Virus record (IMG/VR): IMGVR_UViG_3300034375_013346
Coordinates: 50,612 to 114,611 of that record
Origin: a virus
Length of the DNA stretch: 64,000 bases
Strand: one strand, 5' to 3'
A model generated the notes under the pieces. It ran no database searches. It was given only the letters and a program-made list of their open reading frames with translations, and was not told where the DNA came from. A program made the position numbers and the translations under genes. Below, piece by piece: positions 1 to 64,000 of the stretch. The number at the start of each line of letters is the position of its first letter. Position 1 is the stretch's first letter.

Positions 1-1131
1 CCTCCTAATTTTTTTCAGATTAGATTCCTTCTTTCTCCGCTCAACCTTGTCCTTTACTTTTTTATATAAGGGGGTGGAGAAGAATTTTTTTAGGGAACCA
101 CTAAAGGAATTCAATATTATTCCCTCTACCTCTTCCCTCCTTGTGACAAATTTGGTCTTATTCTGATCCCCAAATTTTACCTTACCTGGGGGTAAGTTCA
201 ATATTAAACAGAAGTCGTAGAAGTGATGAGCCAGAGAATCGTCCAGGGTTCCATTGATCTGATCCATGATTATCTTTTGGTGTATGCCTGTGCAAGTAGC
301 GGAATTAACAAATGATACAGAACCAGAATCATCAATCTTCTCCCATATCAATATTTCTCCGATCCTAGTCTTATATGAGAGCTGCTGGAAAACCTTGGTG
401 TCTATAGGTATAACGACCTCATCCCAGATGAAATTAATCTTTATACTTTTAGTATTATCCTCCGTCTCCAAAACTCTTTTTTTCAGCAGCAACAGGGATC
501 TTAGAACTTCTTTATTCCACCTGCAGTTATCGAATATCTCAGCTAATGGAGAGAAGCTAACAGAGGTTCCCAGTTTTTTTCTACCTCGCTTGAGGACCTT
601 AGGTTTCCCTGGTTTAAAGTTATTCCACTCCTGAAAGTAATACTCATTGGGACTAACAGTCTCTATGGAAAAATAACTGGACATGGCATTAACAAGGCTA
701 ACCCCCATCCCGTTGGTACCTATCAGGGTTTCAGCTATATCGTCATTATTAAAATTGGACCCTGCTCTTAACATCGAGACCGCAGTAGCAACATTGGACA
801 TTCCACTCTTCTTATTGATAGACGAGCCGTTAATAAATCCTTCGCCAGAGTCTGTTACCCTAATGGTATTGGTTTTTGAATCAACCTCGATTGTGATTGA
901 GTCCATGGACTTCTTCATCCTTTTAGCCTCATCAACAGAATTAGAAAAGACCTCATCGAATAACTTATACATACCTATAGATATGTTATAAGGAACCAGT
1001 CTTATCTTATCTTTCTCCACTATCGGGATCTGCTCCTCCGTTACTTTTACGGATCCAACATAAATAGTTGGTCTTTTGAGTATATGTTCAAAATCCGAAA
1101 GTACCTGTATGCTCTTATTAGCTGATTTCAT
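1..1131 (-). CDS. Type IIA DNA topoisomerase ATPase/large subunit (T4 gp39/GyrB-like); runs off the left edge
   Basis: Not in the ORF track. Manual translation from ATG at 1131 gives MKSANKSIQVLSDFEHILKRPTIYVGS...KLFDEVFSNSVDE...VTDSGEG...LRAGSNF...IGTNGMGVSLVNAMS, which carries the GHKL ATPase motifs of topo II. Confidence 0.93.
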   Translation of the reverse strand, partial: MKSANKSIQVLSDFEHILKRPTIYVGSVKVTEEQIPIVEKDKIRLVPYNISIGMYKLFDEVFSNSVDEAKRMKKSMDSITIEVDSKTNTIRVTDSGEGFINGSSINKKSGMSNVATAVSMLRAGSNFNNDDIAETLIGTNGMGVSLVNAMSSYFSIETVSPNEYYFQEWNNFKPGKPKVLKRGRKKLGTSVSFSPLAEIFDNCRWNKEVLRSLLLLKKRVLETEDNTKSIKINFIWDEVVIPIDTKVFQQLSYKTRIGEILIWEKIDDSGSVSFVNSATCTGIHQKIIMDQINGTLDDSLAHHFYDFCLILNLPPGKVKFGDQNKTKFVTRREEVEGIILNSFSGSLKKFFSTPLYKKVKDKVERRKKESNLKKIRR

Positions 1132-1184
1132 ATTTAAATCCTATTGATCTAGGTTTATATGTCCAATCGATGTGATTATTTCAC

Positions 1185-1217
1185 AAAAAAAAGGTCTGGA
1201 GTTAACCAAACCTTTTT
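1185..1217 (-). terminator. Rho-independent terminator
   Basis: On the minus strand: AGGTTTGG-ttaact-CCAGACCT followed by a T-run, downstream of the holin-like gene. Confidence 0.7.
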
Positions 1218-1239
1218 AAATCGAAGATTATAGGAGGGT

Positions 1240-1416
1240 TTAGGCCTCCTCAGGAGCTTTGTTTTTGTCCAATACAGACCAAATACCACCTATTAAGGTC
1301 ATAGTGGCACCAAATAGTTCTGTGAACATAGCATCATCAATAAGACCTTGCGTTATTAACACACCTCCCAAGAAGGTTAAAGCGTGTCTAATGATTCCTA
1401 GTGTTTTTTCTTTCAT
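1240..1416 (-). CDS. Small 2-TM membrane protein, putative holin (Pam3-gp28-like)
   Basis: Manual translation MKEKTLGIIRHALTFLGGVLITQGLIDDAMFTELFGATMTLIGGIWSVLDKNKAPEEA (58 aa); IRH..T..GG.L motif and two hydrophobic helices. Confidence 0.7.
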   Translation of the reverse strand: MKEKTLGIIRHALTFLGGVLITQGLIDDAMFTELFGATMTLIGGIWSVLDKNKAPEEA

Positions 1417-1442
1417 TTTTTTATTAATTTGATTTTGGGGTT

Positions 1443-1976
1443 TTATTCCTCTCCGGCTGGGGTAAAATATATTTCATCGACCTTCATAGGGGAGATCTTA
1501 GCTTCATATCCTTTATCCGGCAAAGAAGCTGGAATTCCTATTATCATATCATTACCACCTACATTTTCAATGCGATCTACGATAAATTCAGAATCGAAGA
1601 ATATTGTTCTCTGGTCACCGAACCTGTTAACATCAAAGTCAAATTCTTCCGCCTCTACGTCGCTCCCTATTTTTTTACCTATGGTCGATTTATATTGTCT
1701 GGCTAGTCGTTCTCTTTCTTGAGCTATAATATCTTTTATATAATCAGGAGCACCCTTTCCCTGGGTTGGGACTTCAGCAATAACATTGATGTTCTCAACC
1801 GATCCCATTTCTTTCTGTGCTAGAAGATCCCTCAATCTAGGTATGATTTCGGAGTATTTCAATTCCTCGACAGGAGCTGCATTTATATTCTTCTTAAAGT
1901 CCAGCTCGTTATAAAGAGGAGTAGATCCTTCGTTTACCTTATTTGAATAGTCTTCGAATAAACTTATGTGCTTCAT
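1443..1976 (-). CDS. Hypothetical protein with capsid-targeting-like N-terminal leader
   Basis: 177-aa ORF starting MKHISLFEDY...VNE; GATATATA motif upstream. Confidence 0.6.
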   Translation of the reverse strand: MKHISLFEDYSNKVNEGSTPLYNELDFKKNINAAPVEELKYSEIIPRLRDLLAQKEMGSVENINVIAEVPTQGKGAPDYIKDIIAQERERLARQYKSTIGKKIGSDVEAEEFDFDVNRFGDQRTIFFDSEFIVDRIENVGGNDMIIGIPASLPDKGYEAKISPMKVDEIYFTPAGEE

Positions 1977-1998
1977 CTACTTAAAAATTAGATTTATC

Positions 1999-2006
1999 TA
2001 TATATC
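1999..2006 (-). promoter_or_regulatory. GATATATA putative late promoter
   Basis: Recurrent octamer just upstream of gene starts (see findings). Confidence 0.6.
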
Positions 2007-2282
2007 TCATTCAGGGAAATATTTTGTAACAATCACCTCAAGCTTAGAATTTCCCTTTATAAGCCGATGCCAGACCCCCGCTTTTATTTTTATCTTACCT
2101 TTACATTCAACCGGGAGTTGGTTATCGATCTGAAATAGCCAGTCATTCGGGGTTAAAAATTCCAAAGTTCGATCCTCCTCATCCCAATGCCACTTTAGAG
2201 AATTCTCGTCAGAATTTTCACTGAACACTCTCCGGTAGGTGCTGCCAGATTCGTGTATTTCTATATAAGGATGATCTACCAA
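2007..2282 (-). CDS. Cupin-like small protein
   Basis: WH.D.E.R...I.AG.WHR.IKG cupin-type metal motifs. Confidence 0.6.
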   Translation of the reverse strand: MVDHPYIEIHESGSTYRRVFSENSDENSLKWHWDEEDRTLEFLTPNDWLFQIDNQLPVECKGKIKIKAGVWHRLIKGNSKLEVIVTKYFPE

Positions 2283-2827
2283 GGATTACTTGATTTAAGT
2301 CCTAGTAGTTTATGATACCTGTGAACATTACATGACCACCATCTTGGTTTCCATCTTGGCCCGGGATCATTACATCTGTGTCTAGCTCTAAAAGACTTTG
2401 ATGCCTCTTTGTCGGAATTCTTTATTCTCATTCCAGGCTGACCAAACCTAACCAGTATGACTTTCCCATCTCCGTTCTTAGTGTAAACCCCGAACTTTCT
2501 GGGAGCTTTAGGTGTTCTGAAAGGCTTATTCAATTCCACGTCTCTTCCTTTATATTCAGCCTCGTTAATCTCAAAGGGGACATCCAATAAGACTTCTTCG
2601 CCAAGATAAGTGGATTTAGATCCAGCGTCAGTACTTATAAGGAAAACATCATCGAATGATAGATCCAATCTATCATTAAGCCACATATCCCTGGATTCAT
2701 TAATTAGATCTAACCAGGACTCAGACTCTATCCTATACACGCTTTCCATTAGAGAGACCTCATTTTTCAAATGGTAGTCCATCCCTTCGCTTAATCTATC
2801 AAAATCTGAGAATCCCTTTATTCGCAT
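2276..2827 (-). CDS. Conserved phage hypothetical protein (basic C-terminal domain), probable head-packaged protein
   Basis: Leader MRIKGFSDF..LSE; C-terminal KF.VY.KN..G.V..V.FG...SFRARH.C...WSC motif typical of large phages. Confidence 0.6.
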   Translation of the reverse strand: MRIKGFSDFDRLSEGMDYHLKNEVSLMESVYRIESESWLDLINESRDMWLNDRLDLSFDDVFLISTDAGSKSTYLGEEVLLDVPFEINEAEYKGRDVELNKPFRTPKAPRKFGVYTKNGDGKVILVRFGQPGMRIKNSDKEASKSFRARHRCNDPGPRWKPRWWSCNVHRYHKLLGLKSSNPW

Positions 2828-2831
2828 ATGC

Positions 2832-2839
2832 TATATATC
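2832..2839 (-). promoter_or_regulatory. GATATATA putative late promoter
   Basis: Octamer immediately upstream of the ATG at 2827. Confidence 0.55.
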
Positions 2840-2859
2840 GATTCGGAATTTCCCATTCA

Positions 2860-4143
2860 TCAGGTATCCTGTTTACTGAGCTTCTTTTTCTCCTCGATAG
2901 CTTTGGCTTTTTTCAAAGCTGCTTCCCTAAAATATTCATGGTTTTTCCTTATCCTAGATTTTTCATTTTCGCTCATTGTAACAAAGAAAGGCATCCTCAT
3001 GATGGCTTCCATCTTCTCAGCGGAGATTTCAGGATTTCCTGTGTGATATGCAGCTAATGCAAATTCATCAAGAAGACGCCATTGCCAAATTTCAGGTTCT
3101 ACAAATAATATATCCGATGTTCCTGGATTCTTTACTGCCATATTTCCGTAAGTAAAGGAAAGAACCCATCTTTCCTGCTCCCTTAGTTTTCTCATAGCAT
3201 GGAATATAGCTTCGAGCCTTTCCGGTCTGTATTCCCAGGCTTTGGAATAGGCAGTAATGACTTCATCGGGGTGCCTCCCGAGCTGCTCTTTTAATCTACC
3301 TATCATGTAAAGGGAATAGTAAACCTCCTCATCCCATCCGCCAGCATCTGCCCTTTTTTGATAAGCGTCTATGGCTTTTACCTTCTGTTGGGAATCTCTA
3401 TAACTTTGAGCCAAATAGAACATATATCGGGTATTTTCTGGATCCTTATCTAATGCTTCCTCCAATATTTCAGCATCCTTTGCGTATTTTTCTTCCAAGG
3501 AGCTAGCCCTTTTCAGAGGACTTATATCGGCATCTACCCTACATCTGTCACCTGGAATTTGGTATTGTATTACCGGCTCTTTTCCAGGTAGATCCAAATA
3601 CTCATGCAAAACCCCTTTGTATACCCAATCTTGATCGGATCTAACTATCTGAGCTCGATGATACTGTAGGTTATTTAATCTGTACATTATCTGGAAGCAA
3701 TCAACATCAGAGGGTAAATCCGAGAATGGATTAATGTTGGGATTTAAAACTTCGAAGGTATCATCAGCATCTATTATCCATGAGTAATCACATTTACCTC
3801 TGGCTAATTCCAGACTTTCCGTGCGATTAACTTCAAAGTTAACCCAGGGTCTCTCGTAGATTTCGCCTTCTATACCAAGCTCATCCATAGTTGATTTTAT
3901 CTCATCTATTGTATTATCGCTTGATCCAGTGTCACATATTACATAATATGAGATATATGGTGCACATCTGGTTAAACATTTTCGGATCGTGTCCTCCTCA
4001 TCTTTCACGATCATAACAAGACAGAGACTAATCGATTGGGACTTATCTACTTTTTCCGTAGATGCATCCTCCGTAGCGATTTCTTTTTTACTTTCTTTGT
4101 TAATTGCAGGTCTGGATTTGCTCCTTGATTTTTTGGATGCCAT
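2860..4143 (-). CDS. GT2 glycosyltransferase with C-terminal TPR repeats
   Basis: LCLVMIVKDEE, DTGSSD, IIDADD (DxD) and GVLHE motifs, followed by TPR helices (RYMFYLAQSY, EVYYSLY, AWEYRPERLEA). Confidence 0.9.
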   Translation of the reverse strand: MASKKSRSKSRPAINKESKKEIATEDASTEKVDKSQSISLCLVMIVKDEEDTIRKCLTRCAPYISYYVICDTGSSDNTIDEIKSTMDELGIEGEIYERPWVNFEVNRTESLELARGKCDYSWIIDADDTFEVLNPNINPFSDLPSDVDCFQIMYRLNNLQYHRAQIVRSDQDWVYKGVLHEYLDLPGKEPVIQYQIPGDRCRVDADISPLKRASSLEEKYAKDAEILEEALDKDPENTRYMFYLAQSYRDSQQKVKAIDAYQKRADAGGWDEEVYYSLYMIGRLKEQLGRHPDEVITAYSKAWEYRPERLEAIFHAMRKLREQERWVLSFTYGNMAVKNPGTSDILFVEPEIWQWRLLDEFALAAYHTGNPEISAEKMEAIMRMPFFVTMSENEKSRIRKNHEYFREAALKKAKAIEEKKKLSKQDT

Positions 4144-4199
4144 CTTTTATATGAGTATATTTTCCATTTATATGGGGAATACACTAAAAAATTTCACCC

Positions 4200-4925
4200 T
4201 TATCCCTGATCTAACGAGGTTATTCTCTCAAGAATGAGTCCATCATTGAGTGTCATAGTAAATTCACCCTTAGCTACGACATTTCTTTTGCTTGTAGATA
4301 TGAGATCCACATTAAGAAATCCCGTTTCCTCGCATATGTCGATATCCTCCGTCGGGTTAACCCTGGGAAGAAAGGTAGATCTACTCATACCCCTACCGTT
4401 CCAATAAACCAGGGTGAGATTATCTATTTTACCATCCAATATCTTTACAACCTGATTTTCTCTTAGGCATTCTATCTTTATCGAGGGTCCTCTAGACTTG
4501 AAACCTGAAGAAAATGAGGTCAAAAAATACCCTCTACCCTCGAGAAGCCCGGGGACGGTATCATTTTTGCAGGAAAACATTCCTAAAGAACCCGAGAATC
4601 TATGGTGCTTAAATCTTACACCTAGCTCCATGAAGGATTTTCTTAGGGCCTCCATTATCTCCTCCACATCCTCAGATTTATAGAAATCCATTAGGTAATG
4701 GGGATTAGCTCCCTTTATAATCTTGGAAGACCTGATGCGAAGGTTGGAATAATACCTTATATAATTTTCGAAGACAATACCTATGGAAGCAACTTGTTCC
4801 TCCTCAGATTTAGTCATCTTCTTCCTCATATTCATCTCATGTTCGAATCTTTCTACAAACTCTGAGAGGATGTTATTATCGTTCATATTCAATTTAGATT
4901 CTTTTCCAGGAGTAATCCGTGTCAA
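4200..4925 (-). CDS. Hypothetical protein
   Basis: 241-aa ORF in the minus-strand gene run; the true start may be about 40 nt downstream. Confidence 0.55.
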   Translation of the reverse strand: MTRITPGKESKLNMNDNNILSEFVERFEHEMNMRKKMTKSEEEQVASIGIVFENYIRYYSNLRIRSSKIIKGANPHYLMDFYKSEDVEEIMEALRKSFMELGVRFKHHRFSGSLGMFSCKNDTVPGLLEGRGYFLTSFSSGFKSRGPSIKIECLRENQVVKILDGKIDNLTLVYWNGRGMSRSTFLPRVNPTEDIDICEETGFLNVDLISTSKRNVVAKGEFTMTLNDGLILERITSLDQG

Positions 4926-5307
4926 GCTTGAATCTCCCTAAACACTCAAACTTATTACCCCATTCTTCGGGTGAAATTATGCTAGCAAATGTCTTTTCTT
5001 TATTACCAACATATAGATATATCTCTATTCCTATATAGGGTTCAAAAGAAATTTTAGAAGACCATATCATCTGGTTATCCGAATATTCACTATACAGATC
5101 CCTAATCTGCTCTTTTATTTCCTCAGCCCTCTTGTTAAATTTTTTAGCAGCTTTGGATACAGCACCTCCTTTAAACTTGTCGATGTCATCTATCTGGAAA
5201 CTAGGGGAACTTAAAGAAGTTGGATATGGCTTTAGAAAAGCATCAAAAACCCCGGTCTCCTGATTAAACACTACGGAATCCGGTAATTTACGATTTTTCT
5301 TTTTCAA
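4894..5307 (-). CDS. DUF2452-like protein
   Basis: PYPTSLSSP...F.P..G...YLY...SII.P.EW...G.F.L..D.SW pattern. Confidence 0.7.
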   Translation of the reverse strand: MKKKNRKLPDSVVFNQETGVFDAFLKPYPTSLSSPSFQIDDIDKFKGGAVSKAAKKFNKRAEEIKEQIRDLYSEYSDNQMIWSSKISFEPYIGIEIYLYVGNKEKTFASIISPEEWGNKFECLGRFKLDTDYSWKRI

Positions 5308-5929
5308 GTGAGGTTGGCTTTATTCCTATCTTATCTATCACTTGTTTATAGACTTCTTCGGATCCGGGGGAGGCATTAATCTTAACCAGCTTTCTACTTT
5401 TCCTATACTTATCCAATAGAGGTTTGGTTTTATTCTCATATTCGTCGAACCTCTTATTAATTACATCTGGATTTTTATCATCTTCCCTTCCTTCCTTCTC
5501 GGCTCTATTGAGGATTCTTTCCCTCGATTTTTTTCTGCTCAGGTCCAGGTAGATGCAATGGTTTAATCCAACACCCAATTTACCCAGGATGGAGTCAAGC
5601 ATCTTAGTTTGCTTAATAGTTCTTGGAAATCCGTCTATTACTACACCACTTTCAAGATCCGCTTTACCAAGCTCTCTTCTTAACATTCTAGCCATTATTC
5701 TATCCGGAATATAATCTCCTTTGGCTATGATCTTTTTTAGATCTTCATCCTTGGAATTCCTGATTAGTTCTCCCGTAGAAATATGGGTAAATCCGTTCTT
5801 GGAGGCAAGTTTTTTAGAAACCGTTCCCTTTCCGGAACCGGGAGGACCCATTATGATTATGATTTCTCCTTGCTTATCTGGGATTTCCCTCTCGTTGATA
5901 AAATATTCGTAGCTTTTAACCTTATCCAT
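5288..5929 (-). CDS. adk: Adenylate kinase with N-terminal capsid-targeting-like extension
   Basis: GPPGSGKGT P-loop, HISTGELIR, DGFPRT, GREDD. Confidence 0.95.
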   Translation of the reverse strand: MDKVKSYEYFINEREIPDKQGEIIIIMGPPGSGKGTVSKKLASKNGFTHISTGELIRNSKDEDLKKIIAKGDYIPDRIMARMLRRELGKADLESGVVIDGFPRTIKQTKMLDSILGKLGVGLNHCIYLDLSRKKSRERILNRAEKEGREDDKNPDVINKRFDEYENKTKPLLDKYRKSRKLVKINASPGSEEVYKQVIDKIGIKPTSLEKEKS

Positions 5930-5940
5930 CTCAATTTAGC

Positions 5941-6549
5941 TTATTTTTTCTCGAAATACCAAGTACCGAACCACTCATCGGTTACAGATAGCTGATACCC
6001 CATTCTCTCACAGAACTCATCTACTGCAGGATTCACACCAAATACACCACAATACCATTTATGGATATTATCATAAATGTGCTTATCCTTGCCGTTTGGT
6101 AAAAAAGGCCCCTCCTTCCAATTAAGGTCTATATAATCGTGGCCCATTAATATGCCCCCGCTTTTAACTTTGGGATACCAAAGACCAATATCCTCACAAA
6201 CTGACTTGTAGGTATGGTTAGCATCTATAAAAACAAAATCCAGGCTCTCGTCAGGAAATAGCTTATAGGTCTTATTAGAAAAGTTCCTTATCATAGTCGA
6301 TCTCTCACCAAACTGTTCCATCCTTTCCGCACATTCAGTCATGATTGCGTAGGGTTCAAAAGACCCATGGTTGGATCCATCTGGGTAATCCTCGAAATCC
6401 AATTCTCTCCAAACATCGATCATGTAGAGATCTCCGTCCCACGTTTTCAATATTTCCTCAGCAAATTCTCCCTTAAAGGAACCAATCTCAGCTCCTACTT
6501 TAAAGCCCCTTTTAACAAAGATCTCTTTTATTAAATCTTCCCTCTTCAT
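5941..6549 (-). CDS. Class I SAM-dependent methyltransferase (Methyltransf_24-like)
   Basis: GAEIGSFKG, YMIDVW, LDFVFIDANHTY, GGILMGHDY. Confidence 0.88.
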   Translation of the reverse strand: MKREDLIKEIFVKRGFKVGAEIGSFKGEFAEEILKTWDGDLYMIDVWRELDFEDYPDGSNHGSFEPYAIMTECAERMEQFGERSTMIRNFSNKTYKLFPDESLDFVFIDANHTYKSVCEDIGLWYPKVKSGGILMGHDYIDLNWKEGPFLPNGKDKHIYDNIHKWYCGVFGVNPAVDEFCERMGYQLSVTDEWFGTWYFEKK

Positions 6550-6567
6550 CAGCTATTTTTAAATGTG

Positions 6568-9063
6568 TTACGATCCACAGGATATACAGTCATCCGGATT
6601 ATCTAGACTACATGATATATCAGACATTGCCTGATTTGCTAGCTCCTTTAACTCCTCACTAGCAGATTCAGAGTGATTAGAATTCTTTTCATCATTGGGA
6701 ACATTGACAGTTTCCTCAACCTTAACTACACTGGGAGACTTGGTTTTATACTTACTTGAATCTATACCGAGACCGGATAAGGCATCCACTGCTGCCTTAG
6801 TTCTCAAATAGTACATACCAGTTTTAAGACCCATCTTCCAGGAATGGAAATGAGCTGCAGTTAACTTGGCTGCATTCACGCCCTCTATGAAAAGATTAAG
6901 GGACTGAGACTGGCATATAAATTTACCTCTCTCAGCAGACATTTCAATAAGATCCTTCTGCTTTATCTCCCAGACAGTTTTATAGATCTCCTTAATATCG
7001 TCGGGTATATTGGGTATATTCTGAATTGACCCCTTATGGATGATAATCATATTCTTCATATCATCATCCCATAGATTGAGTGAAATTAGATCATTCACGA
7101 GATGCTTATTAATCACAATAAATTCCCCACTCAAAGTTCTTCGAGTATAAATGTTTGAAGTGAAAGGCTCGAAAGCTTCATTATTCCCCATAATCTGAGC
7201 GGTAGAAGCAGTTGGCATTGGGGCTAAAAGCAATGAATTTCTTGCCCCATGCTTCATAACTTCCTTCCTAAGCTTTTTCCAGTCCCACCTACCAGATAAT
7301 TCCTCGTCGGTGAAATTCCATAGATTGAATTGGAATTTGCCCTGGCTCAGAGGAGATCCATCAAAGGTCTCATATGCTCCAAGTTTTTTGGCTAAAGAAA
7401 CTGAGGCGGACATAGAAGCAAAATATATCGTTTCAAATATATCTGAGTTTATTTTCCTAGCCTCATCCGATGAGAATGGTATTCCCATAATAGCATAAAG
7501 ATCAGCCAGACCCTGTATTCCTATCCCTATGGGTCTATGCCTCATGTTGGATTTTCTAGTTTCTGGAGTAGGATAAAAATTAACATCTATAACCTTATTA
7601 AGATTAATAGCGGTTTGATAGGCCACCTCATACAGAAGATCGTGATCGACTTCACACTTTCCTCTCAGTATTTTGGAGGTTCTAGCATCAGTAGATTTCA
7701 AGAAGTTATTTACCGCTATCGAAGCAAGATTACAAACTGCTTGTTCATCTTTATCAGTATACTCGATTATCTCGGTACACAGATTAGAAGATTTTATAGT
7801 ACCGAGGTTTTGCTGATTTGATTTCCTATTTGCAGCATCTTTATATAGGATATATGGTGTACCAGTCTCTATCTGGGATTCTATTATTTTTCCCCATAGT
7901 TCGCGAGCTCTAACTTTTTTCCTGACTTTCCCTTCTCTCTCAGCAGCTATGTATTTCTTATTGAATTCTTCTCCATAAACCTCGTGTAAACCAGGAACTT
8001 CAGAAGGAGATATTAATGACCAGTCCTCATCCTTTTCTACTCTCTCCATAAACAGGTCCGGAACCCAGAGAGCCAAAAATAAATCTCTTGCTCTCCTCTC
8101 CTCCTTACCCGTATTTTTTCTTAGCTCTAGAAAATCCTCCACATCTGCGTGCCATGGTTCAAGGTAAATGGCGAAAGATCCCTTTCTCTTTCCACCACCC
8201 TGATCAACATATCTGGCGGTCTCGTTATAGACCTTCAACATCGGAACAATCCCATTCGACTTACCATTTGTTCCTCGTATATAGGAACCAGTAGATCTCA
8301 CATTATGTATGGCTAGTCCAATACCTCCCGCATTTTGAGAGATCAAAGCAACATCGGATAGGGTCTTATAGATACCCGGAATTGAATCATCACTCATCGT
8401 GAGAAGAAAGCAGGACGATAATTGGGGTTTTCTAGTACCCGCATTAAATAGGGTAGGAGTAGCGTGAGTCATCATATGAGTTGACAAAAGCTCATACGTC
8501 TTAATGGCATTCTTTATGTCGCTTCCCCATATTCCTACCGCAACCCTCATGTACATGTGCTGAGGGGTTTCTGAAGGATTCCCATGCATTTTTAGAAGAT
8601 AACTCTTCTCCAATGTTTTGAAACCAAAATACTCAAAATTGAAATCACGATCATGTATAATCGAGGAATCCAACTTGTTCTTATTTTTTCTAACAACCTC
8701 GTACGTCTCATCACTGATAAGACCTGCAGGCTTGTCCGTTTCCGGATCGATATAGGAATATAGGTCCTCTATGGTATCCGAGAATTTCTTCTTAGTTGTT
8801 TTATGTAACCTCGAGACCGCTATTCTTGAAGCCAGAATTGAGTGGTCCGGGTGAATGGGTATAAGTGAAGCAGCGGTTTCGGCTGCTAAATTGTCAAGTT
8901 CACCTGTGGTGATACCGTCATAAATTCCGGCGATCACCTTTTGTGATATACCCATTGAATCCACAAAATCTGTGTTCAATCCATAAGTCATTTTCCTCAC
9001 GCGGTTAGATATTTTATCAAATCTTACCGCTTCGCTAGATCCGTCTCTCTTAGTTACGTACAT
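6568..9063 (-). CDS. nrdA: Ribonucleotide reductase class Ia alpha subunit (N-terminal ATP cone)
   Basis: VTKRDG ATP cone, [30 protein letters not shown]-terminal CxxC. Confidence 0.98.
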
Positions 9064-9082
9064 TGTTCTTTTTTGGTTATTT

Positions 9083-10063
9083 TTAAAAATCCACGTCCAT
9101 ATCGAACGTGTTCTCTGAGGAGTTCATAACTCCCGCTTTCTGATATTCCCCAACTCTTTTTTCGAAGAAGTTGGTTTTTCCCTGAAGTGATATATTGGTC
9201 ATAAAATCAAACGGATTCTCCACATTGAAAACTTTAGAGCATTCAAGATCAACCAAAAGTCTATCAGCAACAAACTCCAAATATTGCTTCATCAGATCTG
9301 AATTCATACCAATCAATTTAACTGGAAGGGACTCGGTGATGAATTCTTTCTCTATCTCAAGAGCACTTAATATGATCTCCCTTATTCTTTCTTCAGATAC
9401 CTTATTATTTACAAATCTATTGTGGAGCATAACAGCAAAATCGCAATGCATCCCTTCGTCTCTGGAGATAAGCTCGTTAGAAAAACTAAGACCCGGCATT
9501 AGACCCCTTTTCTTAAGCCAAAAAATGGAACAAAAAGATCCGGAAAAGAATATGCCCTCCACCGCGGCAAAAGCAATAAGTCTTTCCTGGAAGTGATCTG
9601 ATTCCACCCATTTAAGAGCCCATTCAGCTTTCCTTTTAACAGCTGGGATAGTATCAATTGCATTAAAAAGATTGGACTTCTCCTCAGGGTCTGAGATATA
9701 AGTATCGATCAGGAGGGAGTAAGTCTCGGAATGTATATTCTCCATCATAATCTGGAATCCGTAGAAAAATTTAGCCTCCGTATATTGTACCTCACTAACA
9801 AAATTCTCAGCAAGATTCTCGTTAACTATACCATCAGAGGCAGCAAAAAAAGCTAAGACATGCTTAATAAAATGCCTTTCATTATCATTGAGCTTATTTC
9901 TCCAATCATCAATATCACTGGATAAATCAATTTCCTCAGCAGTCCAAATACATGCTTGCTGTTTTTTATACATCTCCCAGATCTCCTGGTGTTCTATTGG
10001 GAAAATCACAAAGCGATTTGGATTTTCATTTAATATCGGTTCAGGTAACGAATATCCTTCCAT
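9083..10063 (-). CDS. nrdB: Ribonucleotide reductase class Ia beta subunit
   Basis: [37 protein letters not shown]. Confidence 0.98.
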
Positions 10064-10104
10064 AGGTATTAATTTTTTGGTTAATTTTTAATCGATCTTT
10101 GTTC

Positions 10105-10572
10105 TTAATAGTTATTCTCCTGTCTCCTCCTATTCTCCTCATTCTTACTCATGTACATATTGTACATTTCCTGGGAAGTCATTCCTATGGAGGCAGCATA
10201 ATTCATAAAAAAATGAAGCATGTCAACTATTTCGAACTTGCACTCAAGCTGGTCTGATTCAGATAAATCACTAAATCGGATCTCCGTGTAACTATTATAC
10301 GCTTGCTTCCATCTTTTCCAGATTGCGTTTCCCCCGCCTTGCTTAATACCACCCAAGGCATCAGTAGCTTCGTGGATCTCGTCAATCATAGCATGGTTAT
10401 TCATATGCCAGAAATCCATTAGATCCCTGAGAGTCATGTCCTGAAAATTGTAGCCGTAAACGTTCTTCTGAGTGTCTGCTTGAAGTTCAAGAATTTCACC
10501 TAGTGTATCGGAAGATTCAGAATACAGATCCTTAATTTCTAGTTCTGCACAAGTATTATCAGTGTTTGCCAT
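10105..10572 (-). CDS. All-alpha dUTPase/dCTP pyrophosphatase (T4 gp56/MazG-like)
   Basis: DEIHE, WKRWK, FEIVDMLHFF, KNEENRRRQENNY. Confidence 0.88.
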   Translation of the reverse strand: MANTDNTCAELEIKDLYSESSDTLGEILELQADTQKNVYGYNFQDMTLRDLMDFWHMNNHAMIDEIHEATDALGGIKQGGGNAIWKRWKQAYNSYTEIRFSDLSESDQLECKFEIVDMLHFFMNYAASIGMTSQEMYNMYMSKNEENRRRQENNY

Positions 10573-10618
10573 ATTTTTTTGTTTGATCTATTTTTAATCC
10601 TCTAGACACTAGGTTTTT

Positions 10619-10626
10619 TATATATC
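10619..10626 (-). promoter_or_regulatory. GATATATA putative late promoter
   Basis: Intergenic octamer upstream of the dUTPase gene. Confidence 0.5.
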
Positions 10627-10662
10627 AAGTGGTCTATAGAGGTCGAGTATTTTTAGGATTTT

Positions 10663-12075
10663 CTACCCCATTTTTTTTAATTGTTTCTCCATCTGATCAA
10701 TTTCAATCTGGAGTTTTAACATTCGATCTTTAGTTGCTTTACGCTTGGCATAAAGATCTTTAATTATTGTCTTAAGTATTGGATTTTCCGAGTCACCTCC
10801 AAAAACGGCCTTAGATGAAGTTCTCACCCATCCTTCCTTAACTTCGGATAAGTTTATTCCCTCCTTTCCTTTATAAACCTCAGGGGATATTCCCCATTGA
10901 ACAATCGTATTAGGATACAGAGAGGCAAAGTCGTAACAAGCCACCCATTCATGTAGACCTTTGATGGGCTCTTTCACATATCCACCTATAAATTTAACGT
11001 GGCTTTCCTCTTTCCTCTCGTTAACAAAAACCTGTCCCCTCTCTAAGAATTTGCGGAGCATCAGCACTTCCGTTGACCAAACAGGAGAAAGAGCCCTACT
11101 TATCTCAACGCCATTTAAATTGGCAATTTTGAGATAAGTAAGCATTGTTTGAAGCTTTACGTCTATATAGTGAACAAGAGCGCAGTCAATAACATTATAC
11201 AGTATAAATTTTGGAAAATCGGACTGATACAGGTCCCTTAGGGATCCATTATAGACTATCTTTTTAAGTCCCGTGGCCTTTTCCGCTACGTAATCAAGTC
11301 TATTACTTTCTTTAATTTTTATTACTCGGTCCCACTTCCGGTATATCTCCAGATAATCGACCATGAGCAAGTGCATGGGGAGGTTGTTCTTTCCAATGAG
11401 CCAATTGGAAGGAGATATTATCTTAGGATCTATGCCCAACCTCTTAGCTCTGTTAACCAAATACGGCCAGTCATATCCAAACCAGTTCCATCCAGTAATC
11501 AGGGACATTTTGGGTGCTAGGTTCTTGAAGAAAGTATAAAGCATATCATATTCACTCTCGAATTTATGATACTTAAAACTCCACTCATCGCCCATTGGAG
11601 ACAGATACTCGTTAGTCCTTCTATGGATATCGGCTTGCTCTTCAGGGGTAAGTGGGTCTAGACCAAGCATAATCGCCTTACATCGGTCAGTGGCTATACC
11701 TATTGAAAGAACCTTATTCTTTGCCGATGCTGTATCGAGTGAATCCCTCATCTCGTCGGTCATCTCTACCTCTATATCGACAAAATATTTTTTGGGAGTC
11801 TGGAATTCAAAAAGGGGCTTAGTTAACTCCGGATCAGCCTCTTCCAAGATCTGTATCATCCGATACTTGTCATATTTCTGGGTTTTTGCTTTTCTAACTG
11901 GGAACCCGTCCCAGCTCTCCCATTCCTTCTCCCTTCTACTATCTGATGGTGAGCATTTTTCCCATATGAATCTCTCCTTATCAGGGACCGGAACATTAAT
12001 AAATATTAAATCACCGTCCTCAGAAAAACTTGATACCTTCAAGTAGGTTCCTTTATTCTCAATATCAACTATCAT
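10663..12075 (-). CDS. Family B DNA polymerase, N-terminal half (3'-5' exonuclease + motif A; split gp43A-like)
   Basis: ExoI DIE, ExoII GWNWFGYD, ExoIII YNVID and motif A YDFASLYPN. The ORF ends in the fingers helix with no motif B or C. Probable start is MIVDIE at 12075. Confidence 0.9.
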   Translation of the reverse strand: MIVDIENKGTYLKVSSFSEDGDLIFINVPVPDKERFIWEKCSPSDSRREKEWESWDGFPVRKAKTQKYDKYRMIQILEEADPELTKPLFEFQTPKKYFVDIEVEMTDEMRDSLDTASAKNKVLSIGIATDRCKAIMLGLDPLTPEEQADIHRRTNEYLSPMGDEWSFKYHKFESEYDMLYTFFKNLAPKMSLITGWNWFGYDWPYLVNRAKRLGIDPKIISPSNWLIGKNNLPMHLLMVDYLEIYRKWDRVIKIKESNRLDYVAEKATGLKKIVYNGSLRDLYQSDFPKFILYNVIDCALVHYIDVKLQTMLTYLKIANLNGVEISRALSPVWSTEVLMLRKFLERGQVFVNERKEESHVKFIGGYVKEPIKGLHEWVACYDFASLYPNTIVQWGISPEVYKGKEGINLSEVKEGWVRTSSKAVFGGDSENPILKTIIKDLYAKRKATKDRMLKLQIEIDQMEKQLKKMG

Positions 12076-12118
12076 CAAATATTTAGATTTATTATATCCT
12101 AACCAGATCAGGTTGGAG

Positions 12119-12126
12119 GATATATA
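12119..12126 (+). promoter_or_regulatory. GATATATA putative late promoter
   Basis: Plus-strand copy 7 nt before the plus-strand ATG at 12134. Confidence 0.6.
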
Positions 12127-12133
12127 GAAGTAT

Positions 12134-12457
12134 ATGAAAGCTAACATCAAAAGTTTCGAAGATTTCTTATTAGAATATTACGTTTCGGAAGCTCCAGGTA
12201 GCGTTGTAGTACCGGGTGAATGGTACAAGGACAGCGTTAATTCCAGGAACTACCGCCCAGCATATACTCAAATGCCCCAAGTAGTGGACTCAATGTTCCA
12301 AACAACCGACCTATACAACTATCTGGATACCCTTTCCGAGGAGGAAGAGTTTAATAGGATAGTCAAAGAGAATAACGGAGAACCGAAGAAAATAATTAAA
12401 TATCTTAAGAGACGAATAAACGAGGAGCTTCTACCTCAGCAGAAGGGGGAAAAATAA
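12134..12457 (+). CDS. Hypothetical protein with capsid-targeting-like leader
   Basis: Starts MKANIKSFEDFLLE. Confidence 0.65.
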   Translation: MKANIKSFEDFLLEYYVSEAPGSVVVPGEWYKDSVNSRNYRPAYTQMPQVVDSMFQTTDLYNYLDTLSEEEEFNRIVKENNGEPKKIIKYLKRRINEELLPQQKGEK

Positions 12458-12469
12458 GGAGCTGGTAAA

Positions 12470-13303
12470 GTGGAAATAATCAAACATCCCATCAATGAGG
12501 GATCTTATTATTCGGATCCCAACTTTAAAGATTCGATATTCATACATCACACAGGAGGACACCATAGACCAGACTGGACAATAGATAGCTGGGGCAGAGA
12601 CCGAAAGGAATCAACAAATAAAATAAGATCCGGAGCTTCTTACGTAATAGGTGGTCCCGATCCAATTAACGCAAAGAATAAAAAACACGACGGTAAGATA
12701 CTAGAGGCATTCAACTCAGAACATTGGTCACATCACCTCTTCATAAAAAACAAAAGCAATACCTTTCTCAACCAAAAAAGTATAGCTATCGAGATCTGTA
12801 ATTACGGGGAGCTTACTAAGAGCACGGATGGAGAATTCTTTACCAAGGGCAATATAAAGATACCCAAAGGACAGGTGGAAATATTAAAGGATCCATTCAA
12901 AGGGGAAAGGTATTTCCATTCATATTCGGATCATCAAATAGAGTCACTCCGGTACCTAATATTGCTACTAGCGAAAAAACATGATATAGATCTAAAGAGG
13001 GGATTATTAAAGGAGATCGGGAGGAGCGAAATCCAAATGCCCGAGGGTTTATCAGTAAGGGATCAGAAGAAATGGATGAACAAGAACGGAATAACCGATA
13101 GCAAAGGGAAAAAGCTAATCGAAAATAGCGAAGAGGATACCAGATATTTGCAAGCAATCGATTATCTCAATAGTAATCCATTTGATCTCTCACCACAAGC
13201 TTTACAGGGATTTCAGGGACTGTGGTCACATTCCAACGTAAGGGCAGATATCAGAGACTGCTACCCTTCACAACAAATGATACAGATGTTAAGATCTCTC
13301 TAG
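12470..13303 (+). CDS. N-acetylmuramoyl-L-alanine amidase (Amidase_2), putative endolysin
   Basis: IFIHHT, SIAIEICN, YS..QIESL..L, WSHSNVR..D Zn-amidase motifs. Confidence 0.85.
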   Translation: MEIIKHPINEGSYYSDPNFKDSIFIHHTGGHHRPDWTIDSWGRDRKESTNKIRSGASYVIGGPDPINAKNKKHDGKILEAFNSEHWSHHLFIKNKSNTFLNQKSIAIEICNYGELTKSTDGEFFTKGNIKIPKGQVEILKDPFKGERYFHSYSDHQIESLRYLILLLAKKHDIDLKRGLLKEIGRSEIQMPEGLSVRDQKKWMNKNGITDSKGKKLIENSEEDTRYLQAIDYLNSNPFDLSPQALQGFQGLWSHSNVRADIRDCYPSQQMIQMLRSL

Positions 13304-13683
13304 TGGTTCATACTCTCCAGATATCCCCTTAGCTTCTTATCACTGGGTGATATTGAAAAATTTCCATTGACAAAGATCTCCCAGGATTCAATAGCATATT
13401 TACCAACGCCAGGCAAGTCTGAGGGGTCTTTAAAACCGGAAATCCACACACCTGACATATCAACTATCCTCCTTGCCTTAATGTTATAAAATCCGGTGGG
13501 CCTTATCACCTTTGCGATCAAGTCAGGATCCATCTTGGAACAGGTAACAGGATCCTTAATCAGATTAAATAACTCCGGCAGTATTCTCCGGACCTGCAAA
13601 TTGGTCGTTTGATTAAGGAGTATGCAGATTACGACCATTTCCCATGGCTTATCTACATAATCCTCTTGAATTAACCTCTCCAA
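13300..13683 (-). CDS. Minimal HhH-GPD DNA glycosylase (MBD4-like)
   Basis: PW...ICILLNQT, IRPTGFYNIKARRI, LPGVGKYA HhH motif, PSDKKL catalytic Asp. Confidence 0.85.
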   Translation of the reverse strand: MERLIQEDYVDKPWEMVVICILLNQTTNLQVRRILPELFNLIKDPVTCSKMDPDLIAKVIRPTGFYNIKARRIVDMSGVWISGFKDPSDLPGVGKYAIESWEIFVNGNFSISPSDKKLRGYLESMNH

Positions 13684-13684
13684 C

Positions 13685-13903
13685 CTAGAAATTATTTCTC
13701 CTAAGAATATCCTGATATTTCTTTACCTCCTTATCAAAGAGTGCAGTGGTCTTCAGATAGTTGGTGCCCAGTATTATCGAAAGCTTCCTTATACAGGAAT
13801 CCCGATCTATCATCATTTTATACTGAGGGTTCTTCATTTTTTCTTCTAGCTCCGAGGCATGTTCCTTGGCTATCCTTTGTAACATTTCAATTTCTCTTGA
13901 CAT
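13685..13903 (-). CDS. Hypothetical protein
   Basis: 72-aa ORF abutting the glycosylase gene. Confidence 0.55.
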   Translation of the reverse strand: MSREIEMLQRIAKEHASELEEKMKNPQYKMMIDRDSCIRKLSIILGTNYLKTTALFDKEVKKYQDILRRNNF

Positions 13904-13925
13904 CTAAAAATAATTCACATTTAAC

Positions 13926-13954
13926 AAAAAAGCCCGCCTTCGGGCGAGCTTTTT
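13926..13954 (-). terminator. Rho-independent terminator after hsp20
   Basis: AAAAAAGCCCGCC-ttc-GGGCGAGCTTTTT hairpin with A/T tails. Confidence 0.75.
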
Positions 13955-13982
13955 ATTAGTAGGTGGTTGAAAAATTTCGTCT

Positions 13983-14339
13983 TTATGAGATCTTAATTCT
14001 CCTAGGTAGCGATTCTTTTTTCTTATCCAAAGAAATCGTTAGTACTCCCTCCGTGATAACAGCCTTAATTTTATCAGAATTCACCTCATTGGGTATTCTA
14101 AACCTCTTGGTGAAATCTCCGGTCCAGTGGGAATCATTGCCTCTTCCCTCTATAACCAATGTGCTACCATCAAGCTCCACATCGATGTCATCGTTCTTGT
14201 ATCCAGGAACTGGAATTTCTATAAGATATGATTTATCTTCCTCCCGAATGAAATATTCCTTGCTATTAACAAGTCCGTTTCGATTTTCTAGGATTCTCTC
14301 CATCATCTCTAAAGGTGAATAAATAGTTGTACTTATCAT
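13983..14339 (-). CDS. Small heat-shock protein (Hsp20/alpha-crystallin)
   Basis: IEIPVPGYKNDDIDVEL, FTKRFRIP, I.A...EGVLTI. Confidence 0.92.
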   Translation of the reverse strand: MISTTIYSPLEMMERILENRNGLVNSKEYFIREEDKSYLIEIPVPGYKNDDIDVELDGSTLVIEGRGNDSHWTGDFTKRFRIPNEVNSDKIKAVITEGVLTISLDKKKESLPRRIKIS

Positions 14340-14392
14340 TTTTGTTTTTTATTCACTACTATTTCGAAAAATGTTCCAATGAATAAGAACAC

Positions 14393-14420
14393 AAAAAAAG
14401 GTGACTTTGTGTCACCTTTT
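14393..14420 (-). terminator. Terminator-like hairpin (may overlap a regulatory palindrome)
   Basis: AAAAAAAGGTGAC-tttgt-GTCACCTTTT. Confidence 0.6.
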
Positions 14421-14445
14421 CTAATGTGAGTATGAAATTTTGTCT

Positions 14446-14943
14446 TTATTTCTTGAGCTGTAGCTTCTTCATGGCTTCCACAAAGGTTCCAAAGTCCTTC
14501 ACTACACGATCTCTCTTCTTTTTCTTTAATCCCTTCCTTGCCGCAGGGGTGCCAACGGTTAAGGTATCGAATTTATCCCCCGATCCAACTGGTCCGTTGT
14601 AGAAATCAGCGTTAGTCCCTCCAGCTCCTGGTGCTTCCACCGGGCCCATACCGGAGACAGTATTAAGCGTAGCAAAGGATCCGCCACCCATATCTCCCGC
14701 AGGAGCTCCACCGTCCATTTCCTTGAGAGAATAGGAATCGCAGTCACATTTTTCCAGAATCTCTTCCTCAATCTGCCATTTTTCTACACAATAGTCATTT
14801 TCATCTAGCCATGATTTATATGCGGATTCTACCATCTCGGGTGAACATCCAGACTCCATAACAGGGGTATCATCTTCACAACAGAGACAAACTAATGTTC
14901 TACCTGCTGGGGATTGTCCTGTGGGATAATATAGATTTTCCAT
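14446..14943 (-). CDS. Hypothetical protein (Gly-rich; likely head-associated)
   Basis: 165 aa; LKE site, FATLNTVSGMGPV segment, C-terminal VKDFGTF. Confidence 0.55.
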   Translation of the reverse strand: MENLYYPTGQSPAGRTLVCLCCEDDTPVMESGCSPEMVESAYKSWLDENDYCVEKWQIEEEILEKCDCDSYSLKEMDGGAPAGDMGGGSFATLNTVSGMGPVEAPGAGGTNADFYNGPVGSGDKFDTLTVGTPAARKGLKKKKRDRVVKDFGTFVEAMKKLQLKK

Positions 14944-14948
14944 ATCGA

Positions 14949-15182
14949 TTATAATGTTGTTTTTATGTTTTTAGAAAATATTCTAACAGTGTTCTGGGAT
15001 TCGTCTTTGGTGATATACCCTATTATATCATTATAAGAGTCGTATATCGGAGAGATCACCAAAAGCTTCCTATCCTTATTATCAATCACCCAGCTCCCGG
15101 TTAGATCGCTACCGCTTTTTTCCGCAGACAAGCTAGGTTTAGCAGAAGATAGATTTCTTTTTTTATTACAACCACATCCCAT
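14949..15182 (-). CDS. Hypothetical protein (MGCGCNKK N-terminus)
   Basis: 77-aa ORF. Confidence 0.55.
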   Translation of the reverse strand: MGCGCNKKRNLSSAKPSLSAEKSGSDLTGSWVIDNKDRKLLVISPIYDSYNDIIGYITKDESQNTVRIFSKNIKTTL

Positions 15183-15210
15183 GTTTTAAATATTTCTAGT
15201 TACTTTCTAT

Positions 15211-15630
15211 TTATCTGTAATTTCCCCTTAATTCTTTCCTTCTTAAATAATTGAAGAGATATCTAAGTCCCTTCTTATATTCGGTTGAATTCCTAAATGG
15301 ACCGGGATATGTACGGATAGGATTACCTTGACCCTCGGGGGTTTCTTCGTTACCTCTAACTTCAACCGGGTTATACCTTCTAACCACACCAGTAGGGTGT
15401 ATTGTATAAAAGACGTCCCCGTATCCATCTACGTCAGGTTGTGATTTTCTCTGAAATTTCAAGGTATTATTAAGCTCCTGCTGATGAGAGGTTATATCAT
15501 CAAACCCGAGGTCTAGTATATCAAGGTACTCAATTCCCTTCCTAATTTTATCCAGATCTATATCTCTCCTATTATCCTCCAGGTATTCCTCCCTAGGTTC
15601 GTAATCTTTATATGATTTTATCTGAGACAT
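15211..15630 (-). CDS. Hypothetical protein with capsid-targeting-like leader
   Basis: Starts MSQIKSYKDY...YLE. Confidence 0.6.
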   Translation of the reverse strand: MSQIKSYKDYEPREEYLEDNRRDIDLDKIRKGIEYLDILDLGFDDITSHQQELNNTLKFQRKSQPDVDGYGDVFYTIHPTGVVRRYNPVEVRGNEETPEGQGNPIRTYPGPFRNSTEYKKGLRYLFNYLRRKELRGNYR

Positions 15631-16064
15631 TACCCCTTACTAGATTTTATCCAATCCCGATAATCTTTCAAGTTAGCAAGATTCTTTCCACCAGGCTTTT
15701 TCTTTTTAGCATCTGGCCTTAAATAAGGGATAATCGGGTTTATACCATCACCAAAATTCATCTTAGGTGTAAAGGAAGGAATATCCTTAGAATCAATAAC
15801 ACCGAGAGAATTACCCTCCTCATTTAGTGGTTTACCGTCCTTTACATTCTCAGGTAGATCCTTAGATTTTGTTTTTGCAAACTTTTTAAGTTCCTTGTCA
15901 GTCATAGGGGCAATAAACTTACCGTCCTTATCTTTGTATCCAAAAGCAATCTTTTCAATTTCCTCTCGGTATCTAGGATCGATTTCCTTTAGCTTTAACT
16001 CGTTTTGTCTTAGAGCCCAAGCTTGACCCATAATTGCTTGTTGTGCTTTACTTACTGATGGCAT
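15630..16064 (-). CDS. DUF3008-like small basic protein
   Basis: MPSVSKAQQ..MG.A...MT.KELKKFA.TK.K.LPE. Confidence 0.65.
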   Translation of the reverse strand: MPSVSKAQQAIMGQAWALRQNELKLKEIDPRYREEIEKIAFGYKDKDGKFIAPMTDKELKKFAKTKSKDLPENVKDGKPLNEEGNSLGVIDSKDIPSFTPKMNFGDGINPIIPYLRPDAKKKKPGGKNLANLKDYRDWIKSSKG

Positions 16065-16065
16065 C

Positions 16066-16602
16066 TCAAATTCTATATTTTTCGAATGGGATAATAATTT
16101 TCATACCCTCTTCGACTTTTTTAAGTTTAGTGTAATAGTTGGGATCTTCTGCCAGATGGTCCCTAGCTATCTCAGAAGCTATCTCCTCGTCCTCGGTATG
16201 TTCCATTTCTACCTCAATGCCAATCTGAAGCTGTCTCTCTAAGTGTAAAAGCATCTTTTCTATGGCATCCCTATCAACATGGTCCATCGAATCATCGTAT
16301 GTGTGCAAGATAGCGATATCCCTCAAGTTCTTACCCGATGAGATCCCACCTTCAATCTTCTCGTCAGAATCTTCCTGTAGATAAAGGCCCTTCATCTTTT
16401 TTTTAATTTCTGCAGGACTCATCGGCTTAGCATTCAGGCCCCAGTTAGCATTGGGATCGATGATCTTCTTCTTGCTTTTCTTCCATTCCGGATACATCCA
16501 GAGCCATCTATTGTATCCCTTACCAACTATTTCAAAGCCCTTGTCACCTGGTTGTATGGCGATGGGGGATTGGGGTGGTATATAGCTTCCTGTTTCTGCC
16601 AT
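16066..16602 (-). CDS. DUF5661-like phage protein
   Basis: QL..GI.VEMEHT.D..IA.EIA.DHL.EDP.YYTKL. Confidence 0.7.
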   Translation of the reverse strand: MAETGSYIPPQSPIAIQPGDKGFEIVGKGYNRWLWMYPEWKKSKKKIIDPNANWGLNAKPMSPAEIKKKMKGLYLQEDSDEKIEGGISSGKNLRDIAILHTYDDSMDHVDRDAIEKMLLHLERQLQIGIEVEMEHTEDEEIASEIARDHLAEDPNYYTKLKKVEEGMKIIIPFEKYRI

Positions 16603-16808
16603 TATTCTATTACAGCTTCTATTTTGGATTTTGAGATTTGTGTGGTCTCAAAAAATCCAGTAGTTCCCTCTAGGAACCCAGCTACTTTTGTCTCTACCTC
16701 AAGCACAGACTCTGCAGCAACTAAAAATTCAGATTTGTGAATTACCGGATCACCATTTCTTTTGGTCTCGGTTGACTCAAAACTTACTTTTGCAACGTAA
16801 TATCCCAT
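16602..16808 (-). CDS. DUF4494-like protein (Bacteroidota-type)
   Basis: YY.AKV.F...FLV.AES..E.E.KV...F....I.KSKI..VI. Confidence 0.65.
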   Translation of the reverse strand: MGYYVAKVSFESTETKRNGDPVIHKSEFLVAAESVLEVETKVAGFLEGTTGFFETTQISKSKIEAVIE

Positions 16809-16827
16809 TTTCTAATATTTTACAGTT

Positions 16828-16835
16828 TATATATC
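16828..16835 (-). promoter_or_regulatory. GATATATA putative late promoter
   Basis: Octamer between a terminator and the ATG at 16808. Confidence 0.6.
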
Positions 16836-16845
16836 CTTCTAATAC

Positions 16846-16877
16846 AAGAAAGGCAACCACTTGGGTTGCCTCTCCTT
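16846..16877 (-). terminator. Rho-independent terminator after the Hc1-like gene
   Basis: On the minus strand: GGCAACC-caagt-GGTTGCC-TTTCTT. Confidence 0.65.
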
Positions 16878-16893
16878 CTTTTCCTCAAGGGGA

Positions 16894-17070
16894 TCAAGAA
16901 TTATTCTTCATCTCCTGTACATCGAGTCTAACCTGCTGCGCAAGTTTTTTAACTTCCTGCATTGCTTGTCTAATTCTCGTTCCTGCTGCCTTGTTTCCTT
17001 TTTCAGTAAACTTAGCAACGTCAGCTTCAGCAGATTCTAGAACTGCTTTAATTTGATCAAATGTTTCCAT
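16894..17070 (-). CDS. Histone H1-like protein Hc1 family (Bacteroidota-type)
   Basis: Not in the ORF track. Manual translation METFDQIKAVLESAEADVAKFTEKGNKAAGTRIRQAMQEVKKLAQQVRLDVQEMKNNS has the KGNKAAGTR.R signature. Confidence 0.85.
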   Translation of the reverse strand: METFDQIKAVLESAEADVAKFTEKGNKAAGTRIRQAMQEVKKLAQQVRLDVQEMKNNS

Positions 17071-17126
17071 CTTCCTTTTTATTAAGATTTAAAATTTATA
17101 TCGATGTCGTTATTTTTGTTTCGACC

Positions 17127-17663
17127 TTATCTGCTAATTATGAAAGTTCCTTCGTGAGATCCTTCTTGTATTGACCACTCCGGACCAATAAAGGATAACA
17201 ATATGGACTTCATATTCTCCCCGTAATTTTCCACTTCCAGATGATCCTGCATTTCATCAAATATTCTTATGACCTTAGGATTCTTCTCAAGGTAACTCAG
17301 GATAGCTTTAGAAATTTGTTCGAAGTATCTGGACATATCGTTATCTCTCAATCTGAATTTACCGTCACTCATCTCAGGGATTTCCGCTTTACCCATCGCA
17401 ATATCCTCTATTATTTCAGGAGCAATCTCATTTACGTTTAAAACAGCATATGAGTTTTTAGGACCCTCCATGGTTTCATATTGGGAGTATTTGCCTATCA
17501 TGAACATAATTCCCTTCTGACCACCATTCTCTAGCTCCAGCTGGAAGAAATAATAAAATAGATCACCATCTCTCTTTTGCAGGAATGGCAATGTTCCAAA
17601 ACCATCTCCCTCGTCTATTCTGCTTCCTACGAAATCCGCGAAGTTTCTAATTCTTTTTTCCAC
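17127..17663 (-). CDS. Hypothetical protein with capsid-targeting-like leader
   Basis: Starts MEKRIRNFADFV...IDE; GATATATA upstream. Confidence 0.6.
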   Translation of the reverse strand: MEKRIRNFADFVGSRIDEGDGFGTLPFLQKRDGDLFYYFFQLELENGGQKGIMFMIGKYSQYETMEGPKNSYAVLNVNEIAPEIIEDIAMGKAEIPEMSDGKFRLRDNDMSRYFEQISKAILSYLEKNPKVIRIFDEMQDHLEVENYGENMKSILLSFIGPEWSIQEGSHEGTFIISR

Positions 17664-17681
17664 TTTGAATAGTTATTTTTT

Positions 17682-17689
17682 TATATATC
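17682..17689 (-). promoter_or_regulatory. GATATATA putative late promoter
   Basis: Intergenic octamer upstream of 17663. Confidence 0.6.
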
Positions 17690-19603
17690 TCATACATCCT
17701 TTATCAGATCGTTATAAAGGTTGGAAATCTCTCTCGGGACTAGCTTTTTAAATTTAGAAAAATCCCTATCTGCTAGGGTTTGTCTAACCTTAGTCCCTGA
17801 TGTTCCTCTAGGAGTCTCCTCTAAAGAAAAGCCCGGACCTAGTTTGTCCTTTATATCGGATACCTTTATGTAATCGAGCTGCTTTGAATAATCGTCAATT
17901 CTATCCTCCCCAGCACCAATCAATTGAGGATCATATCCCATAGAGATAAGTTTTGCAATTCCAGATCCCAAAAGTCCTCTGGTAATCATCTCATATCCAG
18001 CGATCTCCTCGTTATTCTGAACAACGGAATCCATATATCTTTTAACCGTGGCAGGGTCGAATGGAGATTTGCCAGATTTATTATGTCCTGGATGAACCAC
18101 CAAAAGATAAGAAGGGCTACCGTTCTTATCCATCATATATCTAGCCATCTTTAGATGTCCCGAATGGAATGGCTGGAATCTCCCCATAATAACATTGATC
18201 TTTCTCGACACATCCTCATTATCCTCTCTCACCTCAGAAATTCCCACCTCCTTAGGTGAACTAGTATCGATAGTTTCCAAGGCACTTATAAATTCATCAT
18301 AAGAATGGAAGTGGTCCTCGTCACTATCGGATAAATCGTCTTCCTCCTTTAAATAATTAACCGGTGCTATAAACTCCTTTCTAAACTCATTAAAAGAGAA
18401 AAATTGAGACTCGTTAACCTTCTTTTTTGGTTTTTTGATGTGTTCCTTTATCTGATTGATGAGAGAATTGAGTTGATCCTTCATCCCTGGGGTAATGATA
18501 CCTCCTGCTCTGGTCTTAATTTTTCTGAATGAATTGAGCATTAGCTTAAATAGGGCTTCAAAAGAATCATCCTTCTTAACCAGCTTAAGAACCCTGCTAT
18601 CTTTAATCATATCAAGATTCAATCTAAATTCATCTCTTTTAAGATAATCTGGTTCCTCAAAATCAGTACCACTATATTTCTTAGAATACAGATCCAAAAA
18701 CCTCACAAAGACCTCGGACATGAATGAAATATACCTCTCATCGTCAGTTTCACCCTCAACCTCAAATGAATCTATACCCTCCTCGAGAATAAAATTCATC
18801 ACATCCATGATAGTGATTCCCAAAAAATCGCTAGGTTTCTTCGATCTCCTCTCCTGGGCTTTCTGCTTAGCCAGTTCAGTAAAAACCGGATCCACCATCT
18901 TGGCTAGTACAGTGTCATTTTCCTTATCAGGTTCTCCAAATCTAAAAACTATTCCCTCAACATCCTTATCAAGATCATCATTCAGAGCTGTCTTAGTAAG
19001 ACCTGGATTTAGAGTCTTTATTATAAATCGGACAAAACTATTTGTACGGAATTTCTCGACCAACTCCTTGAACGGGGTTTCCATGAATTCCATCAGTTCC
19101 GACTTTTGCTCTTCGTCAAGTCTTCCCTGGAATATAATCGGAGGTTTTTCAACACCCAGGAGATCCGCCCAATTGTTTAATTCGTCCTTATCTTGTACGG
19201 TTTTCTTGATTTTACCCCCGTCACCCATCTGGTGTACGTAGGAAAGTATCAGATTGTTCTTTGGTATACGATCATACACAATTTCCACTGGGGATTTATT
19301 GGCAAAGTATTCAAGACCAAATCTCCATCCTCTTGGTATTCTCTCTAGGATATGGGGAGGGAGGGACTCTATGTATTGTATAGGCTTCTCATAATACTTC
19401 ATGAGGGTCCTATCCACTAAGGTTATTGGATTTCTCTGGTCCCTTCTATAAAACCTGAACTTCCCGCTTTCCCTATCCCTTTCGAAAGAAAATGCAGACC
19501 CGTCCATCTTCTCGTTAATAGTCACAAACTGGTTGAAGAGTTGATTTATAAAATCAGATCCCTTCTTATTGTACATGTCATATAGATGATTAATCCCTGC
19601 CAT
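17690..19603 (-). CDS. Fusion of an ATP-dependent ligase-type (KxDG) nucleotidyltransferase and a C-terminal HxGH cytidyltransferase/NMNAT-like domain
   Basis: INEKMDGS (ligase motif I), FGLEY, VEGIVFR, LAKMVD; C-terminal MGRFQPFHSGH, GAGEDR, SGTKVR. Confidence 0.8.
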   Translation of the reverse strand: MAGINHLYDMYNKKGSDFINQLFNQFVTINEKMDGSAFSFERDRESGKFRFYRRDQRNPITLVDRTLMKYYEKPIQYIESLPPHILERIPRGWRFGLEYFANKSPVEIVYDRIPKNNLILSYVHQMGDGGKIKKTVQDKDELNNWADLLGVEKPPIIFQGRLDEEQKSELMEFMETPFKELVEKFRTNSFVRFIIKTLNPGLTKTALNDDLDKDVEGIVFRFGEPDKENDTVLAKMVDPVFTELAKQKAQERRSKKPSDFLGITIMDVMNFILEEGIDSFEVEGETDDERYISFMSEVFVRFLDLYSKKYSGTDFEEPDYLKRDEFRLNLDMIKDSRVLKLVKKDDSFEALFKLMLNSFRKIKTRAGGIITPGMKDQLNSLINQIKEHIKKPKKKVNESQFFSFNEFRKEFIAPVNYLKEEDDLSDSDEDHFHSYDEFISALETIDTSSPKEVGISEVREDNEDVSRKINVIMGRFQPFHSGHLKMARYMMDKNGSPSYLLVVHPGHNKSGKSPFDPATVKRYMDSVVQNNEEIAGYEMITRGLLGSGIAKLISMGYDPQLIGAGEDRIDDYSKQLDYIKVSDIKDKLGPGFSLEETPRGTSGTKVRQTLADRDFSKFKKLVPREISNLYNDLIKDV

Positions 19604-19608
19604 TCTTA

Positions 19609-20061
19609 TTAATTATAGTTTATATCCGGGCTATCAGAGCTAGATTTAACAAAGTGAGGACCAAACTGCAAATCCATCTCGGATTTGGCCTTCCCAATTA
19701 CTATTAGATAACCTATACCTTGTATGAGAGTTTCCAAAAGAATTTTCGATTTATTTCTGAGGTCTTTCTTATACAAATCTGATAGCTCTAGGAGAAGCTT
19801 GTCCAAATCCGGATCGGTGTCTTCCCTTTCACTCGCTATGAGATCAAATATCTCCCTCTCCATGGTATAAACAATCTCATCCTCTAATAAAATATCCCAT
19901 TCGCCATCGCTGTTCTCCGACAAAACTCCATGGTTACCCAATATGGTAGAGAATTCTATCGTATCCCCGTCTCTTCCCACTAGTAAAGGTGAATCTTTTT
20001 CCAGGAACACCTCAAGAGCTCCGTACATCAAATCGTTATGTTTGCTAGTAAAATTCATCAT
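19609..20061 (-). CDS. Hypothetical acidic protein
   Basis: 150-aa ORF coupled (ATGA overlap) to the upstream gene. Confidence 0.55.
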   Translation of the reverse strand: MMNFTSKHNDLMYGALEVFLEKDSPLLVGRDGDTIEFSTILGNHGVLSENSDGEWDILLEDEIVYTMEREIFDLIASEREDTDPDLDKLLLELSDLYKKDLRNKSKILLETLIQGIGYLIVIGKAKSEMDLQFGPHFVKSSSDSPDINYN

Positions 20062-20969
20062 CTAACTTCCATCGGGATTTCATAACCACCATTCTTTAGA
20101 TATCGAATGAGGTCCTCCTTTATTGATTCCATCTTGTCAGAGTGTATAAAATCAGGGGAAGAAACTATAGACCATACATCCTCGAATGTTTTTACGTCAT
20201 TCTCGTTAAAACCTTTACCGAGTATCATTTCTATAAACTCCTGTGGATCCCTTGTTATGAACTCTGTGCTCCCGCTCACAGTTTTGGGGTTTTTGAGCCT
20301 CTTGGTCGCTCCTTTAAAACTCTTCTTGTTCTTAAATATCCCATCACTGAGACGGAGTGCGTATGAATAATAATCCTCAATCTCACCATCGGAATCTTCC
20401 GAGATTACCTCCTTCAACGAAGATAATATCGCTTGAAAAAGCCAGTTACGGTGTGCAGACTTATATTTACTCTCATTTTTCCTATAGTCAGGAGAATAGA
20501 AAATAAACTTGGCCCAATCCATATCAGATAGAGGAATAAGATCTAGCTGTACTATGCCCAAATTAGGATCTCCCTCTATAGGCCACCCTATCGAAATAAC
20601 ATTTATACCCTTCATGAGCTTCATATCAGGAACAAAGCCCAATTTGTCCGGAAGCTCATCCAGAAGCTTATTGTAAATAAATTCTAGTACACCGTCCGCG
20701 TTTGTGCTGTACTTTCTAGCTATAAAACTCTTATCTATCCCGAGGTCTATATCACCAGAAGTTTCATCACCACCTTTTTTTTTACCAACACTTCCTATAA
20801 CCAGATAATCCTTACCAATCTCACCATCACCAATAAGGGGGAAAAGTACCTCCTTTATAGATTCAAGAGTACCAGGTACCTCCCTCTCTTTTATTCTCCG
20901 GGAGAACTTTATGGCTGCTCCGCCTTCGAATAGTGCTATGAATTTTTTATAAGAATATATTCTGTCCAT
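20058..20969 (-). CDS. Pol-beta-superfamily nucleotidyltransferase
   Basis: IGSVGKK...SGDIDLGID...VQLDLI (GS, DxD, D triad); leader MDRIYSYKKFIALFE. Confidence 0.75.
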   Translation of the reverse strand: MDRIYSYKKFIALFEGGAAIKFSRRIKEREVPGTLESIKEVLFPLIGDGEIGKDYLVIGSVGKKKGGDETSGDIDLGIDKSFIARKYSTNADGVLEFIYNKLLDELPDKLGFVPDMKLMKGINVISIGWPIEGDPNLGIVQLDLIPLSDMDWAKFIFYSPDYRKNESKYKSAHRNWLFQAILSSLKEVISEDSDGEIEDYYSYALRLSDGIFKNKKSFKGATKRLKNPKTVSGSTEFITRDPQEFIEMILGKGFNENDVKTFEDVWSIVSSPDFIHSDKMESIKEDLIRYLKNGGYEIPMEVR

Positions 20970-21452
20970 TTATACGTCAAAATATTTTTCAGCTCCAGAG
21001 ATATAGTCGGAATATATTCTCTCCTCCCTATTTTTTGGGTTATTAATATCATATTTACCGCCGAAGGTTTTCTTTCCTTTTATTACCGCATCGGTGTAAA
21101 ATTCTTCGTAATCTTTTTGCTTGTTTCTACCAGAAGTCCTAATTCCATCACCCCATTTAGAGAGTATCTCGTCTCTATTTTTTTCCAGCGATCCGTCATC
21201 CATTTTGGAGATATCCTCCTTTTTGAAAACATCAGCAATACCCCTGCTAACTCCAGTGATAGCATTTATAGTCCTGGAAAGTAACCTCCCTGCTGCTCCG
21301 CCCTCGTCGTAAACAGTTTGGTATACCTTTTCCTCCGGGGTTTGGGCCTCAATCCTCTTTCTGATTGCTCTGATTCTATCTTCAGCGGAGAGAGGTGAAT
21401 ATGAGTAATCATCCTCGTTCAGGAATGAATAAAAGCTCTTCAAGTTATTCAT
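20970..21452 (-). CDS. Hypothetical protein with capsid-targeting-like leader
   Basis: Probable start MNNLKSFYSFLNE at 21452, downstream of GATATATA at 21474-21481. Confidence 0.6.
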   Translation of the reverse strand: MNNLKSFYSFLNEDDYSYSPLSAEDRIRAIRKRIEAQTPEEKVYQTVYDEGGAAGRLLSRTINAITGVSRGIADVFKKEDISKMDDGSLEKNRDEILSKWGDGIRTSGRNKQKDYEEFYTDAVIKGKKTFGGKYDINNPKNREERIYSDYISGAEKYFDV

Positions 21453-21473
21453 GATAGCGCATTTTTTGTACAC

Positions 21474-21481
21474 TATATATC
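21474..21481 (-). promoter_or_regulatory. GATATATA putative late promoter
   Basis: Octamer between uvsW and the next gene. Confidence 0.6.
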
Positions 21482-21492
21482 CCACGATAAGG

Positions 21493-23016
21493 TTAAAGCT
21501 TTACCTTGAATATCTTATACCTGAAATTCTCGTTCTTGTAGATCTGGATTCGAGCCTCCCCGTGCTTCATGAGGTAGTTATTGTATTTAGCTGTGCTGAA
21601 ATCATCCACGAAATCAATCACATTAACCTTTTCCTTCCCTTCCATTTTTCTCATCCCCCTGCCCAAGCTTTGCTTTATCAGTACCTCGCTTTTATAGGAT
21701 TCAACCAGGAATATATTGTGAAGATTATTAATGGAAATACCAGTAGAAAAGGTTCCATACGTAGCAACTAGAACCTTATTCTCTCCAGAGGACATCCGGT
21801 TTTTGTACTCCTCCCTCAGGGATTCGTCGGTATCTCCATCCACATAAAATACCTCCTTATTGTTAGTAATATCTCTAAGTCTATTCCATATCTGCTTCCC
21901 ATATTCATCCTTAACTGACTGGAATAAGACCAGGGAATTTTTTGAAGTCCTCCCTATAAAGTCCACGATATACTTTAACCTCTTCTCGCTCTCTATTACG
22001 AGTTTTCTCTCGATATTATAAAGTTCGTTACCCTCCAGGTTCTGTGAATTAGACTTTAAATTGGCCAATTTTTCTTTGATCGATTTATCAAGCCAATCCA
22101 GCATAACGACCTTTATCTCCACCGGGGTAGCATGCTTGTTTTTAAACAGAAAATCCGGAGAAATCTCCACTATTACAGGTCCTAAAAATTGCTGTATAGT
22201 AAGATGATCAGCAGATCCACGTTTAGTAAGGGTACCAGTAAGTCCAAATCTCCATCCACAGTGCATACATTTTGACACTATCTTTTTAATCGACATGGAA
22301 TTGGTGTGATGAGCCTCATCTACAAAGACACCATCAATCTCCTCAAAGAATTCCTTATCCTTCTTTACCAGGGACTGGAAGGTTCCTATTATGAGATCAC
22401 ACCCTTCTCTCATCTTGCTTCCTCCACCGATCTGCTGTATTTTTACTCCCAGGTCATCAATTCCATAATCTATGAAGTCGTCATTTCCTTGGAAAACCAG
22501 GTTGGTATTTGGTACTATTACCATAAACTTCCTGATCAGTCCCATCTGCTTCAAATAAGCGAATATCATGAACGATATAAGGGTCTTACCCGAGGATGTA
22601 GCAATTTCGGAAACTGAATATCTATATTTTACTATTTTCCAAGCAGCTTCCACCTGGTAGTCCCTGGGTTCGATCTCCTTATCCTTAAAAAAATCATCCA
22701 CCCACGACTGGAAATCCTCTAGACTTAAATCGCTCAACAAGAGATCAGATAATCCTTCTATCTCCATCTCTATATTAAACTCCTTACCAATCTCAAGAAC
22801 CTCTCTCCAAAGTCCTATCGGGATTTTCCAAAAAGCACCTTTTTTCTCAACGAAGCATATACTCCCATCCCATATTTTTTTCTTAACCAGAGGGTGAAAG
22901 TACCAGTTGTGTATTTTTTTGGTTAACGAAAGCTCTATCTGTCTTTTTTCCACCTCGTCTGGTGAATGAACTAAAATAAGCCATTGTCTGTCTTCAGAGA
23001 CGTTGAATTTTAGCAT
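21493..23016 (-). CDS. uvsW: UvsW-like SF2 DNA helicase
   Basis: PRDYQ, ATSSGKT, VDEAH, FGLTGT, TYGTFSTGISINNLH, QSLGRGMR. Confidence 0.93.
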   Translation of the reverse strand: MLKFNVSEDRQWLILVHSPDEVEKRQIELSLTKKIHNWYFHPLVKKKIWDGSICFVEKKGAFWKIPIGLWREVLEIGKEFNIEMEIEGLSDLLLSDLSLEDFQSWVDDFFKDKEIEPRDYQVEAAWKIVKYRYSVSEIATSSGKTLISFMIFAYLKQMGLIRKFMVIVPNTNLVFQGNDDFIDYGIDDLGVKIQQIGGGSKMREGCDLIIGTFQSLVKKDKEFFEEIDGVFVDEAHHTNSMSIKKIVSKCMHCGWRFGLTGTLTKRGSADHLTIQQFLGPVIVEISPDFLFKNKHATPVEIKVVMLDWLDKSIKEKLANLKSNSQNLEGNELYNIERKLVIESEKRLKYIVDFIGRTSKNSLVLFQSVKDEYGKQIWNRLRDITNNKEVFYVDGDTDESLREEYKNRMSSGENKVLVATYGTFSTGISINNLHNIFLVESYKSEVLIKQSLGRGMRKMEGKEKVNVIDFVDDFSTAKYNNYLMKHGEARIQIYKNENFRYKIFKVKL

Positions 23017-23025
23017 GCATTTATT

Positions 23026-23478
23026 TTATTTTATAGTGCTACCCCTGAGGTAATCTTCCAGAGCTATCCTGGATTTTATCCCATATAGCATATGGTCCAC
23101 AGTTTGGATAGTCTGGTCTATAAACTTCCTATGTCCTTCCACCATTTCAATTTTACCAACGATCTCAGCCACGTCTCCCTCTATCAGGACTTTGGTCTCA
23201 TTGGATCCATACCTAACATCGCTGTTTTGGTTGTAGTCCTTAAGCTTAGCTGCTCTTGTTTGTCTTTCTCTCGAGCTCAACTTACTAACTATTTGAGCTA
23301 GCTTGAAGCTGTATTCTAATAGAATTTGCCGTGTGGAAAACAGCTCGACCTGAGCCTCCGCTACAGTCTTAATGTTTTTAAGATTCAGCGATATAATCTG
23401 AATCTTTTCCCTCCATTCGAACCTTTCCTTCTCGAATAGCTTAGCATAATCAACCTTATCCGTCTGTTGTTCCGACAT
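23026..23478 (-). CDS. UvsY-like recombination mediator
   Basis: Coiled-coil 150 aa with ETKVLIEGD and Y.IK.RI; sits next to uvsW as in T4. Confidence 0.6.
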   Translation of the reverse strand: MSEQQTDKVDYAKLFEKERFEWREKIQIISLNLKNIKTVAEAQVELFSTRQILLEYSFKLAQIVSKLSSRERQTRAAKLKDYNQNSDVRYGSNETKVLIEGDVAEIVGKIEMVEGHRKFIDQTIQTVDHMLYGIKSRIALEDYLRGSTIK

Positions 23479-23479
23479 C

Positions 23480-23722
23480 CTAAAAAAGTTTATTTCCTTT
23501 GTTCCTATTTATATGGGATTTACCAAGTTTAATTTCTCTAACCTTCGAATTTACCATCCTTGGTTTAGAAATACTTAGAGATCCTTTAACCTCACCGATA
23601 TCCGATATGGACTCCCTATCTAGTATAGAGATCGGAAATTTTAAGCTACCAGTCTTGCTTCCGTCAAGCGATTCCTCCCATTCTTCAGTTCTGTCTATTG
23701 TTGGCATTTCAAAATTAAGCAT
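23480..23722 (-). CDS. Hypothetical protein
   Basis: 80-aa ORF overlapping the primase stop. Confidence 0.5.
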   Translation of the reverse strand: MLNFEMPTIDRTEEWEESLDGSKTGSLKFPISILDRESISDIGEVKGSLSISKPRMVNSKVREIKLGKSHINRNKGNKLF

Positions 23723-24776
23723 CGATAAAATCTATTAGGTCGAGAACCTCGCCAGTGAAATAATTATCGAATCTTCTTATTTTTATTTTCTTGGCCCTTA
23801 GATAATTTACTATATCGTTCAGGTCCCATTTCTTATTTATCGGAAGATCGTGATCAGTCAGAAATTTCTTCCAATTAAAAACACTAAATCCCTTGGAAAG
23901 GAGCTCAGAATTTTTAGCTCTTCCCGCACGATCCCAGTCATACCAATACCTTATATTCTCCATCTCGAAGGGAAATTTATTCTCGACTGAACACAAAGCA
24001 ACCGAATTTTTCCACAACCAGGAATCCATCGGTCCCTCGAATATCGTTATTGTGTGATCAAAAGAAACAGTCCCCACATTAAAAACGCTGGATACAGGAT
24101 CTATCTTCCTGGCTTCTTCAAGAAATTCATTGTCGGTAACACCCAACATTTTTTCCCATATCCCGCTGAGTTTATATGTATAGTATTTTGAACCATAGTT
24201 TGAAGACATATTCCTAAACTGAAGACCCAGTATCTCATTATTCCTTGTCAGGTTAAAAAGATATAGCTTCTGGTCCTCTTCGCTCCATGCAAACTTTTGA
24301 TCTGGTATTTGGTTTCTTCTTCTAAGATATCTCTCCATCTTGCTACCAGCAACCTCCAACAATCCCATCTTCTCCATGAAAATGGCTCTAGGAATAACCA
24401 CCTTGCTAAAATCAGTGTCAAAGAAAAGGGAGATATCCACATCCCCGTATATCTTTCTTCTCTTTTCCTTCCCATTTTGTATGATATCAAGTATATCAGC
24501 TTTCTCTTTTTTTTCAAGTCTCGATACCTCACCAAAATCCCTAAATAATGAGAATGCGTCCTTAAAGATCCCGCATCCTCCGTTGTAACACTTATAGGTT
24601 AATGTATCCAAATAGAAGTTACCCCTTTTCTTTCGGTAATTATTACTATCCCCACAATAAGGACAGGAAAAATTGAGCCTATTTCCAGCCTTGTATATTT
24701 TCCTGCGGTTGGGATCGTTAGGAAATCCCTTAATTAATACCCCGCCAATAAGCTCTTCAATTCTCCCTAAATCCAT
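23715..24776 (-). CDS. DNA primase (T4 gp61-like)
   Basis: Zn finger CPYCGDS...CYNGGC; TOPRIM FEGPMDS, YDWD..G, WDLND. Confidence 0.92.
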   Translation of the reverse strand: MDLGRIEELIGGVLIKGFPNDPNRRKIYKAGNRLNFSCPYCGDSNNYRKKRGNFYLDTLTYKCYNGGCGIFKDAFSLFRDFGEVSRLEKKEKADILDIIQNGKEKRRKIYGDVDISLFFDTDFSKVVIPRAIFMEKMGLLEVAGSKMERYLRRRNQIPDQKFAWSEEDQKLYLFNLTRNNEILGLQFRNMSSNYGSKYYTYKLSGIWEKMLGVTDNEFLEEARKIDPVSSVFNVGTVSFDHTITIFEGPMDSWLWKNSVALCSVENKFPFEMENIRYWYDWDRAGRAKNSELLSKGFSVFNWKKFLTDHDLPINKKWDLNDIVNYLRAKKIKIRRFDNYFTGEVLDLIDFIDA

Positions 24777-24793
24777 TTAAAAAAATCTCTTTG

Positions 24794-24832
24794 AAAAAAA
24801 GAGGAACAGCTCCTTTGTGGCTGTTCCTCTTT
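24794..24832 (-). terminator. Rho-independent terminator after ssb
   Basis: AAAAAAAGAGGAACAGC-loop-GCTGTTCCTCTTT. Confidence 0.8.
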
Positions 24833-24845
24833 AAGTGTTATAACC

Positions 24846-25793
24846 TTATAGGTCAGAGTAAAGATCGTCCAGAGAGGAAGCAGTTTCGGGGCTTGAAGGC
24901 TGCTTCAAAGGCTCTTCTTTGACTGATCCTACCTTAGTGGAAGATACCTCATTGTAGATATCATCCGATGTTTTGGTAGTCGGGGTCGATGAAGAGGTCG
25001 TAACGTTAGCTCCAGACATCACTTCATTAACCATTCTACCGTCGGGGACGGTATTCTTGATAATGTTCATCACCCTCTCGGTAGTATTATCGTCCCAATC
25101 TTTGTATTCAAAATTAGCAAGATTATCCGGACCTGTCTTCAGATATTCCAGAATGGTATTCATATCCTCCTTATTCTTATCCATCTTCTTGCCATCAATT
25201 TCTATCGGAGCATTGTTTCCTACAAACTGACATAGATCATAGTTATTCCATTCCCCCACCTTTCTAGAATGAATTGAGAATAGCTTACCTTCAAAGAGAT
25301 CGTACGGGTTACATGGATCTCCATACTCGGGCTTAAGCTGAGACTCAAGCATATCATTGATCTTCCTTCCAAATTTGAAAGTCATGATCTTTCCCTCTAG
25401 TTCCGGATTATTCTTATCCTGAACAATCTGAATCAGCGAATAGTAGTCTTCCTTTCTTGAGAAATTCCTTGCCAGATCCTGATCGGCAGCGGAATTGGAA
25501 TTCTTAAGCTTCCAAAAAATGTCCTTAAGCACTGATTTTTTACCTACGGTAGAAGGGCAATCTACTGGAAACCCTTCTCCAGTTGCAGGATCGTTTAAAT
25601 ACACGTAGTACTTTTGAATTTTGGATTTAGACGGATCTACGTGGTTTGGCAAAAATCTAATCAAAGATTTATAAACCCCGTCTTTTCCATTTTCCGGGTA
25701 TGGCTTGTAAAACTCTAAATCCCTCGAATCCTCTTTCTTGGTCTTCGTTACGAAGTTTTCAACGTCTAAGTTGAAGATGTCTAAATTACTCAT
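24846..25793 (-). CDS. Single-stranded DNA-binding protein (T4 gp32-like)
   Basis: LIRFLP, CPSTVGK, NPELEGK..FKFG.KI, NPYDLFEG, NYD; acidic tail LDDLYSDL. Confidence 0.92.
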   Translation of the reverse strand: MSNLDIFNLDVENFVTKTKKEDSRDLEFYKPYPENGKDGVYKSLIRFLPNHVDPSKSKIQKYYVYLNDPATGEGFPVDCPSTVGKKSVLKDIFWKLKNSNSAADQDLARNFSRKEDYYSLIQIVQDKNNPELEGKIMTFKFGRKINDMLESQLKPEYGDPCNPYDLFEGKLFSIHSRKVGEWNNYDLCQFVGNNAPIEIDGKKMDKNKEDMNTILEYLKTGPDNLANFEYKDWDDNTTERVMNIIKNTVPDGRMVNEVMSGANVTTSSSTPTTKTSDDIYNEVSSTKVGSVKEEPLKQPSSPETASSLDDLYSDL

Positions 25794-25834
25794 TGTTCCT
25801 TTAATTTTGTTTTTTAAAATCCTTTATTTAATCT

Positions 25835-26620
25835 CTAAGTGTCCCAAAAGTTTCCCCTAGATTGTATATATCCCGAACTTTTTTTCATATTGTTACTCCT
25901 ATTTACCTCCTTGTGAGATAGCATATTCCCTCGGAGAGAAACTTGTAGATCACTCCTTATTATTTTATATCCGGATATAAGCAAATGGTTTCTTAATAGG
26001 GTTTCAGGGTGGAAAAAAACAGAATCTCTAGAAAGATAGTTTTCTATGCTTCTATACAATCCACAGTAGTGAGACATAGGATTTCTACCCCCATATGCTA
26101 TTACATCGTTAATTCCACCCCTCCAATCAAACCCATGCGGAATATTTATTACTGACTTGTCAGGGTCGAAAAAAAGATCGTTATGGATCTTTATATCGAA
26201 TCTACCTTTTATAACATAGTCATATTTCTTTCCCACGGAGCTCTCGTATTTTTCCATGAGGGAATATGAGGAGTCTATTTTATACCACATACAGAATACC
26301 GACTGCGGGTTCATTTCACCATTCATCGGAGAATACTCATCATATAAGTTTGATCTTTCGAGGATTCTTGTTATGGAATCAGAATCAAAATCCTCGGATA
26401 GCATCAGTTTGGGCTTATACATGGAGATAATATCACCAACCGAGAGACTATCACTAAGATTAGACGTATCTGCTTGTACTGTAGAATTTATATGATCCGA
26501 AGGATTCCAGCACGAGATAAAAACATCGGGTGAATACACATCGAGTATTCTGCTCTTTATATATGGATAACATTCAAGGCCCTCTCTAAATTGACCAGAA
26601 AGAAGTAAAGCAACCCTCAT
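25835..26620 (-). CDS. Putative glycosyltransferase-like protein
   Basis: MRVALLLSGQFR, DVFISCW, YDYVIKGRFD, INDVIAYG, HPETLL: a pattern seen in uncharacterised GT-A-like proteins of polysaccharide loci and viruses. Confidence 0.6.
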   Translation of the reverse strand: MRVALLLSGQFREGLECYPYIKSRILDVYSPDVFISCWNPSDHINSTVQADTSNLSDSLSVGDIISMYKPKLMLSEDFDSDSITRILERSNLYDEYSPMNGEMNPQSVFCMWYKIDSSYSLMEKYESSVGKKYDYVIKGRFDIKIHNDLFFDPDKSVINIPHGFDWRGGINDVIAYGGRNPMSHYCGLYRSIENYLSRDSVFFHPETLLRNHLLISGYKIIRSDLQVSLRGNMLSHKEVNRSNNMKKSSGYIQSRGNFWDT

Positions 26621-27063
26621 TGATACCTTTCTATATAGTCACTACAGACACCCATACACAGGGAGATATCCTCCCCGTGGATCTCGGGCATAACAGCTAT
26701 GCTTCCTTCTATAGGTTGGTTACCAACAAGAGCCCATCTATATCCTTTGCTAGTAAAGACAACATCATCAGAATCATGCATAAAATAGTTCAGCACGTTC
26801 CCCTTAGGATCCATAACGGAAAGTTCCCTGAAGGAAGGGATATTCTTGCAGTGTATCCAAAGCTTTTCGGAGTGTTCAACCAAGAAGGAGTACTGTGTGT
26901 CATACTGCGGTCTATCATGGCCAAGTTTAAAAAGCCCATCAACAAACCATAAATCTATCTCAACGTCATATTTTTCCATTGCTTTCAAAATATAATCAGT
27001 CGAGTTTTCCCTCTCAGGAGATGACCCGTTTACATTACCCCGGTGAGATATAAGTATCATCAA
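26617..27063 (-). CDS. PI-PLC/GDPD-like phosphodiesterase (short TIM-barrel type)
   Basis: ISHRGN, EN, DVEIDLW, LGHD.P, WIHCKN, GVCSDY. Confidence 0.75.
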   Translation of the reverse strand: MMILISHRGNVNGSSPERENSTDYILKAMEKYDVEIDLWFVDGLFKLGHDRPQYDTQYSFLVEHSEKLWIHCKNIPSFRELSVMDPKGNVLNYFMHDSDDVVFTSKGYRWALVGNQPIEGSIAVMPEIHGEDISLCMGVCSDYIERYQ

Positions 27064-28257
27064 TTATTTAGGATTTCCAAACTTACCAACAGCTTCCCTG
27101 AATTCTTTACCAACAATTCCATCTATTGCCTGCCTCATTGCTATGGCTCCACTTTTAGTCCCACTAGGGTGACCGTGCATAGCCCCACCTACATTAGCTA
27201 GATAATCTACGCCAACCTGCTCGTTTATATTGTTAACTAGACCAGGATGAAATCCGCAGCTTAGAGCAGGAAGGGTTCCTTGTTTTCTTGACTCCTCCAT
27301 CGCTTTTAAAACTTCTTCCTCATCAGCAGGATAATATCCGCCAATCATACCAGAGTGTATAAAATCAACACCCATCATTCCTGCCAGTTTACACATGAAG
27401 GGCCAGGATATACTAAAATTGTGATCCGGGTTCGTTATAACCCGATCCCCGCTCTTTTGGAAGTGCATGAATATGGGAAGATCCAATTCCCTGATATTTT
27501 TATAAGACCCGAGACCACACCAAAAATTGACATGCACCCCATTGCCACCTAATTCATGAACCTGCTTTACCCTTTCCAGTATATAAGCTGGATCCGAATG
27601 TATGGAAACACAATAGACAACCCTTTTATCTTTCAGGTAATCCATTATAAGAGGAACCCTATCCTCTATCCTGCAAAAAGAGGGGCTTGATAGTATTTCA
27701 TCCTCTTTGATAAAATTCACACCACCTTCAACCATCTCTTTTACCATCTCAAGCATTATCCTAGGGGAAACTCCGGTCTTAGGTTTTAATATACCGCCGA
27801 GTAAAGGTTTATCATATACCCCAGTGTATTCGCGGATACCATTTATTCCGTACTTGGGCCCTAGAAAACATTCCGAAACACAATCAGGGAATTCAATATC
27901 CAATAATTTGCAAGATTTGATCTCTTCAATATCCATCTGTCCACCCATCACATTTACCAAGAGGTGAGATACACCATCTGTTCTAAAATCTATATTTACA
28001 ACAGGGAATGCAATTATAACCTCCCCAGAGGTGCTATCCAGCATGCTTTCCATATCTCCTACTATGATACAGGAGTGATCCCGAAACAGCTCCTCAGTTT
28101 CCCATACGCTCCTGGAAGACGGGTTACCTACACTCTGTCCTATCGCTATATTCCAAGCAGCAGATGCCAGATTTTTGGAACATTCAACATAGTATTTAGC
28201 AAAGAAATAATTCTCGCTATCTATTTGTTCCTTTAATTTAAATAAATCAGATTTCAT
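27064..28257 (-). CDS. RuBisCO-like protein (form IV RLP), divergent active site
   Basis: FLGPKYGI.GIR, GGILKPKTG, GVNFIKEDE, GVDFIHSG, LSCG, VGGAMHGHPSG...GA.AMRQA: all RuBisCO large-subunit motifs. Confidence 0.93.
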   Translation of the reverse strand: MKSDLFKLKEQIDSENYFFAKYYVECSKNLASAAWNIAIGQSVGNPSSRSVWETEELFRDHSCIIVGDMESMLDSTSGEVIIAFPVVNIDFRTDGVSHLLVNVMGGQMDIEEIKSCKLLDIEFPDCVSECFLGPKYGINGIREYTGVYDKPLLGGILKPKTGVSPRIMLEMVKEMVEGGVNFIKEDEILSSPSFCRIEDRVPLIMDYLKDKRVVYCVSIHSDPAYILERVKQVHELGGNGVHVNFWCGLGSYKNIRELDLPIFMHFQKSGDRVITNPDHNFSISWPFMCKLAGMMGVDFIHSGMIGGYYPADEEEVLKAMEESRKQGTLPALSCGFHPGLVNNINEQVGVDYLANVGGAMHGHPSGTKSGAIAMRQAIDGIVGKEFREAVGKFGNPK

Positions 28258-28567
28258 ATTTATCTCCCGGTTTAGAGGGTGTCTTAACTATAAAAACCTC
28301 GCAATCCTCGAGGAAAACTGGATTAGCTATCTCATATCTCCGTATGACAAAAACGTCACCAGATTCGAGGACTCTATCCTGTATAATCATTCTACCCTTA
28401 TGTAAGTAATTTATTTCGTCCGCTTCCTTATGGTAATGTGCTGTCCATTCCTCTCCCTTTTTATGTTCCTTAAAGCAGACCTCAAATTTATCGGTTTCAT
28501 AAGATGAAGGTAAGAAATCACCAACAAACCAACCTCCCTTATATTCTTCTATTCTAGATACTTCCAT
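28247..28567 (-). CDS. Cupin-domain protein (possible sugar isomerase/epimerase)
   Basis: GWFVGDF, HYHK...E.N....G.M, GD.F. Confidence 0.75.
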   Translation of the reverse strand: MEVSRIEEYKGGWFVGDFLPSSYETDKFEVCFKEHKKGEEWTAHYHKEADEINYLHKGRMIIQDRVLESGDVFVIRRYEIANPVFLEDCEVFIVKTPSKPGDKYEI

Positions 28568-29300
28568 ATCTTACTTTATTTTTGTATATCTCCAAATCCT
28601 CCGGCGTCCCTATCGGGAAATGAAGGTTAAAAAAATATGGCAATATTTTCTTACCCCTTTTTATAAGATAGTTGTATGTTGGGGCAACATAAAACTCATT
28701 GTTATATCGATCATTATTGTCGATCATCTCAAGGGCAGATTCAACAAAATCTGAACCCCTCTCCCAGTAATGTAGCCCGTTAGTGGCTATATTCGAAATA
28801 ACTATCTTTTCCTTGACATCACAAACTTCTCCATTAGGGTCAAGCTTGACATAGCTATTTTTTTTAGACGAGGAAAGGAAGCATCCTATAAATCCATCAC
28901 AATTGGTATTAGAAGCGAACTTGGCTAAAATACCCAGATTAAAATCCAGTATTACCTGGTCACAATTCGCTATAATAAGTGGATTTTTAGTGTTAATAAG
29001 GTCTTTCGCAAGGAGTGCGGTACAAGCTGGGCCCTCAGTTAATGCTGGAGTAGAAACGACATCAAAAGAGATTCCAGTATCACCTATATGTTCCCTGAAT
29101 TCATCGATAGAAATATGCTCCTCATTGATGACAAATATGAAGTGTGAAGACCCGTCTCTGAGGTTATCGATTACTGTCCTTATCATGGAATCATCTATAA
29201 CTTTGATGTAGGGTTTTATCTCACTGTATCCAGCATCAGAAAACCTTCTTCCCATTCCCCCCAGAGGTATCAATATGTTAATCTTCTTTGAGTCTCTCAT
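28554..29300 (-). CDS. Sugar-phosphate nucleotidyltransferase / GT2 BcbE-like protein
   Basis: ILIPLGGMGRRF...KP, TEGPACT, IANCDQ, V.EK..ISN.A..G, NEFYVAP.YN, IGTPEDL. Confidence 0.85.
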   Translation of the reverse strand: MRDSKKINILIPLGGMGRRFSDAGYSEIKPYIKVIDDSMIRTVIDNLRDGSSHFIFVINEEHISIDEFREHIGDTGISFDVVSTPALTEGPACTALLAKDLINTKNPLIIANCDQVILDFNLGILAKFASNTNCDGFIGCFLSSSKKNSYVKLDPNGEVCDVKEKIVISNIATNGLHYWERGSDFVESALEMIDNNDRYNNEFYVAPTYNYLIKRGKKILPYFFNLHFPIGTPEDLEIYKNKVRYGSI

Positions 29301-29946
29301 CTAAAAACAGACATATCCAGGTGGCATCAATAATATCATCCAATGGCTTATTCACGTTCCCACTGGGGGTTATCCATTCACCCTTATTATCATTTAGTAT
29401 ATTAGTGAAATAGCTCAGGTTGGTTTCAACGATTTCGGTATTAATCAGTGCCTCATACAATTGATCCTTTTTGGCATTCCCCTTAATCGCAAATTTTTTA
29501 ACAGAGGTTGGGGAGAAAACGAAAAAATTTGAGCTTCCTACGAAATCTACTATCTTTTTCCGGAGCAAGGCAGTTGCCATTGATATGTCTATAAGTGCAT
29601 TGCCATTAGAAGCAAAGCTTAAGCCCTCTATAGCTATAAACACATCATCTCCAGGCTCAATGTGGTTCTTAACAGAGTCCCAGAATTTTTCCACCAGATC
29701 CGAAAAATAATCAATTTTTATCCTCTCTCTTTCAGTGTATTCATCAGGCATTTTCTCCTTGCCCATGAACACAAGATCAAATTCATCAATATCCGAAAAG
29801 AAAGCAAATGGCTTATTTTTAGACTTTTTCAAGGATTCCTCAGATCTGTCACTCCTTGTAAGTGATCCCCATCTAAAATGATTATCTCTAAACGAACAAA
29901 ATGCTGGGGAATTCAATGAGAAATCTATTCCTATAAGGGTTCTCAA
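29278..29946 (-). CDS. RuvC-like Holliday junction resolvase (RNase H fold)
   Basis: IGIDFSLNSP, IAIEG, PTSVKKFA.KGNAKK, DDIIDA. Confidence 0.8.
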   Translation of the reverse strand: MRTLIGIDFSLNSPAFCSFRDNHFRWGSLTRSDRSEESLKKSKNKPFAFFSDIDEFDLVFMGKEKMPDEYTERERIKIDYFSDLVEKFWDSVKNHIEPGDDVFIAIEGLSFASNGNALIDISMATALLRKKIVDFVGSSNFFVFSPTSVKKFAIKGNAKKDQLYEALINTEIVETNLSYFTNILNDNKGEWITPSGNVNKPLDDIIDATWICLFLDERLKED

Positions 29947-29971
29947 AATAGTTTTATTTAAAAGTTCACTC

Positions 29972-29979
29972 TATATATC
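29972..29979 (-). promoter_or_regulatory. GATATATA putative late promoter heading the RuvC-RLP operon
   Basis: Octamer right after a terminator, about 25 nt upstream of the TTG start at 29946. Confidence 0.6.
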
Positions 29980-29984
29980 ACCAC

Positions 29985-30010
29985 AAAAAACCCCGGGATT
30001 CCGGGGTTTT
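29985..30010 (-). terminator. Rho-independent terminator
   Basis: AAAAAACCCCGG-gatt-CCGGGGTTTT. Confidence 0.8.
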
Positions 30011-30032
30011 AGATAATTAGGTTTTTTGGTGA

Positions 30033-30398
30033 TTAGACCTTTACTAATCTCTTAGTGACTAGTCCTGGGATCTCAATTTCTTTCTCCCCTTTACCAACAG
30101 CTTGTTCTATCTTGCCTACTATTTCCTTATCTATGGAGCTTTCAAGCTCTGTAGGCTCCGTGATTTTTACCTTCAGATTTTCCCCCGACGGGTTTAATTC
30201 AACAATCTGAACCCTGTTCCATTTTTTACCAAATGGATTTAGATAATTCCCGGGATTAAAATTAGCCTCCAGCTGATACTCCTCACCATTCAAAACGATG
30301 TTTCCCTTGCTGTTTTTCTTGACCTCCAGTTTCTCGTTGATCTGTATAGAGGAATTTCCTCGATCTTTAAAAGATTCGTAAGTTAAGAGGGATTCCAT
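30033..30398 (-). CDS. Hypothetical protein with capsid-targeting-like leader
   Basis: Starts MESLLTYESF...INE. Confidence 0.6.
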   Translation of the reverse strand: MESLLTYESFKDRGNSSIQINEKLEVKKNSKGNIVLNGEEYQLEANFNPGNYLNPFGKKWNRVQIVELNPSGENLKVKITEPTELESSIDKEIVGKIEQAVGKGEKEIEIPGLVTKRLVKV

Positions 30399-30400
30399 AA

Positions 30401-30649
30401 TTAATCTAGAGATGGTTTTACCACGTTGCCCTTCTTGCCCGTGTAGTTATAAACATTAACAAGCTTGTCGTAGCATTTTTTCATCTGGTCGTCACTTAAG
30501 CAATCCACCAGGTCGTTCAATACCCTTTGATCGTTACCTGAAGCAGCTACTAATAGATCCTTCATATGCTGTTTTAGGTCATCCTCCCCATACATGGGCT
30601 GACCATATTTCATTTCATTTAACTGAGTTAGTTCAGAGAATTTTTTCAT
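30401..30649 (-). CDS. Hypothetical protein with capsid-targeting-like leader
   Basis: Starts MKKFSELTQLNE; GATATATA at 30671-30678. Confidence 0.6.
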   Translation of the reverse strand: MKKFSELTQLNEMKYGQPMYGEDDLKQHMKDLLVAASGNDQRVLNDLVDCLSDDQMKKCYDKLVNVYNYTGKKGNVVKPSLD

Positions 30650-30670
30650 TTTCTTTGCTTTTTTCTGTTT

Positions 30671-30678
30671 TATATATC
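30671..30678 (-). promoter_or_regulatory. GATATATA putative late promoter
   Basis: Intergenic octamer upstream of 30649. Confidence 0.6.
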
Positions 30679-31239
30679 TTACTTCTCCCTACCAATTTCT
30701 AGAGATATGTCCAAATAATTACATTTAAACCCTACAGAGAATGTATAAACCGAGGGAGCATTCTGGGTATAATTGAGATTTAGATTATTCATCGAAGTCA
30801 ATGTCACCTCCTTAAAGGTAACAGTGGTAACTATATTCCCGTCATTGTCCAATATTCTTAGCGGGAGATTCTGAATGAAAACTTGTGGATTTTTAAAGTT
30901 TAACTTGTCCAGTACAGTTTCCAACATAATGAAGTAGTTTATGAAACCCTCGGATATACGGAAAGAAACATCAAATTCCCTGCTGAATAGATCCTGAACA
31001 GGTGTTGCACTCTGGTAGTTTATCCTTTTGCCAAGATTCCTCGTCTGCTCCACCAGGTCCATCTGTAATCCTGGAAATCCTACCGACTGTATAGAACTAT
31101 TCATGAACGAGGTTATTGTATCGTAGGGGGTAGGCTGCCTCTTGATATAATCAAGATACTTCTCTTGGACAACATCTGGGAAAAATCCTCTAGGAAAAAC
31201 AAAATAAAAGCTATTAGCCCTTGCGTTTAACATGCTCAT
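30679..31239 (-). CDS. Tail-tube-fold protein (T4 gp3/gp19/gp54-like)
   Basis: QSVGFPG, F.V.F, L.ILD..G, F......S...L.Y, TF.V.F...Y pattern; adjacent to the structural module. Confidence 0.55.
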   Translation of the reverse strand: MSMLNARANSFYFVFPRGFFPDVVQEKYLDYIKRQPTPYDTITSFMNSSIQSVGFPGLQMDLVEQTRNLGKRINYQSATPVQDLFSREFDVSFRISEGFINYFIMLETVLDKLNFKNPQVFIQNLPLRILDNDGNIVTTVTFKEVTLTSMNNLNLNYTQNAPSVYTFSVGFKCNYLDISLEIGREK

Positions 31240-31747
31240 AATTTATCTTTATATGGTTTATTTTATAGTTATTCTGCTCGGATTTAGCTATAGCTTTACT
31301 TGTATCAAAATTAGAGTACAGGTAAAGCCCAGGAATTAATTCCTTACAGTCTCCTTCTACTATATATTCAGTCCTGTTATCTCGATCAAAGAACTCGACT
31401 TTTCTATAATTCAATATCTTCGTATTTCTGGCAGCATATGATTTAGGGTCTTCCCTCCATATAATGTCAACCAAGATACCTCTATCCATTCCCATAGAAA
31501 CCCCGGAATCCAGAAGCTTCTTTAATTCGGTGTATCTGAACATATTACCTGAGAGCACGACATCTATGTCGGTGGTACTTATCTCGGTTCCTAGAAAGTA
31601 ATTAGAGCAAAATGCACCACAAAGGTACAAGTCGACAGTAGGTGTTCCGTTATGATCCAGCCAGGAGGAAATCCAGTCATCGAAAAGATCCCTAGTCGGT
31701 TTCTTAAAAATTCCATCGTATGTAAAATTTCCTCTACTGTATTCCAA
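31214..31747 (-). CDS. Minimal pol-beta-type nucleotidyltransferase
   Basis: LYLCGAF...TTDIDVVL...LVDI (G[AS], DxD, D). Confidence 0.65.
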   Translation of the reverse strand: MEYSRGNFTYDGIFKKPTRDLFDDWISSWLDHNGTPTVDLYLCGAFCSNYFLGTEISTTDIDVVLSGNMFRYTELKKLLDSGVSMGMDRGILVDIIWREDPKSYAARNTKILNYRKVEFFDRDNRTEYIVEGDCKELIPGLYLYSNFDTSKAIAKSEQNNYKINHIKINYEHVKRKG

Positions 31748-31759
31748 TATTAACTAGAA

Positions 31760-34216
31760 TTAGCTTCTTCCGCCCGGATCTGGATCGATAATCACATCCT
31801 TTGGGTTAGGCAGTGAAGACCCGTTATCACTCCCCGATTGATTCGCAGTACCCCCATTGGAACTAGCAGATCCACCAGTGGTTCTGCCTGCACCGGTGTT
31901 GCCATAAGCAAACACTAAGGACATATCTCCACTTCCGAATATACCCTGAACCGCCTGTATGAACAACTCTTTTGTAATTCCAACATAGAGCTTATACCCA
32001 GTAGAACTAGGATCCAGGAAGTAAGAAATTATCTCAGGCGTAGACCACCCAGTAGCTACCTTTCCTTGTACGTCGGAGGAGATGGCAGATTTCAGCTGGG
32101 CTTGACTTAGTTTTTGCTGACTACTGTTGCTTCCACCCTTGCTAACCTTTCCATTACCACTCGTTCCCAAGTTTCCGCTCTGAATACCCGAGACCTGCCA
32201 GGAACTTTTTCCAGGCTTGTTCGGTGGAGCTTTAAATACAGGAGAAGTCGGGAGAACCTTAACGTCAGCTTCTACTTTGGCCTGTACCGGAATTTGCTCA
32301 TCATCTTTTAACCAGTTTCCCCAGTATAGAGTAGAGAAAGAATTACCCCCTATTTTAGCTGTATTTACTGCTCTGCTAGTATTGGAGTCTTTCTTGGAAG
32401 CAAGTATAATATTTCTAGAAGAATCTCTTAGACTAACAGCTCTCTTTGCTAATAGGGACTTAGTTTTATTAACCTTTGAAATCCCCCGGGTATCAGTATT
32501 GTCCCCATCAGGATCTGGTGGTTTATTGGTGATATAGAACTTTCTGTTTGTAAACTGAAGTATCTGGTTAGATATGGACTCATCCACTTTAAAAGCTAAT
32601 TCACCCTTAGAAGGTTTTGCTATATTGGCATCAGCAATAGAAGGGGCATATACCTTCTTATCCATATTATTTATGAATACCATATTGTAGGTACCAGAGG
32701 AGCTAAGATCTATCTCCTGTGTTGTACCATCTGGTCCCTTTCTAAAGAATGAAAACTTATAATAGTTATCAAAAGGACTGACCCTAATATATGCCTTCCC
32801 TATCCCGTAAGAAATAGAAGGGGCACTCGAATTGCTTCTCTCCGTAATATTAGTTCCATTAACATCTAGATTAGTCAATGATGTATTCACCAAATTTCTA
32901 TCAACGAATACATTAGCAAACTTGGTAATTTCTCTAGGTGACATTTGATTAAAAGGAACGGATATATCTGTTTTTCCGGCTAGTTTATTGTATATCTTTT
33001 GCTGTTGCGGCAAAACTGAAAGTTGAAGCGGGGTAATTGTAGAACCATACTTACCCGGATCTGTCGATGTATATGTAGCTACCCTCATAATTCTGGTCTG
33101 ATCCTTGCTATTTATAAGGGTCATAGTATATCTCAATGAGAAGCTTGTAGCCACATTGGAATATCTAACTATTGGTCTAAAAAGATTCGGAACGTCATAT
33201 GCAGATGTCTGGATGCTTGTAAAGTTAGAGGTTTCCAGCCAAGCAGCACCAACCTGCTCAAGAACCTCTATCCTATTTTCTATGTAATAGCTATTGCCTA
33301 TTGAATTCTGAAACAGTATAAAATCCTCAATAAACCCGCCATCATCCGTACCAAAATATTCAAAGAAATCTCCGGTATCAGCTGGGGAGATATAGGCACC
33401 TATGTTATTGAACGGATCAGTGGGTTCCAGAGATAATGCTGCCAAAAGCTGAGTCCCGTATGTTTCATATCCGCTAACTACGGAGGTATCTGTGATCGAA
33501 TATGCATTTACCCTTAGAGGTTGGGCAGCTAAAAATCCTCTTCCGCTCTTAGAGGTTTTAGCAGCAAGCGTGAGAGGCTTGTTTGATGGACTAGCTGCGT
33601 TATACTTATTGATCATATCTGAGAGAGAAGGTATCTTCACCTCAAAATACTTATCATATATGTTAGCCCCTATGGTTAAAGGATTAGGGTTTAGTGTGTA
33701 TTGCTGTGAATTACCCTTCGAAAGCTTTATCTGGGAAAAAGTCACATAAGAACCATCAACATCCGGGTACTTGACATTAAGGATTAGTCCGTCCAGATTG
33801 TCCAGGTTATATCCGGCGAGTATATGATATCTCACGGAGTCATAAACAACATTAAGATTTGATGAGAACGATATAGGTAGGTTTGCCGTATCAGTCAGCT
33901 CAGATTTAAAATCATTGTAAGGTACTATCAGGTTCGGATTAAGGGTTACGAAGGTGGTAAGATTGGTCTGTACAACGCTATTATTAGAGGTATTCTGTGT
34001 TATTGATGCATTTTCATCCAGATTAAAAATCTGAACATCATTAGAAACCTGTCCATCGGAGTCCTTGAGAATCCCATTCACAAGTCTATTATAACCCACT
34101 GTAGGACTACCGACATTGACAAAGTAATCCTCAGGATTTGGAGGACTTGCATACATATACTCCATAACCAGATATGGAGAGAGTTGTACGTATTTAGATG
34201 TCGTTGTAAAAGCCAT
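31760..34216 (-). CDS. Virion structural protein (818 aa)
   Basis: Rich in S/T/N/G beta-type residues; lies in the tail gene run. Confidence 0.6.
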   Translation of the reverse strand: MAFTTTSKYVQLSPYLVMEYMYASPPNPEDYFVNVGSPTVGYNRLVNGILKDSDGQVSNDVQIFNLDENASITQNTSNNSVVQTNLTTFVTLNPNLIVPYNDFKSELTDTANLPISFSSNLNVVYDSVRYHILAGYNLDNLDGLILNVKYPDVDGSYVTFSQIKLSKGNSQQYTLNPNPLTIGANIYDKYFEVKIPSLSDMINKYNAASPSNKPLTLAAKTSKSGRGFLAAQPLRVNAYSITDTSVVSGYETYGTQLLAALSLEPTDPFNNIGAYISPADTGDFFEYFGTDDGGFIEDFILFQNSIGNSYYIENRIEVLEQVGAAWLETSNFTSIQTSAYDVPNLFRPIVRYSNVATSFSLRYTMTLINSKDQTRIMRVATYTSTDPGKYGSTITPLQLSVLPQQQKIYNKLAGKTDISVPFNQMSPREITKFANVFVDRNLVNTSLTNLDVNGTNITERSNSSAPSISYGIGKAYIRVSPFDNYYKFSFFRKGPDGTTQEIDLSSSGTYNMVFINNMDKKVYAPSIADANIAKPSKGELAFKVDESISNQILQFTNRKFYITNKPPDPDGDNTDTRGISKVNKTKSLLAKRAVSLRDSSRNIILASKKDSNTSRAVNTAKIGGNSFSTLYWGNWLKDDEQIPVQAKVEADVKVLPTSPVFKAPPNKPGKSSWQVSGIQSGNLGTSGNGKVSKGGSNSSQQKLSQAQLKSAISSDVQGKVATGWSTPEIISYFLDPSSTGYKLYVGITKELFIQAVQGIFGSGDMSLVFAYGNTGAGRTTGGSASSNGGTANQSGSDNGSSLPNPKDVIIDPDPGGRS

Positions 34217-34228
34217 TCTATCTATTTA

Positions 34229-35020
34229 TTATTTTCCAAATTGGAGCCATTTGGGAGAATAACTTAGTCCAATTCCTACGAAAGGTCCAACCGTATATCC
34301 ACCGTTATTTAAGCCAATCCCGTAACCCGCTGATATTCCAACACCAAAAGGTTTCCTTGCAGATTTTAAAGCCCTCCTGGTCTCAGGATCGTCTATCATG
34401 TTAAGAGCTTGTAATTCTCTGAACTTTATACCTGGAAAATCAGTAGAGGCCCTTATGTATAATAAGCCATCAGAGGGATTACTATATAAACCAGTAACAA
34501 GATCTATTCTCTGACTTATGTCAAGGGAGACCTTACCTGGAAAAATTGTGCTATCAGTATCAAATCTATATGGAATAGTCCCACCTATCAAGAGACGGTT
34601 TGTACCAGGTAAATCCGGATTATACTCAAATTCTATATAAGAAGAATCTCCTCTGTTGTGGTTTGTAGAAGCAACCAGTATTGTGGTATCTCTATAGACT
34701 ATCTCAGTTCTAATTATTACACCGGGTTTCTTTTTCCTTTCTAATTCCAATCTCCCCACCAAATTCTCTTGCTCAAGTGAAAGCTCTTTATACTTCAGCT
34801 GGAAGGCAGCTCTCTCAGCCACTACTGAGTTTAATCTGGATTCCAAGTGTTTAACAGAATCCTGCTCAGCAAGAAAGTTACCTAAATTGCGGTTAGCCTC
34901 TTTCTTTGCATTCTCTGCAATTCCACATTGTCTAAACAGTAGAAATATCAGCACAATTGATAGTGCAATCGGGAAAACCCTACCACTCAGAAAAGATATT
35001 ATGTCATTATAAAGTTTCAT
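34229..35020 (-). CDS. Membrane protein: N-terminal TM, coiled coil, C-terminal amphipathic beta hairpin (spanin-like candidate)
   Basis: VFPIALSIVLIFLLFRQC; coiled coil; KPFGVGISAGYG...GPFVGIGLSYSP. Confidence 0.55.
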   Translation of the reverse strand: MKLYNDIISFLSGRVFPIALSIVLIFLLFRQCGIAENAKKEANRNLGNFLAEQDSVKHLESRLNSVVAERAAFQLKYKELSLEQENLVGRLELERKKKPGVIIRTEIVYRDTTILVASTNHNRGDSSYIEFEYNPDLPGTNRLLIGGTIPYRFDTDSTIFPGKVSLDISQRIDLVTGLYSNPSDGLLYIRASTDFPGIKFRELQALNMIDDPETRRALKSARKPFGVGISAGYGIGLNNGGYTVGPFVGIGLSYSPKWLQFGK

Positions 35021-35252
35021 ACGTCATCTCAAATGGATTTAAATTCCCATCCCCATATTTTTTATTTAGTGACTCAATAAAATCTTTTTCAGACTCTCTC
35101 AGATCTTCCAATTCTCTAACTAGCGTTCCGGCTTTTAAGTTTAGTTCATCCATTCTTTCCCGGACTACATCTATCTCCGTTCTAACCCTCGAAAATTCAG
35201 ATTTAATCGACTGTGCCTTTTTAAGCTCCACTTTAGTTAATTTTTTTATCAT
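35007..35252 (-). CDS. Small coiled-coil hypothetical protein
   Basis: Probable start MIKKLT at 35252; ends L.KKYGDGNLNP. Confidence 0.6.
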   Translation of the reverse strand: MIKKLTKVELKKAQSIKSEFSRVRTEIDVVRERMDELNLKAGTLVRELEDLRESEKDFIESLNKKYGDGNLNPFEMTYETL

Positions 35253-35283
35253 ATTTATCCAAAATTTAAAAACATTCGACAAT

Positions 35284-36972
35284 TTAAATAGCCACTCCAC
35301 CGCCGCCGCCAGGAACAAATATCTCAGCACCACTAATCTGAAGCCATCCGGCAGCGACATTCTCGGAATCAGCCCAAGCTTCGTAAAAACAAGAATTATT
35401 TCCTGATATGAAAGTCAATCTTATCCTTTTACAGCCTTTCTTCAGCGGATTAATTCCATCAGCGTAGTTGTCCGGGATTGAAATATAAGCCTTATTCAGA
35501 GTTCCTGCTGATATTGCCCTTATACCACCAAATGATCTATTGGCATCATTTACCAGATATTCAATGGTCCTGTATTTTCCAGTCGTGTAATTAATCCAGG
35601 AGTAGCTGCTACCTATACTGAGGTAAAACCTACCTTTCCTCCCATCCGCAAATATCAAAGAAGGAGAAGTGGCTATTGCTGCTGGTTCTATGACTACCAC
35701 ATCTTCATTAGCAGCCACCGAAACATAATGGTAAGACTGACCGGAAAGGGTAAATGTCTGAGTGAAGGGGCTCGTAACAAGCTGGGTATATCTAGTTAGG
35801 GTTCCACCAGTAATACCAGAAGCTCCAGTTCGGGATCCAATCTGAAAAGCGTCTCCCATGGATCTTACCATGAAAGACTGCTCCCTGCTATGGCCAACCT
35901 GCGGAATGGTACCATCACCGCCTACTGCTATACCTCTACCTCCAGTGGTCCCAGCAAGGTAAGCTTGCGTCAAGTCAGCAACAGCATTATATGGGGTTCC
36001 TGATAAATTAACACTTATACCCTTACTGTGGTTGGTATTGTATCCTCTAAAGGCTTGATAGATTGAGCCGTAAAAAGGTATCAGATTTCTGTTACTAAAA
36101 GCAATATCAGGAGTAAGTCCGGAGTTTCCGCTAAAGCTCAGAGAAAACTCTGCAGAATTTGTTCTTAGATTTGACGATTCAATGTTTACATTTCCTGAGA
36201 ATGCATAGAGCTGTAAGTTAGTTCCAGTAGCACCAAGTTCAATAGAGCCAGAAGATTTTACATTTAGCAAATTGTTGCTCTGGGCGGTCACATTAGACCC
36301 AGTTGATCCAATGGACACCGAGCTACCTGCATATCTACTAAGATTCGGATTCTTCCATACCAGGGAATAGTCAGAACTAGACGATGACGCCCAGTAAAAA
36401 CCCGCTATATTACTTCTATCAGCAAATGGCTTATCCATACCGAAGATTGGGGATGAAGAATTAGCAGTAGAAATAAGAAGTTTAGCAAAATTAGGATTAA
36501 TATCCCCGGTGGTACCCTCCGAATCGGAAATAACCATGTATTTGTCTCCCGGAGATGAATTTATGACTACCGCATTATCTTCCACAGATCCAGCGGGACC
36601 AGATATTTCAGTCAAGGTACCAAAAATACCCGTGGTTTGTATAGTTTCTCCGGTGTAAACCCAATCAGTTGTATATTGGTAAACCTTCTGTCCTCCCGTA
36701 ATTCCCAGGTTTATCCAGATATCACCAGCCTGTGATATGACAGCAGATGGTTGATCTGGCGAGAAGTACCAATTTGCTGCTCTATCCCCGGTAGAACCTT
36801 GGGATCCATCTTCACCGGCTTGACCTATAATACCAGTAGCACCTATGGCTCCATCTGGTCCCATTTCACCTACTCCATTGAAATAAACTTGATTGAAATT
36901 CTGGTTTAGCTTGGACAACAAAACGTCTTTAGAATCTCCAGGTAAGATATATTTCGTATTAAATTGAGACAT
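35284..36972 (-). CDS. Tail fiber/appendage protein with short collagen-like segment
   Basis: GDS..V.LSKLN.NF head, Gly-X-Y run, WY.....GDIW; paralog of the next gene. Confidence 0.75.
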   Translation of the reverse strand: MSQFNTKYILPGDSKDVLLSKLNQNFNQVYFNGVGEMGPDGAIGATGIIGQAGEDGSQGSTGDRAANWYFSPDQPSAVISQAGDIWINLGITGGQKVYQYTTDWVYTGETIQTTGIFGTLTEISGPAGSVEDNAVVINSSPGDKYMVISDSEGTTGDINPNFAKLLISTANSSSPIFGMDKPFADRSNIAGFYWASSSSSDYSLVWKNPNLSRYAGSSVSIGSTGSNVTAQSNNLLNVKSSGSIELGATGTNLQLYAFSGNVNIESSNLRTNSAEFSLSFSGNSGLTPDIAFSNRNLIPFYGSIYQAFRGYNTNHSKGISVNLSGTPYNAVADLTQAYLAGTTGGRGIAVGGDGTIPQVGHSREQSFMVRSMGDAFQIGSRTGASGITGGTLTRYTQLVTSPFTQTFTLSGQSYHYVSVAANEDVVVIEPAAIATSPSLIFADGRKGRFYLSIGSSYSWINYTTGKYRTIEYLVNDANRSFGGIRAISAGTLNKAYISIPDNYADGINPLKKGCKRIRLTFISGNNSCFYEAWADSENVAAGWLQISGAEIFVPGGGGGVAI

Positions 36973-36990
36973 CAGATTTCTTTTTAGGTA

Positions 36991-38514
36991 TTATGTTACA
37001 GAGATAATTCCAGCGTCCCCCTGGTCGTTATTATAGAATATGGACAGATCAGAAGAAGTGGTACCTCTATAAAGAACCAGATCAACATAGACCGCTCCTG
37101 AGCTGAAAGCCACGCTATCAAAATTAATACCACTTGCCCCTGGGTTTTGCCCTGACACAGACCCAGATTTAACTACATAAAGGCCGTTTATTTTCTGAGC
37201 ACCTGTACCTGGATATACAATTCTAAGCTGCATGGCTGTATCGGGATTAAGATAATCACCCCAAGAGTCAGTGAGTCCGGCGGCATTAAAAACCAGATAT
37301 GCAACAGACCCAGTACCAGGGTTGAGGTCAACCTGCAAGAAGTTACCATTGTTTGCTCTGGTATAACCTATGAGCCACTGGTTATTTGTTCCTCCTCCTC
37401 CGGCACTACCATAAGCATTACCAGAATTTCCAGTAAATGTGGATGTTCCCTGTATCATTTTACTCCCCTCTATTCTTCCATCCGCTCTTACTCCGAAGTA
37501 TCTTGTTCCTGAAACCTTAAGATCCAATAAGTAAGAGGTGGTAGAAGTGGTATAGACATCAACAAATAAGCCACCGCCAACGGTGCCCGTGCTGGTGTTA
37601 ATTATCTCCATAACATAATTATTAGAAGGTGCATTAACCGTTACTGGACAATTAGTTACAAGATTACCAAGTCCTATGTAGAGGTTACTGGAATTAACAG
37701 TAAACACGCTCGCCTCACCGAAGATACTACCATTAGTGGATTGAAACTTCATAATCGATCCCGAAGTGAAAGTTGTGGAACCAGCGGACGTGATGTTTAG
37801 ATCTCCATTGGTACTCAAGAGATCCAGGGATCCTCCTGACTGGAGGGTAAGGGAATCTTGAGGAACCGTGAATAATAAATCATATGTTGTTCCTACTGGT
37901 GTTAACCATCTAAATTGCGGATGTCGATTATAATCTGCTGGGGTTCCGATACCGGATGCATTGGTTTTAGCAAATTCAACCAGAGGATAATCATTAGCAC
38001 CGTTTGTCGAAATAAGAAGCTTAGAATAAGTAGGATTTGCAGTGGTAGTTGTGGATATGGAATCGCTCAGAACCATCGTAGTTTTATCGGGGAATGGCGT
38101 ACTAAAAACTATCGCATCTTTATTTCCAGTTGGTCCTGATATACCCTCTACTAGCTTAAATGATTCCTGAGCCTTTAGGGTTTCCCCCGTATCAACCCAG
38201 CCAGAACTACTATATTGGAAAATCTTATTATCCTGTAGAGGATCCGCCCAATAGTCGCCGACAATTATAGGGTCTGATACTCCACCAAGAGGCTCAGTAC
38301 TTTGAATAAACCATTTCGTTCCCCTAGTTCCTTGTTGCCCAGGATCTCCCTTAGGACCAGCAGCACCCACAGGACCCTGAGGACCAGTTTTACCTCTGAT
38401 ACCTTGAGGTCCACCTCCATTGGAGACTATGGAATCGAAGTTGTTATTAACCTTCCTAATTATATCTTCCTGTGAATCTCCCTGGTTAAGGTTCGATATA
38501 TTCAAATTCGGCAT
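36991..38514 (-). CDS. Tail fiber/appendage protein with collagen-like repeat
   Basis: GDSQEDIIRKVNNNF, then GPQGIRGKTGPQGPVGAAGPKGDPGQQGTRG. Confidence 0.78.
   Translation of the reverse strand: MPNLNISNLNQGDSQEDIIRKVNNNFDSIVSNGGGPQGIRGKTGPQGPVGAAGPKGDPGQQGTRGTKWFIQSTEPLGGVSDPIIVGDYWADPLQDNKIFQYSSSGWVDTGETLKAQESFKLVEGISGPTGNKDAIVFSTPFPDKTTMVLSDSISTTTTANPTYSKLLISTNGANDYPLVEFAKTNASGIGTPADYNRHPQFRWLTPVGTTYDLLFTVPQDSLTLQSGGSLDLLSTNGDLNITSAGSTTFTSGSIMKFQSTNGSIFGEASVFTVNSSNLYIGLGNLVTNCPVTVNAPSNNYVMEIINTSTGTVGGGLFVDVYTTSTTSYLLDLKVSGTRYFGVRADGRIEGSKMIQGTSTFTGNSGNAYGSAGGGGTNNQWLIGYTRANNGNFLQVDLNPGTGSVAYLVFNAAGLTDSWGDYLNPDTAMQLRIVYPGTGAQKINGLYVVKSGSVSGQNPGASGINFDSVAFSSGAVYVDLVLYRGTTSSDLSIFYNNDQGDAGIISVT
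38320..38412 (-). repeat. Collagen-like Gly-X-Y coding repeat (about 10 triplets)
   Basis: GPQ GIR GKT GPQ GPV GAA GPK GDP GQQ GTR. Confidence 0.85.
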
Positions 38515-38558
38515 GTTGAAATCTTATCTTTGTTTATATATTCCAAATTTAACTGTCA

Positions 38559-41500
38559 TCAAATTTTCTCAATCTGGAATGTAAATGTTGTTGAATAATT
38601 GCTGCCAGCCTCCAGGGGTAACTCAAATGTGTACGAGAGCGAATTCCTCCTGGTTAAACGGTAATTATCGTTTAGATAATAGCGATACCTTACCCTATCC
38701 GGATTTATCAAATCACCCCTTAATAGTATCTCAGTGGAGGATAAATCAGTACCTGTTTTTTTAACATACATATCGAATGTTATCCCCTGATATATCGGGG
38801 CTATATTGTTATCGATGTAAGCATTAATATCATCCTCGATACTGTTAGGATCACCCACGCCATACTCGGAAATGATATTATCAACGAAAACTTTATCTAT
38901 ACCCGCATTGAGCAAATACCTTCTGAGTATTCTATCCAATCTAATAGATCCCACGAGCTTATTATTAAGATCATCCTTCTGCCAGAAAACCTCAACATCC
39001 GGGTATATTCCTTCATCCACAGATTGTAAATCCACACTACTAAAAGCAGTTCCCAACTGACCTACGCCTTTATTGGAATTGGAAGGACCGATATTCTGTA
39101 TCTGGGAAACCGAAGCTCTGGCATTATCATTTATGAGTTGTATATCAGTAGATCCCGAGATCCTAGATATTTCCAAAGTAATGAAGGTGTAAGATGTTAT
39201 TAAGTAAGGGGTCTGCATCATTTTCGATCCAAGGAAAGATTTATTTTCCCTCATAGATCTGGTGCCAGCAACTGGTGTCTGAGTTGTGGAATTGGAATAA
39301 AGGTTATAATATCCAGGGTCCCAAGAGGACAGAAATATGGAGAAGTTTTTCCTATCTATGGGGGTTTGTCCAATTAGGGGATAAACAGGACCGCTAGGGA
39401 GTTCTTCAGATGCACTCAGAATGTTACTTCCTCTATCTACCTTGCTATAATTAAGATTCTTTAATAGTCCGAAATCTTTTTTCTCTGGGGCAAATGTGCA
39501 GTTTCTATAAGATAGATCAGCAGCTGTATATCCGGTAACCGTATCACCCTTGTCTCCCTTATACCTGATCACTTTATCAAATAGCGGCTCATAGGAGCCA
39601 GCATATCTTAATATATCGGATGCATATGATCGGCCTCCGTCAGATATACGATATCCAGTTGGTTCAGTTTGTCCTAAAGTTTGTGGACCTGCATAGGACT
39701 TTATCGGGGCAAGCCCGGAGTTCCTTAAAAAAGAAGTGGGCTTTTCGAGACGCATAAGAAAGTTATTGGATCTTGACTTTGTTGATAATGTATCCTCGTC
39801 CCAGTAGTATGTTGTGTATGAGATGTATTGACTTTCAGAATTTACTCTCTCCGATATTTGGGAAAGGGAGATTCTTCTCATTATATAAGCCATATTATTG
39901 ACCCCCCCACCAATCTGGAAAACTGGGTTGCCTCGATAAGTACTTTGAGAACCAATCGGAACCGTAGCAGGACTGCTAAAAGCAAAAGGGATATCAAATT
40001 CATAATTGGTGCCTATAGGACCAAAAGACACAAGATTTTTAGATCTCCCTATCGGCCAAGGATACTTACTGGAAATAGCTGGAACGTCGAAACTTCCAGG
40101 GCCGGTTAAACCAAGAGATCCAGTTCCTCCCACAGGGTAGATAAGGTTTATCTCCTCTCTTAGATCGGTATCGTAAGATTGATTTGGTATTATGTAGATA
40201 AACCCGGGATTTGTCGTTTCCGTCACGGAGCTCGGAGATACCACGGAGAGATCCAAGGCTGAACTTAGTTTTACATCACTTAGTCCATAAAGTTGAAGCC
40301 CGCCGGCGACTCCTGCGGTTACGCCTATCTGCAAATCCTTCTTTTTATCAACCATACTGTATAATAATGTATAGTCAACAAAAGCACCAGTAGGTCCGGG
40401 ATCATTTAAATTAAATGCTCTATAGTCATTTACGACAATATTGCATATAAAGAGTATCGACTTCTGCTGGGTATTTTCTATGAATTCATAACTGACCGGA
40501 GACTGTATAGTATCAGGCGTCTCGTCGACTACTCTCAGGACTGCAGAAAATTTATAATCCTCAAAACCCCTGTAATTGGAGATAAATTTCTCAGAATCAG
40601 TAGTTGGATTAGCTACATTACTCTTCCTTTTTAAAGACATCTTTACCCCTCTAAACACAGTATCGTAATATCCTGTGGCCTGATTATAGAAAAAAGGTGT
40701 GAAAAGCTCCTTTGTGAAGTTATCTCCAGAATTGTAGGGTGATGGATAATCAAGACTATCCACAGTGAAGAAAGACGAGAAATAAAGATAATCGCTTGGG
40801 TCCGCACTCTGAATTAAATCCAGATCGACAGCACCAGGTAGATAATTCCTCTGGTCATTTATTTTATCTACGGGATACCCAGGAGGTATACCTTCAAGTA
40901 GCATCCATTCGTGGGTAAGATACTTAGGATCCGGGATTTCCCTCTCGAAACTCGGAGAAAAATTAGTGGGGCTAAAAGCTGGAGATACGTTCAATCTGTA
41001 AGAATTTCCTCTAGCGTCGGTTCCACCAAAATACCCCCATTTATTGATATACGGGACTATTTTAGATCTATTAGCCCTCCTCTGCGTGTAATTCTCTCTC
41101 AGGTATTCATACTCACTCTCTAGTTTTCCATATTCAAATAGAGCGCCCTTATTTTCATCAGATGGAACTTGTTCATCCGAATCTATAGATTGAATACCAT
41201 AAAATCCATCAAAAGCATCTAGATTTTCCTCAAATTTAATGGAGCCAACATCATAAATAGTACTAGGATTATCCCAGAAGACCTGGGTAAAAATGGCAGG
41301 AACTACAACCGAAGGAGTCCCGTCTATAGCTATCCCCTCGTCGTAAAAGATACTAACAGATGAACCTATAAAAGCAGATCCTGAGCCTAAAACCCTTTCG
41401 GACGGCAGTCCCCGATCAACCCTAACAGATCCTTTCATCACCAAATATTTGGCATTCTCCACTATCTGTCCGGAGACTCCCGGAATAAGGTCAAAATATC

Positions 41501-44084
41501 TGTGGTATTCCCCGGTAGGTGTTTGTCCATAGGAAGAACTCCAAAGATCGAAATCAAGAGTCTTAAGATCAAAGAATGAAAATACACCGCTATAAGATTT
41601 AGCTACATCAAAAACCTTAAATCTAGAATCACTACCCAGATCTATCTTGATCTTCTGATTACTAAGATTAGCAACCAATAGGTCCTGGAATCCACCAAAA
41701 CCAGTTACAGTTCCCGAGGATGTAATGGGATCTTCAACGTATCTTGATATTGACTCAATCATACCTATTCCTCCAGTAACTCCAGTTCCCTCGTCTACCT
41801 CTATCCAGTAGTCTTTTTTAACCTTATCTGAGTCGTCTATACTAAAGGCCACACGACATAATGGATAATCAGTTCCACCTGAGAAATAAACAACTCCATT
41901 AGTTTCGGAAGCATCTACGCCTCCTATTTTGACGTATCCCTCACTACTGAAAGTCGAATATGGAGACCAATCGTTGGAATCTACATTAGGGGGATTATTA
42001 GGAGATGATGATGTAGCTGATGGTATACCGGTAGATTCCGTAACCTCATAATATTTTCCTGCATAGAAAACTATGTCACCTAGAGAGAAAGCGGATGTCC
42101 CATTCCAAACACCAGCATAGGAGCTATTAAATGAATCATAGTCCTCGTACAGAACTATAGAAAAATTCCTATTTAGGGAATATCCGGAAGATTTAGAGGC
42201 AATCACAACCGAATTATCTGAGGTTGCACAATCCCAGACAGAGGTATCTATCGACTTTACACATTCAGCAAAAGAGTCTGCAAAGTCGGTTTTTTTCCCG
42301 TCCATCCAATTGAAGTAATGGTAATCTCCAGAGTTATAAGCCTTCCCTTTACCCCATCCGAGAACGCTACCAGAAAAGTTCCCGCTTCGTATTAGATCAT
42401 ACCTCCCGCTATCTTCTGAATATGTGCCGTTGGGCCAAAATATCTTAAAAACAACCTCGGAGGGTAAATCAAGTTTTTTTAGAAATTCCACATAGGAATT
42501 AGCTTTACCCCTAGTCCTGGGTAAAATTCCTGCATAATTTCCTATAAGCTCGTCCGCCCCAGTAAAGTTAGACAAATTCACAGATTTATCAAAAACAACC
42601 AAGCTACCAGTACTTGCACCAGTATTACCCGTTATCCCAAAATCCCCATTGTAATAGGGACCATATTTGGCATATTCGGGAGTGTTATTACTCCATGTTT
42701 TATTAGAAGAAATATAGTTCTCTGTCCTTTTTAGAGAATAAAATTTATCTCTTTTGTCCGTGATATAGTATAACTTCTGAGGATCATTTACGTTAACATC
42801 ATAGGAACCCGGTATCCATCCACTGGCGCCTTCATAATATAATCTAACCCCACCGGTACTGCTCTGGAACTGTGGCTTATTATTATAGTAGTAACCCGTA
42901 TTATTTCTAGAAGGCTTAGGAAGATTCAGGTTATTGTTAGCGTCTTTGAACCTATAAAAATAATCACCATTCAGCCTAAATTCACCCAGGTCATTACGGG
43001 AAACATAAAATCCAAAATACCTATTTATAGTATAGAGATCGGAATCCTGGTCATTGAAAAGAAACTCCAAATTTAGGAGTGATGGTGATATGATCCCATT
43101 TCTAGAAAACCCAGAGGTTACATAATCTTCAAAATCCGACTGAATCATAGAATTAGGAGAGGAGAGATAATCATAGTAAAACTCACCAGACCTGGTATAA
43201 ACTCCATCTTTAATCGATACCCCATTATAATAGGTATACGTATTATTCTCAAGGGAAAAATCTATGGGGTTGTACTTAAATCCTGGATCATTCACTATAC
43301 CACGGATATAGCTTCCTATAAGTGTATCCTCCCTTAAGTCAAAGGTGGCTACTACAGAGCAATTTGGCAAAATCTTGCTGTTAAAAAATTCCTCCACATT
43401 ATCAACATCAGGCTGATATTTTAGCTCTGTCATTTCAACTACCTTTCCAGTCCCAGAAAGAACGGAGTACGTGGGGTAGTTATCAACACCAGTAAACATG
43501 TCATCAGCTACATAAGATATAGGATCACCGAAGTTATCGATCGAGTATGATATGGAAAAAGTCTGTGGGGAATCCGGGTCCTGCACAAGCTTGTATTCCT
43601 TTCCTACAACTATTGTCTCCTGGTTAGTGCTGTATGGATATGAGAGGGGTTCAGGAACCTTGAAGACAACAAAGAATTCCGGAAGCTCCTTCCTTAACCA
43701 AAGGGGCTGGAAATATCTAAAATTCTCGGTATAATTCCTATCTATTAAAGTGGAAGCACCCGATCCATAAAAGAAATCATACTGCAGATCAAAGTTATCT
43801 ACCGCTTTATTCTCACCGTCAGTAAACTTACCAACTTCAAAGATTATATCATTAGGAACCGCCCCTTCCTCGAAAAAATTATAAACATCCTTAGCGTATG
43901 GAAGATTACCAGTTACCTGATATTTCTTAAACCTTTGGGAGCTAAGGGTCGGGTTAGCATTAAATGAATTTAACCACACTCCCCCGGTGGAATCTAAAGT
44001 GATCTTGAGATTCCCAGTCAGGAGAGGATTGGTTCTAAGAACCCCGAAGGATGTATTATAGTCAAAGAGTTTTGGTGAAGACAT
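38559..44084 (-). CDS. Large virion structural protein (1841 aa; baseplate/tail)
   Basis: Size, composition and position in the tail module. Confidence 0.65.
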   Translation of the reverse strand: MSSPKLFDYNTSFGVLRTNPLLTGNLKITLDSTGGVWLNSFNANPTLSSQRFKKYQVTGNLPYAKDVYNFFEEGAVPNDIIFEVGKFTDGENKAVDNFDLQYDFFYGSGASTLIDRNYTENFRYFQPLWLRKELPEFFVVFKVPEPLSYPYSTNQETIVVGKEYKLVQDPDSPQTFSISYSIDNFGDPISYVADDMFTGVDNYPTYSVLSGTGKVVEMTELKYQPDVDNVEEFFNSKILPNCSVVATFDLREDTLIGSYIRGIVNDPGFKYNPIDFSLENNTYTYYNGVSIKDGVYTRSGEFYYDYLSSPNSMIQSDFEDYVTSGFSRNGIISPSLLNLEFLFNDQDSDLYTINRYFGFYVSRNDLGEFRLNGDYFYRFKDANNNLNLPKPSRNNTGYYYNNKPQFQSSTGGVRLYYEGASGWIPGSYDVNVNDPQKLYYITDKRDKFYSLKRTENYISSNKTWSNNTPEYAKYGPYYNGDFGITGNTGASTGSLVVFDKSVNLSNFTGADELIGNYAGILPRTRGKANSYVEFLKKLDLPSEVVFKIFWPNGTYSEDSGRYDLIRSGNFSGSVLGWGKGKAYNSGDYHYFNWMDGKKTDFADSFAECVKSIDTSVWDCATSDNSVVIASKSSGYSLNRNFSIVLYEDYDSFNSSYAGVWNGTSAFSLGDIVFYAGKYYEVTESTGIPSATSSSPNNPPNVDSNDWSPYSTFSSEGYVKIGGVDASETNGVVYFSGGTDYPLCRVAFSIDDSDKVKKDYWIEVDEGTGVTGGIGMIESISRYVEDPITSSGTVTGFGGFQDLLVANLSNQKIKIDLGSDSRFKVFDVAKSYSGVFSFFDLKTLDFDLWSSSYGQTPTGEYHRYFDLIPGVSGQIVENAKYLVMKGSVRVDRGLPSERVLGSGSAFIGSSVSIFYDEGIAIDGTPSVVVPAIFTQVFWDNPSTIYDVGSIKFEENLDAFDGFYGIQSIDSDEQVPSDENKGALFEYGKLESEYEYLRENYTQRRANRSKIVPYINKWGYFGGTDARGNSYRLNVSPAFSPTNFSPSFEREIPDPKYLTHEWMLLEGIPPGYPVDKINDQRNYLPGAVDLDLIQSADPSDYLYFSSFFTVDSLDYPSPYNSGDNFTKELFTPFFYNQATGYYDTVFRGVKMSLKRKSNVANPTTDSEKFISNYRGFEDYKFSAVLRVVDETPDTIQSPVSYEFIENTQQKSILFICNIVVNDYRAFNLNDPGPTGAFVDYTLLYSMVDKKKDLQIGVTAGVAGGLQLYGLSDVKLSSALDLSVVSPSSVTETTNPGFIYIIPNQSYDTDLREEINLIYPVGGTGSLGLTGPGSFDVPAISSKYPWPIGRSKNLVSFGPIGTNYEFDIPFAFSSPATVPIGSQSTYRGNPVFQIGGGVNNMAYIMRRISLSQISERVNSESQYISYTTYYWDEDTLSTKSRSNNFLMRLEKPTSFLRNSGLAPIKSYAGPQTLGQTEPTGYRISDGGRSYASDILRYAGSYEPLFDKVIRYKGDKGDTVTGYTAADLSYRNCTFAPEKKDFGLLKNLNYSKVDRGSNILSASEELPSGPVYPLIGQTPIDRKNFSIFLSSWDPGYYNLYSNSTTQTPVAGTRSMRENKSFLGSKMMQTPYLITSYTFITLEISRISGSTDIQLINDNARASVSQIQNIGPSNSNKGVGQLGTAFSSVDLQSVDEGIYPDVEVFWQKDDLNNKLVGSIRLDRILRRYLLNAGIDKVFVDNIISEYGVGDPNSIEDDINAYIDNNIAPIYQGITFDMYVKKTGTDLSSTEILLRGDLINPDRVRYRYYLNDNYRLTRRNSLSYTFELPLEAGSNYSTTFTFQIEKI

Positions 44085-44104
44085 ATTTTTCCCTTTATCC
44101 TATC

Positions 44105-47100
44105 TTATCCAATAATCCGTGAGGAAGTAAAGTTTGGAGAAGAAAGGGTATCATTTTTATATTTTCCGGTAACTTCAACGTCAAATGAGAATGGACTCTG
44201 GTTTTTAACCTGTATATCTATCCCCGCTTTTTTAGTGTATGTAATATTAGTTGGGTTACCATCAGCTCTAAATCCTCCTATATTACCAAGAGCATCCGTA
44301 GCTCTAAATTGAAATATGAGAGGTACATTTATGGAACCGGAAGAATCCGCTATATTCTTGGTAGCTAGTTGTGTTGACCCCTCGACCTGGATAAGAGATG
44401 CAGTTGGTGGTCCAAGAAAGAGGTAAGCACCACAAGTGTATCTCCCGATTAGATATAAATCATCCTCAGTAAATCCTAATTTCTGTGGGTACATACCATC
44501 ATCTCTAACTGAAGCTGTTGGGCCAGTCACAAAATCTTCAGAGACTTCCTGATACCCTAGCTGCATAAAGTTACTTGGTAGAGTTGTGTCGACATAGAAA
44601 TAATCAGATTGCCTGAAATACGGGTAAACTACCACATCGTTACTAAAATCTGGTTTAACTAGATTTTCAAAATCTATTCCAGAGCCGGTATTTAGAATAG
44701 GGTGATTCTTATGTATACAGAACTCCGAAAGTGTTCCATTGCCAGCTGGGGTGTATGATCCGGTACTTCCGCTATATGTTCCATTCCAAACGTTAGCATT
44801 CGTACCAGAAGCTGTGGGGACTGAAGCAACCACGGGATCGAAGGGCAAAAGCTGGCTTCCATTCCTAGGTAAACCGTCCGTGTCCCCAGTATATGCATAT
44901 GAAGAATTAAAAGCGGATGGCTGGATATAGAGGTCGTTGTCTAGACCTACACTCCTCCATCTGGGATATAAATACTGGCTACTCGAATTACCCGAAGCAT
45001 ACGGTGGTGCCTGCCTGAATAATTGAAAAGAGGTATCAGTAGCCAGGGATGAACCTGGAACAACAATGTCCGACGGATTGAGTGATGTGATGGATATAGG
45101 AACCTCACCATATCTTAAATTTGTGCTGTATCCGGAAGGAAGAGGATAAGTACTATCAGTTCCTGCCAAAACACTTAATCCACCGGGCAAAATGGAGGAA
45201 AGTTCCAGCACACCCGCAGAAGAATTACTGATCCGGATCTCATAGATAGAGGAAGCTATTTTACCAGCGTCCCCACCAGCTGTAGTTGGTGTTTCATATA
45301 TCTGATTATAGAAACCTCCACTAATCTTGATAGTCGATCCATTCTCCACAATCTGAGAATTACCCGACGAGTCAACAATTGAGACCTCCAGAATTCCTGC
45401 TGCACTGGTGAGTCTTGCACTCAATGAGTTAATTTGGTCCTGTAACTCTGTTATCTTTCTGAGTAGATCAACCGGACTCCCTGAGCTATCATAGAATCCA
45501 CTCGCAATCGAGTCGGATCCGAGATAATAAACCTTATCACCCGTTGTGAACTGTTGAGAAAGAAGGCCATCGATTCCTTTTGAGGAAAGATCCTGTTGAA
45601 CCTGTAAAACTGCAGCATCCTTAAGGTTGTTATTCATATTAGCAGCAGTACTTTGTGTACTCGCATCCTCAGGAAAAGCTATAATTACAGATTCACTAAA
45701 ATCAGACATTGCAGGATTATCTGGCCACCCTGCTTCAGAGATGGATCTTATTCTGACCTCCACCCTCTCTCCCTTAGTTATGGGAATATCAAGCTGATTT
45801 ATATTTATATTATCAGCATTATCTGGCTGCTCCTCGACCCATACGTATGTTCCAGTATTGGGGTCATATACTTTTTGTCTGATCTCACTCTTTATCTCAT
45901 TCCAATTGGAAAAAGCCCCGGTTTTCTCCTGTCCGTTTTCATCAACATAGTTAATCTGATCCACTGCTGGGGAAGCCCCAGAATCGCTAAGATACCTGTA
46001 TTGTATCAGGAATTGTATAACATTCTGAGGACCAGTTAGAGGGCTATCCTTAGCTGCAGGCATTGCCCAAAACCCCCTGGCCCTATATTTCGGAGCCACT
46101 GAAATTTGAGGGGTGGATTCGGATAAAGTTGTTATATCAGAAACAACGGAAGTCAGCAATTGCTGTTTCTGCACCCTTTGTTCGGTAAGGGAGATTAAAC
46201 TAGCTTGTTGCGATTGATTAGAATTACCTGTTGTTCTAGAGGAGTTAGCACGCGAAATCGCATTAGAAGACCCAAGAACGGCAGAATTAGAAGCACTGTT
46301 GATTGAAGATCTCACTCTCGAGATGGAATTATCTATCTGGGATATTTCGCTCTGGAGTGTAGACTTTAGGGCAACCTTTTCATTCAAAGTTTGAACATCC
46401 GTTCCCTGAGTTAACTGCTTGTTTATCTGTACTACCTTGAAGTTGCTCGCAGATAAAACCGGTGGGTTGGGAAGCTCAGCATTAATAGCTGCTATTTTTT
46501 TCTCCTTAGCCATTCCTAGGAAAATTTGTCCTATATCAGCCACGTTACTTAGGTAAAACTGCTCTAGAGTTCTAACCCCAGATTGTGTATTTATATTGAG
46601 ATTATTACTAAAGAAAATTATACCAGTAGACCAGGTAGATCCGACTATATTATAGTTGTCGTCGATCTTTTTAAAGAATATTCCCTGTCTCTCGTCAAAT
46701 CCAATATTAACCTGTATAGTTCTCTCACTAAATTGAGTGGAAAGGAGAGTCAGAGTGTCACTTCCTATTTCTATAGGCTGATAGCCAGAAGTCCTTTTTA
46801 ACTGTACAGAAGTTTCCTCTATATTTACACTCGTTATACGGTATCTAGAACCATCAGCGGTTAGGAGGGTATCACCGACTCTCAATGTCTTACCGTCGGT
46901 TACATTAGTGGATGTATCCGTGTAATTTACCGTGGTAAGCTTATAATTTCTCCTTGTTTCCTCAGTGGATCTGCCATTAGCATCAGTAAGGGTCACAACA
47001 TCATCATAAAATGATATCACGCCGAAATTACCCTTGTTCCTGATGGTCCTAAGTGGAAGATCTATATTATCCTCATCGATAAAATATAATATTCCAGCAT

Positions 47101-47665
47101 CATCCAGGGCTTCTATAAATGCCTCCTCGGTTAGATCGTTTCGTCCGCTTAAAGACTGATCAAAGTAATTTTTCTTCTCCTCAGTATCGGTGTTTGCTAT
47201 GATCCTCTTTACTCTTACCCGATCTGCATCATCCTCGATCTGACCAGTAACATCTACAGTTATGTACAGAAGAGGAGTTAGAAAACTCTCAAAGAACCAG
47301 TTGTCCCTAGTATCAAAAGTGCTAGGAACCTGCAAGTTTTGGAGAGGTGTAGGATCCTTCACCGGCTGGGATTTATAAACCTGGGAATATGTGCCATCAG
47401 GGTTTCTAACAGTAGCAAAGTTATCACCTAATCCAGCCAAAGATTGTATATTGGAATCTAATCTTTGTATTTGAGATCTGAGATATCCATAGCCTGGCAG
47501 ATTGGCAAAAGAGGGTAATCCATCCTCGTCCAAAACCTCTATCTGCACACTATCGCTGGTCGATGTTGCTACCTCGTTTAGTCCATTTATTATTTCTATG
47601 GAATTCTTCTGAAGTCTTAAAAACTGAGCTACTAAAGAGCTAATTGAATTTTGTGTAGATGCCAT
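44105..47665 (-). CDS. Virion structural protein with coiled coils and an FN3-like segment (1186 aa)
   Basis: EVRIRSISEAGWP...SDFS FN3-like strands, coiled coils, tail context. Confidence 0.6.
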   Translation of the reverse strand: MASTQNSISSLVAQFLRLQKNSIEIINGLNEVATSTSDSVQIEVLDEDGLPSFANLPGYGYLRSQIQRLDSNIQSLAGLGDNFATVRNPDGTYSQVYKSQPVKDPTPLQNLQVPSTFDTRDNWFFESFLTPLLYITVDVTGQIEDDADRVRVKRIIANTDTEEKKNYFDQSLSGRNDLTEEAFIEALDDAGILYFIDEDNIDLPLRTIRNKGNFGVISFYDDVVTLTDANGRSTEETRRNYKLTTVNYTDTSTNVTDGKTLRVGDTLLTADGSRYRITSVNIEETSVQLKRTSGYQPIEIGSDTLTLLSTQFSERTIQVNIGFDERQGIFFKKIDDNYNIVGSTWSTGIIFFSNNLNINTQSGVRTLEQFYLSNVADIGQIFLGMAKEKKIAAINAELPNPPVLSASNFKVVQINKQLTQGTDVQTLNEKVALKSTLQSEISQIDNSISRVRSSINSASNSAVLGSSNAISRANSSRTTGNSNQSQQASLISLTEQRVQKQQLLTSVVSDITTLSESTPQISVAPKYRARGFWAMPAAKDSPLTGPQNVIQFLIQYRYLSDSGASPAVDQINYVDENGQEKTGAFSNWNEIKSEIRQKVYDPNTGTYVWVEEQPDNADNININQLDIPITKGERVEVRIRSISEAGWPDNPAMSDFSESVIIAFPEDASTQSTAANMNNNLKDAAVLQVQQDLSSKGIDGLLSQQFTTGDKVYYLGSDSIASGFYDSSGSPVDLLRKITELQDQINSLSARLTSAAGILEVSIVDSSGNSQIVENGSTIKISGGFYNQIYETPTTAGGDAGKIASSIYEIRISNSSAGVLELSSILPGGLSVLAGTDSTYPLPSGYSTNLRYGEVPISITSLNPSDIVVPGSSLATDTSFQLFRQAPPYASGNSSSQYLYPRWRSVGLDNDLYIQPSAFNSSYAYTGDTDGLPRNGSQLLPFDPVVASVPTASGTNANVWNGTYSGSTGSYTPAGNGTLSEFCIHKNHPILNTGSGIDFENLVKPDFSNDVVVYPYFRQSDYFYVDTTLPSNFMQLGYQEVSEDFVTGPTASVRDDGMYPQKLGFTEDDLYLIGRYTCGAYLFLGPPTASLIQVEGSTQLATKNIADSSGSINVPLIFQFRATDALGNIGGFRADGNPTNITYTKKAGIDIQVKNQSPFSFDVEVTGKYKNDTLSSPNFTSSRIIG

Positions 47666-47681
47666 TTTTTACTTTAAAATT

Positions 47682-49892
47682 TTACCCATTGTTAGTTAAA
47701 CTTTTTCCTATTATGTCGGCTTGAAAAACCAAGTTGTCTGGATCGACACAAACAATGTCTATCACAGGCAGATAGTCATAGGTGCTAACATCCGAATCAA
47801 CTAGAGAAATTATCAACGACGAGTAGCTAACCCCGCTAGGGTTCGACAGTGGATATCTACCGGCAGCGTCAGTAAGGAAGGTTATGTTGAAATCCCCGGG
47901 TATAATCTGATCGCCGAAGCTAAATCTCATAACCTGACCCCTTTGCCATCTAGAGGTAAGATCACTCACCTGTATAACAAGATCTGATGAGAGAGTAATA
48001 GGAACCCCGTCATTAACGTGTTTCAAGTAGTTTGTGTAATTAACCAGCGTAACCACATTCGGGGAGGAGTTTTGTAAAGTTACTGTGCCAAGATTAGATC
48101 CGATATTAAAATCCTGATTGTTATTGGATATAGTGACCTGATCCGGAACACTTCTATCTACGATAACACCAGATCCCTGTTTTATGCCATCAAGATTATA
48201 TGAAATCTCAACTGAGGTCTCATTATTAACTATGGCTCTTATAAGCTCGTAGTTCTGATTTATTAGAGACATAACAGCTTGAGTATTGTTAAAAAGGGCC
48301 TGATTGGAAGCATAGGAGCTTTCCAGGGAAGCTATTCTCCTATCTAGATTGGCAGTTGTATCGGTAGAAAGAGTGAGATTCTCTAGATTAGAAACTCTGT
48401 TCTCCAGTTGGGTGTAAGTGGAAGCACTGTTGTTCAGGGTAGAGGAAGCATCCTGAAGAACGTTCATGGCATCCATGAACATGGTCAAGGAAAAAGGTGA
48501 ATAATCGTTTATAGCCTGTTCTACCCCGGTCTGGTCAATATCTACATCGAACTTGATATTAAGTTTTAAACCATAGGAATTTCCATTGAGTTTGGATACA
48601 ACATTTGGTTTAAATTTCTTAAATGCTGGTATACTGTATATGTCAGAACCGACAGACTGGACATCATCCAAAAATAATACCCCATATAAATTAGTAGCGG
48701 AATCCGAAGGTACTGCAGGATCATAAACATCATAATAAATCAAGACACAATTAAAATCGAAATCCTCAGATATGGAGGTGGAATTAAACTCCTCTATGGT
48801 GCTTATGGAAGCGTCATCCACGACCTGCTTATACGAGTCAGGGTCGAAGTCTATACCAATGGAATCTAATCTGGTTCTAACATATTTCTGGAATCCCGCA
48901 CCTCCAGTAGCTCCACTATATGATTTGGAAAGTATCTGGGAAGTAGTATCGGTAAATGAGGAATCACTAAAATAAGTATTAGCGGTATCTCTTGGGCTAT
49001 ACCAATTTCCATCACCAGTAGCCCCATCTGAGGTATCCTCAAAGGTTACCGTGGGTGATCCCAAGACATCATCATCAAAAATGGCTAAGTTGGTAAGTCC
49101 GCTTGGATTTAATTCGTCATATGCTCTACCAGTCAGATACTCGGTATCTAAGGGATCCGAGGGACTGTTGGTCCACTGGTAATCAGGATAATAATTACTA
49201 TCAACCACATTCTTAAATAGAACAGTTGGAGTGTTACCGTCCTTGGTAGGTACATGCACATATACTTCCGAATATGTGTTATTGTTATTTTTAACCGAGT
49301 TAACTATATCAAGATTCCCTATGTATTGAACAACTCTATTATAAGTGGATCCAGTTAAACCATAAGATCCAGTCCCACCAGAAGGGTCCCCCTCAACGTA
49401 CCTCTTTTGTGTAACCGGGAGGGAATCAACTACAGTGACCGTATTTTGGTCTAGTGCTGAAACCACCTGATCGCTAGAAGCAGGCTGGAATCTAATAGCC
49501 CCGAGTTCTTTTAGCCACTTAAAGAATACTCTCTCAGAAACATTCTGCTTTAAATCCGAGTCATATACATCAGAACTAAGGATGGTGGTCTCCAAATTTA
49601 AACAGTAGCTTTGAAAGCTCTGCGAAAAGTCGATATTAGCATTACCTGTAATAATTTTACCAGCGCTAGTAGCCTTGTCCAAGAAAGCACCATCAGGTGC
49701 GTTCAGTTTAATGGAGTTTCCGAGGGGATCTCCGGAATTTATTTGCGGTATATCGAGTAGAGCAAATTTAGAAAACTTAAATTTGTTTACCGAATTATTA
49801 AACGTAAAGGATAAATCCTCCGCAGCAGAAGAGAAGGCGTAAAACGTTCCGCCCTGTACTTGTAGAGGCCTTATAAAAGGTGTTTTTGCCAT
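47682..49892 (-). CDS. Virion structural protein (736 aa, C-terminal coiled coil)
   Basis: Tail context; heptad region LENRVSNLE...LDRRIASLE. Confidence 0.6.
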   Translation of the reverse strand: MAKTPFIRPLQVQGGTFYAFSSAAEDLSFTFNNSVNKFKFSKFALLDIPQINSGDPLGNSIKLNAPDGAFLDKATSAGKIITGNANIDFSQSFQSYCLNLETTILSSDVYDSDLKQNVSERVFFKWLKELGAIRFQPASSDQVVSALDQNTVTVVDSLPVTQKRYVEGDPSGGTGSYGLTGSTYNRVVQYIGNLDIVNSVKNNNNTYSEVYVHVPTKDGNTPTVLFKNVVDSNYYPDYQWTNSPSDPLDTEYLTGRAYDELNPSGLTNLAIFDDDVLGSPTVTFEDTSDGATGDGNWYSPRDTANTYFSDSSFTDTTSQILSKSYSGATGGAGFQKYVRTRLDSIGIDFDPDSYKQVVDDASISTIEEFNSTSISEDFDFNCVLIYYDVYDPAVPSDSATNLYGVLFLDDVQSVGSDIYSIPAFKKFKPNVVSKLNGNSYGLKLNIKFDVDIDQTGVEQAINDYSPFSLTMFMDAMNVLQDASSTLNNSASTYTQLENRVSNLENLTLSTDTTANLDRRIASLESSYASNQALFNNTQAVMSLINQNYELIRAIVNNETSVEISYNLDGIKQGSGVIVDRSVPDQVTISNNNQDFNIGSNLGTVTLQNSSPNVVTLVNYTNYLKHVNDGVPITLSSDLVIQVSDLTSRWQRGQVMRFSFGDQIIPGDFNITFLTDAAGRYPLSNPSGVSYSSLIISLVDSDVSTYDYLPVIDIVCVDPDNLVFQADIIGKSLTNNG

Positions 49893-49912
49893 CTATCTTT
49901 GCTTTTTTATTA

Positions 49913-50794
49913 TTACCAGGTCATATTAGTAGATCCGAGTACTACCCACGATCCTTCCTGATTTCCGGTGCCTTTACCAATTCTAGGCTCCCACTGGAGC
50001 TGAATTGATGATTGATAAGGTTTGCCACCATCTACGGTAATTCCGGTAGACGGGAATTCCCCGTAACTGCTAACCGTGTTAAATCCGGTATATGCTGAAC
50101 TTTGTACACCAGTTTTAATACTTCCCGATGTATTATCAGTGTTCACTATGGTTACTCTTAAACCAGCAGGGAGATTGGATGCAGTTCCACCTGTCGTACC
50201 TACGCTTAAATAAAGGCCAGAGCTACAACTAGCATAAATTACATCTTCTAGTCCCGTAATAGCATATGGTGTTCCTGAGGTAGTCGTTATTCCACCCCCA
50301 CCAGTGGCAGAATTAGGGAATGCAGTTCCTGCAGTGATGCCGGGGGATACCGTGGTGTTCTGACTCCTGATGTTACCAGTTAGATACCCATAAGTTAATG
50401 AAGAATTTAGAGAGGAAGCTCCATTTAAATTGGTAGAACCAGAGAAAGTTGTTGTTCCGCTCTGATTTAAGTTACCCGACAGAGTGAAGGTACCGCTACC
50501 TGTCAGGGTTGTAGTGCTAATGCTTTGGAAACTACCAGCTCCAGTGGATGTTATCTGTGCTAGTGCTGTTCCCCCGCTTGGGATCGTGATTGAATCGAAT
50601 TTACCAGTCTTCGCTGATATTCTCCCAGTGGATGCATTTGTAAGATCCAATATACCATTGGTTGAATCTATACCAAAGGTGTTATTGTATGCATTAATCC
50701 AATTCTCCAATAATAGAAAATTAGAATTAAGTGTTGTCCTTGAGGAAGAAATCGAGTCAGATCCTAGAATCGTTGTTGTGCTTACTGTGGCCAT
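49913..50794 (-). CDS. Short tail fiber/spike-like protein
   Basis: Probable start MATVSTT at 50794; I.G.DS.S.SR..LN.NF head and beta-helix-like S/T/G repeats. Confidence 0.65.
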   Translation of the reverse strand: MATVSTTTILGSDSISSSRTTLNSNFLLLENWINAYNNTFGIDSTNGILDLTNASTGRISAKTGKFDSITIPSGGTALAQITSTGAGSFQSISTTTLTGSGTFTLSGNLNQSGTTTFSGSTNLNGASSLNSSLTYGYLTGNIRSQNTTVSPGITAGTAFPNSATGGGGITTTSGTPYAITGLEDVIYASCSSGLYLSVGTTGGTASNLPAGLRVTIVNTDNTSGSIKTGVQSSAYTGFNTVSSYGEFPSTGITVDGGKPYQSSIQLQWEPRIGKGTGNQEGSWVVLGSTNMTW

Positions 50795-50829
50795 TTGATG
50801 TAAATTTTTTGATTTCCTTAGTTTTGAAA

Positions 50830-50837
50830 TATATATC
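50830..50837 (-). promoter_or_regulatory. GATATATA putative late promoter heading the tail gene run
   Basis: Octamer about 35 nt upstream of the ATG at 50794, where minus-strand transcription must restart after the inverted GT2-PhoH pair. Confidence 0.6.
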
Positions 50838-50861
50838 ACATCCATTTTCAAACTCTAAAAT

Positions 50862-51650
50862 ATGCTTGGAAATAAACACTCCCATAGGAGAGTATATGAT
50901 TTGAAGCTTAATAAATCCGAATTGAGACTGATTGATTCGGACAAACCCAAGCTTGTCCCGGTCATTATATGTACCTGGATGAGGGTAGAAGGGTTCAATA
51001 AAGTGGTGGAAGCCCTAAATAAACAGACAAACAAGAACTTCAAGCTGTTTATATGGAACAACAATTCGGATATTACCGAGGATATACTAGATATATTAAC
51101 AAAAAAAGCATCCTTTAGCTCAGAGATTTTCGAAAGCGATTTTAATATAGGAGGGTTTGGTAGATTCTATTTTGCAAATCACCTATATGGAAATCCAGAA
51201 TTGAGCAGGTATTGCATCTTCATAGATGACGACCAAACGTTTGAGGAAGATACGATAGAAAAATTCTTAAAAGAGGCCCTACCTAAGACCATACTTTCCC
51301 AGTGGTCCTGGAAATTTAATTCAACGAGATACTTCGGAAGAGAAAACAGGATACTAGTTGACCCACACGAAGAAGTTCACCACTGTGGAACTGGGGGTAT
51401 GGTAGCAGATATGGAAATATTCATGGAAAAAGGTCTCTATGAATGTCCAAAGAAATACTGGTTTATAGAGGATCTCTGGCTTTCATACTTCTCAAGTCAT
51501 AAAAAAGGATATAAACTACTAAAGAGTTCCACAGTATTTAAGAACGGGTCAGATAAGTATAATCTGAACGATATAGTAAAAGATCAAAAAGAAACCATGC
51601 TAGCCGAATTGATAGAAGATCTAGGATGGAGCATACTCAAAAATAATTAA
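50862..51650 (+). CDS. GT2-family glycosyltransferase
   Basis: VIICTW.R, L..QT...F...IWNN, NIGGFGRF, IFIDDD, IEDLWLS. Confidence 0.8.
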   Translation: MLGNKHSHRRVYDLKLNKSELRLIDSDKPKLVPVIICTWMRVEGFNKVVEALNKQTNKNFKLFIWNNNSDITEDILDILTKKASFSSEIFESDFNIGGFGRFYFANHLYGNPELSRYCIFIDDDQTFEEDTIEKFLKEALPKTILSQWSWKFNSTRYFGRENRILVDPHEEVHHCGTGGMVADMEIFMEKGLYECPKKYWFIEDLWLSYFSSHKKGYKLLKSSTVFKNGSDKYNLNDIVKDQKETMLAELIEDLGWSILKNN

Positions 51651-51654
51651 AAAA

Positions 51655-52317
51655 ATGCCTGAAAACACCCAAAAGAGAGTACCCAAAGGGGATATAAAGT
51701 TCACAATCTCCTTATCAGAGGAGCAGAAACTAGCAAAAGCAGAAATTAGAAACCATCCATTTAGCTTTATAACAGGGAAGGCAGGTAGTGGCAAAACTCT
51801 GTTAGCGGTCCAAATAGCTCTGGACTCATACTTCAAAAGGGAGGTAAACAAAATAGTAATCACCAGACCCACGGTATCTAACGAGGATAATGGTTTTTTA
51901 CCAGGTTCTTTAGAGGAAAAGATGGAACCTTGGCTAGTTCCTATAAGATCCAACATGAGAAAGGTCTACAATAAACCGGATATACTAGAAAAAATGGAAA
52001 AAGATGAGAACATAGAGCTTGTGTCTCTAACACATTTTAGGGGCAGAACTTTTGATGACTGCATCGTGATTGTAGACGAATTCCAAAATCTCACTAAACA
52101 GCAGCTAGGGATGGTACTAGGTAGACTTGGAAAGAACTCAAAAATGATGTTGTGCGGGGACGGGCAACAAATAGATCTTAAATTCAATAACGACTCAGCA
52201 ATACATGAGGTTCCCAAACTTAAGGATTCATCCTTTGTTTATACGATTTCACTTAAGGACAACCATAGACACGAATCAATAGACGAGGTACTTAGGCTAC
52301 TTGCTAATAGTTACTGA
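51655..52317 (+). CDS. phoH: PhoH-like ATPase
   Basis: GKAGSGKT, GFLPG..EEKM.PW, RGRTF, VDEFQN, LGRLG, GD..QIDL, RH. Confidence 0.95.
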   Translation: MPENTQKRVPKGDIKFTISLSEEQKLAKAEIRNHPFSFITGKAGSGKTLLAVQIALDSYFKREVNKIVITRPTVSNEDNGFLPGSLEEKMEPWLVPIRSNMRKVYNKPDILEKMEKDENIELVSLTHFRGRTFDDCIVIVDEFQNLTKQQLGMVLGRLGKNSKMMLCGDGQQIDLKFNNDSAIHEVPKLKDSSFVYTISLKDNHRHESIDEVLRLLANSY

Positions 52318-55300
52318 TTGAAAGTGGCATCCGGATTATTTGGTATCACTATACCAGATCCGAATTTCACTCTTTGGTTGAGCATAATCTCAAGTTGATC
52401 TAAATTCATGTCTCTACCAAGCTCAAGAGCTTTAGAATTTCTATCCAGATTAGCAGGTATGTACCCGTAATCAGCTGAGTTAACATATTCAGGGTTCGGG
52501 TCGTTGGCAAGAGGTATAGACTGATTTACAACCTTAACAAAAGCTGGTTTGGAAACCTCATATACATTTCCAGCAGAATCCTCCACCGAGTTAACAATCG
52601 AGTAATAGCCACTTTCAGCAAAGGTATAGATAAAATAGGGAACGGATTTCACATCAAGCAAAACCTCGCCCGTTCCTGCATTAGTTAATATCCACCTGTT
52701 ATTATTTTTCCCAAATATCTTGGAATCATAATTACTCAAAAATAGGGTAGAAAGCATAGGAACGTATAGGTCAGAATTGCTATTATGGACATCTACCCAG
52801 GACCATGACCCAGAACCAACTCTGGAAATAATATCGCCCATTGCCTTACCAGGGGATTTCTTATATCCCTTAAACATCGAGGTGAAATTGCCATCGCCCG
52901 AAACATAAGGGAGATTTGCTGGACCGGTAACACCCGAATGTGAGCCAGCTAAAAACATATTATTCCCTCCCGATATAGTAAATGTGAAATCGCTCTGTTC
53001 ACCAACTGAAGGGGTAAGCTTGAATGAGACCTCACCAAGGATAAGATCCTCTGGTTTCGTCCCTACTACACCACCAGAAAGAACACTAAATTGATAAACA
53101 CCCGGGCTAACCAGGCTAACACCTGGGTCATCATAGTATCCCGAATTTCCACCAATATCGGTCCATTCGGCTCTTCCATTTCTAATAAGAAAGTCATTAA
53201 ACTGATCTGTTAGATCGGCTCCTTCCTGTATAGAGTTTATGAAGAGGACATCTACAAAAGGGATCAGATTATAAACCGAAGCCTGATTTGAGCCAGGAAG
53301 ATCAACACCCCCTATATGGAAAAGATCGCTCTTAAATGATTCCGGACTTCTCTGGGAGGTCGAGAAAGAATCTATAAATGTCCCAGTGACATTCCTTTTC
53401 ACAATATTATAAGAATCCCCAACAATCGCAGGATCCTGAGGATATTTTAGGGATACGTAATAGTCTCCGTCGCTATCAACCCTGCTACATTGGGTCAAGG
53501 AAACCTTGTATGGTTCCCCATAAGATGAAGGTAAAAAATTATAGCTAGATGCAAGTGAATATCCACCCCCGGGTCTTAACGAGATCGTTCCTAGATTGAC
53601 ACCCCCCGAAGTTCCAGTTACAATCCCATTAGTTCCTGCTGGAGGAGGTGTGATAGTAGCATTTCCACTATATAGGAAATCAAAATAATATTGACTATTA
53701 GATCGATAGACTAGACCAGTAGAACTCCAATCTGAATACAGGGGATCAGCAGAATTGAAGTTTCTCACGAAAGCACCTGTAATCCCAAGATTAGATGAAG
53801 AGTTCAGTAGGAAAAAGGGTCTAGATACTCCGGTGGGTCCAGGATGATTAAGACTGACCCCGCCTGAAGAAAAACTCGAACTAGAGGATCCACTCAAGAC
53901 ATAAGTTGAACTATCTCTCAGCGACTGGATTTCCTTAAGATGAAATCCTGTGGATCCCAATGTAAATCCATTCTTCAAATCTAAGTAAGAATCCATATCA
54001 ATCACAAATCCGTTGCTGTAATAGCTCCCTCCCTCGAATTCAGAGAAAAGAAAATACGGAGAATTTGGTATGTCCTCAGTTCGGCCATACCCGTTTGAGA
54101 GAGTCGATATTCCACCTTCTATATTAGTGGTAAGTCTTACTGAATTCTTAGATATTGATAAGTCAGAAATACCCACCGAGGTGTCATTACTCGACGTAGG
54201 AGATCCTGGCCTGACATCATATGAATAACTTGCCCTTGGGAAGTACCTAAAGTTACTTAGACAGTAGCTTGATTGTATAGCGTTAGGCTGGGAAAAATCT
54301 ATACCACCGTAGCTAACCTGATTTCCTATATCATAGTCAACCTCAGCGATAAAATATCCAGAACTGCCGTCCAAGACAGATTCATCTGGTATATAAGCAC
54401 CGCTGGTAGCTCCAGTGGGCCCATTTAATATCCAAGGGTAGTCATAGCTGGCTGTAATACCAGGAGTAGCTATATTGGAAAAACCTATAGGGGCACCAGT
54501 TGGACCGCTAACCCCAGTGGCATTCATCTCAGAAGCACCAGGAAACTTAGATCCATATACAAATTTACCTGCCTCTATGTAATTACTAAATGATCCAGCA
54601 ACGAAGAGTGTAGAGTCATCCAGAGAGGGGCAAGCTCTGAGAGCCCTCGTCGATTTTCCTCTAAATGGTATAGCTCCCATAATTTGCCCTGCATCACTAT
54701 AAAAAGCCACGAATCCAACCTCCCCAGTTCCTCCAGTACCTCCGCTAGGATTTGGATTTACAAGGGAATATGCGGATTCTAAATTTGATGGCTCTCCTAG
54801 ATTTATAGACGATTCGCTCGAATATCCAGTTACCACATTATAACCCTTATATCTGCAAGATGATGTGATAGTAAAGCTATCTATATCGTCAAGCCAAGAA
54901 TATTCATCAGGGATTAATTTCATTCTGTCTACATCAGTATAACTTAGAACCGGTGGATTACTCCAATAGCTCCTATTACCAGCGGAGTTGTTAGCTATAT
55001 CCTTGAAGTCGGTCTCAAGGAATAGATTCCTTGGGTCCATTCCAGGATGGTTATTTAGCAAAGGCGAAAGATCTCTATTAGTCCAGGTAGGAAATTCCCA
55101 AGTATATTTATTAGATTTTGGTAATCTTGCGGTGTCCGTAGTACCGCCTTCGGTAGTTGGGGTATACGATACAAAATTCCACCCGGTAGTTCCAGTGTAC
55201 TTAGAGGTCCCATATACATGGGGTATAGTATAATCAAAGAGGGTTATATAATTTCCAGCTACAACCCAAAGGTCCGATGAATACGCGGTTTTATTAGTAT

Positions 55301-56300
55301 ATTGACTTTTCTCTTGGATAACGAGTAGGTCTATAACCCTATCATCAATCAAATCAGAGTTGGATTGCGTATAATTTGTAAATGTTGTCCCGTTAAAGTG
55401 GTAAAAGCCATCCGTGTTTGGAACTGCCACCATGTTAGGAGATCCAATCTTAAAAAATACATGACCATTTTTTCTGGACACCACTTTGGTTACACCGACA
55501 CCAGCACCAATGGACCACCGATAATATTTCTCGCCATCCCAATACACCAATCCATCAGAGGTACCAAGCCAGTAGTTTCCATTCTCGTCAAATGATATGG
55601 AGTAAACAACATCGGATCCTATATTAGAATTAGAGGTGTTTTTCTTCACCATCTCGGGGATTGATATTATACCCCCCTCCAGATCATCCGTTGCTATTTT
55701 TCCATCAGGTATTATTTGAAGTCCATCATCAGTACATAGATAATAGTCATAATCTCCACCCTTGGTACCTACTGCAGTCATTTCGTAAATATGTGGCCAG
55801 GTATAGCCTGGGGCAACCTCAGACCAGGATTCGTCAACTTTATCATATCTCCATAGATAACCACCGGTTACACCGATATCTCCGCTAGCCCCCGTTCCTC
55901 CCCCACCATTAAGAGGGGAGATAAAAGCTAATACGTCATTACCATAGGGACAGGCATAAATCGATGGAACGTCCCAAGAAGATTCAGACGAAATTATATC
56001 GCCAAATTCCGATTTATCCCAGGAATTGCCTGAATTAACATCATCTCCAGAAATATAGAAAACCAAATTCTGATCCACACCTGTAGTGACAGCTGAACCA
56101 ACCCACTTATTATTCTGTGGGTCGATGGAAATTGATCTAGTGTCCTTGAAATAGGAAGCATTAGAGGGAACAGCGGAGTTTATTGAATTATAATAATTCC
56201 ATTGGTTCCCGTCATAGTTGCTTAGACCCCTACCAACAACCCAAACAGATCCATCGGAATCGAGAGAAGCCTCGTTTATATAAAGATTCAAATTAGCCAT
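52311..56300 (-). CDS. Virion appendage protein with N-terminal beta-propeller (Reg_prop-like repeats) and C-terminal PKD-like segment
   Basis: V.SI..D..GNYWLGT.DGL repeats; YTFAESGYYSI...VED..GN. Confidence 0.65.
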   Translation of the reverse strand: MANLNLYINEASLDSDGSVWVVGRGLSNYDGNQWNYYNSINSAVPSNASYFKDTRSISIDPQNNKWVGSAVTTGVDQNLVFYISGDDVNSGNSWDKSEFGDIISSESSWDVPSIYACPYGNDVLAFISPLNGGGGTGASGDIGVTGGYLWRYDKVDESWSEVAPGYTWPHIYEMTAVGTKGGDYDYYLCTDDGLQIIPDGKIATDDLEGGIISIPEMVKKNTSNSNIGSDVVYSISFDENGNYWLGTSDGLVYWDGEKYYRWSIGAGVGVTKVVSRKNGHVFFKIGSPNMVAVPNTDGFYHFNGTTFTNYTQSNSDLIDDRVIDLLVIQEKSQYTNKTAYSSDLWVVAGNYITLFDYTIPHVYGTSKYTGTTGWNFVSYTPTTEGGTTDTARLPKSNKYTWEFPTWTNRDLSPLLNNHPGMDPRNLFLETDFKDIANNSAGNRSYWSNPPVLSYTDVDRMKLIPDEYSWLDDIDSFTITSSCRYKGYNVVTGYSSESSINLGEPSNLESAYSLVNPNPSGGTGGTGEVGFVAFYSDAGQIMGAIPFRGKSTRALRACPSLDDSTLFVAGSFSNYIEAGKFVYGSKFPGASEMNATGVSGPTGAPIGFSNIATPGITASYDYPWILNGPTGATSGAYIPDESVLDGSSGYFIAEVDYDIGNQVSYGGIDFSQPNAIQSSYCLSNFRYFPRASYSYDVRPGSPTSSNDTSVGISDLSISKNSVRLTTNIEGGISTLSNGYGRTEDIPNSPYFLFSEFEGGSYYSNGFVIDMDSYLDLKNGFTLGSTGFHLKEIQSLRDSSTYVLSGSSSSSFSSGGVSLNHPGPTGVSRPFFLLNSSSNLGITGAFVRNFNSADPLYSDWSSTGLVYRSNSQYYFDFLYSGNATITPPPAGTNGIVTGTSGGVNLGTISLRPGGGYSLASSYNFLPSSYGEPYKVSLTQCSRVDSDGDYYVSLKYPQDPAIVGDSYNIVKRNVTGTFIDSFSTSQRSPESFKSDLFHIGGVDLPGSNQASVYNLIPFVDVLFINSIQEGADLTDQFNDFLIRNGRAEWTDIGGNSGYYDDPGVSLVSPGVYQFSVLSGGVVGTKPEDLILGEVSFKLTPSVGEQSDFTFTISGGNNMFLAGSHSGVTGPANLPYVSGDGNFTSMFKGYKKSPGKAMGDIISRVGSGSWSWVDVHNSNSDLYVPMLSTLFLSNYDSKIFGKNNNRWILTNAGTGEVLLDVKSVPYFIYTFAESGYYSIVNSVEDSAGNVYEVSKPAFVKVVNQSIPLANDPNPEYVNSADYGYIPANLDRNSKALELGRDMNLDQLEIMLNQRVKFGSGIVIPNNPDATFNQ

Positions 56301-56317
56301 TCTTATTCATATTTATC

Positions 56318-57958
56318 TTAAAAAATACTTCCCCCAATTTGTACTTGAGAACCAGTTAGCTGATAACTAACCAGGTCATTGACCACTTTAAGACACCCGC
56401 TACAAGTAGCTGCTGCACTTACAGTACCAGCGAAAGGTAAAATTTTAGGGTTGCCACTTAAAAGTGCAGTCAACGCGGCGGAATTATCGTCAATTTCTAA
56501 CTTATTTATATCAGTGCTCTTTATCAACAACTTAAGCCCATAGAAATTAAAAGGATCACCTCCAGAATCAACATTAAATCTACTTAGTGCTACAGCTTCG
56601 ATATCCCCAGTTCCCCCCGGAAAATTAGAAACAAAGGCAGAATTCAACTGAGAAGCAACACCTAAATCAGGACCAACATCCTGCATGGAATAGAATTCTC
56701 CCGCTGTCCCTGGGGCATTACCAATTCCAGAGTTTCCATTCATGGTAACGGTAAAGCTTCCGGTAGATCCGCTAGCCAACGAATAGTTAAAAGTTATCTC
56801 ATAAGATGTGCCAGAGAATCCTCTATTTGTAAAAAACAGAGTAGAATATACAACTGGATCATTCCCAGAAAGACCCGTATACGTAAAATTAGTACCCGGG
56901 AACCCTCTGCTGATTATCGTTACTAACTGAGCAGAATGCATAATCGGATATCTGCTCCCGATGATCTCAGCAACAAGATCCTCAGTATACCCATAGTTAT
57001 CTATTAAATTGGTCACAAATGGACCAACGGAGAAAAATATGGTATCCACACTTCCATATCCTAGTATGTAATTTCCGCTTGCAACAGTAGGGACAGTGCC
57101 ACCATACAAGGGGGGATTAAGACAAGTAAAACAATCAGTAATATCTCCCCATCCTTTGCTATACATACTGGTACCTATAGTAGCCATACCCGTACATCTT
57201 ATTTTGACGTCCTCCTGGGTTGAATGAAAGAACTTGATCGGCTGAATTCCAGATCCGCTAGCTCCAGGCTTTATAGACATAATAGCCTCGTCAGGAGAAA
57301 GTCCTATTGCGGATGTTCTGTATGTAGTGCTATAAACTGGGGATTCTTCCGTATAACTTGTCAATGGAATAATTGGATAATTGGCATTTATATAGTAATT
57401 TTCAATGGGACCGATCTTAGATACGGTATAGGTCTTAGAAACAGTATCAAAAGCAGTGGGGGAGGAAGCAATGGCAGTTAGCTGAACAGTAACAGTCCTT
57501 GTTGTTCCTGGCGGATCCAAAGGGGAAGCACCCGGTACATCAACCCAATCATCATACTGAAACCCAGTCACGTTTTGTGTTGTAAAGACGTCAGTACCTA
57601 CGAACCAAGCCCACGCAACAGGATCATTAGGAGATCCTGTACTCGTATCATAAAACTCGTTCACCTGCGACATCAACCTTGAGGTATACAATCTGCTGAA
57701 ATTTGCGTTCATTATAGCAGGGTTAACTGTCACCAAACCACTCTGCAATAAATAGGAATTAACCCCAGCATTATCAGTTACATCCAGCCTAACGTTGTAA
57801 TCACCAGCTGAAGCATAGGTAACTGAAGCAGTAGCTCCAGTAGCAGAGGATGGGGTTCCACCACTAAATTGCCAGGAATACTGGTAAGGTGGAGTTCCTC
57901 CTGAGGTTGTGTCAGTAAAGATTATCTGTTGTCCTTGGTAAATGGTTATATTAGACAT
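56318..57958 (-). CDS. PKD-domain virion protein
   Basis: FTDTTSGG..PY.YSW.F.GG.P...VTY...GDY.V.L.VTD. Confidence 0.75.
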   Translation of the reverse strand: MSNITIYQGQQIIFTDTTSGGTPPYQYSWQFSGGTPSSATGATASVTYASAGDYNVRLDVTDNAGVNSYLLQSGLVTVNPAIMNANFSRLYTSRLMSQVNEFYDTSTGSPNDPVAWAWFVGTDVFTTQNVTGFQYDDWVDVPGASPLDPPGTTRTVTVQLTAIASSPTAFDTVSKTYTVSKIGPIENYYINANYPIIPLTSYTEESPVYSTTYRTSAIGLSPDEAIMSIKPGASGSGIQPIKFFHSTQEDVKIRCTGMATIGTSMYSKGWGDITDCFTCLNPPLYGGTVPTVASGNYILGYGSVDTIFFSVGPFVTNLIDNYGYTEDLVAEIIGSRYPIMHSAQLVTIISRGFPGTNFTYTGLSGNDPVVYSTLFFTNRGFSGTSYEITFNYSLASGSTGSFTVTMNGNSGIGNAPGTAGEFYSMQDVGPDLGVASQLNSAFVSNFPGGTGDIEAVALSRFNVDSGGDPFNFYGLKLLIKSTDINKLEIDDNSAALTALLSGNPKILPFAGTVSAAATCSGCLKVVNDLVSYQLTGSQVQIGGSIF

Positions 57959-57973
57959 ATTTCTTCTCTATTA

Positions 57974-60900
57974 TTAAGGTCCGGTTGCATAGGTGAAAGA
58001 AACTACCAACGGAGGAGGTGCACCTGGCATTGTGGCAGGAGCTGGCGCAGTCCCACCAGAGACCGATGCATCATAAAATGCAGGATCTATTGGCCCAGAG
58101 GTGGTCAAATAAGCAGTGGCTCCAGTTGGAATTGTTCTATAGTAAAAATTGGTTATGTTTACATCATTCGATGAATTTAGCTGGGACGAGGCAGAACCTA
58201 GGGTAAGATATGACGTGGAACCCGTGCCACCATCCTTAGCAAATGTGACCCCTGTGGGCAGCGGATAATTATCAGCTCCCATACTCAATTCAATATGATC
58301 TCCAGGTTTAATACTATGAATCTCGTATCCACCTAGCCATCCGCTTTCATATCCAAAATCAGCCCAAGAGTGAGCGTAAGCTTCATTCCAAGACGAATCA
58401 GTAAAAGTTTCCCAATTCAGAAATTTAGTACCAAAGTACTTGAGATTCTCAACTGGTAAATCTCCATTTGCAGGATCCCAGGAAACATAAGCTGTACCTC
58501 CAGTAATTCCGCCTCCCAAATTGGGATCGCTAGATACGAGGGATAGGGAACCAGATAGATTAACTCGTAATTTATCGCCATTCCCAATATTTCCGCTCTC
58601 AGCATCAGCTACTATGTTTACTGTAGCAGGAATATTATCAGGATAAAAAGATTGTGCAAAATAATCTGGCTGAGTATAAACTCGGTTGATCTCCGTTATT
58701 ATTCCATTGACGGTGGATTGCAAGTTAGATCCGGAAGACGTTGCACCTATTATGCGATCGTTTATATAAACCTCTATTTGACCCCCACCCGTAGTCTTTT
58801 GACTTGGGTATGAATCAGGTAAGACATAGTATGCAGTAGCACCTATAAGGGAACCTGTACCGGAGGTAGCACCAACTCCGGATTGATTGCTCAGGATATA
58901 AGGAACAGTAAAACTGTATCCGGTAGCGCCGTCGGGAATTGAGGTAATTGCCCACGATTTATTTAGATCATCTATCGATCCACTAATATAAACAGTTTGA
59001 CCTCCGATAAAATTATGGGGTTGAACCGTATGTACAGTAGCATATCCGTATTGACCCCCGCTAATTAGCAAAGAATACACATATCTAATATCCAAAATTT
59101 CCTGGTTGATGGTAAAGTTACCCGAAGCACCTACTCCTTCAGTATATTTACTAACGCTAAGTTTTTGCCCATCTATAGCATTATTACCATATACAGCAAA
59201 ATCCAATATCTCCTCAGGGATTTCTTTTGCAACCTGGTCAAAAGTCTTACCTTCTGAAGGATACTCCCAAATTGAATTATATGAGTTCCATGTCCTAATA
59301 GTCTGATCCCAGAGATAATTCTCATTTTCTCTATATCTGGTCCAACCATCTATCAATATGCTCCTCGGGGATACCTCTATGGTAGATTTTTTTATTTTAA
59401 CATTCTTAAAATTAAAAGAATCGTAAAGGTTACATGTAACGTCATAGGTTCCAACATAAGGTAAGAAGTGGGCTAACTTATAATAATCCATAGCGTAGCC
59501 TCTCCTGGAGAAATAATATGGGCTGCCCTCTTGTGTGGGTGATTTTGTTATCTCCCACTCTATCTCATTATATGCAGAAAAATCTATAGATGACCAAGTT
59601 AAAGCTTTACTGCTAAATGTAAATGTCGGAAGGGTTAAAGCATCCCATGTCATTCCCATCTCATCCCAAACCCATCTATCTACACCTAGCTCTAAAATTA
59701 CTGGCATTCCCAGAGGATTTAGATATTTATTACCAGTGGTTCTATTTAAATCAATCACGGGATCATTAACGTCATCACCCAGATTTTTTAGCATCTCATT
59801 CTCCTTTATGTAGTAAAAATTAGAGATAGCGTTGATCATCCTTCTATTTTGCTCCGGCGTGTATATCTGACCATTAGAGAGAGGATTCACATCGTTACCA
59901 AAGTCCGATATACTGGAATCAATAATGTTAATTGATCCATTAAGCAAGGAACTAGTAGTGGAATAGTAATATAAATTGTCAGATTCCTGAGGATTAACAT
60001 CTATTGTTACAGTTCCCCCTGTAGCTCCGTTATTTGATACACCTAGGGGATCTATCTGGGTAAGACCTGGATCCGTTGTCAAGTACAAGTCATAAGCATA
60101 AGAACCCTGGGTAAGGTTTAGCTTATATTTTTTACCTCTCATTAACGAGAGGGCTGGGTTAAAACCAGTAATACCATTAACTATGAAAGCATTCCCGGAT
60201 GGACCAGTTGCAGCAAAATTCAAATCAACCACATCGTAGTAGTTCATAGGAGCCTGCACAGAAGTCTTGCTTGGTCTCGTACCAAAAGCTCTAAGATCCT
60301 CTATAAACCCAAAATCTGGGTTTGGGGTAAATTCTATATTATTACCAATGTCTATATCCTCCCTTTCCAGTACATCCGTCCAGGCCTTGGTATTATAAAC
60401 ATTGTAATAAACACCCTCCCCAGTAATATCAATGATTCTAGCATTAAGTGGCAAATACGAATTCTTAAGCCTCTCCTTGAGAGCAAATAATTTAACAAGA
60501 ACTTCCTCTTGAGTAAAAGCAAAGGCCTCCGGTGTATTTGGATATCCGTAATCATCCTCAGTAGGTGCAGTGGTGTTTATATTATAATAGAGACCAAAAA
60601 GAGATGTCTTTTTGTAAGTTCTGCTAGGCACCAAGGTATTTTCAGACGAAATATCTAGCACATATTCGCCATCTGAGTTCGGCCCATAGGTCTGCTCCAA
60701 TCTGTACTTCCCGGTGTTCTCATTATCAAAAACATCAGCAATAAGATTAGACTGATTAGGGACTGGAGTATTACCATACTTATTAAGAAACATCTTATTC
60801 TCCTCCAGAGGAGATAGATTTAGCTTGTTGTATCTTAGATTGAGCCAGTACTCTTTTATTCTCAGATCTTGATAGCCAAAGAATTTTAAAGCACCTATGA

Positions 60901-62026
60901 GTCCCTTATAGCTTCCTATGTACGGGAATATATCATCCCCGGCAACCATGAGTTCCTTCCTCTTCTCATTTATTTCAACGTAATCAGGCAAGGGTTCAGA
61001 GGGATCATGCTCTCTTAGTATGGGTGAGTCGCTACCGAAAAAAGCCCTACCCAAATTATTGGTCAAAACATTGAGTCTTGAGTCCTCACCTATTACCTGC
61101 CCATAAAATAAAACCTCCGCAATCTTTTCTGCACCCCCCGAGGTTATGTCCTCTATAATTAACTTCCTCTCATATATTTCAGCAGCAAAATCAGGGGCAC
61201 TAAGTGCAACATTAACTGAGATAGCTCTAGATGGTGTACCCGCCTCCGGTGTAACAATATACCCATTGCTATAAGAATCTGTGACATCCTTAATTATGGG
61301 AATTGCTATATTCTCGTAATTTATTATTGATGGATCCCCGCCTAAATCAGGGTCATTCTCGGTTATTTTGTAAGTGAATAAGACATCCGTAACGTCAGTA
61401 TTTCCGTAGGTATCGTTTTCCCATCTAGTTCTCCACAAAGGATCATTGGATGAACCTGTGGAGCCAGTGTGAGGAACTCCTAGAAAATCAGATCCGGTTA
61501 CGCTATCTTTAAATTGCTGAACTACGAATATCTGTTCATTCTCATAAAGACCAGCAGAAACTGGGTCAAAGAATATGGAGCCAGTGAAATATCCGCCAGG
61601 CAAATCTGAGGTTATACACTCTATATAAGCTGTATTATCATTAGATATGGTGGTTACCCCAATAACCCTGGATAGATTTATTTTAAGTATGGATCCAGAT
61701 ATTACAATCGAGGATATATCACCCTGCAGAATATTAGCTGGATAAAAAGTTACCTTAAGGGTTAGCTTTCCTCCCTGGGAAACATTAGAATTAACCGAAT
61801 TAGCCCAAGCAGTTAAATCATAACCATTCATATCCTTCTTGTTCATATAAAGAACATTTGAAGAAATATCAAATAAGGATATCCTCCCTTGGGGAGGATT
61901 AGCATCGGTGGACCTAGATTCGTAGTTGAAGTTATAAGTTAACGGTGCAGCTGCAGTAGCTCCAACATACTCAAAATTTAAAGGTTCTCCCTTTTTATCA
62001 AAAAATTTAAGGTGCCGATTTGCCAT
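57974..62026 (-). CDS. Baseplate wedge protein (T4 gp7/P2 gpI-like)
   Basis: IGSYKGLIGALKFFGY..L.IKEYW motif; downstream of the gp6-like gene. Confidence 0.65.
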   Translation of the reverse strand: MANRHLKFFDKKGEPLNFEYVGATAAAPLTYNFNYESRSTDANPPQGRISLFDISSNVLYMNKKDMNGYDLTAWANSVNSNVSQGGKLTLKVTFYPANILQGDISSIVISGSILKINLSRVIGVTTISNDNTAYIECITSDLPGGYFTGSIFFDPVSAGLYENEQIFVVQQFKDSVTGSDFLGVPHTGSTGSSNDPLWRTRWENDTYGNTDVTDVLFTYKITENDPDLGGDPSIINYENIAIPIIKDVTDSYSNGYIVTPEAGTPSRAISVNVALSAPDFAAEIYERKLIIEDITSGGAEKIAEVLFYGQVIGEDSRLNVLTNNLGRAFFGSDSPILREHDPSEPLPDYVEINEKRKELMVAGDDIFPYIGSYKGLIGALKFFGYQDLRIKEYWLNLRYNKLNLSPLEENKMFLNKYGNTPVPNQSNLIADVFDNENTGKYRLEQTYGPNSDGEYVLDISSENTLVPSRTYKKTSLFGLYYNINTTAPTEDDYGYPNTPEAFAFTQEEVLVKLFALKERLKNSYLPLNARIIDITGEGVYYNVYNTKAWTDVLEREDIDIGNNIEFTPNPDFGFIEDLRAFGTRPSKTSVQAPMNYYDVVDLNFAATGPSGNAFIVNGITGFNPALSLMRGKKYKLNLTQGSYAYDLYLTTDPGLTQIDPLGVSNNGATGGTVTIDVNPQESDNLYYYSTTSSLLNGSINIIDSSISDFGNDVNPLSNGQIYTPEQNRRMINAISNFYYIKENEMLKNLGDDVNDPVIDLNRTTGNKYLNPLGMPVILELGVDRWVWDEMGMTWDALTLPTFTFSSKALTWSSIDFSAYNEIEWEITKSPTQEGSPYYFSRRGYAMDYYKLAHFLPYVGTYDVTCNLYDSFNFKNVKIKKSTIEVSPRSILIDGWTRYRENENYLWDQTIRTWNSYNSIWEYPSEGKTFDQVAKEIPEEILDFAVYGNNAIDGQKLSVSKYTEGVGASGNFTINQEILDIRYVYSLLISGGQYGYATVHTVQPHNFIGGQTVYISGSIDDLNKSWAITSIPDGATGYSFTVPYILSNQSGVGATSGTGSLIGATAYYVLPDSYPSQKTTGGGQIEVYINDRIIGATSSGSNLQSTVNGIITEINRVYTQPDYFAQSFYPDNIPATVNIVADAESGNIGNGDKLRVNLSGSLSLVSSDPNLGGGITGGTAYVSWDPANGDLPVENLKYFGTKFLNWETFTDSSWNEAYAHSWADFGYESGWLGGYEIHSIKPGDHIELSMGADNYPLPTGVTFAKDGGTGSTSYLTLGSASSQLNSSNDVNITNFYYRTIPTGATAYLTTSGPIDPAFYDASVSGGTAPAPATMPGAPPPLVVSFTYATGP

Positions 62027-62028
62027 CT

Positions 62029-62559
62029 TTAGAATACTCTCTTATTATTAAATGGTACCGTGTAATTGAAAGAATTTCTTATCTGCTTTACGGACTCAAC
62101 TAAAGCAAAAACAACCCTCTGTAGATAATAGAGTATCTCAGATTTCTTAGGATCTCTAAATATCACATTAGACATGGTGTTTTGGAAAATCTTCTCCTTA
62201 TAATCATAGCCACTTCTTATATTATCATAGGAAGAGTCCCGTATATCGAATAGATTATCCGTAGGATCAAATTGGTAGTACCTCCTCTGCATATTATTAC
62301 CCTGGATTTTCTTCATGATTCCTGTGTATGTATCATTGCTAGAGCAAGGACCATATAGGGTATCACCCTTTGAGCTAACCGTCACCTTTCTATAACCACT
62401 ACATCCAATGTTATAGGATCTCTCCTGTGCCCTTGATATCGTTTTGTAAAGGTCATCGGGGGTTTTAAAAACGGGGGTCTGCGTTTTAAATGCTATATTA
62501 CTCGTAGTGAACGAATATACCTTCTCTCTTTCCAAATATGGGCTATAATCTCTTTTCAT
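62029..62559 (-). CDS. Hypothetical baseplate-region protein
   Basis: 176-aa ORF between the wedge genes. Confidence 0.55.
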   Translation of the reverse strand: MKRDYSPYLEREKVYSFTTSNIAFKTQTPVFKTPDDLYKTISRAQERSYNIGCSGYRKVTVSSKGDTLYGPCSSNDTYTGIMKKIQGNNMQRRYYQFDPTDNLFDIRDSSYDNIRSGYDYKEKIFQNTMSNVIFRDPKKSEILYYLQRVVFALVESVKQIRNSFNYTVPFNNKRVF

Positions 62560-62560
62560 A

Positions 62561-64000
62561 TTACCTATTTGAAGCTATTAGATTTGCCTTCGCCTGTGAA
62601 TTAAGTTCGTTCATATAATTTCTAGGATTAACAGAAGCGATGGAGATGTTAAGAGCAGACGGTTTGCCCGAGACAATACCCTCCTGGTACTCTACACCAT
62701 TACGATCCTGCCATCCTCCTCTCATCAAAACTAATTCGTCCCTCTGTATTATTATATCACCAAAATCATCAAGACCGATCTGTCTATTCCTTTGTGCAGC
62801 GCTTGCATTTTTGAGACCATCAATAGTTCTGTGATAATTTTCATTTTCCTCTCCAATAAAATAGAAAGAAACTGAATCAATACCCTCAATAGATTCGAGT
62901 ATTGCTATTATATCAGACTTTGGTATTCTGTCCCTTCTTTTATTATTCAGCATATACTCGGAAATGGATGTCCTAACCTTATCCTTTATAATCTCAGGGT
63001 CATTTCCTTCGAATATGGAGATAATAACATTCCCGATAAACCTTCTTATCCTAGGCTCTATGATTTTAACAACAGTGGTAGCTATCATCCTTCCAGAATC
63101 CTCTATTAGATTCAATATCGAAAGCCTTTGTGAATTGGTCAGAAGGAAGCTTGTCTCCGGGATATCAAAATAATCCTGGTTACTAGTCATAGTAATAGTA
63201 ACATCAGGCACAAGAAATATGTAAACCACATTATCATCATCCAAATACTCATCATCAAAGGTAGAAAAGGCCTGTATCTGTGAGAATATATTAAATTTCT
63301 GTAGGTAGATCTCATAATTTTCAGCATTGGCAAACACAAAAGCACGGCTAGTTTTCGGAGCAACTAACCTGGTAACTTCAATAGGCTCCGGATCTGAACC
63401 AAATGAGGGATCGAGTACACCGGTCACCCTAACATAATCATCTAAGTTAACAGTATTCCCAAATAAATCCTCCCCACTATCCATAAATTTATAGGTAAGT
63501 ATCTGGTCCTCTCTACTCTGGAGATTTCCGCTAAATCCAGATGTTTGTAAATACTCTACCCTTATCGTAGCCCCTTGCTGAGGAACTTTACCGAAATTAG
63601 AATTACCAAAGTAGATATCTATTCCCTCCTGTATACCACTCTTAACCAAGTATCCCTCTTTGTTTAGCGGGATATCATAAAGGGATTCATATCTTTCCCA
63701 TTTATTCCCATTCACATATACATCAACATAGAACTGATCTATCAGTGCACCAGCTTTGGAGGGTAAGTTAAAGCTCTGAAGAGCTCTCCCGGTGCCAGTA
63801 AAAGTTGAGGACCCAAAAGATCCCTGTACTATCTTGAAGTTAAAAACAGTAGATCTATTAAGAGGTATCTTCACTGAAGGAGACCCAAGGATCAGCGAAT
63901 AAGGAAGACCATTTTGTATACACTGAATTCTGGGTGTCCCCTTAAGAATTACCGCACCCCCACCAACATCAGATTCCCGAAGATTCCACCCCAGTGAAAT
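62561..64000 (-). CDS. Baseplate wedge subunit (T4 gp6/baseplate J-like); 5' end beyond the window
   Basis: Frame open to 64000; IYFGN..FGK.P..G..I.V.Y..T.G..GN and G.DPE.IE..R..AP.......NYE motifs. Confidence 0.8.
   Translation of the reverse strand: MSLGWNLRESDVGGGAVILKGTPRIQCIQNGLPYSLILGSPSVKIPLNRSTVFNFKIVQGSFGSSTFTGTGRALQSFNLPSKAGALIDQFYVDVYVNGNKWERYESLYDIPLNKEGYLVKSGIQEGIDIYFGNSNFGKVPQQGATIRVEYLQTSGFSGNLQSREDQILTYKFMDSGEDLFGNTVNLDDYVRVTGVLDPSFGSDPEPIEVTRLVAPKTSRAFVFANAENYEIYLQKFNIFSQIQAFSTFDDEYLDDDNVVYIFLVPDVTITMTSNQDYFDIPETSFLLTNSQRLSILNLIEDSGRMIATTVVKIIEPRIRRFIGNVIISIFEGNDPEIIKDKVRTSISEYMLNNKRRDRIPKSDIIAILESIEGIDSVSFYFIGEENENYHRTIDGLKNASAAQRNRQIGLDDFGDIIIQRDELVLMRGGWQDRNGVEYQEGIVSGKPSALNISIASVNPRNYMNELNSQAKANLIASNR

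What the first reader, a model, noticed from the sequence alone, without database searches (positions are those of the whole stretch)
25835..29300. Phage five-gene RuBisCO-like sugar-modification cassette (nucleotidyltransferase, cupin, RLP, phosphodiesterase, GT-like)
Seen: five minus-strand genes with overlapping or abutting ends (28554/28567, 28247/28257, 27063/27064, 26617/26620), wedged between the RuvC-like resolvase and gp32 SSB. They encode a BcbE-like sugar nucleotidyltransferase, a cupin, a form-IV RuBisCO-like protein, a short PI-PLC/GDPD-like phosphodiesterase and a GT-like protein. Known: characterised RLPs work in methionine salvage (DK-MTP-1-P enolase) or in catabolism of branched and acid sugars (e.g. 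apionate), and I know of none assigned to glycan biosynthesis or encoded by a phage. BcbE-like proteins occur in capsule loci. Inference: the cassette makes an unusual, possibly branched or carboxylated, sugar phosphate by RLP enediolate chemistry. The cupin would isomerise it, the NTP transferase activate it as an NDP-sugar, and the GT-like and phosphodiesterase proteins transfer or trim it. The target could be phage DNA (the cassette sits in the replication module) or virion proteins (it lies downstream of the GATATATA late-type motif). No methionine-salvage genes are in the window.
Basis: partly seen in the sequence, partly recalled or inferred. Interest (0 to 1): 0.95.

Follow-up and report, generated by a model that had tools for sequence, protein, structure and literature searches.

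The report
Phage RuBisCO-like sugar-activation gene cassette
A large marine phage, probably of a Bacteroidota host, carries a RuBisCO relative that cannot fix CO2 and always travels with a sugar-activating enzyme and a miniature phosphodiesterase, usually among surface-sugar genes, which points to an untested sugar-building job for the RuBisCO fold.

Summary
Five overlapping or abutting minus-strand genes lie at exactly the stated coordinates, and all five fold-level calls hold: 4evw-type nucleotidyltransferase, metal-motif cupin, form-IV-type RuBisCO-like protein (RLP), 148-aa miniature GDPD phosphodiesterase and GT-A-fold protein.

The cassette is not chimeric. Two independent contigs (116 and 185 kb) show the same synteny, and GC content is even.

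Across 96 related loci, those with at least 3 kb of flank (n=38) carry the nucleotidyltransferase in 38, the mini-GDPD in 37, the cupin in 29 and the GT-A protein in 23. Natural RLP-nucleotidyltransferase-cupin fusions exist. Elsewhere the core sits among glycan genes, including on a Patescibacteria contig with seven GT2 genes.

The RLP keeps the Mg/carbamate core (K175, K177, K201, D203, E204, H327). It invariantly replaces the carboxylase residues (E60G, N123G, H294Q, R295K, K334Y).

The most likely function is synthesis of an unusual nucleotide-activated sugar for a glycan. The chemistry is unknown.

Two caveats apply. This scan has also found the same cassette many times on other DNA. No paper found links an RLP to glycan synthesis.

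The parts
29985..30006 (-). GC-rich hairpin (6-bp stem, 4-nt loop) followed by T6. Likely the terminator of the upstream gene, marking the 5' edge of the transcription unit.
   Evidence: Read directly in the sequence. The consensus terminator scan did not list it.
29972..29979 (-). GATATATA motif 26 nt upstream of the RuvC-like ORF. Candidate promoter element for RuvC-like plus g5 to g1.
   Evidence: Ten of 11 copies in the window lie on the coding strand, and most are within 75 nt upstream of an ORF start. The count alone is not significant (11 against 7.0 +/- 2.9).
29278..29946 (-). RuvC-like resolvase gene. It overlaps g5 by 23 nt and is probably co-transcribed. It is a neighbour, not part of the pathway.
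   Evidence: phrog_159, E=8e-15; ORF coordinates.
28554..29300 (-). g5: 4evw-type sugar-phosphate nucleotidyltransferase (G15-x-G17-x-R19 motif). Universal partner of the RLP.
   Evidence: PF00483 38.9 bits. PDB 4evw E=2e-28, full length. Present in 38/38 well-flanked loci. Fused to the RLP, cupin, HAD, methyltransferase or GT2 elsewhere.
28247..28567 (-). g4: 106-aa single-domain cupin with an H-x-H-x4-E motif plus invariant H35. Accessory tailoring enzyme.
   Evidence: Present in 29/38 loci, with a median gap to the RLP of -4 nt. Linked with methyltransferases.
27064..28257 (-). g3: form-IV-type RuBisCO-like protein of the phage/CPR clade. The Mg/carbamate core is intact and the carboxylase residues are replaced.
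   Evidence: PF00016 119 bits; PDB and NCBIfam comparisons; active-site table over 139 sequences; tree.
26617..27063 (-). g2: 148-aa miniature GDPD-fold phosphodiesterase with the catalytic H7-R8, E35-x-D37 and H49-D50 motifs.
   Evidence: Present in 37/38 loci.
25835..26620 (-). g1: DUF7796-type GT-A-fold protein, a probable glycosyltransferase. Accessory.
   Evidence: phrog_13607; Atlas; AF2 pLDDT 76 and Foldseek GT6 probability 1.0, TM about 0.45. Present in 23/38 loci.

Best explanation
The cassette is a portable module that makes and delivers an unusual nucleotide-activated sugar, or sugar-like phosphate, for a glycan.

Shown here:
- The five folds.
- The near-obligate trio of RLP, nucleotidyltransferase and mini-GDPD.
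- The natural fusions.
- The glycan-gene context in other genomes.
- An RLP active site that keeps the metal/carbamate enolisation machinery and has lost every carboxylation-specific residue.

Inferred pathway:
1. The RLP enolises and rearranges a host keto-sugar monophosphate. It uses carbamylated K184 with Mg2+ (D186, E187) and K158/K160. The kept P1 phosphate pocket holds the phosphate. The remodelled distal pocket (K268, D271, H301, Y308) holds a polar, non-phosphate end.
2. The 4evw-type transferase joins the product to a nucleotide.
3. The cupin, where present, isomerises or epimerises the activated sugar. In other lineages a CmcI- or FkbM-type methyltransferase then O-methylates it.
4. 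The GT-A protein, or other glycosyltransferases, puts the unit on an acceptor.

The mini-GDPD step is the least certain. My best guess is that it makes or resolves a phosphodiester at the transfer end, for example by passing sugar-phosphate from the nucleotide donor to the acceptor.

The target is most likely a surface glycan of the infected, probably Bacteroidota, cell, or virion proteins.
For: - Co-occurrence in loci with at least 3 kb of flank (n=38): nucleotidyltransferase 38, mini-GDPD 37, cupin 29, GT-A 23. Genes are nearly always on one strand in the order g5-g4-g3-(MT)-g2.
- Fusions: P0121 and P0122 read RLP(1-390)-nucleotidyltransferase(398-637)-cupin(708-814). g5 relatives are fused to HAD-IA, a second transferase domain, a CmcI methyltransferase or GT2. 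Nucleotidyltransferase-cupin fusions appear in the Atlas.
- Neighbours elsewhere: GDP-mannose 4,6-dehydratase, UDP-glucose dehydrogenase, UDP-GlcNAc 2-epimerase, DegT aminotransferase, GT1/GT2/GT7 and methyltransferases.
- The Patescibacteria contig has the core among seven GT2 genes, three methyltransferases and a B12-radical-SAM gene.
- This phage also has two GT2 genes, a UGDH-like gene and an SDR epimerase/dehydratase.
- The active-site signature is invariant in 139 sequences that share only 52-66% identity.
- The mini-GDPD keeps its catalytic motifs.
Against: - No biochemical datum exists for any of the five proteins or for PDB 4evw.
- The substrate, the nucleotide and the order of steps are inferred. 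The RLP could act on the activated sugar instead of before activation.
- In this window the cassette lies in a replication-gene neighbourhood (RuvC-like, SSB, primase), not in a glycan island.
- The nearest characterised cousins of the RLP are catabolic.
- There is no kinase or mutase in the core, so the phosphorylated substrate must come from the host.
- The role proposed for the mini-GDPD has no direct support.
- No expression data could be obtained.
Confidence: 0.62

Rival explanations
1. DNA hypermodification. The cassette makes an activated sugar that the GT-A protein attaches to phage DNA bases to evade host nucleases.
For: In this window the cassette sits between the RuvC-like resolvase and the gp32-like SSB and primase genes. 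It is probably co-transcribed with the RuvC-like gene.
Against: - The held 114.6 kb has no thymidylate-synthase/dCMP-hydroxymethylase family gene, though this is only about 42% of the genome.
- In other viruses and in a Patescibacteria contig the same core lies among classical glycan genes, not replication genes.
- The GT-A protein is absent from 15 of 38 loci.
Confidence: 0.08
2. Sulfur or SAM by-product salvage. As in methionine salvage (MtnW plus ARD cupin) or the R. rubrum MTA-isoprenoid shunt (RLP plus cupin methylsulfurylase), the RLP and cupin recycle methylthio- or 5-deoxy-ribulose-1-phosphate.
For: RLP-cupin pairing has these two precedents (my own knowledge of the pathways). The cupin overlaps the RLP gene, with a median gap of -4 nt. 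MtnW structures score as high as form III RuBisCO (127 bits).
Against: - MtnW models are far below cutoff: 127 against 514 bits and 155 against 409 bits.
- The cupin is missing in 9 of 38 loci, while the nucleotidyltransferase and mini-GDPD, which have no role in salvage, are nearly universal.
- No other salvage genes were seen in the neighbourhoods. The neighbours are glycan enzymes.
Confidence: 0.07
3. Catabolic auxiliary metabolism. Like its nearest cellular cousins, the RLP helps break down an acid sugar or pentose to feed host central metabolism during infection.
For: The closest plasmid-borne relatives (25-31% identity) sit beside DUF1537 or FGGY kinases and transporters, and OiaX is a decarboxylase in apiose catabolism.
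Against: - No kinase, transporter or dehydrogenase of that kind accompanies the viral clade.
- The clade is separated from those references by a long, well-supported branch.
- It differs from them at K177, H294, R295 and K334.
- Its constant partner is a nucleotidyltransferase, which is an anabolic signature.
Confidence: 0.08
4. A nucleotide-linked small molecule that is not a glycan donor, such as a signal, inhibitor or anti-defence metabolite, with the mini-GDPD processing a phosphodiester in it.
For: - The obligate trio (RLP, transferase, phosphodiesterase) contains no glycosyltransferase.
- The cassette stands alone here, away from this phage's other glycan genes.
Against: The core is repeatedly embedded in glycosyltransferase-rich islands, and the transferase is fused to GT2 and to sugar methyltransferases.
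Confidence: 0.1
5. A true CO2-fixing RuBisCO, working as in form III nucleotide salvage.
For: The best NCBIfam and PDB scores are to form III enzymes. K175, K177, K201, D203 and E204 are kept.
Against: - E60, N123, H294 and K334 are invariantly G, G, Q and Y, and R295 is K.
- TIGR03326 scores 185 bits against a cutoff of 497.
Confidence: 0.01

Closest known systems
'Form IV-like' RuBisCO-related proteins of phages and Beckwithbacteria (Jaffe, Castelle, Dupont, Banfield 2019, Mol Biol Evol; PMC6389311)
   Same: - Phage-borne, from IMG/VR contigs that include large genomes.
- Highly divergent from other RLPs.
- Lacks carboxylase residues.
- The nearest cellular relative is a CPR/Patescibacteria sequence.
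   Different: The paper left the function 'unclear', and the text I read gives no gene-neighbourhood analysis. Added here: the obligate nucleotidyltransferase and mini-GDPD partners, the fusions and the glycan context. I could not compare directly with their sequences.
MtnW / YkrW 2,3-diketo-5-methylthiopentyl-1-phosphate enolase (PDB 2oek, 2zvi)
   Same: RuBisCO fold. Keeps the carbamate lysine, the metal ligands and K175. A non-carboxylating enolase-type active site. Works with a cupin downstream in its pathway.
   Different: Scores are far below the family cutoffs. K177 is kept, and there is a distinctive Q/K/D/Y set at positions 294, 295, 298 and 334. The partners are a nucleotidyltransferase and a phosphodiesterase, not salvage enzymes.
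OiaX 3-oxo-isoapionate-4-phosphate decarboxylase and the DUF1537-kinase-linked RLPs
   Same: The best-scoring annotated relatives in plasmids, at 28-31% identity. They act on small phosphorylated keto (acid) sugars.
   Different: These are catabolic operons with kinases and transporters. Their active sites keep H294, R295 and K334 and lack K177. A long branch separates them from the viral clade. NF042437 scores 138 bits against a cutoff of 700.
Glycerophosphodiester phosphodiesterases (GDPD; e.g. PDB 1o1z, 1vd6, 7e0v)
   Same: Same barrel topology (Z 9.9-10.5, about 140 residues aligned) and the H-R, E-x-D and H-D catalytic motifs.
   Different: Only 148 aa, against 220-250 for a normal barrel. 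No Pfam match at E<=0.01. The position I align to the third metal ligand reads H71, not Glu (my own reading of the motif). The substrate is unknown.
PDB 4evw, 'nucleoside-diphosphate-sugar pyrophosphorylase' (structural-genomics entry)
   Same: Full-length alignment to the g5 family profile, E=2e-28.
   Different: 4evw has no assigned substrate, and no functional paper was found. RmlA, ManC and GalU are much more distant, at E about 1e-9 or weaker.

Membership tests
RuBisCO large-subunit superfamily (PF00016) | Catalytic-domain profile match above the Pfam gathering score | tested here: met
   119.3 bits against a cutoff of 30.1.
Carboxylating RuBisCO (forms I-III) | Carbamate lysine K201 and metal ligands D203 and E204, plus K175 | tested here: met
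   K184, D186, E187 and K158. Invariant in 138-139 of 139 clade members.
Carboxylating RuBisCO (forms I-III) | Carboxylation and closure residues E60, N123, H294 and K334, and P2-site R295 and H298 | tested here: not met
   G40, G106, Q267, Y308, K268 and D271. The first four are invariant in all 139 sequences; K268 and D271 are in 138 of 139. TIGR03326 scores 185 bits against a cutoff of 497.
MtnW methionine-salvage enolase | Equivalog model score (TIGR03332, NF007095) | tested here: not met
   126.7 against 513.6 bits and 155.1 against 409 bits.
MtnW methionine-salvage enolase | Neighbouring salvage genes (isomerase, dehydratase, phosphatase, ARD dioxygenase) | tested here: not met
   The Pfam-scanned representatives of the recurrent neighbour families are glycan enzymes. 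The cupin matched no Pfam family other than Cupin_2 at E<=0.01.
OiaX / DUF1537-linked RLPs | Equivalog score and an adjacent four-carbon acid sugar kinase | tested here: not met
   138.1 bits against a cutoff of 700. No DUF1537-type kinase was found among the Pfam-scanned neighbours; the references have one.
Phage/CPR 'form IV-like' clade (Jaffe et al. 2019) | Viral contigs, nearest cellular kin in CPR bacteria, and separation from other RLPs | tested here: met
   - 15 IMG/VR loci.
- The only hit among 185,579 species genomes is a Patescibacteria MAG.
- 1 of 401 genomes of that phylum carries the clade.
- The clade is split from six references with SH-aLRT 99.
Phage/CPR 'form IV-like' clade (Jaffe et al. 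2019) | Direct grouping with the published sequences | not testable with these tools
GDPD phosphodiesterases (PF03009) | Catalytic H-R, E-x-D and H-D motifs and the barrel fold | tested here: met
   Invariant H7, R8, E35, D37, H49 and D50. PDB profile hit to 7e0v at E=1e-4. VIA Z 10.5, 140 residues aligned.
GDPD phosphodiesterases (PF03009) | Pfam profile match and a full-size barrel of about 220-250 aa | tested here: not met
   No Pfam family at E<=0.01. The protein is 148 aa.
Cupin_2 (PF07883) | Profile score above the gathering cutoff | tested here: not met
   17 bits against a cutoff of 27.2. The cupin motif 1 and the profile hits to solved cupins (E=4e-6) still show the fold.
Sugar-1-phosphate nucleotidyltransferases (PF00483) | Profile score and the G-x-G-x-R signature | tested here: met
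   38.9 bits against a cutoff of 21.2. Invariant G15, G17 and R19.
GT-A glycosyltransferases (GT6-like) | GT-A fold | tested here: met
   Foldseek probability 1.0, E=3e-7 to BoGT6a and the ABO transferases. TM is only 0.43-0.46 and model pLDDT is 76.
GT-A glycosyltransferases (GT6-like) | Donor-binding DxD-type motif and transferase activity | tested here: inconclusive
   The invariant residues are D32, Y133-D134 and R140-x-D142. I did not map them onto a GT6 active site.

The most novel reading that the evidence does not exclude
The RuBisCO fold has an anabolic role never demonstrated before. This clade would rearrange a keto-sugar phosphate into a rare sugar unit. A dedicated nucleotidyltransferase would activate the unit, and a miniature GDPD-fold enzyme would install it, possibly as a phosphodiester-linked decoration, on surface glycans of infected cells or on virions. 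The module would be spread by phages across marine and freshwater microbes.
Probability: 0.45. Interest if true: 0.8.

Novelty: new variant of a known kind. Interest (0 to 1): 0.6.

Why it matters
Every characterised RuBisCO-like protein works in salvage or catabolism. A glycan-building branch would add a new reaction class to one of the most studied enzyme folds.

It would also define a new activated sugar and give a function to a gene family with thousands of members in ocean and lake metagenomes. For phage biology, it would show that large phages remodel host or virion surface sugars with their own chemistry.

The trio is small enough to express and assay directly, so the question is testable now.

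Tried and rejected
I obtained context through the search for related loci instead.
- Complex prediction on the RLP plus nucleotidyltransferase gave no verdict (score 0.00 against a mark of 0.32). This is no evidence either way.
- tblastn of the RLP and blastn of the cassette against 50,697 GenBank phage records gave no match.
- The sigma-70 promoter and terminator consensus scans found nothing above chance in the cassette and missed the hairpin at 30006-29985.
- There are no tRNA genes in the window.
- My first active-site table used a wrong numbering offset after residue 201. It is corrected.
- My HAD profile was contaminated with transferase sequence. Only hits of at least 200 bits are real, so HAD occurs in about 7 of 96 loci and not 48.
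- The tree is the quick IQ-TREE run because the careful search did not finish. It has only six references and no MtnW, DeepYkr, IV-Photo, form II or form III rows, so it shows separation and not placement.
- A search with 'of L017' failed on syntax and was redone through a handle.
- Literature searches for an RLP together with a nucleotidyltransferase, cupin or glycosyltransferase, and for 4evw, found nothing relevant.
- I did not test earlier scan notes that the cassette occurs in SAR11, Legionella, DPANN archaea and giant viruses.

Full report
**Observation.** Their ends overlap by 14, 11, 0 and 4 nt. Upstream, a RuvC-like ORF (29278-29946, phrog_159) overlaps g5 by 23 nt. Downstream, a gp32-like SSB starts 41 nt after g1, followed by a primase. 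GC content is even across the region. The window is part of a 114.6-kb IMG/VR virus record judged about 42% complete.

**What the proteins are.**
- g3 matches the RuBisCO large-chain catalytic domain at 119 bits.
- g5 matches NTP_transferase at 38.9 bits. As a family profile it aligns full-length with PDB 4evw, an uncharacterised NDP-sugar pyrophosphorylase, at E=2e-28. That is far better than its matches to RmlA, ManC or GalU.
- g4 falls below the Cupin_2 cutoff (17 bits) but has the cupin motif H44-x-H46-x4-E51-x6-G58 plus an invariant H35. Its profile hits solved cupins at E=4e-6.
- g2 has no Pfam hit. It carries invariant H7-R8-G9, E19-N20, E35-x-D37 and H49-D50, which is the GDPD signature. 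Its profile hits the GDPD structure 7e0v at E=1e-4. A confident model (pLDDT 96) aligns about 140 of its 148 residues across whole GDPD barrels at Z up to 10.5, and the top 22 rows are all GDPD or PLD-type enzymes. It is a miniaturised barrel, not a fragment.
- g1 belongs to a mostly viral family (DUF7796). It models as a GT-A fold closest to GT6 enzymes, with Foldseek probability 1.0 but TM only about 0.45.

**It is a conserved unit, not a chimera.** Two independent contigs of 116 kb and 185 kb carry an 86%-identical RLP. On the 116-kb contig the same flanking genes were confirmed. Fifteen IMG/VR loci, one Patescibacteria contig and 80 metagenome contigs carry the RLP clade. Profile searches on loci with at least 3 kb on both sides (n=38) find the nucleotidyltransferase in 38, the mini-GDPD in 37, the cupin in 29 and the GT-A protein in 23. 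Genes are nearly always on one strand, in the order g5-g4-g3-(methyltransferase)-g2. The cupin typically overlaps the RLP gene, with a median gap of -4 nt.

Natural fusions exist. P0121 and P0122 read RLP-nucleotidyltransferase-cupin in about 815 residues. Relatives of g5 are also fused to an N-terminal HAD-IA domain, a second transferase domain, a CmcI-type methyltransferase or GT2. The Atlas shows transferase-cupin fusions. True HAD domains occur in only about 7 of my 96 RLP loci.

**Context points to glycans.** Elsewhere the core lies among bona fide GDP-mannose 4,6-dehydratase, UDP-glucose dehydrogenase, UDP-GlcNAc 2-epimerase, a DegT aminotransferase, GT1/GT2/GT7 transferases and CmcI- or FkbM-type methyltransferases. 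A methyltransferase is present in 19 of 29 cupin-containing loci and in none of 9 cupin-less loci (p about 0.001, not corrected for relatedness).

On the Patescibacteria contig the core is flanked by seven GT2 genes, three methyltransferases and a B12-radical-SAM gene. Only 1 of 401 sampled genomes of that phylum has the clade.

This phage itself has a GT2-TPR gene (2860-4143), a GT2 next to PhoH (50862-52317), and a UGDH-like gene plus an SDR epimerase/dehydratase upstream of the window. The held sequence has no thymidylate-synthase/hydroxymethylase homologue. A type-B T9SS C-terminal domain above its cutoff on a 1014-aa ORF suggests a Bacteroidota host.

**The RLP active site.** I aligned 139 clade members (52-99% identical to the window protein) to C. 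necator form I as a ruler.
- Kept: K175, K177, K201, D203, E204, H327, S379, G381 and G403/404.
- Replaced: E60G, T65N, W66P, N123G, T173I, H294Q, R295K, H298D and K334Y. All but R295K and H298D (138 of 139 each) are invariant across the 139 sequences.

The enolisation core and the proximal phosphate pocket are therefore intact. Carboxylation residues are gone, and the distal phosphate site has become K/D/H/Y, which suits a polar non-phosphate end. That last point is inference.

Scores to all curated models are far below cutoff: form III 185 against 497, MtnW 127 against 514, OiaX 138 against 700. Solved form III and MtnW structures score alike. The nearest annotated relatives, at 25-31% identity, sit beside DUF1537 or FGGY kinases and transporters in catabolic operons. 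They differ at K177, H294, R295 and K334. In a quick tree the viral/CPR clade is split from six references by a long branch with SH-aLRT 99. The tree lacks MtnW, DeepYkr, IV-Photo and form II/III rows.

**Mechanism.** My best reading (confidence 0.62 for the general claim) has four steps.
1. The RLP rearranges a host keto-sugar monophosphate.
2. The transferase activates the product with a nucleotide.
3. The cupin, and in other lineages a methyltransferase, tailors the activated sugar.
4. A GT-A or other glycosyltransferase delivers it.

The N-to-C order of the triple fusion and the transferase's fusions to tailoring enzymes fit this order, but do not prove it. The mini-GDPD is catalytically intact and nearly obligate. 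I guess that it makes or resolves a phosphodiester at the transfer end. This is the weakest step.

Rivals are DNA modification, SAM by-product salvage, catabolism, a non-glycan nucleotide-linked metabolite, and true carboxylation. The last is excluded by the residues.

**Transcription.** A GC hairpin plus T6 (30006-29985) is followed by GATATATA (29979-29972), 26 nt before the RuvC-like start. The cassette is therefore probably transcribed with that gene. The motif is not enriched by count (11 against 7.0 +/- 2.9). However, 10 of 11 copies are on the coding strand and most lie just upstream of ORF starts.

**Prior knowledge.** Jaffe et al. 2019 reported about 80 divergent form-IV-related proteins on phage contigs, some from Myoviridae, grouping with Beckwithbacteria, and left the function unclear. 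The 2007 GOS paper had already noted ocean-only RuBisCO-homologue clades. I found no paper that ties an RLP to a nucleotidyltransferase or to glycan synthesis.

This scan has flagged the same cassette many times on other DNA, with the same reading. From those notes I re-tested the active-site set, the catabolic cousins, the fusions, the HAD link and the T9SS domain. I did not test the claimed SAR11, Legionella, DPANN or giant-virus occurrences.

**Verdict.** This is a real, conserved and well-defined module. The enzyme clade is already published. The pathway context is not, and the chemistry is unknown.

Noticed in passing
window 1999-2006, 2832-2839, 10619-10626, 12119-12126, 17682-17689, 25865-25872, 29972-29979, 30671-30678 and others: GATATATA is not enriched by count, but 10 of 11 copies lie on the coding strand. 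Most are within about 75 nt upstream of an ORF start, including the single plus-strand copy, which is 8 nt before the plus-strand ORF at 12134. It looks like a phage promoter element.
   Followed up: partly
window 17690-19603 (-): A 637-aa protein with an N-terminal RNA-ligase domain (PF09414) and a C-terminal region matching PHROG 'cytidyltransferase' families. This is a second nucleotidyltransferase-type gene in the window.
   Followed up: partly
window 50862-52317 (+): A two-gene plus-strand islet, GT2 glycosyltransferase then PhoH, inside the minus-strand block of very large structural or unknown proteins. A further GT2-TPR gene lies at 2860-4143 (-).
   Followed up: partly
G000:C1:12866-14544 (upstream of the window; L023): Adjacent UDP-glucose-dehydrogenase-like (277 aa) and SDR epimerase/dehydratase (279 aa) genes, so the phage may make its own UDP-sugar derivatives.
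   Followed up: partly
G000:C1:22696-25740 (+) (upstream of the window; L104): A 1014-aa ORF ends in a type-B T9SS C-terminal domain (TIGR04131, 40.9 bits against a cutoff of 35). This hints at a Bacteroidota host and at a phage-encoded secreted cargo.
   Followed up: partly
L009:4568-5674: Here the cassette's nucleotidyltransferase has a C-terminal extension of about 120 aa with a DLDGT HAD-type motif. This arrangement differs from the common N-terminal HAD-IA fusions.
   Followed up: no
L017:9744-11114: A B12-binding radical-SAM enzyme and two class-I methyltransferases sit next to the GT2 block that flanks the RLP core on the Patescibacteria contig.
   Followed up: no
window 38559-62026 (-): Five proteins of 736-1841 aa have little or no PHROG annotation (only unknown-function families), so this phage's structural module is largely uncharted.
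   Followed up: no
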